Part shown: positions 1 through 64,000 of the stretch, piece after piece
Layout of the letters: every line of letters begins with the position of its first letter
Position numbering within the stretch: position 1 is the stretch's first letter
Assembly: GCF_963506605.1 (NCBI RefSeq)
Contig: NC_083281.1
Span: 16,244,001-16,308,000, forward strand
Direction: 5' to 3'
Length of the DNA stretch: 64,000 nucleotides
From: Zootoca vivipara
Lineage: Eukaryota
The notes under the pieces: generated by a model
Database searches by the model: none
What the model saw: the letters and a program-made list of their open reading frames with translations, nothing else
Told to the model about the DNA's origin: nothing
Made by a program: the position numbers and the translations under genes

Positions 1-24559: not shown

Positions 24560-24780
24560 ACAGGTAGGTAGCCGTGTTGGTCTGAGTCGAAGCAAAATAA
24601 AAAAAATTCCTTCAGTAGCACCTTAAAGACCAACTAAGTTTTTATTTTGGTATGAGCTTTTGTGTGCATGCACACTTCTTCAGATAATTCCCAGAATCGT
24701 ATCTGAAGAAGTGTGCATGCACACGAAAGCTCATACCAAAATAAAAACTTAGTTGGTCTTTAAGGTGCTACTGAAGGAAT
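24560..24780. mobile_element. Penelope-like element remnant (inverted pseudo-LTR pair)
   Basis: acaggtaggtagccgtgttggtct start; inverted 80-bp arms at 24607-24686 and 24700-24779; direct repeat AATGTTTTAATG at 24548-24559 and 24778-24789. Confidence 0.8.
24699..24737 (+). ncRNA. Minimal type I hammerhead ribozyme motif (Penelope-associated)
   Basis: gtat-CTGAAGA-a-gtgtg(catg)cacac-GAAA-gc-TC-atac: intact CUGANGA and GAAA core, helix II, helix I gtat/atac, and a vestigial palindromic helix III. Confidence 0.7.
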
Positions 24781-25196
24781 GTTTTAATGGTTAGTGTGTA
24801 CCAAGTGATTCCTATTTGAATTCATCATTACATAAATAAAACCTTTTAAAGATTTACTTGAAATTCATCTTCCTACTGGACCGAGTTCTTACAATTTACT
24901 GTTTATTTCTGGACTTCACCAAGAACTCCAATTTCTACAGTAATTCAACATGGATTGTCCGGCATCCCTTTAATGATGACACGGTTCTGCCTCTTTTTAA
25001 TGCCCAGCCAGACTCTTGGCCTTTTATAATCTACTTTGAATGGTTGCCCTTCTCCATTCTCTCCCAAGCAGAGGCCCACTGGCCATTTGCAAGGTGCCTC
25101 CAAGGAGCAACAACTCATAGTGCAAAATCACTTACCCTCCCCGTGTCCCCCCGTCCCCGTGTCCCCGAGACATTCCCAGAATCGCAGAAGCCGCCC

Positions 25197-25396
25197 NNNN
25201 NNNNNNNNNNNNNNNNNNNNNNNNNNNNNNNNNNNNNNNNNNNNNNNNNNNNNNNNNNNNNNNNNNNNNNNNNNNNNNNNNNNNNNNNNNNNNNNNNNNN
25301 NNNNNNNNNNNNNNNNNNNNNNNNNNNNNNNNNNNNNNNNNNNNNNNNNNNNNNNNNNNNNNNNNNNNNNNNNNNNNNNNNNNNNNNNNNNNNNNN
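25197..25396. other. Assembly gap (200 N)
   Basis: Run of n characters. Confidence 0.99.
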
Positions 25397-25659
25397 TTTC
25401 CTTTTTCTACTTCCTTCTGCCTTATCAGCCAACCCAGGAACAGCTGGAATAGCTCGTTCGTGGGAGCATGAGACTATCAACCTCGGGGTCTTGGGTTTCG
25501 AGTCCCACGTTGCGCAAAAATATTCCTGCATTGCAGGCGGTTGGACTAGATGGTCCTCCAGTTGGGCCCCTCCAACTACGTGCTGTATACGATTCTATGA
25601 ATGAGTTGGTTGTTGTTTAGTCGTTTAGTCGTGTCCGACTCTTCGTGACCACAGATTAT

Positions 25660-26260
25660 AAGGAGCGGGGTCGACTCGAGGCAGGACATGGGCAGCCTGA
25701 GGATACGGCGGGTGGTCGTTGGCGATGCCTTCCGCCTCTCGCCTAGGAAATCCACGCGTCGGCGTTCGCGTAACGTCGGAACGGTCTTTGTACACGTGAA
25801 CGGGGCGCAGCCGAGACCCCTCCCCCCGCCGCCGCTCGCCCTCCTACACGTGCCTCCCCGCCCCTCCCACCCGTCAAGGCGCCCGGCCCCGCCCTCGCAC
25901 ATGTCTCCGCGTTCTGTCCCCGCCCCGTCACGTGCCCGCGCACCGGGCTCCTCGCCTCGCACGTGGCTGGTGAGGCCGCCCAGGAGGGCCGGGCGCCTGG
26001 CAAGAGCCTAGCCCATTGGCTGGCGGGGCCGCCGCTCAGTGCGGAGGGACGGGGCTACGGCTGCCGCCGCCGCCGCTGTCGCGACCTTTGTGTCGGGGAA
26101 GGAAGGAAGAGCGGACAGGAGGGCGCAGGTAAAGACTCCCCTTCTCCGCCTCGGGTGCATGGCTCCGGGGAGGGCGCGGGGGAAGGGGGCGCCTTGCAGG
26201 GGGAACGAGAACCGCCCCCGCGCCGTGGGCCACGATTGCACAGCCCCCTCCCTCCCTGCA
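25660..26260 (+). promoter_or_regulatory. CpG-island promoter with E-box cluster and probable non-coding exon 1 of the CIPC-like gene
   Basis: CACGTG at 25793, 25847, 25929 and 25960; CACGCG 25753; CACATG 25898; GC boxes; ATTGG near 26014; donor CAG|GTAAAG after 26128. Confidence 0.7.
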
Positions 26261-27424
26261 GCATCCTCAATGAGGGCTAGAAGCACCCCCATGTCATGGG
26301 CCATGATTTGAGATGCTCCACCCCCCTTCAGCATCCTCGATGAGGGCTAGAACCATCCCCGTGTCACTGAGTCTGATTAGACAGCCTCCCCCGCCCCCGT
26401 TCACCCCCCTCAAAGAGTGTTAGAACCACCCCATATTACAGGGTTTGGTTGACGCCCCCCCAACTCCCTTCAAAGGGCTTCCTTCCTTCCTTGCCTGTTT
26501 TTAAGCAGAGGTTGGGCTGCCACCTGCCAGGAATTCTTCAGCTGCGATTCCTGCAACTCAGGGTTGGACTAGATGACCCTTAGTTCCCACCCTCTTGATT
26601 CTATGATTCGCCTTCCTCCATGAGGACTAGGGAGCCCCTCTCCTTTGAGTGCCACGAGCTGCCCCCTGCTGCTCCCAGGTGGGGCAGAAAAGGGGGCTGC
26701 TGGCTTTGCACCACTGATGGACAGACAGTTGCCAGGGTCTCTTGCCTCCCCCAATAATAATAGTTTTCCAAACGACCTCCATCAAATTCATCTTCTGCCC
26801 GTCCCTCCTGGATTGAGATGCTGCTGGTGATGCCTGGCATTTGGACCCAACCCACCCTCTTCCCCAGCCCCCTGCTGCCTCTATTCCCCTTTACCCCAGA
26901 CGCCCCCACTGCCGTTCAGCTAAATACCCCCTGGGCTCTGGGATTGGTGGTGTTCCATGAGGTGACCCAAAGAGGTCTTTTTTTGGGGGGGGTCGGGTGG
27001 CCTCTGTGGTTGTTCCTGGTTAAAGAAGCCAGATTATCCTCCACAAGGGCCAGGGCTTTTTCAGTGATGGCTCCAACCTGGTGCAATGCTCTGTTCCATG
27101 AGACTAGGGCCATGCGGGACTTGATCTCCTTCCGCAGGGCCTGTAAGTAAAGAGTTATTCCGCCTGGCCTTCAATTTAGCCTGATCCCCCATTCCTTTTC
27201 CCCTTCCCTTTTTTATGAAGAAACCCTTCTGGGCCCCTACATTTAAACTCTTCCCTGGTCTCCTTGCTGGCCTTAGCAGGACTAACTTGGACAGTTAGCC
27301 CTGGCAATGCTACATTGATGTTGTATTTTATGCTGTTTTTAAAGTCGTTTTTAATCAATGTTTTATATTTGTTGTTAGCCACCCTGAGCCTGGTTTCTAA
27401 ACTGGGAAGGGCGGGGTATAAATA

Positions 27425-27461
<37 letters not shown>

Positions 27462-28309
27462 CTGGGAGAAGTGTCCACTTTGTGGCTCAGGACTGGGGAA
27501 ACCTCTTAAGGGAGGGGGCAGGTGAGGGCACCCATTGCGAGGACCCCTCAGTGCTGGTGGGCGGAAGCAGGAATCATGGATTTTTTTAAAAAAAAAACAC
27601 ACCCATGAAATTGTAGAGTTGGAAGAGACTCCAAGGGGTCATCTAGCCCAACCCCCTGCAATGTAGGCATCTCAGCTAAACATCTTATAGAAGCTGCTGT
27701 CATTGTCCCAGGGTATCTGTGCTCTCTTGCCTCCCCGCCTGACACCCAGGACCCTTCCAGGTCAGTAGGACCTGGGGCAGGCTTGTTTCCTGCTGCAGGA
27801 CAGGACCTGAACCAGTGAATTCAGATTGCAAGATTTTTGAGGGTAAGAGTTGTTCAGCTGTGGAATGGACTCCCTTGCAACATGAGGGGATATTTGAAGA
27901 TGGCTCTCCTATCTCCCCTCAGTCTCTTCTTCTCCAGTCTAAACATACCCAGCTCCTTCAACTGTTCCTCATCAGACTTGCTTTCCAGACCCTTGAATCA
28001 TCTTGGTTGCCCTCTTCTGTCCACATTCTACCTTGTCAACATCCTTCTTAAATTGTGGTTCCCAGAATTGAACACAGTATTCCAGGGATGGTCTGATCAA
28101 GGCAGAACAGAGTGGGACTATTGCTTCACTTGATCAGAACACTAGACGTCTGTTGAGGCAGCCTAGAATAGCGTTAGCTTTTTTTGCTGCTGCATCGCAC
28201 AGTTGACTCATGTTCAGCTTGTCCACCAAGGCCCCTAGATACTTTCCACATGTGCTGCTAATAAGCCAGGTGTCCCCATCCTATATTTGTGTATCTGGTT
28301 GTTCTTGCC

Positions 28310-28445
28310 CAGGCATCCCCAAACTTCGGCCCTCCATATGTTTTGGACTACAATTCCCATCATTCCTGACCACTGGTCCTGTTAGCTAGGGATCATGGGA
28401 GTTGTAGGCCAAAACATATGGAGGACCGCAGTTTGGGGATGCCTG
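28310..28445. mobile_element. hAT MITE
   Basis: TIR caggcatccccaaac / gtttggggatgcctg; TSD TTCTTGCC at 28302-28309 and 28446-28453. Confidence 0.88.
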
Positions 28446-28943
28446 TTCTTGCCTAAGTGCAGAACCTCACTCTGGTCCCTACTGAAACTCATTTTGTAAG
28501 TTTGGGCCCAGTTCTCCAATCTGTGAAGGTCATTTTGAATTCTGATTCTGTCTTCTGTGGCATTAGCTACCCCCCCCCCAAGTTTGGTGTCACCTGCATC
28601 CCCTCATCTGCTTAACTGCCCTCCCCCCATATTTTATTCATGTTGGCACCCCTGTCCTTAAGCTTTTTGAAATAAGCCTTCTGAAAGTGCAGAGTGCATG
28701 CCTGACTACACTCATCTTTCCTTTGCTTGTGTATAATGAAACCCAAGAAAACATGATCAATTCCTCCCGAGGTTCCCAGTGCTTCCACCTCGTCGATCGG
28801 TTCCTCTATGTTGGTGAGGACCAGGTCCAAGATAGATGACCCCCTTGTTGCTTCTTCTACCTTCTGGGAAATGAAACTGTCAGTGAGGCAATGGAGGAAT
28901 TAGCTGGATCTTACATTCTTGGCAGAGTTTGCATTCCAACATA

Positions 28944-29202
28944 CAGTGGTACCTCTGGATGCGAACAGGATCCGTTCCGGAGCCCCGTTCGCAACCAGAG
29001 CAATACACAGCCTGAAGCGCCGAATCTGTGCATGCTCACGCGATTCAGCACTTCAGCGCATGCGTGTGACGTCATTCGTCGCGTCTGCGCATGCGTGAAT
29101 CGCTGAACCCGGAAGTAACCTGTTCCGGCACTTCCGGGTTTGGCGCATTCGTAACCCGTGATATACGCAACCGTCAGCGAAGGTAACTAGAGGTATGACT
29201 AT
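28944..29202. mobile_element. Tigger/pogo-like MITE
   Basis: ta-cagtggtacctc ... gaggtatgacta-ta termini; related copies at about 38118-38345 and 46258-46480. Confidence 0.7.
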
Positions 29203-32200
29203 ATATCGGGTAGTCCAAGTCTCCTTTGACTACAATATCTTTCATTTGTGATTGTTTGGTAATCTGCTCTAGGAAGGCATCATGCAAATCTTCCGTCTGG
29301 CTTGCTGGTCTATCGCAGACAACCACAGTTAAGATCAATGTTGTTTCTCTCTCCTACAAATTTTACCCATTTACTCTCAATCTGCTTTTCATGTTCCAGG
29401 CTATGGATTTCTTCACAAGTGTACACATCCTTTACATATAATGCTGCTGGTTCTCTCTTCCTGCTGATCTATTTCTTTTGAGCAGGTCATACCCCTCAAT
29501 TCCTACATTCCAGCGATTAGTCTTATCCCACCAGGTTTCAGTAATGTTTATTAGGTCATGTCAACCTGTAGTAAGTGATCCAATTTGTCTTGCTTGTTTC
29601 CATACTCTGTGCAATAGTATAGACACAGCTGAAATCACGAGTCCTTCCTCTACACACTGCTGCCTCTCTCCACATCAGTAGGGAGTTACCTGCCGGCACC
29701 GCATGTGTCTTCCTTTTTCTGGGGAGCAGCAGGAACTGCTACCTCAGTTTGTTTTGGGGTTCGGAAACTGCTGTTCTTGCTCTCTTCTGGCCGAAAACCG
29801 GTGTCCGAGGCGAGGGCATGGAATCAGTCTTGTATTTCCAGAGACACAGCAAGGCTCCTGACTGTTTTGCTTTTTTGTGTCACATTCCTCTGGAGTTGGG
29901 CGATCTTTCTCCCTAGGGGCACCCCACCTATGTCTCTTTTCCAGGTCAGTCCATTCCTGTCTAGTGAGAATTTAGTCATCTTACCCGGTGGCTCAAAGTG
30001 TGAATAGGTGGAACTGGAGTCGCTGTACCTTCTCTTCCGGGAAGGCAACCAGATTGCACTTGCTGCAGGTGTGGTTTTGCACGTTCTCAGGCAGGAAGAG
30101 AAACATGGCATACGAGCCGCGCATGCCACAAGCACGCAGATTGTCTTGCGTGCACCTTTAAGGCTTGGTTGCAAGAAATCAACAGGTGCCCTGTGAATAT
30201 TGGTGAGCTTAGTGTCATTGACAGTATGGGATCAGACCTGTAGTATTTTGTGTCCTAGGCCTGTTTTGCATGTGTTTATTTATGTATGTGCCCACCTGGT
30301 GCCCTCCAGGCATTTTGGACTACAACTCCCATCAGCCCCAGCCAGTGCACCATGAATTGCAGTTTCCGCTAAGGGGCAATGCACACACCTTGATTCCTTT
30401 ACCTTTGAATGTGGGAATCTGCTCTGTGTGTGTGTGTGTATTCAGGGTGATGTGAGGTAACACCCGGGCTGCCCAGTTCACATGTGCAAGTCGACGCTTC
30501 TCTTTGCAGGCACCCAGTTTTGGAGTGTGCACAGATCCTGGCCAATCCCCGAGCGCCCCCCTCCCCAGTCAAGGTAGAGGGATCCACACCCTTCCTTAGC
30601 GTGTGGGGCTGGTGGAAGCCCTGGGCTTTTCTTCCCAAATGCATAGCCATTCATCAGACCGTGTCTGTTTCCCCAGCTCTGCATGTGGGCCAGTAGCCCA
30701 AGGACTTCCTTTGCCAGCCGCTTCTGCTGTGTCTGATCTCGCACTCATGACCAGGGTTGCGTCATGTGGGTACTGTTTAGTGGAACCAGTTGAACCAGAA
30801 GACAGCTTTTGGGCAGGGATGAGCCCAGGACAAGCAGAAGAAGATTGGAGAAAGTTATGGGAACCAGACAGGCAGCTCTCATGTTGACTCCAGGAATATT
30901 TTTAATTTCCCTGCTTAGCCTGCTGCAAACAGGCAGTATCACTGGTGTCCTCAAAGGGCCATCAAAATGATTTCCATTTCCATTCCAGGTCAAGGCCCTG
31001 ATTAACATCACAACTAGCTTTATGCCACTGTAAGTTGGCTCTTTCCCATGATGCGTATGAGGCTCCCCCACCCCAAAAGCTCCAGTCCTTTTCGGCGATG
31101 CAGGGGGTTGGACTAGATGACCCCTGGGGTCCCTTCCAACTCTACAGTTCTATGATTCCGTGAACTCCTGGCTAGATTCTGAGTTGCTGCTTTGTGCGAT
31201 CGGAATGGCCCTGTGTGGATCTACTCCCTGTCTCGCGGTGAGGTCTTTTGGGTGCAAGGCCACAGATGTTTGTTGTCAAGTGGAATAAGATGTTCGTCAC
31301 AAGAGGCTGTTGTCCCCTGCTCAGTCACCAGCTCATCACTGGGTTTGGCAGCCCTCCATCCCCAACGCCAGTTGCCATGTTTAGTTAAGACGTGGCACAT
31401 TCAGGACAGATAAAAGAAAAGGAAGTCCATACACAGTGCATAGTTAATCTGTGGAACTCCCTCCCACAGGAGGCAGTCGTTGCCCCCAACCTAGATGGCT
31501 TTAAAAGAGGATTGGACAGATTCATGGAGGAGAGTTCTATCGGTGGCTACTAGCCACAGTGGCTTTGTTCTGCCCTCCACAGTCAAGAGGCAGCAATGCT
31601 TCTGAATCCTAGTTGCTGGAAACCACAGGAGGAGAGAGTTGCTCTTGTGCTCAGATCCTGCTTGTGGGCTTCCTCTTGGGGCATCTGTTTGGTGACTTGG
31701 CAACTGCATGTGCGAAAGGCCTCTGTTGAGTGGAAAGCTCTCTCCTTGAGGTGCCACGATTCCTCTGCTTCAAGGAAGCTATTAGGCTGGGATATTTGAT
31801 ATTTGCATCATCATCACCTTTTCCTTTAGCTTATTGATGTGCATGGATGACCCCGGAGTGTTGCTCTTTGCCATCTCCTTGGATATTTTGAATTTGCTGC
31901 TCTTCTCTTTTTCAGTTCTTGTGATATGTGGGTTCAGATCCTCCCTCTTGCCATGGTTTGGGTTTCATTGCTGCATCTGTCACCCTCAATTTCTTTTCTG
32001 TGAATTATAGAAACGTGTTATGATGTTGCAGGGAAGAGCAAATTCCATACAGGTTAAAGGGAAATGCTTTGCAAATGGAAATTGCTGCATGAGGGATTCA
32101 TAATAATGGGCTGGGCTAGACTTTGCTTGTTTATTCTGTGCTGCATTTTTTCCTCGCCCTGGATTTTGGGTTCCTGCTGAATCGCTGTCAGCAACTGGGT

Positions 32201-32809
32201 GCTTGCAGTGGCTCTTTCTGTGCAGACGCAGAGTAGCCACACACCTGCTTAGGCTGGGGTTGGGGTGGTAATGGCCCAGAGCTGACCGAGCTTAACAGAA
32301 GCTCTTGCAGGACAAAATCCTCTTTCTTGCTCCAGGAATAGTCCGGGGCGGCAAAGTGCCGTTCCGTACGTGCTTTCTCTTCTTACAAGTTCTTACAAGT
32401 TGAAAGGCCAGCCCAGAAAAGTTGTGGCTTCACCAATTCTGGACGCAATGACATTCACTGTACAGTCTGGGGGCTGCAAGATCAAACCTTTCTTTCCCCA
32501 GAATCTGACGCCCCGTTTTCAAGTATAGGAACCAACTCCTAAGGACTGAGGTCCCTTCGACACCCTTCAATAGAATATTTGAGCCCCCCCCCCAAGTTGA
32601 TGGACACTGCCATTGCCATTCAAATGGTGTGTGTCTTGTTAGCGATTATGCAGGGTGGGGCTTACCTGCCCCCCCCCAAATATTTTATTCAAGTTGGCAC
32701 TGCTGGTTTCAGGACAGGACAGGTAAAAGGAAGGACTTCTTCCTGCAGTGCATAGTTAAACTGTGGAACTCCCTCCCGCAGGAGGCAGGGGTGGGCACCA
32801 AGCTAGATG

Positions 32810-33151
32810 TGTTGAATGATTGTGTAAAAGTGTCATTATTGTTTCACTGTACCTTTAAGAGTCAGGAAAGATTTAATGACTGGGGCTCTGCAGCTGTGGA
32901 GCAGCTCTACAGGTGTTGCTGTGAAGCTGATGATGCAGGGTATATCAGGGGTGTTGTGTGTTGCCTCTGTGCTGGGCATTTTCCCAGTGTGCTCTTGGTG
33001 GGTGGTTTGGTTGTGCGGGTATTCTGTGTAAGCCTAATTTAATTTTTTGTAATTTTTCCTTTCTCCATTAAACCAAGCATTTGTTTAAGTCTTGGTCTCT
33101 ATGTGTAAGTTCCTCAACCAGTTTCTGCTGATTTTGCTTTTTACCCTAACA
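32810..33151 (+). mobile_element. Solo LTR inserted into a CR1-type fragment
   Basis: TGTT...AACA termini, internal ATTAAA near 33067, and 5-bp TSD AGATG at 32805-32809 and 33152-33156. Confidence 0.75.
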
Positions 33152-36100
33152 AGATGGAGGACAGCAGTCCTTCTAAATACCTCCTGACCTGTAGGAGGGG
33201 AGAGGGCTCTTGTGCTCGGATCCTGGTTGCAGGTTTCCCACAGGCATCTTGGTCAGGACTGGCCTGATCCAGAAGGCTCTTCTTAGGATCCTGGAGGAAC
33301 TGTGGATATGCACAGCTGGCCCAGGCTTTTTTCTGGGAATTCCCAGCAGCAAGAGGGATTGGCCGCAGCAAATGTGCCTCCTTCGCTGCATACCCCCCCC
33401 CCCCCAATCCTGTTAAAGTACGGCTGGGACAATCCAAGCGGCTTGGCTGCCTGTTTATATCTAGGCATCCTTTGCGTTTCAAATCCTTTCTTCCAGAGGG
33501 TCTCGAAAAGTTTGCTGCTGAGACTAGGCGTGTTGAAAAGCTTCGCTGGCTGGAGCTGATTTGAACAATAGACTCCTGGAACTGTAGAGTTGGAAAGGAC
33601 TTCAAGTGTCATCTAGTCCAACCCCCTGCAATGCAGGAATCACAACTAAGGGGAAGGGGCACAAAGTGGGGTCCTCCCCGCACCCCCAGAGCAGTGCACT
33701 GTGTTGTGATGGGGGGGCTTAATTTTGTAGGTGCTGCGGGACTCACGTTTTCTCGTGCCAAATCTTCCTTGGCTTCCTGATGGAAGAAGTGAGATGTTTC
33801 TGCCTGGAGGCAGGCAGTGGCTTTTCCAAGAGAGAATCGAGAGTTTCACTTCCCGTTGGGGTCTCCCCATAGAATCGTCAAATTGCAGAGTTGCAAGGGC
33901 CCCCCCGTGGGTCATCTAGTCCAACCCCCTGCAATGCAGGAATCACAACTAAGGCACCCATGGCGGGTGGCTACCTGACCTCTGCTTAAAAACCTCCAAG
34001 GCAGGAGAGTCCACCACCTTTCATGAGAATCTCTTCCGCTCTCGGAACAGCTCTTCCGCAGCCTTCCCCTGTTCCATCAAGCTTGCAGCTCCGTCAGAAA
34101 AAGAAAGGAAGGAATGAGATTCGTTTGGCAGCGCTTGTTTTTTTTTTATAGAAAAAACCATGCTGGGTCTTCAGAACTATTTTATTTTGTTGTGCTCCTG
34201 GAACAACACAAAACTGTTTGGACCGGAAGCGAAAGCCGGAAGATGCTTCTGCCTTCCCCGTCAGGAGGGAAGGGGGACTCCTGGCTCCCTCCCTCCCTCC
34301 TCCTTTGTCTGCCTGTGCCTCATGCCTGATCCAGATTTAGTTCCGCCTGCCTCCTGCTGCGCCCCTTGTCTGGGTGGGAGGGAGGTGTGGCATGGGTGCG
34401 TGCGGGGGAAGATAATGAATGGAGCGCCCTCTCTTTTTCCCTTCCTCCAGCTGCGCCTCGTGTGTGTGCGCTGCTCCATGTGACGCCGTACTTCTAAGCT
34501 GTGTCCATATTTAGGCAGCGGAGTCTCTGCCTCTCCCGCCCCCCCCCCCCGCACCTCCATGTGCAAGCACGCATGAGAGGGTGGGCTTGGGCGCCTCTCT
34601 CCCCTCCCCTCTTCCACAACTTTCCCATGGCTGATCGGATGGCCCTGCCCCTAGAGACACCTCCCTGCGCCCGGTTATGGCGGAAAGGTTATTTTCTCCC
34701 CGGCTTGGCTGGAGAGGGGAGCTGAGCCCTTGCCACAGATGATGGAGAGGCGAAGCCTTTGAGGTAGGGGTTTTGGACGGCAAAGTCTCTCCCTTTTCTG
34801 GAAGGGTGAGTGCCGAGCAGGTACGTGGGGCTCCATCGAGTGAAGGAGGGGAGGCTGGCGGCTTGTGGGGTTGTGATGGACCTTTGGGTACGGCTGGGTT
34901 ACGGCTGGCATGTCTCGTTCTGTCTTCGACATCTCATTCTCCGCAGGCTTCTGCTGATTCTCACTGCGGCTTTCGGGAATTCGTGTGTGTGTGTGGGGGG
35001 GGGCAACCCAGACACACACCCTCTCCCGGTTGACCCCCAGGTCTCCTCTGCGTCATCAGCTGGAGCCCACTGGTTATTTATTTTATTCATTGCATTTATA
35101 TGCCAGCTTTTATTACCTCCAAGGATCCCAAGGGGGGCACCCATGCCTCTCCCCCACACCATTTAACCTCCGCAACAACAACAACCCTGTGAGGTAGGCT
35201 AGGCTGGGAGGCAGTGACTGACCCACAAGGTCACACCCAGTAAGCTTCATGGCCGAGTGGGGGGGGATTCAAACCCTGGTTTCCCAAGTCTTAGTCCGGT
35301 GCTCTAACCATTACACTACACTGTCTTTCCAGATTTTTCCTCCTAGAAGCTCCGGGTATGGTGTTCTTATCGCCATTTCTTTTGTTAGACGGACAATGGG
35401 GTGGGTTTGTGCCAAGTTTCTGGGTACCTGCCTGATAAATCATCCCCACAATTTAGGTGCGACTTTGTCCCTGGCGCCCCGGAATTGTGGCAGAGTTCCC
35501 AGAACGCCACAGGGGCTGAGAGTATGGGAACCCTTGGCTTGGTGAAATAGGGCAGCGGGTGAATTTTGCTTTTTAAGGTAGGGTGTGTATGTGTGTGTGA
35601 GGCAGAAGAGGTGGAACTCGTCTGGGAGGTCTGCCCTGGTGGTTTTGGACGAGGGTGGGTTTCCCGAGCGCACACAGCTGCCTAAACCCGCTGCCGCTTT
35701 CCTGCATTGCAAAGGGGTTGGACTAGATGACTCTTGGGAGTCCCTTCCCAGCTCTGCAATTCTGCGACACGCCTCCACTCTGGCCGTATCCATAAAATTA
35801 TAACTGTGGCACGGAGGCAGGGGGGTGGGGCAGAGGCTGAGCCCCCTTGGTCACAGGCCAGGCTGAGCCCCACAAAGTGCAGCCTCCCTCCCTCCCCCCA
35901 AGGAACGGGGGGGGACACAGGGACGCACGCCTATGCGTGAGGTGCGTGTGGGTCTCCGTGTGCTGGGAACACGCTGTACACCATTGCGTAATCTTTGGCT
36001 CTGCTTGGGAAACGTAGTAGTTGAGCCTGCCTCTCTCCCCTCCCCCCAGTCTGGGCGGGGTGTAAACAAAAGCACATGGCTGGCCAGCTGACTCTGGCTG

Positions 36101-36509
36101 GAGGAGGAACCCTTGCCTGCTGCCTGGCTGCTGTGGCATGAGGAAGCATGTGGACTGGAGGGAGGAGGAGGAGGAGGAAGCAGCATTCTCCCCACTTGAT
36201 CAAAAGTCCATATCATGGTTGAATTCTGCAGGAAATGGGGTGGGATAAAGTGCCTGAGGATTTAGTTGTTTGCCTAATAATAATAATAATTTATTATTTA
36301 TACCCCACCCATCTGGCTGGGTTTCCCCAGGCACTCTGGGCAGCTTCCAACAAAAGATTAAAAAAAAATACATTAAAACATCAGTCATTAAAAACTTCCC
36401 TAAACAGGGCTTCCTCCATCTATAAGGACTCAAGTGGAGCCTTGCTCAAAGATTTAATTCTCCCAGCTGACAGGGTACTTGATTCACTTTCCTCCATTTT
36501 ATTTATTTA

Positions 36510-36874
36510 CAGGTGAAATTATAATATCATCGAAAAGTGCATTTATTGCAGTAATGCAACTTATTTATTTATTTTTTGATTTTTACAAATGCTTTCTTTT
36601 GGAAATTCCACAGTAATAAAACAAATAGTTAACAATAATACAAAAATAAACAAAGAGAAAGATCGCTATTATATTTAATTAATTACATTCCATTTATAAT
36701 TGACCCGCCTAATGACAAATAATTACAATTACAACAAATAAAGGCTTGACGTATCTTGCTTTGCATGTCATGCATCTATCTCATATATTGGTTTCACCTT
36801 TTAAGTTGCATTACTGAAATAAATGCACTTTTCGACGATATTTTAGTTTCCCAAGTTTCCCAAGTTTCACCTGT
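36510..36874. mobile_element. Tc1/mariner-type MITE
   Basis: ta-caggtgaaa ... tttcacctg-ta termini; near-identical to the copy at 40755-41116. Confidence 0.8.
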
Positions 36875-37737
36875 ATTTATTCATACATACGGTACATACA
36901 TACCTCACTTTTCCCCTGACAGGGAATAAAATAAGAGCAGCTAAAAACAGATAGAATAAAAATAATAAAAAAAACAATTAAACATTAATACAATTAAAAC
37001 TGTGTTTAATATATAAATAATATATTAAATAATATATTATTTATATAATATATAAATAATATGCACATATAAAATATATTGAAGTGGCATTGTAAGGGGT
37101 TGGACTAGTTGGCCCTTGGGGTCCCTTTCCAATTCTACAATTATTTGATTCTATTAAAATATAATTGCAAGAAATAACAACAACAACAATACTTAATGAT
37201 GATAATTTTAATATTTATATTCTGCCCCTCTGACTGGGTTGCCCCAGCCACTCTGGGCAGCTCCCAACAAAATATTAAAAACACACTGAAACATCAACCT
37301 TTAATAACTTCCCTGAACAGGGCTGTCTTCAGGTGTCTTCTAAAAGCCACCTGAAAAACAGCACAGCACCAGCCCTTTCACTCAAACCAGTCCGTTCCCA
37401 AAGACCTCTTGGAATAAAAGAGAATAAAAGAGGACAATGAGGAGGGAGCTGGTCTGACTTCTCTTGGAAGGGAATTGCGAGGATGCCTGGGAGCAATCAC
37501 CACCAAGAAGGCTGTATCCTGCGTTCCCACCAAGGGGACCTGAGAGGGTGTGGGGACTGAGAGAACGGCCTCCCACGAAGATCCCCAAACCTGGGCAGGT
37601 TCCTATGTGGGAATAGGGTCTTTCAGGTAGCTTGGACTTTGTAGGTCATAAGGAGCTCGAAAAATTAAATCCTTCAGGAGAGCAATTTTTTATTTGAGAG
37701 AATGCATAGTTATTTTAGCTGTGTAATGCTTTCTTTC

Positions 37738-37779
<42 letters not shown>

Positions 37780-40754
37780 ATTTTTGGCCAAACAGATTGA
37801 TTGATTGATTAATTAATTAATTAATTAAGTTGGTGCAACACTGCAGGGGGGGCTGGATGGATGTAGGCAGATTTAACGCAGGTGCCACTTAGAAGCAGTT
37901 TTGACGTGCGCTTGGGAAAGTTGTCCTACCAGCTACCAGTGCCAGGATTGCATGCAACTCGAGTCCAGCGTGAACCCTGGCGATTCCTGCATGGCAGGGG
38001 GTTGGACTAGATGGCCGTTGGGGGTCTCCTTCCAACCCCCCTGCCGTTTTGTGATTTGCCATCTGTGGTGGGGAAGTGTCTTCTTTCCCTTCTACTTCCT
38101 CTCTGAAATTCTCTTTACAGTGGTAGCTGGGTTACAGACGCTTCAGGTTACAGACGCTTTAGGTTTCAGACCCCGCTAACCCAGGAATAGTTAAGAACTT
38201 TGCTTCAGGATGAGAACAGAAATCTGGTGGTGCGGCGGCAGCGGGAGGCCCCATTAGCTAAAGTGGTACCTCGGGTTAAGAACAGTTTCAGGTTAAGAAC
38301 GGACCTCCAGAACGAATTAAGTTCTTAACCAGAGGTACCACTGTTATTTATTGATTGGGTTTCTACCCCACCTTTTTCTACAAGGGGCTCAAGGTGGTAA
38401 AACATGGGTTTCCTCCCCACAACAACCCTGTGAGGTAGGTTAGACTGGGAGGCAGGGACTGTGGCCCAAGGTTGCCCAGTGACTCAGCTAAATTTATTTA
38501 TTTTTCTTCTTTGTTCCATAAAGCTTGTTTAAAAAAAAACAAAAAAAAAAACCTCAAACCAGTTTAAAAAAAGGTAAAGCAGTAAAAGCAAGACAAGCAA
38601 ACAACCACACACTGAAGCATACAAAAGACAAAATACTGAAACAAATTAGTCATGGCCGAGTGGGATTTGAACCCTGGTCTCTACCAGGTCAAGAGTCCAG
38701 CGCTCTGACCACTATGCGGCACTGCCTCTCTTAGGTGTGCAAGGCTTGTGAGCAAGATCCCCTGCGTATTCAAATCCCCTTCTTACAGGTGCCGAATGTG
38801 TGAACGCTTGCATGTGTTTGCGTCCTCTGAAACAAAGTTCCCTCTTGTGTTAGGAACCGTCTTGCATGTGACAACCCTTTAGATATATGATAGCCACCTT
38901 CGGATCCCTGCAGGGGAGGAGATGGAGAGGAGATATGCATCTGAAGGGCTGTCACATGGAATTTGGATCACGCTTGTTTCCTGCTGCTCCGAGGGCGGGA
39001 CCTGAACCAACGGAACATTAGTAAAGACTTCCTGACTGTAAGAGCCGTTCAGGAGTGGGACAGACTACGGTACCTTGGAAGCATGGAGGTTTTTAAGTGG
39101 GGGGGGGGGCCGCCATCTGCCGCGGATCCTTTAGCTGTGATTTCTGCATTGCAGGGGGCTGGACTAGATGCCCCTCGGAGGTCCCTTCGAACTCTAGAAT
39201 TCCACATGTCTATAACACAAAGCAAGTTGGGGTTTCTGGTGTTAAATGGCTGCAGGGAAAAAAAGAGAGAGTGTCAGGTGTCCGAACGTGGTACAGAGCA
39301 GAAGGGTGCAAGGGACAAATTCAGGATCCACAGATATGGGTGCCCATGTACGATGGCATAGCAAAGTGAAAAAAGTGAAAAGAAACAGACCCCTTGCGAC
39401 AGGTTGAAATTAAAACATGCCCATGACCCCCCCTCCCCAAATCCCAGAGGAACCCTTCATTTCACATTGCTAGCCAGGAACTTTCTCCTGCTTAGATTGT
39501 AACTGGCAACCCCTCTTGGGCCCAGATCCTTCTTGCAGGTTTCATTCCCATTAGGGGCATCCGGTCAGCCACTGCAAGAGCAGGACGTCGGATTAGGTGG
39601 GCCGCTGGCCTGATCATCAGCCGGGCCCTTCTTATGGAGCTGCCGCTTCCCTATGCAAGCAAGACACTTGTTTCCTCTTTCCTTCCGGGGGAGGCTGTGT
39701 GGCCAAGTCCCAGAAAGCATCCGCCCAGCTCTGGGTGCGAGGCTCTGCAGAAGCAGCAGCAGCTGCCTCCTCCTTGTTATGTAATAGCCAGCCCTCCCTG
39801 CCTTCGGTGCAGGAGGAGCAGGGCAGAGCAGCCTGCTCCCGCTTTTGGTTTTCTGCCGCCTGGCCCTTCCTTCCCCCTGTCCTTGAGCACATGGCAAGGC
39901 AAGAGGTGGTGGAGGAGGAGGAGGCAGACACATTGCGGGCCGTGTGCTCCGCTGCCCCTCCCTCCCTCCCTCCCTCGCTGGTGCTGGCAAGGTGGAACTT
40001 TGCGCAGATGCTCCGGCTGAAACCAGGTTGCCGTGCTCACCCTGGAGCGAGCCATGATTATTTACTTGCCATTCGCATGGTTCTCCTCCCCCTGTCCCTT
40101 TAAACCATCTCAAAACCGACAACCCTGCGAGGTAGGTCAGGGTGAGAGCAAGTGACAGTCCATTGAGCATATGGCCGAGTCGAGGATTTGAACCCTGGTC
40201 TCTCTCAGGTCCTACTCCCATCATCCTAGCTCAGGGGTCAGCAAACTTTTTCAGCAGGGGGCCGGTCCACTGTTCTTCAGACCTTGTGGGGGGCCGGACT
40301 ATATTCCCCCCCCCTTCGCCTCCTGCTACACTTTCTTGGCAGCTGCAGAAGCCACTATCGATTTCTCTCTCTGACCTCTTTCTCCCAAAACAGCAGAGAA
40401 GGAAGTGATGGAGCCTGTTTCTGGAAGGCCTTTCATGACAGCTTGCTCCTCCGTACAAAATGAAACCTGTCAGTAGGGGAAAAAATGGGGTGTGTGTGTG
40501 AAAGGGATCCAGCATGGTCACTTCCCCCATCATTCAAATCTTCTGTGTGCAAAGGGGTTGGACTGGATGACCCTTGGGTTCCTTCCTGATGACACCGTTC
40601 TGTGATTCGAGGAGTGTTTGGTCCTGGGAGCACATGCATGCTTCCAGCTTTTAAGTGCCAAGCACTGCATTGACCTCCTCCTCCTCCTCCACCTCCTCGC
40701 AAAGTTAAACTATGGAACTCCCTCCTGCAGGAGGCAGCGAGGGCCACCAACCTA

Positions 40755-41116
40755 CAGGTGAAACTCGGAAAATTAGAATATCGTCTAAAAGTGCATTTAT
40801 TTCAGTAAAGCAACTTTTTATTTTTTATTTTTTACAAATGCTTTCTTTTGGAAATTCCATGGTAATAAAACAAATAGTTACAACAATACAAAAATAAGCA
40901 AAAATAAATATCGCTATTACATTTAATTAATTACATTCCATTTATAATTGACCTGCCTAATGACAAATAATTACAATTACAACCAATAAAGGCTTGACAT
41001 AATCTTGCTTTGCATGTCATGCATCTATCTCATATATTGGTTTCACCTTTTAAATTGCGTTACTGAAATAATAAATTCACTTTTCGACGATATTCTAATT
41101 TTCCGAGTTTCACCTG
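40755..41116. mobile_element. Tc1/mariner-type MITE
   Basis: Perfect TIR caggtgaaactcggaaaattagaatatcgtc with TA duplication; it splits a CR1-type fragment. Confidence 0.88.
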
Positions 41117-41695
41117 TAGATGACTTTAAAAGAGGATTGGACAAATTCATGGAGGAGGAGAGGGCTATCGATGGCTACTAGCTAGCATGGCTCTGCTCTG
41201 CCGTCACGGTCGGAGGCAGCAAAGCTTCTGAAGACCAGTTGCTGGAAACCACAGGAGGGGACCACTTTTGTGCTCGGATCCTGCTTGCTGGCTTCCCATA
41301 AAGGGCATCTGATTGGCCACTGTGAGAACAGGATGCTGGACTAGATGGGCCCCCTTTGGCCTGATCCAGGCTCACAGCTCTTCTTGAGTTTTCCACACCT
41401 AGTTTCTTCTTCTTTAATGAATAAAGCAGGTGGTTTCCCCACGGTTAGTGAATCTGCAGATCCCTTAAAGACTCCCTCGAGAGGTAGTGGCCTCTACTTC
41501 ATTGGAGGTTTCTAAGCAGAGGTTGGGTGGTCGTCATGGATGCTTTAGCTCAGATTCCTGCATTGCAAGGGGGTTGGACTGGATGACCCTCGGGGTCCCT
41601 TCGAACTCAACAGTTCTACGATTCTAAGTTCTCCTGTTCCACTAACATCCTGCTTTTGTCTCTCTGCCCCTCAGGAACCCAGGAGAGTCTCAACC

Positions 41696-44600
41696 ATGCC
41701 TTCAGACAAGACCTCTCCGCTTGTGCACCCTTCTAAGCTTGGGAAGGAAAAGACCATCTTGTCTGGGTCCCTGAAGGCAGAGAGCTCCAACTCTGAGGGC
41801 CACATGGGACAGTCCAAACCCACGATGATGAGAGGCTCTGGCAGGAGGCCTCGCCCCCCTGCGAGTGAAGGGGAGAAGGACTCTGGATTTTCAGGTACAG
41901 ACCCTCCCAGCAGCTGCCCCCCTGCTGTCAGGCTGAGAGCCGGACCATGGGACTGCAGTGTGAGCAGAAAAGGAGGCCCTCCCCTCCCCTTGCTGCTTTA
42001 GCTCTGGCATCTGAGAGGCCTCATTGTCTAGCTCCTTGCAGCCCAGAGGCAGAGAGACTGGCTACTCGAGCATGGCAGCATCCTCTTTGGCCGCCGTTTT
42101 ATTTATAATTTTTTTTACACCGCTCTAAAGTAAAAATACAAACAAACCTTAAAGCGGTTTACAAGAAAAGATAAAGCAGCACACTTGTCACCAAGAAAAA
42201 GTACGCAACAACAATTTAAAAACTTTTCAAAAAGTTAAAATAATGGTAAAAACAGATTGGAACTCTCATCTGGGTAGGCGCTGCTTGCCCAAGTGAGAAG
42301 GTTTTTAGCAGGTGCTGAAAAGTGCACCGTGAAGCCACCTGCCTGATATTGTGAGGCAGGGAATTCTAAACTGCATTTGTATGTGGCTCCCACCCGCATG
42401 TCTCAGCCTGAGCACGTGCGGAAAGGGGGCAGCCAGAGACAGGCCCCAGAATGAATGTCGCCCTGGCAATAATGGTTTGGTTGCTCGATGGCCTGCTTCT
42501 AAGGAGAGGAAGCTGAATAATTTGAGAGGGGAATGTTAGTTCATATTTACTTGAGAAGGGGGCGAAGGATTTCCCTGTCATCCTGCAGCACCGACCTGAG
42601 AAAGTGCCACTTTTGAGAAAAAGAGAGAGCAAGCAACTTCAGAGGTTGATTTCAAAGGCCTGACGCCAAGCACCATGATCTGCAATTGTGGGTGCTATTC
42701 ATGGGTCCCCTGTGTTGCACCCTTTCCAAAGCTTTTGTTGTCTGACCAACATGTTTTGCATAAACCACACAAGTGCAGCTGCAACCGGTTGGAGTTTATT
42801 TTTATTTTTTAAAAAAATACCTATCTTGTGGGTCAACTAGGTTGTTGAGCAAGTTCACCCTGCAAATCACAGGTTTCCTTTCGCAGCTTGGTGCATTGCT
42901 AAGAAGAGCGGTTCTCTCCAGTCTCGGAGGTTGGATTTGGCTGGTGTAATGATATTCGCAGGGATAACCTCTGCTCAAGAGAGAGTTTCATACTTAAGAC
43001 GCTCTTAGATTGGCCGTCTCCTTAAGTTAGAGCAATTCCACATGGGCCACAGGAGTTGCTCACGGGGTAAATGGCGATGTGAACTGTCAGTGTCTTAGAT
43101 TTGGCATTCTGGTCTGTCGACTCCCCTTATAATGTAGCACTGGATTTTATTTTTATTTCTTTCTGACATTTACATCGCATCCTCCCCACCGTGGAGCCCA
43201 AGGTTGTGCACATGGTTCCCCATTCAGTCCCCACAACAACAACAACCCTGCAAGGTGGGTTGGGCTAAGAGGCAGTGACTGACCCGAGACTTCATGGCCA
43301 AGTGGGGATTCGAACCCTGGTCTCTCAGGTCCTAGTCCGGCACTCTAACCACTGCACCACACTGGTTCTCAGATACGTTTCTGCCCGGTTTAGATCGGAG
43401 GAGAGGCACCCGTCTAATCTCTTGCAAAGCCGTCCTCCTTGGGGGTTAGTGCAGGGGCTTCTCAGCAGACAGGGGTCAGGGGCTCCTGGATGAGGAAATG
43501 GGGAAGGGCTGCTGGCTGCTGCCGAGGTTTTAATGATTGCCCTGCTTTTTCCTTCCTGACTGCCTTAACCCCTCCTCTCCCCCATCCCTCTTTGGCAGAT
43601 GAGAGCTCGGAGCACCTGAGCGCCGTGGAGCAGACAGACGCGGAGGACCAGCCAGCCTACCCATTGCGCCAGGGGGGCGCGTTGCAGCGGGCGGCGCAGA
43701 AAGCGCATGGGGGGCTTGCGGGCGGAGCCTTCCCTGGCCTCACCCCCGTTTACATCGTCAAAAACGTTATCCTCAAACAGGTAGCCCCTTTTCACTCCCA
43801 GGCGTGACCCACTCATTGTCGTGGTCCGCTTTGCAAAGTACAGGAGGGAAGGTTCCTGCCCCGAGGGGTGTGCAAGTCATGGGACACCCCCCCCAGTGGA
43901 TTATGGGGAGGGGTGGAGTTTCACCCACCCGGTGGCCTTTTCCTCACTTTTGGTTCTTTGCTCTTCCTCCTCGCAGCCCCACGCAGCGTCCCCCACCACC
44001 CAGCTCTTAGCCTGGAACAGCCAGCACCCTCTCAGCAGCACCCAAGGCTCCCCCACCCACGTTCTCTTGATCCAGCCGCCATCAGGACCCTTGAAGCCGC
44101 TGTTTCCTGGCCAGAAGTCTCCCGCCAAGGAGGCTGCCTACCTCCCCATCCTCAGCACATACCCCAAAATTGCTCCTCACCCGGGTTGTGACCCACAGGT
44201 CAAGGGCCTGGAAGGGGGAGGAGGAGGAGGGTCCACCCCGGCAGGAGGGGCCAGCAAGAACAAACGCTTCTGCCTGGAGGAGGCCTGGGTGTCGTCGTCT
44301 GAAGCCGCCACCCCGAAAGGCAGCAGGGAGAAGCAGCGCAAGGAAGCGCCCCCCGCTTCCTCTGGCCAGCTCGCCTCCACCCTCCTCTGCCCGGAGGCGC
44401 TTTCCCAGAACACGGTATCGTCCTCCACAGGACTGGACTTGGCTGAGGGCAGGATGATCTCCAGAGCCTCCAAAAAGCTGGGCTGCAGCAGCTCGGGCAA
44501 GCAGCGCCGCTTCCACAACACGGTGCAGGTCCTACGGAAGTCAGGCCTGCTGGGCATCACGTTGAGGACCAAGGAGCTGATCCGGCAGAACAACAGCACC

Positions 44601-44882
44601 CAGTGGGAGCTGGCCCAGCTGCGGGAGCACGCCCAGCTCCTGTGCGAGGCCGTCCAGAGCAATGACTTCCGCGCCTGGGCCCGCCTCCAGGAGGCCATGG
44701 ACCGTTCTGCCAGCTATTGGGCCAAAAAGGGGGCTAGCTCCTCTTACACACATGTGTGGCAGCAGAGGCCGAAGGCCGAGACCACGGGCCCCACCACGGA
44801 GACCCCCGGGGAGCCCCTGCCCGGCTCACCGATGAGCCTGTCGCTCACGCCGGACACCTCGGTGCATGTGGCGCTGCCTTAG
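41696..44882 (+). CDS. CLOCK-interacting pacemaker (CIPC)-like protein, about 428 aa
   Basis: Exons 41696-41894 (..SEGEKDSGFS), 43599-43780 (DESSEHLSAVEQ..FPGLTPVYIVKNVILKQ) and 43977-44882 (YLPILSTYPKIAPHPG; KQRRFHNTVQVLRKSGLLGITLRTKELIRQNNSTQWELAQLREHAQLLCEAVQS..AWARLQ). These match recalled CIPC blocks. The total is 1287 nt in frame; AATAAA at 45645. Confidence 0.88.
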
Positions 44883-46139
44883 CTCCTCTGCCATCATGCC
44901 CTGGGCTGAAGGGTGTGGCTCCGGAAGAAAACCTCTTTGCAAGAATCTGTGTCTTGGCCACCAGGCCCTCAGCAACCCCAGCCTCTTGCCGTTGGTGAGG
45001 CTGAGGAGGCCATTGTGGAAGGCCGGATTAGGCCCCTCCTGACTGGACTGCTGACCCTTCAGGGGGTTTGTTGGCTGTTGAAGCCTGCTGTGTGCTTGTG
45101 GAAGGTTCCTGAGATAATCTTTGGGCTCCGATAAAATAATCTCAGCATGGGGAATGGGGTTGGGCTGGACTCTTGTTGGCCCAGTTTAGGATTGAAATAG
45201 CAGAGGAATTGTGTTCCTGGAGGCCGACAGGGCGAGGCCTTGGGCAGCCGGCACAGAAAGGTGCAACTGCTTTTGTATTGATTCATCCCATTTGCTCTCA
45301 GCTGGGATTTCGGAGCAGCAAATGTTTTAATATTTGAAACAGCCAGCCCTGAGAGGAAGATGGAGAGCAATATGGCCAAGGCCCATCTAAGGAAGTGTTG
45401 TATTTTAACTCATGCCTCTCTGGTAAGGAGCGCTCTCTCCTGCCCACTAAGTTGCTCCTTTGCTACAAAAGGAGTCTGTTTCCATCTTGACAGAATGGCC
45501 TCCGCTCACCCATTTTCTGGTTTTTGGGGAAGCGATGTAATGATGCTCTGACTGAAGGGTCTAGCGAGCGACATTCTGCCCCATTAGGAGTTCTGCCTCT
45601 GAAGCTTGCTTTGCTCCGCTGCCGACAGAAGATGGTCCAATAATAATAAAGAAATGATGATGATGGTGATGATGATGATAATCTGGTGTGTTATTAACTG
45701 CAAAAGGTCACCCCCCACCTCTTTCCATTGCTGTTTGTGGTGAGAAAGAGCTTGCTCCTTTGGGGGCTTGGGGGCTTTCCTCTAGGTCAGGACCCTTTGA
45801 AACCTGGCAGTCTCTCTAGTGAAATGGGACGGCGGGAGGGTAAGACGCTGGATTTCTTCCCTCTCCCTTTGCCAGTGGATGTTGCAAAGAAAACAAATGG
45901 GGGCTAGCTTTCCATTTCTGTCTTCACCTTCATTTGTTTGATGCCTAATGTGATTGAAATCGAATGCAAATAGTGTGTTGTGGATTTCTTCAGCTACTAC
46001 ACGAGTCAGCTTTATTTTGGTCCGGGGAATTATCAGTGCTGGATGCCTGATTTAGCAAGAAGATACTTGATCCAGTTTGCACTTAAAGGCGAACCCACAC
46101 AATTCACAATTTCCAGAACCACGCGAAAACTACGATTTT

Positions 46140-46545
46140 ATGGCATCATAAAACCTTTTAAATGTTTGCAGTGTGGAAAGAGCTTCATTCGGAGTAGTCA
46201 CCTCTCTAGACATAAAGTAACTCCTACAAAAAACAAACCTTACAAATGTTTGGAGTACAGTGGAACCTCGTGTTACGGACGGGATCCCTTCCGGAGGCCC
46301 GTCCGTAACATGGAACTGACAGAAGCCAAAGCGCCGCGTCTGCGCACGCGCATGGTGCGATTTAGCGCTTCTGCACGAGTGGCAAAACCCGGAAGTAACC
46401 TGTTCTGGTACTTCTGGGTTGCTGCAGGACGCAACACGAAAACACGTAACCTGAAGCGGATGCAACATGAGGTATGACTGTACAGTAGTGTGACAAGAGT
46501 AGCTCCCTGACTAAGCATCAAAGAACTCATAGGGAAACATCTTAG
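46140..46545 (+). pseudogene. Decayed C2H2 zinc-finger remnant interrupted by a Tigger-like MITE
   Basis: [28 protein letters not shown] before the insertion and CDKSSSLTKHQRTH after it. Confidence 0.6.
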
Positions 46546-46700
46546 AAGGGGTTGGAGTGGGGAAAGATCTTCAATCACACCAAGAGCTCCTAAAATAAGC
46601 AATTTTAGAATTTGCTTCTGTATCTCTGATTTTAAATTTCCTCACCTCACTCTTTTTAATCATAGGCTTTTGCTTGTTCTGAGGCCTTTTGAGTCCAGTT

Positions 46701-47246
46701 ACAGGTAGGTAGCTGTGTTGGTCTGCCATAGATGAAACAAAATAAAAAAATTCCTTCCAGTAGCACCTTAGAGACCAACTAAGTTTGTCATTGGTATGCA
46801 CACTTCTTCAGATATCACACTTCTTCAGATACCAAGAAACTTCCACAGGTACAGATGACATCTTTCTGACTAAATGCAAGAACCTGGGCATTATACCTAA
46901 GGGTCTTAGAATTAAGAACCCTCTACAATCCACTTATCCTATGGTGTCTGAAGAAGTATGCATGCGCATCAAAGCTCATACCAATAACAAACTTAGTTGG
47001 TCTCTTAAGGTGCTGTTGTTGTTGTTTAGTCGTTTAGTCGTGTCCGACTCTTCGTGACCCCATGGACCAAAGCACGCCAGGCACTCCTGTCTTGCACTGC
47101 CTCCCGCAGTTTGGTCAAACTCATGTTTGTAGCTTCGAGAACACTGTCCAACCATCTCGTCCTCTGTCGTCCCCTTCTCCTAGTGCCCTCCATCTTTCCC
47201 AACATCAGGGTCTTTTCCAAGGATTCTTACTGGAAGGAATTTTTTT
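46701..47246. mobile_element. Penelope-like element with inverted pseudo-LTRs, ORF N-terminal remnant and nested BovB (about 47014-47225, -)
   Basis: 15-bp TSD CTTTTGAGTCCAGTT at 46686-46700 and 47247-47261; peptide DDIFLTKCKNLGIIPKGLRIKNP; degenerate hammerhead at about 46943-46982. Confidence 0.8.
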
Positions 47247-47429
47247 CTTTTGAGTCCAGTTTGCCTCCAGGCCGCCAAACGTAATGCAGGTGGAGAAAAT
47301 GTTTATTATTTTTCATTTCATTTCCATACCCCTTTATATTTTAAAGAAAAATCTCAAAGCAGTTTACAGCATATTAAATCAATAAAACAATCCAGACTCA
47401 AACATTTCTGAAGAAAGTCAAATATATAG

Positions 47430-47692
47430 CTCTGTCCCAGCTCCTGCCAACCTAGCAGTTCAAAAGCACGCCAGTGCAAGTAGATAAATAGGTACTGCTG
47501 CGGCGGGAAGGTCAATGGCATTTCCGTGCACTCTGGTTTCCGTCGCGGTGTTCCGTTGCACCAGAAGCAGTTTAGTCCTGCTGGCCACGTGACCTGGAAA
47601 GCTGTCTGTGGACAAACACTGGCTCCCTCTGCCTGAAAGCGAGATGAGCGGTGCAACCCCATAGTCGCCTTTGAATGGACTCAACTGTCCAG
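47430..47692 (+). mobile_element. Sauria SINE, 5'-truncated
   Basis: Matches the body of the other Sauria SINE copies in the window. Confidence 0.8.
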
Positions 47693-48429
47693 GCAGTGGC
47701 GGAGGAAGGGGTGGGGGGTGGGGGTTGTGGTCTGCCCCCGGTGTCATCACTGGGTTTTTTTTTTTACAAAATGAGTTAATTTTTTTGAAATTGGGCTCAC
47801 AAAACTTTTTGGGAGTGGCGTGGTGGCTTAGGTGCCTGCAGGTTCTGTGCTGCCTGAAACGGCAGTGTGCGACTTGCGTCTGTCTACTGCCTCTCCCTCA
47901 GCTGCCCTGAGGGAGGCAGTGGAGAGGCTCCAAGCGCTGGAATCTCTTCTAAGCAAAAATCTGCTCTTATTCCCTTATGGGGTACACAAGAGCCTTATTG
48001 GGTTCTCCATCGGTCGGAGAATATATAACAGAGGCCAACCAGAGAAGTTTGAGAAGCAAAGCCTTTATTTGCTGTTGCAACAGGGTCCTTCCCCTCACGC
48101 AGGAGAACAAGGAAGGAACCCAGAACAAAAGAGAACCTCCACTTTTATCAGTTTTCCCATCACCAAGAAATGCCCCCAATACATCATTCCTACATCACAG
48201 CTATGTAATCAATACCTCACAAAAAAGGAGGGTTCAAGGTAGAAATCTGAGCACTTTTGACACCTCTCCTAGTCCTCCTATCACCCCTCCCAGGTGTGAA
48301 TTCCTAAATACAAAGAGAAATTAACATTTTTGTAAGAGTTTTGTAAGAGTTGATCACTGTCTTTTGTTCAGAGGAGTCTTCCATTGTGAATGAGATACCA
48401 TTGACAGGGAATTATGGCTCCCAAGTTGC

Positions 48430-48700
48430 TTGTTGTTGTTTAGTCGTTTAGTCGTGTCCGACTCTTCGTGACCCCATGAACCATAGCACGCCAGGCACTC
48501 CTGTCTTGCACTGCTTCCCGCAGTTTGGTCAAACTCATGTTCGTAGCTTCGAGAACACTGTCCAACCATCTCGTCCTCTGTCGTCCCCTTCTCCTAGTGC
48601 CCTCCATCTTTCCCAACATCAGGGTCTTTTCCAAGGATTCTTCTCTTCTCATGAGGTGGCCAAAGTCTTGGAGCCTCAGCTTCACGATCTGTCCTTCCAA
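48430..48700 (-). mobile_element. BovB LINE 3' fragment
   Basis: [31 protein letters not shown]...RTRLND with a (CAA)n tail. Confidence 0.9.
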
Positions 48701-49667
48701 GTTGCTAGTCATCTGGAAATGTGTGCATATGCTGATCCTTAAGCCTTCCTCAAGGCAGGGTTGAGTCCAAGCGGGAGGGGTGAGGGTCTTTGAAGCAGAG
48801 CGGAGACGGGGAAGATGGCATTGAACAGGATTCTGGGTATTGCAGTTGTCAAATTCGGTCACCCCTCTCTGTTCATTAATAATGGTGTCCTGATTCTCCC
48901 CCCCCCCATAATTTTCTACAACAAAACACTCACCCTGCCCCCATGGGCGTGGATCACCCCCCCTGGCTGCAGGATACCCACCCACCCCAGTTCCAGGCAC
49001 CCAAGTGGCTAGCTGCACCGCTGCATCCAGGGGTCCTTTACCTTTGCATATCAAAGCATCTATACTGTACTATTCTTTCCACTACAAGGGCCAGAATGGG
49101 GGCTGGACTGCTGCTGGTGTTAGGCTTGTACCTAATGGGAACAACCCACTAGCCTGAAGACTGACACAACAGCAAGATTAAAGGAAGTGCAGAATGCAGC
49201 GGATAGGGAGTAGATTTCAGGAAAACTGGTGGAAAGCATGGATAAATAGGCAAGAACTACCACGGATGAGAACAGCAACTTTGCTGGAGGAGAACCATCA
49301 GGCAGAGGCAAATCCTGTCTCGCCTATTTATTAGTTTTCCAAGAGTGTCCACAAGTGTTTAGATAGTGGCAATCCAGTCAGCATGGTGCACTTAGACTTT
49401 CAATAAGCTTAGGAAGCCCCCTGCTGGCAGCTTCTGAGTCAACTACTAGGCAGCAGGGATGTTAAGGAGGCTGTGATTTCGGCCCCATCCTGAGTTGGTT
49501 GCAATCTCTGCTATTTCCGCCCTGCTGCTGTTCAGCTAAAACGTTAATTGGCTTTGCTATCTGTGACGATCGAAACTGATGTAACAGATTCCATAAGCAA
49601 TTCCCATGGCCAGGACGCATCAAAAGCAACACAGAAGGTAATTAAATAAAAATACGGTAATAAATGA

Positions 49668-49913
49668 TACCCTGTTTCTCCAAAAATAAGACGTAGCCAT
49701 AAAATAAGCCGTAGCAGGATTTTTAAGTATTAAAGGAATATAAGCCATACCCTGAAAATAAGACATAGTGATAGGCGTAGCAGCAATGCCAGCTGTGGCA
49801 GGAGGAGGAGGAGGAAAAAAATAAGACATCCCCTGAAAATAAGCCATAGTGTGGGTTTTTTTTTTTTAGGAAAAATAAATATAAGACGGTGTCTTATTTT
49901 TGGAGAAACACTG
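49668..49913. mobile_element. Tc2/pogo-like MITE with internal aaaataagac/aaaataagcc repeats
   Basis: tgtttctccaaaaataagac ... gtcttatttttggagaaaca inverted termini. Confidence 0.65.
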
Positions 49914-50355
49914 TGTTATTTGCTCCCCTCCCTTCACCTTAAGGTCCCAGAGCAGGTCACAACATTGGAAATTTGTCCAAAACAACCTGGAATAATAAAA
50001 GCAAGGTGGGTCCTAAAAACAAGAGACCTCAAGTGACAAAAGGCCAGGGTAAGGGGGGGCATATTCAGCATCCTCTGGAGCTGAAGGTGCCAGGTGCAGG
50101 TACCCTCCTATGTTCTTCAGAAGAAAATAGGGACATTTCTCACCCCCCCAACTGACCCTATTTGACACACCCATTTTTTGTCCCCCACCCACAGAGCATT
50201 CCCTATCAGAATAAGGGCAAGCGCCGCCACCACTACACCAATGGGACACAGCTCACACACCCTCCTCTCTCTTGAGAAAACCCCTTAATCCTGATTTTAT
50301 TTCACTTTATTCTTTAGTAGATTTGCAAGAAGAAAAATGCACACCAATAAATTTT

Positions 50356-50477
50356 TACCAAAAAAATTCCTTCCAGTAGCACCTTAGAGACCAACTAAGT
50401 TTGTTATTGGTGTGAGCTTTCGTGTGCATGCACACTTCTTCAGATACCGGCAGACCAACACGGCTACCTACCTGTAA
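50356..50477. mobile_element. Short Penelope-like inverted remnant
   Basis: Same pseudo-LTR sequence as at 24560 and 46701, joined to an inverted terminus; direct repeat CAATAAATTTT at 50345-50355 and 50478-50488. Confidence 0.75.
50409..50448 (-). ncRNA. Minimal type I hammerhead ribozyme motif (Penelope-associated)
   Basis: Reverse complement ggtat-CTGAAGA-a-gtgtgcatgcacac-GAAA-gc-TC-acacc; core intact, one helix I mismatch. Confidence 0.65.
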
Positions 50478-50531
50478 CAATAAATTTTAGAAGGGGACAA
50501 GGTTAGACATGGATGCACAAAGCATTTTTTA

Positions 50532-50586
<55 letters not shown>

Positions 50587-51284
50587 GACTCCTTGCATTC
50601 CACTCCCCCTTCCTTCCCACCTGGGGATGCCCTGCCCTCTGCCTGCCCCTCAGAGTTGGTGCCCCATCATGTGGGGCTGGACATCGGGCAGCTGCAGCCT
50701 CTCCTCCTTGTCTAGTCTCTAGCAGCTGCCCCAAGCTGTCCATGGGAGGAAGCTGACAGTGGCGCCTAGGGAGAGGCAATGGGAAGCAGGCCGTTGGATC
50801 CTTCCGGGTCGGAAGGCATAGAGAAGTCTTTGGCCTGAGCCTCCAGCTGAGCCTTGTTTAAGCAGTGGGGGCTTCCTGGGCTCTGGCATGTTTCTGCATC
50901 TTTGGTTAGTGTTTGATTCTGACTTGCTCTTCTTTAGCAGTGACCAGGGGCTTGTCCCAGATCTCCTGGTTCCCCTTAGTCTGCTGTAATCATGTAGGCG
51001 GGCGGGCGGGGGTCTACTCTGAAACTAATGGAGCTTAAGCTTCAGGGCCCCTAATCCTGGAGAGGCCCCAGAAGCGACTTTATTCCACACTGCTTTAAAA
51101 CTTGGGGTCTAGTAGACCCAATTTGAGTCAAACGACTCAAATTGATTATTTTTGTTGTTGCATATATTTCAACAATCCCAAAGAAGAGAACAGGGGTTAC
51201 CCAGACTTGGTTGCTGCTTGCAAGGGCCCCCCCAAGACCGTTCAAGTTTCAGGGCCCCCAAAATGTAGGTCCCCTGCTACATGT

Positions 51285-51340
51285 CAATCAATCAAAATTT
51301 TATTGCATTAGCCGGTTGGCCATAGCACATAACACATAAA

Positions 51341-51390
<50 letters not shown>

Positions 51391-53712
51391 TAATAGCGGT
51401 AACCTACAGAACATATAAAACACTTACAAAACATTGCATATAAAAACATGCAATATAAAACAGAATTTGGTAAAAACTAGGATGCATCATGTGTGTTTTG
51501 TGCACTGGGGAATGTTTAGTGAAATCCGCGTCTAGAGAAAGTTAGCCAGTCGAGAGAGCTCTGAGTTTCAGGGCCTGCAAGATATAGATGGCCACTCCAC
51601 GGGTAATCCTGGGGTTAGCGTCCACCAATAGAAATTTCATGCGGTCATCTTCCAAGGCGATAAGCGAAGGGATTAGTGTGAGGAGCCTTGGTCTTATTGC
51701 GTCGTATAAGGGGCAGTGAAAGAAAAAATGGATAAAATCCTCTATCTTTCCCTTGTTGCACGGGCAGAGTCGGAGATCGGGGGGAGTGTTGGAAAATATA
51801 CCCTGTAAAAATGCTGTGGGAATGGAATGGAAGCGGGCAAGTGTGAAGGCCCTTCTTTGTGAAGGGTTCGTCAGGTCGCTCAAATAGTGAGCCATAGTTC
51901 TTACTGCCTTCACACGATAACATGTGGATAGGTTGGCCGCATTAGATAGGGCCAGGTCCAATGCTTCGTCCCTATCTAGAATCCATTTACGGATTTTATC
52001 ATTGTCCCAAGCGATCAGAGCGGAGAAAGTTGGGAGGGAATAGCGTTCACAGATGGCCTCCGTGCCTTTTGACCTAATGTGGCTGCCAGTAAAGGCTAGA
52101 AAGGCTTGTTTGGCAAGAAGCAAGTTGGGGGCTTCTGCAAGAGATTTATAATAAGTGATTATCCTGGTGTGAGCTCTTGCCACAATAGATGGCAGTCCCA
52201 GTTCCATTCTTAATTGGGCGGGGATGGTCCCGTTGGGGAGACCCAAGATCTTTCTTACCAGGAGGTTTTGCAGGGTCTCCAGGCGTTGGAGTGCTTTCAA
52301 ATTCCACCCCCATATTTCCACCCCGTATAGCAACATTGGAGGGATTTTGCTGATGTAGACCTTTCTTATTGGCGCCACCAGCTGGCCTCCTTTGGCATAT
52401 AAATTTTTTACCACGGCCTCCATGGTTTGGCGGCCGGCCAAAATGATCGTGTTTAGGTGAGCTGACCACGATAGCCTATGATGGAAAGTAATGCCCAAGT
52501 ATTTAAAAACTGGGCATTGTTCTATGGTGTTGCCCTCGAGAGTCCACAAAGGACTCCGTTTCCGCGTGCCAAAGGGTATGATTTTGGTTTTGGAGTAATT
52601 GATTTTCAATGAGTTTTCCTCACAATATTGCATAAGCCCTTTCAACATGTTGTTAAGTCCTAACTTTGTTAACGAGAGGACTGCCATATCGTCCGCATAG
52701 AGTAAGATGGGGACTTTAGCCTGATTCAAAGACGGGGCAGGTTGGTTAAGGGCTTTTATAGCTGGTACAATATCGTTTATATAAAAATTGAACAAAAAGG
52801 GAGCCAAAAGGCAGCCTTGTTTGACACCTCTGGCTAGTGGAAAGGGGCGTGATAGAGCGCCGTGTGGTCCAAATTTCACTCTGGCCGATATGTCTGAGTG
52901 AATTTCCATTAGCAGGCATAAGAGCCTTTTGTCTATAGTAGTTGAGCTAAGCTTCTGCCAGAGTCTGGATCTGTCAATAGAGTCAAAGGCGGAGGACAAA
53001 TCAATGAAGGCTACATATAATTTGGAGTTATACTTGGTTTGGTATTTATCAATCAATGATTGGAGAACCAGACAGTGGCCTGAGGTGTTATGGCCTTTGC
53101 GAAAGCCCGCTTGTTCTGGGTGGAAAAGCCCTATTTCATCAGCCCAGCTGGACAGCTTCTCGAGAAGGAATCTAGAGTAGATCTTGTAGGTTATGTCCAG
53201 TAGGCTGATAGGCCTATAGTTAGAAGGATCTTGCGGGTTCCCCTTTTTATAGATAGGAATGATTGTGCTCTTTTTCCAATCTGTCGGAAGCGTAAGTGAA
53301 GAGTTTATGGTGGTAAAGAGAGAGGCTAGTGTAGTTGCCCACCAAAGTTGGTTTGATAGAAAAACCTCGGGTGGTAGCATGTCTTCCCCGGGTGATTTTC
53401 CACCCTTTAGCAAACCAATCAGCTGGAAGCATTTCTTTGAGGAGACCGGATCCCATATGGTGAGAGAGGAGCTGCAGCAAGCCAGAGGGATTGGGTTTTT
53501 ATTTGGAAGAGGCACGGCGTATGCCAGCTATCTGCAGGAATGTTGTTGCAGGGGGGGCAGGGGAGGTTAAGCCCGAGTTTATTAGTTGCCAAAATTTCTT
53601 ATCATCTCGGCGTCTAGTAGCAGCGTCCAATTCGGTCCATTGTTCTTTGGCAAAGAGTAGTTTCTTGAGTTTAAGTAACTGTTTGTAGTGTGTGCGGAAT
53701 TGAGCAACCGCC
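51285..53712 (-). mobile_element. 5'-truncated non-LTR retrotransposon, probably RTE-X clade, with a 657-codon open RT frame (51542-53515)
   Basis: RT motifs NYRPISLL, QAGFR, FIDLSSAFDSI, GVKQGCLLAPFLF, LLYADD, YLGI; C-terminal CPC..ED..HFFFHCP knuckle; 3' end with AATAAA then a short (TTGA)n tail. Confidence 0.88.
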
Positions 53713-53719
53713 TTGATTT

Positions 53720-53995
53720 TACTTTGGTCCAGTCGTGACCGACTCTGGGGTTGCGGCGCTCATCTCACTCTATTGGTATAGCTTCCAGGTCATGTGGGCA
53801 GCAAACCAGAGCAGCACATGGAAACGCCGTTTACCTTCCCGCTGTAGCGGTTCCTATTTACTTGCATTTTGATGTGCTTTCGAACTGCTAGGTTGGCAGG
53901 AGCTGCGACCAAGCAATGGGAGCTCACCCTGCCACAGGGATTCGAACCGCCGACCTTCTAATCAGCAAGCCCTAGGCTCAGTGGTTTAACCCACC
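53720..53995 (-). mobile_element. Sauria SINE
   Basis: Reverse-orientation SINE body and head. Confidence 0.8.
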
Positions 53996-54673
53996 CGAGA
54001 CCCTAACTAGGGTCTCACTGCCAAGATACCTACAGCTGAACATCGTCTCCTACTGAGAAGGACTAGACCTTGCCACCCACCAATCCCTGAGGCCCTGGTG
54101 AGTTTGTGGCTTATCCAAGCACTGCTGGGGGAGGAGTTCGGACCATAGGATGGCCGTTGCCGGACTTAGGGCTTATCCCTCCAGGTCCGCCTTCGCAGAT
54201 CTGCGCCGCTTGGGCGTCCGCGCACCCTATCGCATGACTCGTTGTCAAGGTTAGGCCCCCAGACGTGTGAGGCAACATGAATTGTGCCCAGTGAGCGCTG
54301 CCATGCCCCATGACCCAGGCTTCTGTGCTGGGCACACCTGCAACAAAGTCAAAGGGAAAACAGTAAATGAAAATCAAAGAGTGACCTGAGAGTTCCCTTG
54401 TATCGCCACCACAGACCACACTGCCTCGGGTGCTAGTTCGCGGAAACACTCCATCACTGCATGCTTGTCCAACCAGATGCGAAGGGCAATGGCTTTGATT
54501 GGGGGAGTTTAAGAAGAGATGTGGAAGAACCAGTTCCTGCTCACAAGATAGGAAAAACTACTCACTTTGCATGCAACTTTCCCCTTCCTAATTCTTTCAG
54601 TTTCTCTTACAGGAAAACTGAGTCAGGAAGATGGCTTCACAACTCCATATTCAACAATTATTTGCATCTAGAC

Positions 54674-55117
54674 CAGGGGTCGGCAAGGCTTACCGGACAT
54701 GGGCTGGATCACTCCCGCGGAGATCCTCTGTGGGCCGGACTGGCGCAGCGCGACGCCAGAAATTGCGTCTGTGCATGTCCGCAGCGCAGAAGCGATTTTC
54801 GGCGTTGGCATGTGCAGAAGCGATTTCTGGAGCCACAGATGAGAGTCCCCGCGCCGTGCCGGTTTAGCACAGCGCGTGGGGACTTGCTGGGTAGGCGGCT
54901 CAGTTCGGGGGCGGCTTGTGGGCCAGTTAAACGACCTCTGGGGGCCGCTTCTGGCCCATGGGCCTTAGGTTGTCGACCCCTGATCTAGACCAGGCATCCC
55001 CAAACTTCGGCCCTCCAGATGTTTTGGACTACAATTCCCATCTTCTGGTCCTGTTAGCTAGGGATCATGGGAATTGTAGGCCAAAACATATGGAGTGCTG
55101 CAGTTTGGGGATGCCTG
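54674..55117. mobile_element. Two different hAT MITEs in tandem (54674-54982 and 54991-55117) sharing a triplicated 8-bp target
   Basis: ATCTAGAC at 54666-54673, 54983-54990 and 55118-55125; TIRs caggggtcggcaa/ttgtcgacccctg and caggcatccccaaac/gtttggggatgcctg. Confidence 0.88.
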
Positions 55118-55308
55118 ATCTAGACTCTCTCCCCCACCCCCACCCCACCACATAGTTATTATGCATATGATCTGACACAGGTCAGGTGTCCTGCATAATG
55201 CATTATTAAGCCTTTTACTTCATCGTGTTTCTATAGCGGCATTTCAAGCCACAAACCTGTTTTGTTGCTTTTAAATCATTGTGTATTGACATGTTTTTTT
55301 GCATTTTT

Positions 55309-55348
<40 letters not shown>

Positions 55349-55771
55349 ATACTGCCATTGCAAGAAGAAGAAGAAGAAGAGGGGGGTGGAGGAGACAGTT
55401 ATTGATGGCTGCTAGCCAGGATGCCTATGCTCTGCCTCCCCAGTCCGAGGCAGCAATGCTTCTGAATATCAGTTACTGGAAAAACACAGGAGCGGGGAAC
55501 CTGGTCACTCACTGTGAGAAGAGGATGCTAGACTAAGTGGGCCATTGGCCAGATCCAGCAGATCCTTCTTATGTTCTTAAATGGGACCGCTGTAAACAAA
55601 CATATGTGCATATACTGTCACCCAGAGTGAACAGCGGTTGAATGACTCCCCACAATGCACCCACACAGCATAATGGTGTGGCCTTGGAGACTGATGGAAT
55701 CTGTGGGATTCCTGACTGCTCAGTGGATGGAGCTGGTGATCTTGGTGAGGCCCCATTTCTGCTTGGCTTAA

Positions 55772-56128
55772 GAGGTAAAGGACTCCTGACAGCTAAGTCC
55801 AGTTGCGAACGACTGGGGTTGTGGCGCTCATCTCGCTTTACTGGCTGAGGGAGCCGACGTTTGTCCGCAGATAGTTTTTCCAGGTCATGTGGCCAGCATG
55901 ACTAAGCCGCTTTTGGTGAAATCAGAGCAGCGCACGGAAACGCCGTTTACCTTCCCGCCGGAGCGGTACCTATTTATCTACTTGCACTTTGACATGCTTT
56001 TGAACTGCTAGGTTGGCAGGAGCAGGGACAGAGCAACGGGAGCTCACCCTGTTGCGGGGATTCGAACTGCTGACCTTCTGATCAGCAAGCCCAAGGCTCT
56101 GTGGTTTACACCACAGCACCACCCGTGT
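55772..56128 (-). mobile_element. Sauria SINE
   Basis: Full-length reverse copy. Confidence 0.88.
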
Positions 56129-56855
56129 CTGCTTTGCTTAGGGGGTGGCTATATGGCAATGACCATACACCCTGATTTGATTGCAAGGCCTTCACATACC
56201 TTCCCGACGATTTGTTCATTCCACACTTTGCAATGCACTTACCTGTTGTTTTCCAAACTGCACAAAGGACCACCCCCTCTATTTAAAGTGGATTTGTTGC
56301 TTCAATCCACTTCATTTGCACAGACTTAAAGTTTTGAATCCCTCCTCCATAAAACTGAGATATTATTATTATTATTAATTCATACCCGCCCATCTGGCTG
56401 CTCCCCCACCCACTCAGGGAGTCTCCTAACAGAACAAAAAAGCGATAAAATATCAAACATTAAAAATTTCCCTAAACAGAGCTGCCTTCAGATGTCTTCT
56501 AAAAGTCAGATACTTGCTTATTTCCTTGACATCTGATGGGAAGGCATTCCGCAAGGTGAGTGCCACTACCGAGAAGGCCCTTTGCTGCAGGCATCTTGAG
56601 TTTCTAATTTCTAATCTCTCTTCCTCATTCATGGACAGGTAGGCAGAGTCTCAGAGGGGCATGTAACTTTCTAGCACCATTGGCCAGAGAAATGCTTGTG
56701 CAAGTCGAGATTACCCTGAATTACAGGTTATTACACTTTCTGCTTGCAGCATCTCTGTGAGGGGATTTATAGGCAGCGCTAGGGATGCCCATCCACTTCT
56801 TTGCAGAACCAAAGTACCAGGAGCAGCAAAGTCAACGAGGGCCGTCAGCTCCCAA

Positions 56856-59800
56856 ATGGAACTCTTTGGAGTGTTGCCCTTCTTGCTGGTCTCCTGCATC
56901 ACCTTCTTGCTTATCCTAATCCGGAGGAGAGATGCCACAAAGGGCAAACTGCCCCCAGGCCCCACCCCATTGCCTTTGATAGGCAACTTGCTCCAGTTGA
57001 ATATTCGGGACATCATCGGGTCTTTTAATAAGGTGAGTGTAGGTCTCTGCTGCGTAGCGTTTGGGGGGGGGGAGCCAAGGAGCTGATTGTTTATTTCCTT
57101 GACATCTGATGGGAGGGCGTTCCACAGGGCAGGTGCCACTACCGAGAAGGCCCTCTGCCTGGTTCCCTGTAACGTTGCTTCTCTCAGTGAGGGAACCACC
57201 AGAAGGCCCTCGGAGGTGGACCTCAGTGTCCGAGCAGAACGATGGGGATGGAGACACTCCTTCAGGTATACTGGTGTTTCAAGTGTTCAGGATCTTTCCT
57301 TTGCTGCACCACCTGATTATGTTTCAATACAAGTAGATATTTCTTCTCGTTATCAGCAAGTAGCTGCTTGGGAGCTCATGGGCAGCTTCTTAGCTTTTAC
57401 CTTTTCACCGGGATGCGGTAACATTTTGTCCAAATTTTATAAATATTTTTATTAAGTTTTACATAACGAATTCCAATTAAAACATATCACAATCACCTTA
57501 CATTTAGGATTCTCAGAATCCCTTGACTTCCCCCCGCCCTTCTCTGGTTTCCATTTCCCATCTCTTTTTATTCAACTTATCCATATATATATATTCAACT
57601 TTTGATATGTCTATTATTTAACTTTTCCTTTATATTTTATCCTTTACAAGTATTACTCCAATCCCGCCAAAGTTTTTAGCTGTTTATAATGTTCTCTTAA
57701 ATAAACTATACATTTTCTCCCTTCTTTCTTAAACTTCTTCTCGTCCTGGTCTCTGATTCTCCCAGTCATTTTGGCATAGTCCATCATCTTCATCAGCCAT
57801 TCTTCTCTGGTTGGAACTTTGTCTTCTTTCCATCTATGGGCCAGTAGTATTCTTGCTGCTGTCATAGCATACATAAATAGTCTTTTCTGCTCTTTTGGAA
57901 TCTCTGTACCTATAATGCCTAGAAAAAAGCCTCTGTTTCTTTCACAAAAGTTATTTTAAACATTTTTTATCCCATTATATATCATTTCCCAGAATGCTTT
58001 TGTTACCTTGCACGCCCAGCACATGTGGAAAGACGTGCCTTCCTTTTCTTTGAATTTCCAACATGTATTAGAAGCAGTTCAATACATCTTTGCTAATTTC
58101 ATTGGTGTTAAATACCATCTATACATCATTTTCATATAGTTTTATTTCTACGAACAGCACACTGCAAATTTTAAATTTTCCTTCCATAGTTTTTCCCAAG
58201 ATTCAAATTGAATGCTATGCCCTATATCTTGTGCCCATTTTATCATTACTGATTTGACTTCTTCATCTTTTGTTCAAACCTTGAAAATTCTGTACTGAAT
58301 CATCTTTTCTTATCTACTTTAAACACTTCATTTATTTGGTAGTATTGCAACCAACCTGTAACTAGCTGTCTTATGTCTTCCATATTTTTTAATTTCAATT
58401 GCTGTTCTCTTTCAATGAGCAGCTCTTTATAAGCTGCCGATTCTGCTCTTACATTAACTTTTTTTAAGGATATCGCTTCAATTGGTGAGAGCCACCATGG
58501 GGTTTTCTGTTCTAACAATTTTTTATACTTTCCCCATACACTATAAATTGCATTTCTTATTACATGATTTAAAAAACCTTTATGCACTTTGGTCTTCTCA
58601 TACTACAAATATGCATGTCATCCAAATCTGTTATCATGACCTTCAAGGTCTAAAATATCTGTGTTTTCCCATGTTATCCATTCCTTTAGCCAGCAGAGAC
58701 AGGATGCCTCATAATACAATTTTAAATCTGGCAGAGAGAAGACCCCTCTTTCTTTATCATCTGTTATCAATTTATATTTATTCCTTGGTTTCTTCCCCTG
58801 CAAGATAAATTTAGTTACATATTTTTGCCATTGCTTGAAGTGCTCCTCCCCACTGGCCACAGGTATTGTCTGAAATAAAAACAACATTTTCGGAAATACA
58901 TTATCTTTGTAACAGAAATTCTTCCCCAAAGTGATCAATTCATTCTTCCTCAAATCTCCAGATTCCTCTTTATCTCTTTCCAAGTTGTTCTATAATTATC
59001 CTTAAATATATTTATATTCTTAACAGTTAGCCATACACCCAAATATTCCACCTTTTTTCAAAGGATAATTGCATTGCTAGTTGTAATTCCTTCCACTGTT
59101 ATTACAAGGTCATATGTAAATGCTCTTTATTTATATTCTTTGCACCCACTTTTTGTCCAAATTTTAAGCACTAAGGTGTGATTGATTGATCTCCTGGCAG
59201 CTCCGGAAGCAGTATGGTCCAATCTTCACTGTCTACATGGGCTCCCGGCCAATTGTGGTGCTGTGCGGTTATGAAGTCATCAAGGAAGCACTTGTGGATA
59301 ACGCAGAAACATTTGGAGGAAGGGGACCAATAGAGACCTTGGATGACACCTTGTCGAAATACGGTGGGAGAAATTTGCCTTGCAATGTTAGAAGGCAATT
59401 AATTGATTAATATGTATACCACCCAATCCCACTAAACCTCAGTGTAGTTCAGGAATGGTGGATTACCTGCTTTTGCATGCAGAATGTCCCAACTGCAGTC
59501 TTTGGCATTTGCTCGAGACCCTGGAGAGCGGCTGCCAGTCAGTTTGCTGAGTTAGATGGACCAGGGGGTTGGACCAGAAGACCAGGGGGATCCCTTCCAA
59601 CTCTATGTATCTAAGGCAGATTCCTATGTTCCTTTTCTTCCTATGATCCCTTTCTGGCTTTGTGAATGTGCTGGGAGTGATGGGAGAAAAGGGTGAGGCT
59701 TAAAAAAATCACGAGGAGTCCAAAGAGAGGTGCAGGCATGAATTTGTCTTGTTCGGTTGTGCCATCTCCAGGGGTAGCACTACAAGACTTAATCTACCCC

Positions 59801-62608
59801 TCCTTCACTTTCACCTCCTTTATTTCTCTTATTTTACTGCTCTGCTACTCCTTTCACTCTGTCATTTTACTCTTCTGGTGTTTTCCCTGTTGCCTTCTCT
59901 GATTTGTGGAGTCTCCATTTCCAGGAGTGGTTCCAACCAACGGGGAACGGTGGAGGCAGCTCCGTCGCTTCTCCCTCTTAACACTGAGGAACTTTGGGAT
60001 GGGGAAAAGATCCATCGAGGAGCGGATCCAGGAGGAGGCCCAGTTCCTGGTGCAAGTTCTGCAGAAAACGGAAGGTGAATGTTCTTGCCACTCATCTATG
60101 CTTTCCCTCAACAGAGTGAAAAGGTTTAATCAAGTAGTCAAGGATTGCTCTTTTTTCTAAGAAAAAAGGACTGCTATTTTTCCTAAGAAAACAAAATGGA
60201 ATTCTGCTCAGATTTGGCGAATCTCCCAGATACAAGGTGTTTGCCTTTTGATTCTTTTTCTGAATGTGGGCTGGCACTCTTAATCCTTCCATCTTCCTAA
60301 AGCTAGGGCTGCCATACATCTGTATTTTCCCAGACACAACTGGAATTTGGGCGGCAGAGTGGCGTCCAGGCAGATTTTTGGTGAATTGGCAAAACGTCTA
60401 GGAAAACGCAGATGTACGGCAAGGGGAGTAATTTTTTTTTAAAAAAATCCATTAAATTAACAAAAAGCCCCAGCACGTAATATTTTGGGGGAGGTGTTCC
60501 CCCAAAGCTCAACAACTTTGTCTGGATCTTCACTTTTGGGAATATGGCAACCCTACTAAAAAGCCCATTCATGATTTTTAACTGAGTTGAGTTTTAGGTG
60601 AAGAATGTTTGTGTGTACACACAGACTGGATAGATTTCAGTTAAGACCTAGGGTCTGTGTCCCTTTAGAGAATTGAGACATGGTGGAGACCATTGTTGTT
60701 GTTTAGTCATTTAGTCATGTCCAACTCTTCGTGACCCCATGGACCAGAGCACACCAGGCGCTCCTGTCTTCCACTGCCTGCCGCAGTTTGGTCAGACTCA
60801 TGTTGGTGGCTTCGAGAACACTGTCCAACCATCTCGTCCTCTGTCGTCCCCTTCTTCTTGTGCCCTCAATCTTTCCAAACATCAGGGTCTTTTCCAGGGA
60901 GTCTTCTCTTCTCATGAGGTGGCCAAAGTATTGGAGCCTCAGCTTCACGATCTGTCCTTCCAGTGAGCACTCAGGGCTGATTTCCTTCAGAATGGATAGG
61001 TTTGATCTTCTTACAGTCCATGGGACTCTCAAGAGTCTCCTCCAGCACCAGAATCCAAAAGCATCAATTTTTGGCGATCAACCTTCTTTATGGTCCAGAT
61101 CTGACTTCCATACATCACTACTGGGAAAACCATAGCTTTAACTATATGGACCGTTGTCGGCAAGGAGATGTCTCTGCTTTTTAAGGAGATCACTGTAGCT
61201 TTAAGGAAGTCCAGATCTTGTAGCCTGCTCCTTTCAAGAGGGGCCTGCCCAAGATGGATCCCAGTCTTTCTTCTTCCTTCTTCTTCCCAGCAACCCTTGC
61301 TGAAGTCTCCCTTTTCGTGTCACCCCACACCCAGTTTCCATGGCCACCTTCCATATCCCCAGCCTCCGTTCATACCTCAAGGCAAGGGGTGGGGGGGCAG
61401 TTCACAGATTACAGAGGAAGGAAAGGAATAGAACCACAGCAACACCACCATGTTGGTTACATGAGGCTGGTTATCTCACAACCTTGCTATGTACTGCACA
61501 GATGCAGATATCTGAACAGCCAGAGTTCGCCCACTCTGCAGCAGCCATTTTCCAGCAGAAACCATGCAGGCAGGCAGGGAGGGAGGGAGGGAGGGCGAGC
61601 GGAGAAATCAGAGTGTAGTAAGGATTGGACAAATCCGCTTTTGCTTTGTCTCTCTTTTGCTGGTTATCTGCAGCCATTTCAAGTAGAAACTATGAAGGGG
61701 TGTGGGGGCCAGAGACACTGGACAAATCACAGATCAGAAATGATCCCATAGGAAAGAATGGAATTTTTCAGCCCATTATGTGAACACTCGCTTAAGGTAC
61801 TATTTCTGGGGAATACCTTGGGTTTGAAAGCGGGACATATGTGTACTAAATATCGTCTATAATTTAGGAAAAGTTAAGTAAAAAGGAGCCTGGCAGTGTC
61901 CACAGCATGCAAATCTACATATGGCAGACACAGGCCTCAGAGGCTACCCAGTAAATACACACTCCATTTGTACCATTTTCCCCCTCCGCAGGGCACCCAT
62001 TTGATCCAACCATTCACCTCAGTCATGCCGTCTCTAACGTCATCTGCTCCATTGTTTTTGGCAACCGGTTTGAATATGAGGACAAGAACTTCATCTTTTT
62101 ACTTGACACGATAAAGAAAACCTTCTCAGTTCTGTTGTCCACCTGGGTACAGGTAAGGAAGTGGTGGGAGGGGGTGCAAGTCCTAAAACTGGTCTCTTGG
62201 ATGTCACAGGCTGCTTTCTGTATAACCACAGGAAGTAAGGAAGAGTGTTAGCTGTTTCATGCCCTCAGCTGCCTCTCCCTATATTTTTCGTAAGCCTAAT
62301 TGCTCATTTTGCTTCTGGTGGATGGGACATACGGTAGTTCAGGAGCTGAATATTATGGTCCAGGCCATGGGATGCATGGCAATAAGGAAGGGTAGGTCTT
62401 GATGGGGCTCCATGTCCTTTTTCTTCACAGATCTGCAATTTTTTTTCCAAGATTAATGCGGATCCTGCCTGGGCCTCAGCATAAACTGGCCAGGTACATG
62501 AAGAAGTTAATAAACTTCATCTCTCAGAGGGTCAAGATGCACCAGGAGTCCTTTGATCCAAATTGCCCCCGGGACTTCATTGACTGCTTCCTGGCCAAAA
62601 TGGAGCAG
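56856..62608 (+). CDS. Cytochrome P450 family 2 gene, exons 1-5 (rest not seen); 1-nt frameshift in exon 5
   Basis: Exons 56856-57032 (TM anchor, [18 protein letters not shown]), 59201-59363 ([19 protein letters not shown], 163 nt), 59925-60074 ([34 protein letters not shown], 150 nt), 61992-62152 ([23 protein letters not shown], 161 nt) and 62431-62608 ([14 protein letters not shown], 178 nt). Exon sizes fit the CYP2 pattern apart from exon 5. Confidence 0.9.
57440..59060 (-). mobile_element. 5'-truncated, degraded L1-clade LINE in CYP2 intron 1
   Basis: Broken ORF2 pieces: [55 protein letters not shown]. Confidence 0.8.
60693..61185 (-). mobile_element. BovB LINE 3' fragment in CYP2 intron 3
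   Basis: [50 protein letters not shown]. Confidence 0.92.
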
Positions 62609-64000
62609 GTAGGAGTATTTGGAATTTGTATGCTAATACTATTCTTTTATGTCTTTGTTGTGTCTTCCTCATCTCCTCTGTGACTCGAGGACCTTTTTGG
62701 TCCCTTCCAACCTTACAATTCCATGATTCCAATTCGATCCAGGGAGGGAGAGGAGCCTCGGACCTGTCATCCTCCCTGCTGCTGCTGCTGCGCTACCGCG
62801 CCGAGATCACCCGGCTACCTGGAGCCCCGAAGCCGAAGGGACCCAGGAGTGAGAGTGGGGTGCCTGGGGGAAGGGGAGAGACCCTGACCCAGATACCCCG
62901 CCATCGAGCTGCCTCCGCTACCCCCGCCGCTAAATTGAGGGAGAGGTAGGAGGACGAACTGCGGCCTTGCGGGAACACGAGGCTGGGCCTAGACTCAACC
63001 TGGGCCTGCTTTCCCGCCGAGTAGCGCGCCCAAAGTCCAAAGGAAGGCCCACTGGAAAGGCCTCGTTTGTTTTTTGTTTTTCTTTCCATTTTTAAATATA
63101 TATATATATATATATAATAAACCCCTTTTTATTTTTATTCTTTCTAAAAATTTTTTTTATACTTTTAATGCTATTTTTTAAAATATGTAAATATTTTTAT
63201 AAATATTATATATATATATCTTTCTTCCCCCCCTTTTTTCATTTTCCTTAAATTTTTCTTCTATAAGAACAATAACAACAAAAAGACCTTGATTTTGTTT
63301 CACCCCCACCCACCCACCCCTTTTTTTTAAAAAAGAAAAGAAAAGAATATATTAATATTTTAACCAATATTTTTAGTATTGCCACCGTCTATTACTTCCA
63401 CCTTCCACTTTTTAACACCCAACCCCCCTCTTTTTATACATTTTAACCCTTTAGGAAAAAACAGGCAAAAATAAAATCACAAGTTCCTAGCCCTTTTACT
63501 AAATTTCTATCCTTTTTAAGCTGCTGTCCTCTCTCTCCTCCAAACCTCTTTTACCTTAGCCTTATATTATTCCTTCCACCTCAATACATAAACCCTTTCC
63601 ATACACTCAAACCCACCTCCCCAATATATCCTCTCTTTATTTTTACCCTCCGTCTCACTTGTTTCCACCCTCATTTTGTCTTCTCTTTCCTTTTCGGTTC
63701 CTTCTTTCCCCCTTTTAAATTGAACCCCCCCCTATCTAGTCTGTTTATTAACCTGTCTCCAATAGGGGAGCCTTTCCTCCCACTCATCACCCCCCTTTTA
63801 AAATAAACACTTCTATTTTATTTTTATCTTATTTCCTTCATTCCACTACATAAACCTTCTCCTTGAACCCCTTCCCAGACACTCAATTCCCCTTTATTTG
63901 TCCATTCCTTATCTTCCCCTTCCACCCCACTTATCACTCCTCACCCCTTCTTTTGTTTTATACCCTCTTTGTTTGTTGAGTTGCTTGTTTGCCCATCTAT

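Follow-up and report, generated by a model that had tools for sequence, protein, structure and literature searches.

Minimal hammerhead ribozymes (min-HHRs) have been described in Penelope-like retroelements of metazoans, reptiles and pairs on opposite strands included (Cervera and De la Pena 2014, PMC4209133), and as far as the accessible text of that report goes, the minimal hammerhead was inactive in tests as a monomer. On cleavage as a dimer, Lunse et al. are cited in the accessible part of a review (PMC6765202). For the Penelope-like element PAc of Anolis carolinensis, which belongs to the Poseidon clade, the ribozyme was inactive without the element's protein, uncut RNA was the main substrate, and in vitro reverse transcription began at two internal sites while both strands were cleaved and extended (PMC11167929). 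An inverted, 5'-truncated copy and a tail on one side only are typical of insertions in the available text of two further sources (PMC8557442, PMC3846280), of which the second suggests an antisense template for Penelope elements and the first calls their intron retention unexplained. How inverted ends are built, what purpose the ribozyme serves and why introns are kept are stated as open for Penelope elements (PMC8557442, available text; PMC11167929).

Here, we examined a hammerhead motif within a 64-kb stretch of Zootoca vivipara DNA (the whole stretch analysed, hereafter the window). With a probability of roughly 85%, we consider it to be the pseudo-LTR hammerhead of a Neptune-type Penelope-like element, likely carried as an inert passenger in a head-to-head stub within the intron of a lectin gene.

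Results

The hammerhead motif and its insertion

A preliminary description of this DNA had placed a minimal type I hammerhead here, and we located every core element together with helices I and II on the + strand (Table 1). The sequence conforms to the core CUGANGA...GAAA...UH with the pairs C3-G8 and G10.1-C11.1, and when 24695-24745 is folded alone, both helices form with an unpaired base before helix II (-7.9 kcal/mol). Together with the palindromic remnant of helix III, these elements agree with the class named in that description. The Rfam search that it proposed as a check gave a different outcome, as the motif matched no hammerhead family at E ≤ 10 and returned just generic microRNA-hairpin matches below the gathering score; the hammerhead of the outer family described below likewise matched no hammerhead family at E ≤ 1. 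For the inner motif this is expected, because it has a form without helix III. The motif is not a product of chance, since its exact 31-base sequence has 17,895 genomic copies and the reversed control has 0; a 28-base anchor just downstream has 31,292. Compared with the conserved A beside G12, the free core position 7 is far more variable (in most of 1,074 matches). Helix II variants among the first 100 of 278 matches listed are mostly one-sided changes or indels, with one clearly compensatory copy (C2:118527259), and the family is too young for a test of helix II covariation. The 14-mer that forms helix II is itself a perfect palindrome through which two copies of the motif are predicted to pair (-32.2 kcal/mol), which may offer, in addition to AGCU, another way of forming a dimer.

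Table 1 Features of the nested insertions and of the lectin gene in the window
Feature	Position	Strand	Remarks
Head-to-head stub, Neptune-type by its linker motif	24560-24777		218 bp; 12-bp target duplication
Left arm with tail of ~40 nt	24560-24686	-	hammerhead with G12-to-A (C-to-T in CpG, position 24661)
Right arm without tail	24699-24777	+	begins at helix I
Target-site duplication, left copy	24548-24559	+	12 bp
Target-site duplication, right copy	24778-24789	+	12 bp
Junction filler	24687-24699	+	13 nt; exact copy of host DNA 25172-25184
Likely filler template	25172-25184	+	485 bp downstream
Minimal type I hammerhead motif	24699-24736	+	38 nt; from sequence and fold
Helix I strands	GTAT 24699-24702, ATAC 24733-24736	+	4 bp
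Core CTGAAGA	24703-24709	+	bulged A at 24710
Helix II	24711-24724	+	5 bp, loop CATG
GAAA, followed by GC and TC	24725-24728; TC 24731-24732	+	predicted cut 24732/24733
Palindromic AGCU	24728-24731	+	in place of helix III
Older head-to-head stub, second Penelope-like family	24360-24947		arms 24356-24467 / 24803-24914; tail to 24940
Outer target duplication	24347-24359 / 24948-24960		13 bp, one mismatch
Second-family hammerhead core	24515-24546	-	leader joined directly at 24547/24546, exactly at the splice junction of the intron (330-341 nt) in longer copies
First exon of C-type lectin-like domain	23364-23533	+	CCP..W...C...W..S...C
WIGL exon	24217-24293	+	77 nt; donor at 24294 opens the intron holding both stubs

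The two arms of the stub (24601-24686 and 24700-24785) are 98% complementary, with hammerhead motifs merely 19 nt apart. The fold of 24630-24760 reaches -97.3 kcal/mol (z = -21.9), a value that 0 of 200 shuffles equalled, so the hairpin of paired inverted arms that had been proposed stands. In the inverted arm the motif has a single mismatch, T at 24661, which reads as AAAA on the - strand, and its helix I has just 3 bp, the fourth base belonging to the filler. This filler is without counterpart in the parent unit (longest common word 7 nt); its match to host DNA at a distance of 485 bp suggests that the ends were joined at the target. A second copy of the motif on the same strand was sought throughout the window and none was found. 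Another stub of the inner family lies at 50355-50488 on the - strand; its motif is intact, its other arm is a mere 27-nt inverted piece of tail, and a target duplication is present.

The family and its parents

The head-to-head pattern with arms at most 30 nt apart has 1,256 genomic matches, a few of which are nested doubles. Longer copies extend upstream into a GIY-YIG frame, and the intact parents are 3,030-bp tandem units with an open frame of 925 codons that holds RVT_1, a C-x4-C-x2-C linker and GIY-YIG (parent L080: RVT_1 E 5e-12, GIY-YIG E 6e-5, Pfam); the ribozyme is situated ~135 nt upstream of the first ATG. A frame with reverse transcriptase and C-terminal GIY-YIG, pLTRs in tandem or inverted order, a one-sided tail and a target duplication are the hallmarks of an endonuclease-bearing Penelope-like element, and the parent frame thus bears out the Penelope-like origin given in the preliminary description. 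The family would be a young one, of Neptune type by its Cys linker motif alone, a linker also found in Nematis. In pairs picked by pattern, exactly one arm has a tail in 13 of 15 and both arms have one in 0 of 15, and target duplications of 10-17 bp are found in 13 of 15. Junction fillers vary between loci, a few junctions recur, and in many cases the filler duplicates sequence of the arm. Both arms share a rare core variant at C2:26832439/26832490, C2:64775805/64775849 and C4:92215454/92215565 (G000), which fits one template used twice, fold-back or conversion.

The host gene

A contig of 609 bases (X1, from a run guessed to be RNA) joins 23532 to 24216 with GT-AG boundaries and is probably an RNA contig of the lectin gene. 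It departs from the window sequence at 24293, and its remaining 265 bases are nowhere in 24294-32000 as assembled; it probably skips the entire insertion, which would make the motif intronic. From these exon joins the lectin gene reads on the + strand, so the motif is indeed sense to its host gene, as had been proposed; it is placed 405 nt into the intron, however, and not just downstream of the WIGL exon. The host had also been called CD72-like. Its exon is C-type lectin-like, and that part of the name is upheld, but CD72 is missing from the best 60 of 83 PDB matches, the best matches of the 56-aa lectin exon being CLEC6A, CLEC4A and NKG2 (E 1.6e-6 to 3e-5). A coiled-coil-like exon near 19150-19369 may recall CD72. 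Pfam searches with single lectin exons returned no match.

Motif scans of 24294-46000 for the last lectin exon gave nothing convincing, and a candidate near 25070 was rejected as it is missing from contig X1; the exon may lie in the 200-N gap (25197-25396) or beyond 32000. Contigs from another three samples, compared for polymorphism of the insertion, are interrupted at the repeats. The lectin exon continues at 23516-23533 to a weak donor, and the intron before it holds a 99-bp GC-rich tandem repeat (22890-23152) that is partly self-complementary and has low read cover in one RNA run. Elsewhere in the window, three features are named from their translations: a zinc-finger gene frame (11482-12894, +), a LINE-type reverse transcriptase frame (51545-53527, -) and a first exon resembling cytochrome P450 family 2 (56900-57050, +), whose Pfam match is weak (E 0.14).

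An outer element with probably spliced stubs

The inner stub is inserted into another, older stub, within its 5' leader; the hammerhead core of this outer stub (24546-24515, -) is not reported in the preliminary description. This second family has 676 candidates and 76 exact copies of its hammerhead core; its interior at this locus was considered as a host exon and rejected, being a repeat with that many candidates. In the long copy L252, a frame from the reverse transcriptase thumb to GIY-YIG lies upstream (tblastn E 6e-22), from which the second family is Penelope-like as well.

In 27 of 30 core-bearing copies, that of the window included, the leader is joined straight to the core, while in the other 3 of the 30 a pyrimidine-rich stretch ending in CCAG precedes it. 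A search for the leader followed by GT gave 10 matches, 8 of them with a consensus donor; in 4 of these 8 a GT-AG segment of 330-341 bases leads to the core, and in the other 4 there is no intact core within 900 bases. Joined and intron-bearing forms both occur in two leader subfamilies. The segment ends in six bases that make up the 5' strand of helix I, and helix I is consequently absent from the joined form. None of the 33 joined copies counted extends beyond -42, a wall that is not absolute, since L092 (joined, with a damaged core) and L257 (unjoined) reach ~-61. A TATA-like box is found at -72 in 2 of 4 second-family parents scanned.

The simplest reading of these sequences, and a likely one, is that the stub in the window and those like it were copied from the start of a spliced sense RNA; amplification from a few spliced masters is a possible alternative. 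A fuller account would make the stubs run-off products of the mature mRNA 5' end, the 5'-UTR intron an on/off switch for the ribozyme, and the longer copies products primed in the unspliced 3' end. The ribozyme would then be competent just in unspliced RNA, at the read-through 3' end, and dead in the translated mRNA. For this joint account, on/off switch included, we see the odds as evenly balanced. If true, it would account for the retained introns of Penelope elements with no need for an antisense template, and the stubs, tens of thousands in number, would map start sites and splicing across the genome. Our search of the open-access literature returned nothing on spliced genomic Penelope copies.

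Where the stubs end and how they formed

To place the 5' ends of the inner family, we surveyed 97 distinct core-bearing copies at loci from the first 100 listed places. Ends fall 0-13 nt upstream of the core in 43 of the 97 (one, L031, misassigned), 6 lie in the next 30 nt and 4 in the next 56, and 44 copies run past 100 nt; per nucleotide at risk, the rate of ends is 0.04-0.05 near the core and 0.002 beyond -24. A TATA-like box at -35, present in 5 of 6 inner-family parents, would place the RNA start near -7 to -4, going by sequence motifs and the distribution of ends. Cleavage by the ribozyme was considered as the source of the ends and rejected: a further sample, comprising 80 copies with a downstream anchor and enriched for core-damaged copies, has 2 that begin no more than 1 nt from the cut site, without a pile-up, and 26 that begin at +5 or further in. 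This lack of a pile-up at the cut site indicates that the copies derive from uncut RNA. Most short copies stop at or before the likely RNA 5' end and are thus likely run-off products of uncut RNA, and the ends inside the ribozyme suggest that stalling at structure or trimming contributes. A cap-derived extra G before the stub start was also sought, and set aside as confounded by fillers: the non-native bases are G 31, C 23 and A 15, with G in 8 of 13 copies without an inverted arm, a tally confounded in the same way.

The one-sided tails and the duplications of 10-17 bp fit the two start sites and the two-strand cleavage and extension reported for PAc (PMC11167929). The second arm might instead have been made by fold-back (self-priming) or on an antisense template, and not through renewed priming at the opposite strand of the target. 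Self-priming has been argued for Penelope elements of rotifers in the available text of one source (PMC3846280), and it would suit both the many fillers copied from the arm itself and the rare variants sometimes common to both arms (three pairs among 100 listed; L006, L099). On the other hand, the filler at this locus copies host DNA 485 bp away, as fits end-joining of two free target ends, both strands were extended in vitro (PMC11167929), and the second-family stubs that lack the intron require a template both sense and spliced, which counts against the antisense version. We regard this origin of the second arm as unlikely, with some evidence in its favor.

Also improbable, in our judgment, is that the 5' ends pile up through stalling of reverse transcriptase at the folded ribozyme and do not mark a natural RNA start. 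Ends do occur throughout the ribozyme and not solely in the stretch immediately before it, and L092 (spliced) and L257 (unspliced) pass the main wall of the second family. Nevertheless, in each of the two families the ends drop off as a cliff ~30 nt downstream of a TATA-like box, and the second-family wall is 42 nt from the core, passed by 0 of 33 counted spliced copies, with the box at -72 in the two parents noted above.

Very little favors the hairpin of 218 bp being a self-propagating, non-autonomous element, mobile as a unit in the manner of a MITE or retrozyme: the copies are short, alike in size and have target duplications of their own, and a few junctions recur, but fillers differ between loci, the one here copies local DNA, the arms come from several subfamilies, and the stubs are without upstream promoter motifs.

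Fate of the motif in the host transcript

Opposite the motif, the antisense twin had been described as inactive. The change from GAAA to AAAA is present; it is apparently a CpG decay and leaves the fold unaffected. The exact change at 24661 is found in 1,843 copies, compared with 174 for the three possible changes taken together at the neighbouring core base, which is not in a CpG (10.6 times commoner), and the G-to-A in the - arm would thus be a later decay by a common transition. It swaps a G-C for a G-U pair, with a hairpin energy of -142.1 kcal/mol as against -144.2 kcal/mol. Among 42 pairs examined, 27 of which were chosen by likeness to this locus, 32 have two intact arms.

When the full insertion is folded, the pair probabilities of helices I and II round to 0 in the equilibrium prediction. 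The preliminary description had left open whether the paired arms make a folding-dependent switch or simply neutralise the motif. A switch is not borne out, as the layout recurs ~1,250 times, the whole motif is predicted to be paired by the antisense arm, and the window has no further copy on the same strand; full-length pairing, as predicted, agrees with neutralisation. Three raw RNA runs with the same species label cover the exons thinly and the unique flanks in the intron almost not at all, so they are uninformative on cleavage of this pre-mRNA. Family-like RNA reads were abundant, and the reads on the arms derive from other copies, with loose ends; among family reads in these three runs no pile-up of read ends was found at the cut site, a weak test. 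That the intronic hammerhead is a regulatory device of the host which cuts the lectin pre-mRNA on escaping its antisense arm, whose core selection had inactivated, is hardly credible: the motif is intact, sense to the gene and able on its own to adopt helices I and II, and thousands of family transcripts could in principle act as trans partners, yet the head-to-head layout is generic, the arm change is CpG decay irrelevant to pairing, the antisense arm is transcribed before the motif, the weak test of read ends showed no pile-up at the cut site, and monomers were inactive in the accessible text of PMC4209133.

Discussion

In this study, we relate a hammerhead motif in a lectin intron to the element that left it there. 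The insertion may be pictured as follows. The element's protein would have nicked the two target strands 12 bp apart, and reverse transcription would have begun on uncut element RNA at two internal sites just downstream of the ribozyme. Both short copies would then have reached the vicinity of the RNA 5' end, ~4-8 nt before the core, and end-joining by the host would have united them head to head; the filler between them would have been taken from DNA at a distance of 485 bp. Once transcribed in the host pre-mRNA, the motif is predicted to be paired along its full length with the arm that precedes it. Neither a partner nor the element's protein would be at hand, and the intron would be spliced out. 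As far as the evidence goes, the motif has no importance for the lectin gene and is one of tens of thousands of copies of a ribozyme class already described.

The nest of two insertions bears rather on questions about Penelope elements themselves, through 5' walls in two families, uncut ribozymes and a local filler. The intron-less stubs beside intron-bearing longer copies provide a lead on Penelope intron retention, and the presence of an intact young parent in many copies makes these points directly testable. Open-access literature searches returned nothing on lizards and nothing relevant on twin priming or templated fillers.

Compared with the min-HHRs of metazoan Penelope-like elements, as given in the accessible text of PMC4209133, the inner motif is alike in its helix I of 4-5 bp, the unpaired base before helix II, the G10.1-C11.1 pair, the palindromic 15.2-16.2 and the occurrence mostly as single truncated copies. 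It differs in that opposite-strand pairs there are ~100-700 bp apart and the motifs here 19 nt, in that helix II has 5 bp (within the 14-nt palindrome) as against 7-8 bp, and in that the inner family is very uniform, and so young. Like the inverted-pLTR insertions of the Neptune clade in the available text of two sources (PMC8557442, PMC3846280), the stub has an inverted, 5'-truncated copy, a tail of 30-40 bp at one end and a target duplication, and the family shares with that clade a zinc-finger-like linker between reverse transcriptase and GIY-YIG as well as TATA and initiator motifs in the pLTR. Unlike those insertions, both arms here comprise just the last 80-127 nt, with no ORF. With PAc, the family has in common that 3' ends fall at two points past the ribozyme, that copies keep it uncut, and that RNA ends are not seen at the cut site, whereas the ORF of PAc starts inside the ribozyme and the one here ~135 nt downstream (PMC11167929).

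The outer family resembles Penelope of Drosophila virilis, which has a 5'-UTR intron ending at helix I of the hammerhead (PMC2377424, PMC4209133, both in their accessible text) and in which the intron begins 46 nt after the start, compared with ~42 nt after the likely start in the outer family. In contrast to D. virilis Penelope, the outer family has an intron of 330-341 nt whose acceptor lies directly against the catalytic core, so that helix I would lose its entire 5' strand on splicing, and the spliced form predominates among the short copies sampled. Finally, the stub resembles non-LTR retrozymes in being a non-coding, hammerhead-bearing derivative of a Penelope pLTR (bioRxiv 10.64898/2026.07.22.740005, available text). 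Retrozymes, however, are head-to-tail tandems with at least two motifs, and the stub is head-to-head with one motif per strand, which sets it outside that definition. Elsewhere in the genome, a locus of the inner family (L061, G000:C1:2777825-2779649) has four head-to-tail units of 598 bp with the motif intact in each, and it fits the retrozyme definition.

Follow-up and report, generated by a model that had tools for sequence, protein, structure and literature searches.

A second, ancient lineage of vertebrate CIPC in the lizard Zootoca vivipara, where it is the only CIPC found and a likely substitute for the mammal-type gene

Introduction

The closest described relative of the gene presented here is mammalian CIPC (KIAA1737; PF15800; PDB 5VJI/5VJX), which, according to the available sections of PMC12285964, binds the exon-19 region of CLOCK and is a repressor of CLOCK-BMAL1 that has no need of CRY. 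The same sections report that CIPC knock-down shortens the period in cells, and that in the Cipc knockout mouse the locomotor period is unchanged and the Per1 peak is halved; CIPC is called vertebrate-only in one passage, and a Drosophila ortholog is cited in another (PMC12285964). In zebrafish, a gene designated si:ch211-132b12.7 moves together with per1a, nr1d1, ciart and cipca in the accessible part of PMC5397488, and it is placed under circadian rhythm in that of PMC9748118. Loss of an ortholog with retention of its paralog has been described in squamates for CAV3, KDM3A, ADAP2 and other genes in the available portion of PMC13005343. CIPC is not discussed in that portion of this 2026 squamate gene-loss screen, being absent from the main text and present as one bare supplement entry that fits the human input-gene list. 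A term search of 12 of the 19 supplementary files of PMC5901865 gave no match, and we found no paper on two vertebrate CIPC lineages or on squamate CIPC loss in the mostly open literature; public gene trees may already show the split.

Here we describe a gene, CIPC-B, found in a 64,000-nucleotide stretch of the Zootoca vivipara genome (the window, whose positions are used below unless a chromosome is named). It is an intact, spliced gene of a second CIPC lineage and the sole CIPC found in this species, and there is a strong likelihood that it stands in for mammal-type CIPC, being driven by CLOCK and repressing it in turn through a predicted binding to exon 19. CIPC-B resembles mammalian CIPC in its motif order, its family and, as far as a model shows, a 2:1 complex that involves CLOCK exon 19. 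Unlike mammalian CIPC, to which it is about 30% identical overall, it belongs to a lineage that has been separate since before the bony fish split, it carries blocks peculiar to B, for example KRFCLEEAW and EGRM(L/I)SRASKKLG, and it lies in an ERCC1/CYP2/NUMBL/IRF2BP1 block rather than in the ZDHHC22/IRF2BPL block of the mammalian gene.

Structure and expression of the gene

The coding sequence of CIPC-B is divided among three exons on the forward strand. The first (41675..41894), supported by the frame and by RNA, starts at a splice acceptor 21 nt 5′ of the ATG at 41696 and encodes EKDSGFS at its 3′ end; the second (43599..43780), supported by the frame, Pfam and RNA, encodes SSEHLS...KNVILKQ; and the third (43977..44882), which runs to the stop and is supported by the frame, Pfam, RNA and a fold model, contains the YLPIL..KIAPHP block and the C-terminal helices. 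Both coding introns are GT-AG, and the coding parts (41696-41894, 43599-43780 and 43977-44882) form a 1287-nt frame of 428 aa. The 3′ UTR extends over 44883..45650 (+), with RNA cover stopping near 45637 and an AATAAA at 45645. Splicing was read from raw RNA runs and contigs, four runs in all, aligned to 41400-45800, in which, at low depth, intron 1 was spliced out in three of the four runs and intron 2 also in three of four.

The Pfam CiPC family (PF15800) is recognized in exon 3 (E 7.7e-47, 161 bits) and in exon 2 (E 1.1e-12, 49 bits), against a cut-off of 27 bits, and DSGFS, KNVILKQ, YLPILSTYPKIAPHPG and the C-terminal helix pair are all found in the protein, which is a 100% match to record P0001, "CLOCK-interacting pacemaker [Zootoca vivipara]". 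The frame, Pfam and the spliced RNA therefore agree with the initial annotation of this DNA, which had read here an intact CIPC-family protein of about 428 aa with the hallmark blocks. Its ERCC1/POLR1G/CYP2 neighbourhood is likewise present in the window, as a POLR1G-type last exon (PF08208), an ERCC1 gene (Rad10, with further exons recognized by motif) and a P450 gene that starts at 56856. CIPC-B is thus a real and expressed gene, annotated but misnamed, from the sister lineage of mammalian CIPC.

Two lineages of vertebrate CIPC

Five trees, built from 78, 32, 160, 38 and 27 chosen rows, each divide the CIPC family into two lineages; four of them omit unnamed and redundant rows, and one omits proteins shorter than 230 aa, which were classified by BLAST instead. 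In these trees lineage A comprises the CIPC of mammals, birds, turtles and crocodilians together with fish cipca and cipcb, and lineage B comprises the Zootoca gene and the "CIPC-like" proteins of turtles, alligators, ostrich, sharks and gar. The separation of A from B has a support of 100/100 in one tree and 100/98 in another, and forcing the squamate genes into one clade with amniote A is rejected by AU tests in two trees (p 2.3e-6 and 8.1e-5). Judged by these trees, vertebrate CIPC consists of two old lineages, and the Zootoca gene is a member of B and not an ortholog of mammalian CIPC; the family tree that the initial annotation had called for hence places it apart from the mammalian gene. 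The proteins named "CLOCK-interacting pacemaker-like" in turtles, alligators, ostrich, rhea, sharks, gar and teleosts are CIPC-B orthologs by tree, and the species with such records mostly keep A as well, unlike Zootoca. The teleost CIPC duplicates cipca and cipcb both fall within lineage A and are not the A/B pair; zebrafish si:ch211-132b12.7 is, we assume, the B gene of that species.

A and B occur together in Lepisosteus, Latimeria, Lissotriton, Emydura, Alligator sinensis, Alligator mississippiensis, Sphenodon and Euleptes, and given that single species, gar and coelacanth among them, hold both lineages, the split must be older than bony fish. When the tree is rooted on lamprey and hagfish, A holds together firmly and B weakly (SH-aLRT 81, and unsettled in a second tree), and no lineage A member from cartilaginous fish was among the proteins retrieved, so that the date of the duplication is bracketed rather than fixed.

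The chromosomal position of the gene bears on how the two lineages arose. Human CIPC presumably sits between IRF2BPL and ZDHHC22/TMEM63C; in Zootoca this block is on C1 and is without a CIPC match, and the CIPC gene is on C6 (16.29 Mb). IRF2BP genes are found at C1:29.03 Mb and C6:18.84 Mb, and NUMB-family genes at C1:44.67 Mb and C6:16.90 Mb, so these two mapped paralog pairs share their chromosomes, C1 and C6, with the two CIPC loci. The names IRF2BPL, ZDHHC22, TMEM63C, NUMB and NUMBL are presumed ones, in agreement with the Pfam family, length and orientation of each gene, and which IRF2BP or NUMB paralog is which was assigned provisionally from length and position. CIPC-B lies close to IRF2BP1 and NUMBL, whose block is the sister of the IRF2BPL/NUMB block, and we take the C1 block to be the counterpart of human 14q24 and the C6 block that of 19q13. 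The trees, the AU tests and the two pairs together bear out what the initial annotation had proposed, namely that the gene is a long-separated paralog of mammalian CIPC and belongs to a 19q13-type block. A and B would have arisen in the early vertebrate genome duplications, an origin that we infer with good support from two neighbour pairs rather than from a full synteny analysis.

The mammal-type gene in the Zootoca genome

Searches of the Zootoca genome with the Pfam profile, the C-terminus of the gene itself, rat CIPC and the A proteins of gecko and turtle returned only the CIPC-B locus, with everything else at E of 0.2 or more. These searches score first-look candidates only, and for this reason the 400 kb from the TMEM63 gene to past IRF2BPL were read directly. 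This stretch has no N and the expected gene order, and in its interval between ZDHHC22 and IRF2BPL, about 79 kb long, the A profile scored at most 6.3 bits where both side and strand were as expected, as compared with 102.7 for the CIPC-B gene itself. The highest A-profile score in the 400 kb was 9.9 bits, over 37 codons at C1:29,029,692-29,029,802 (+), 1.8 kb downstream of IRF2BPL; this match resembles the C-terminal helix of CIPC-A and exceeds the reversed-sequence null (at most 4.4). It lies on the wrong side of IRF2BPL, is wrongly oriented and has no upstream companion, even though a relic of A would here be part of one long exon, and it is probably due to chance. Two tblastn matches were dismissed as remnants of A, one at C1:28,976,713 (E 0.008), a proline-rich chance match without profile support, and one at C1:29,011,455 (E 0.02), which lies on the wrong strand.

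CIPC-B is the only CIPC found in the Zootoca genome. The initial annotation had regarded it as a second, extra CIPC, and in this respect it does not stand, as this is the only CIPC locus found and the mammal-type gene is missing from its own place: the ZDHHC22-IRF2BPL interval on C1, the mammal-like setting in which a separate CIPC was to be sought, is empty. It had also set against its own reading a gene that was both the only CIPC of the genome and a 1:1 ortholog of mammalian CIPC; the former is true here, but the latter is false. Since the A locus is empty here and no mammalian B was found among the matches listed, mammals kept A and Zootoca kept B. Long open frames of LTR-retrotransposon type (-) were observed at C1:28,871,605-28,875,948 and 28,992,655-28,996,673, the second of them within the interval that lacks A.

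Distribution and decay across vertebrates

Zootoca is the sole genome that was searched as DNA, and other species were surveyed through their proteins, namely the best 120 of 185, of 280 and of 210 matches and the best 150 of 414 representatives, two of the lists having started from A queries. Among the matches listed, 34 of the 36 named lepidosaur rows are B (a count that leaves out a 163-aa B-type fragment from Phrynocephalus), and the two A rows belong to tuatara and the gecko Euleptes; all 27 named rows from non-gecko squamates, representing 25 species, are B, although 50% clustering could mask other squamate A copies behind gecko A. The tuatara and Euleptes proteins rule out the idea that all lepidosaurs are without A. 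Both have damaged motifs and branches of 0.45 and 0.91, respectively, against 0.17 for turtle. In relative-rate tests against turtle, gecko A is accelerated (70:23, p 1e-6; significant with both outgroups), and tuatara A gives 53:27 (p 0.004, or p 0.08 with coelacanth as outgroup); the lepidosaur B copies show no acceleration (p 0.14-0.81). The tuatara and gecko A copies thus look eroded at the sequence level, with the proviso that their gene models may contain annotation errors.

Outside reptiles, B proteins come from sharks and rays, from ray-finned fish and coelacanth, from amphibians and from a few birds, and the retention in reptiles that the initial annotation had proposed is too narrow in this respect. 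No B was seen among the named mammalian rows in the matches listed, in keeping with the loss in mammals that it had proposed, and the bird B copies among these matches are those of ostrich and rhea and one eroded copy from an eagle. Two short, eroded B-type proteins, P0392 (Morphnus) and P0422 (Ascaphus), are annotated as uncharacterized. The pattern suggests that B decayed separately in neognath birds and in frogs. We infer clade-wide losses of CIPC genes from these proteins: A would have decayed in lepidosaurs and have disappeared from most, if not all, squamates other than geckos, and mammals would have lost B. The fish models P0088, P0090 and P0102, which join a PDGF/VEGF domain to CiPC, are probably read-through annotations of an adjoining gene.

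Other readings of the gene's identity and origin can be weighed against these data. As the sole CIPC of its genome, and with the plain NCBI name CIPC, the gene could be taken for a 1:1 ortholog of mammalian CIPC that has relocated and diverged, as the database name implies; yet it clusters with turtle and alligator "CIPC-like" proteins whose species have a separate CIPC, the AU tests reject such a grouping, and tuatara and gecko have both genes, and we consider this reading, which retains next to no probability, to be already refuted. It is very improbable that CIPC-B is an extra CIPC beside a mammal-type copy that the assembly or the searches missed. The scoring of first-look candidates only, the 9.9-bit match near IRF2BPL and the strong divergence of gecko A, which means that a lacertid copy could be fainter still, would speak for a missed copy, but five genome searches with different queries were negative, the interval is gap-free and scores no more than 6.3 bits in the position and orientation expected of A, and A was found in none of the 27 non-gecko squamate rows among the matches listed. 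As for the origin of the two lineages, a single-gene or segmental duplication would be compatible with the poorly resolved base of B and with a mapping of two neighbour pairs, but both of these pairs are on the two CIPC chromosomes and the split is older than that between ray-finned and lobe-finned fish, which makes a small duplication unlikely and favours whole-genome duplication.

Promoter and predicted binding to CLOCK

Upstream of the coding exons, a CpG-island promoter (25753..25965, +) contains CACGTG at 25793, 25847, 25929 and 25960, as well as CACGCG at 25753 and CACATG at 25898. Four CACGTG thus fall within 170 bases; dinucleotide shuffles of 25700-26128 had a mean of 0.11, and four were reached in none of 5000, and no CACGTG was found in the three other CpG-rich stretches of the window. 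A non-coding first exon (25990..26128, +, with an approximate 5′ limit) has its donor at 26128/26129 and is joined to the acceptor at 41675, with modest support: the link between promoter and CIPC-B consists of four reads from one run that stop at the acceptor, and whose 17 loose letters fit the exon end at 16 of 17 positions. The same acceptor takes a second, alternative non-coding exon, the 3′ end of which (34732..34763, +; donor 34763/34764) was recognized from contig loose ends in two runs, with 28 of 30 loose letters matching; this exon, ending at 34763 in two contig sets, is without a canonical E-box. The E-box cluster suggests a CLOCK-BMAL1 target by its appearance, and E-boxes are also bound by other bHLH factors. 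A 200-base assembly gap (25197-25396) lies 350 bases 5′ of the cluster. Farther upstream, a coiled-coil-like open frame of 161 aa (18975-19460, +), without a Pfam family above the cut-off, is possibly part of an unrecognized gene before the CIPC-B promoter.

The whole-length fold model of CIPC-B is mostly disordered (pLDDT 53.7), and a Foldseek search with it gave no match at E 0.001; an ESM Atlas search for relatives reported taxa at phylum level only. Its sole well-folded part is residues 308-368 (44517..44699, +), two helices with homology to the CIPC chain of PDB 5VJI (E 6.7e-15) and the predicted site for CLOCK exon 19. Over the crystallised segment, 37 of 61 residues are identical to rat CIPC, and this putative CLOCK-binding segment is the best conserved part of B, from sharks to snakes. 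A complex model of CIPC-B with two copies of the lizard CLOCK exon-19 peptide scored 0.76, the highest of three controls being 0.00, with at least 92% of contacts agreeing between runs and a partner pLDDT of at least 81; the mark used for such models is reached by 51 of 78 solved pairs and by 2 of 108 mismatched pairs. Of the 31 contact residues in the model, 21 by hand count are the same in rat CIPC and 10 differ. Given that a like complex, 5VJI, has been solved, the pass may reflect memory, and the model speaks for likeness rather than binding.

These observations can be joined into a CRY-independent side loop, in which CLOCK-BMAL1 would drive CIPC-B through the promoter E-boxes, and the C-terminal helices of CIPC-B would bind a pair of helices from CLOCK exon 19 and weaken transactivation. 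We think it probable, from the promoter and the modelled complex, that CIPC-B is driven in this way and damps CLOCK in return, replacing the lost A. We found no functional data on binding, repression or rhythm for any B protein in the literature, and this would leave room for a B that serves as a clock output under E-box control, or mainly does something else, such as the non-clock roles that have been reported for CIPC, without material repression of CLOCK-BMAL1. The mild phenotype of the mouse A knockout, as given in the available part of PMC12285964, and the difference between A and B in the second helix, together with the 10 of 31 modelled contact residues unlike rat, would fit such a gene. 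Conversely, the conservation of the putative CLOCK-binding segment and a model that favours binding speak against it, and we regard an output without repression as doubtful, with a small but real chance of being correct.

Implications for the naming and evolution of CIPC

In most lizards and snakes, the gene that databases list as "CIPC" is likely not the mammalian CIPC. Reptile studies that report "CIPC" are hence likely to measure another gene, for instance in Pogona, for which the retrieved protein is B-type (PMC9034607, as far as its accessible part goes). Compared with the squamate losses in the available portion of PMC13005343, the pattern is the same, with the difference that here the paralog is absent from mammals and inherited the name CIPC. 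CIPC-B is a candidate second CLOCK repressor of vertebrates, and the core clock model would stay as it is, since CIPC serves as an accessory brake whose loss has mild effects in the mouse.

Reciprocal or differential loss of duplicates is common. On balance we favour a reciprocal swap, in which all non-gecko squamates would have lost A and use an E-box-driven CIPC-B, mammals would have lost B, and most birds would apparently have lost or eroded B. If so, the CLOCK exon-19 brake is supplied by one ohnolog in lizards and by another in mammals, and animals with two copies, such as turtle, gar and zebrafish, could explain what single-gene knockouts miss. The species themselves offer a natural experiment, with A only in mammals, likely B only in most squamates, and both in turtles, crocodilians and fish.

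Other features of the window

At 11482-12897 (+), a KRAB box and about ten C2H2 fingers are encoded in one uninterrupted frame, which is possibly a retrocopy, since KRAB-zinc-finger genes usually have introns there. A 660-aa open frame with a reverse-transcriptase domain, from a LINE-type element, occupies 51542-53527 (-).
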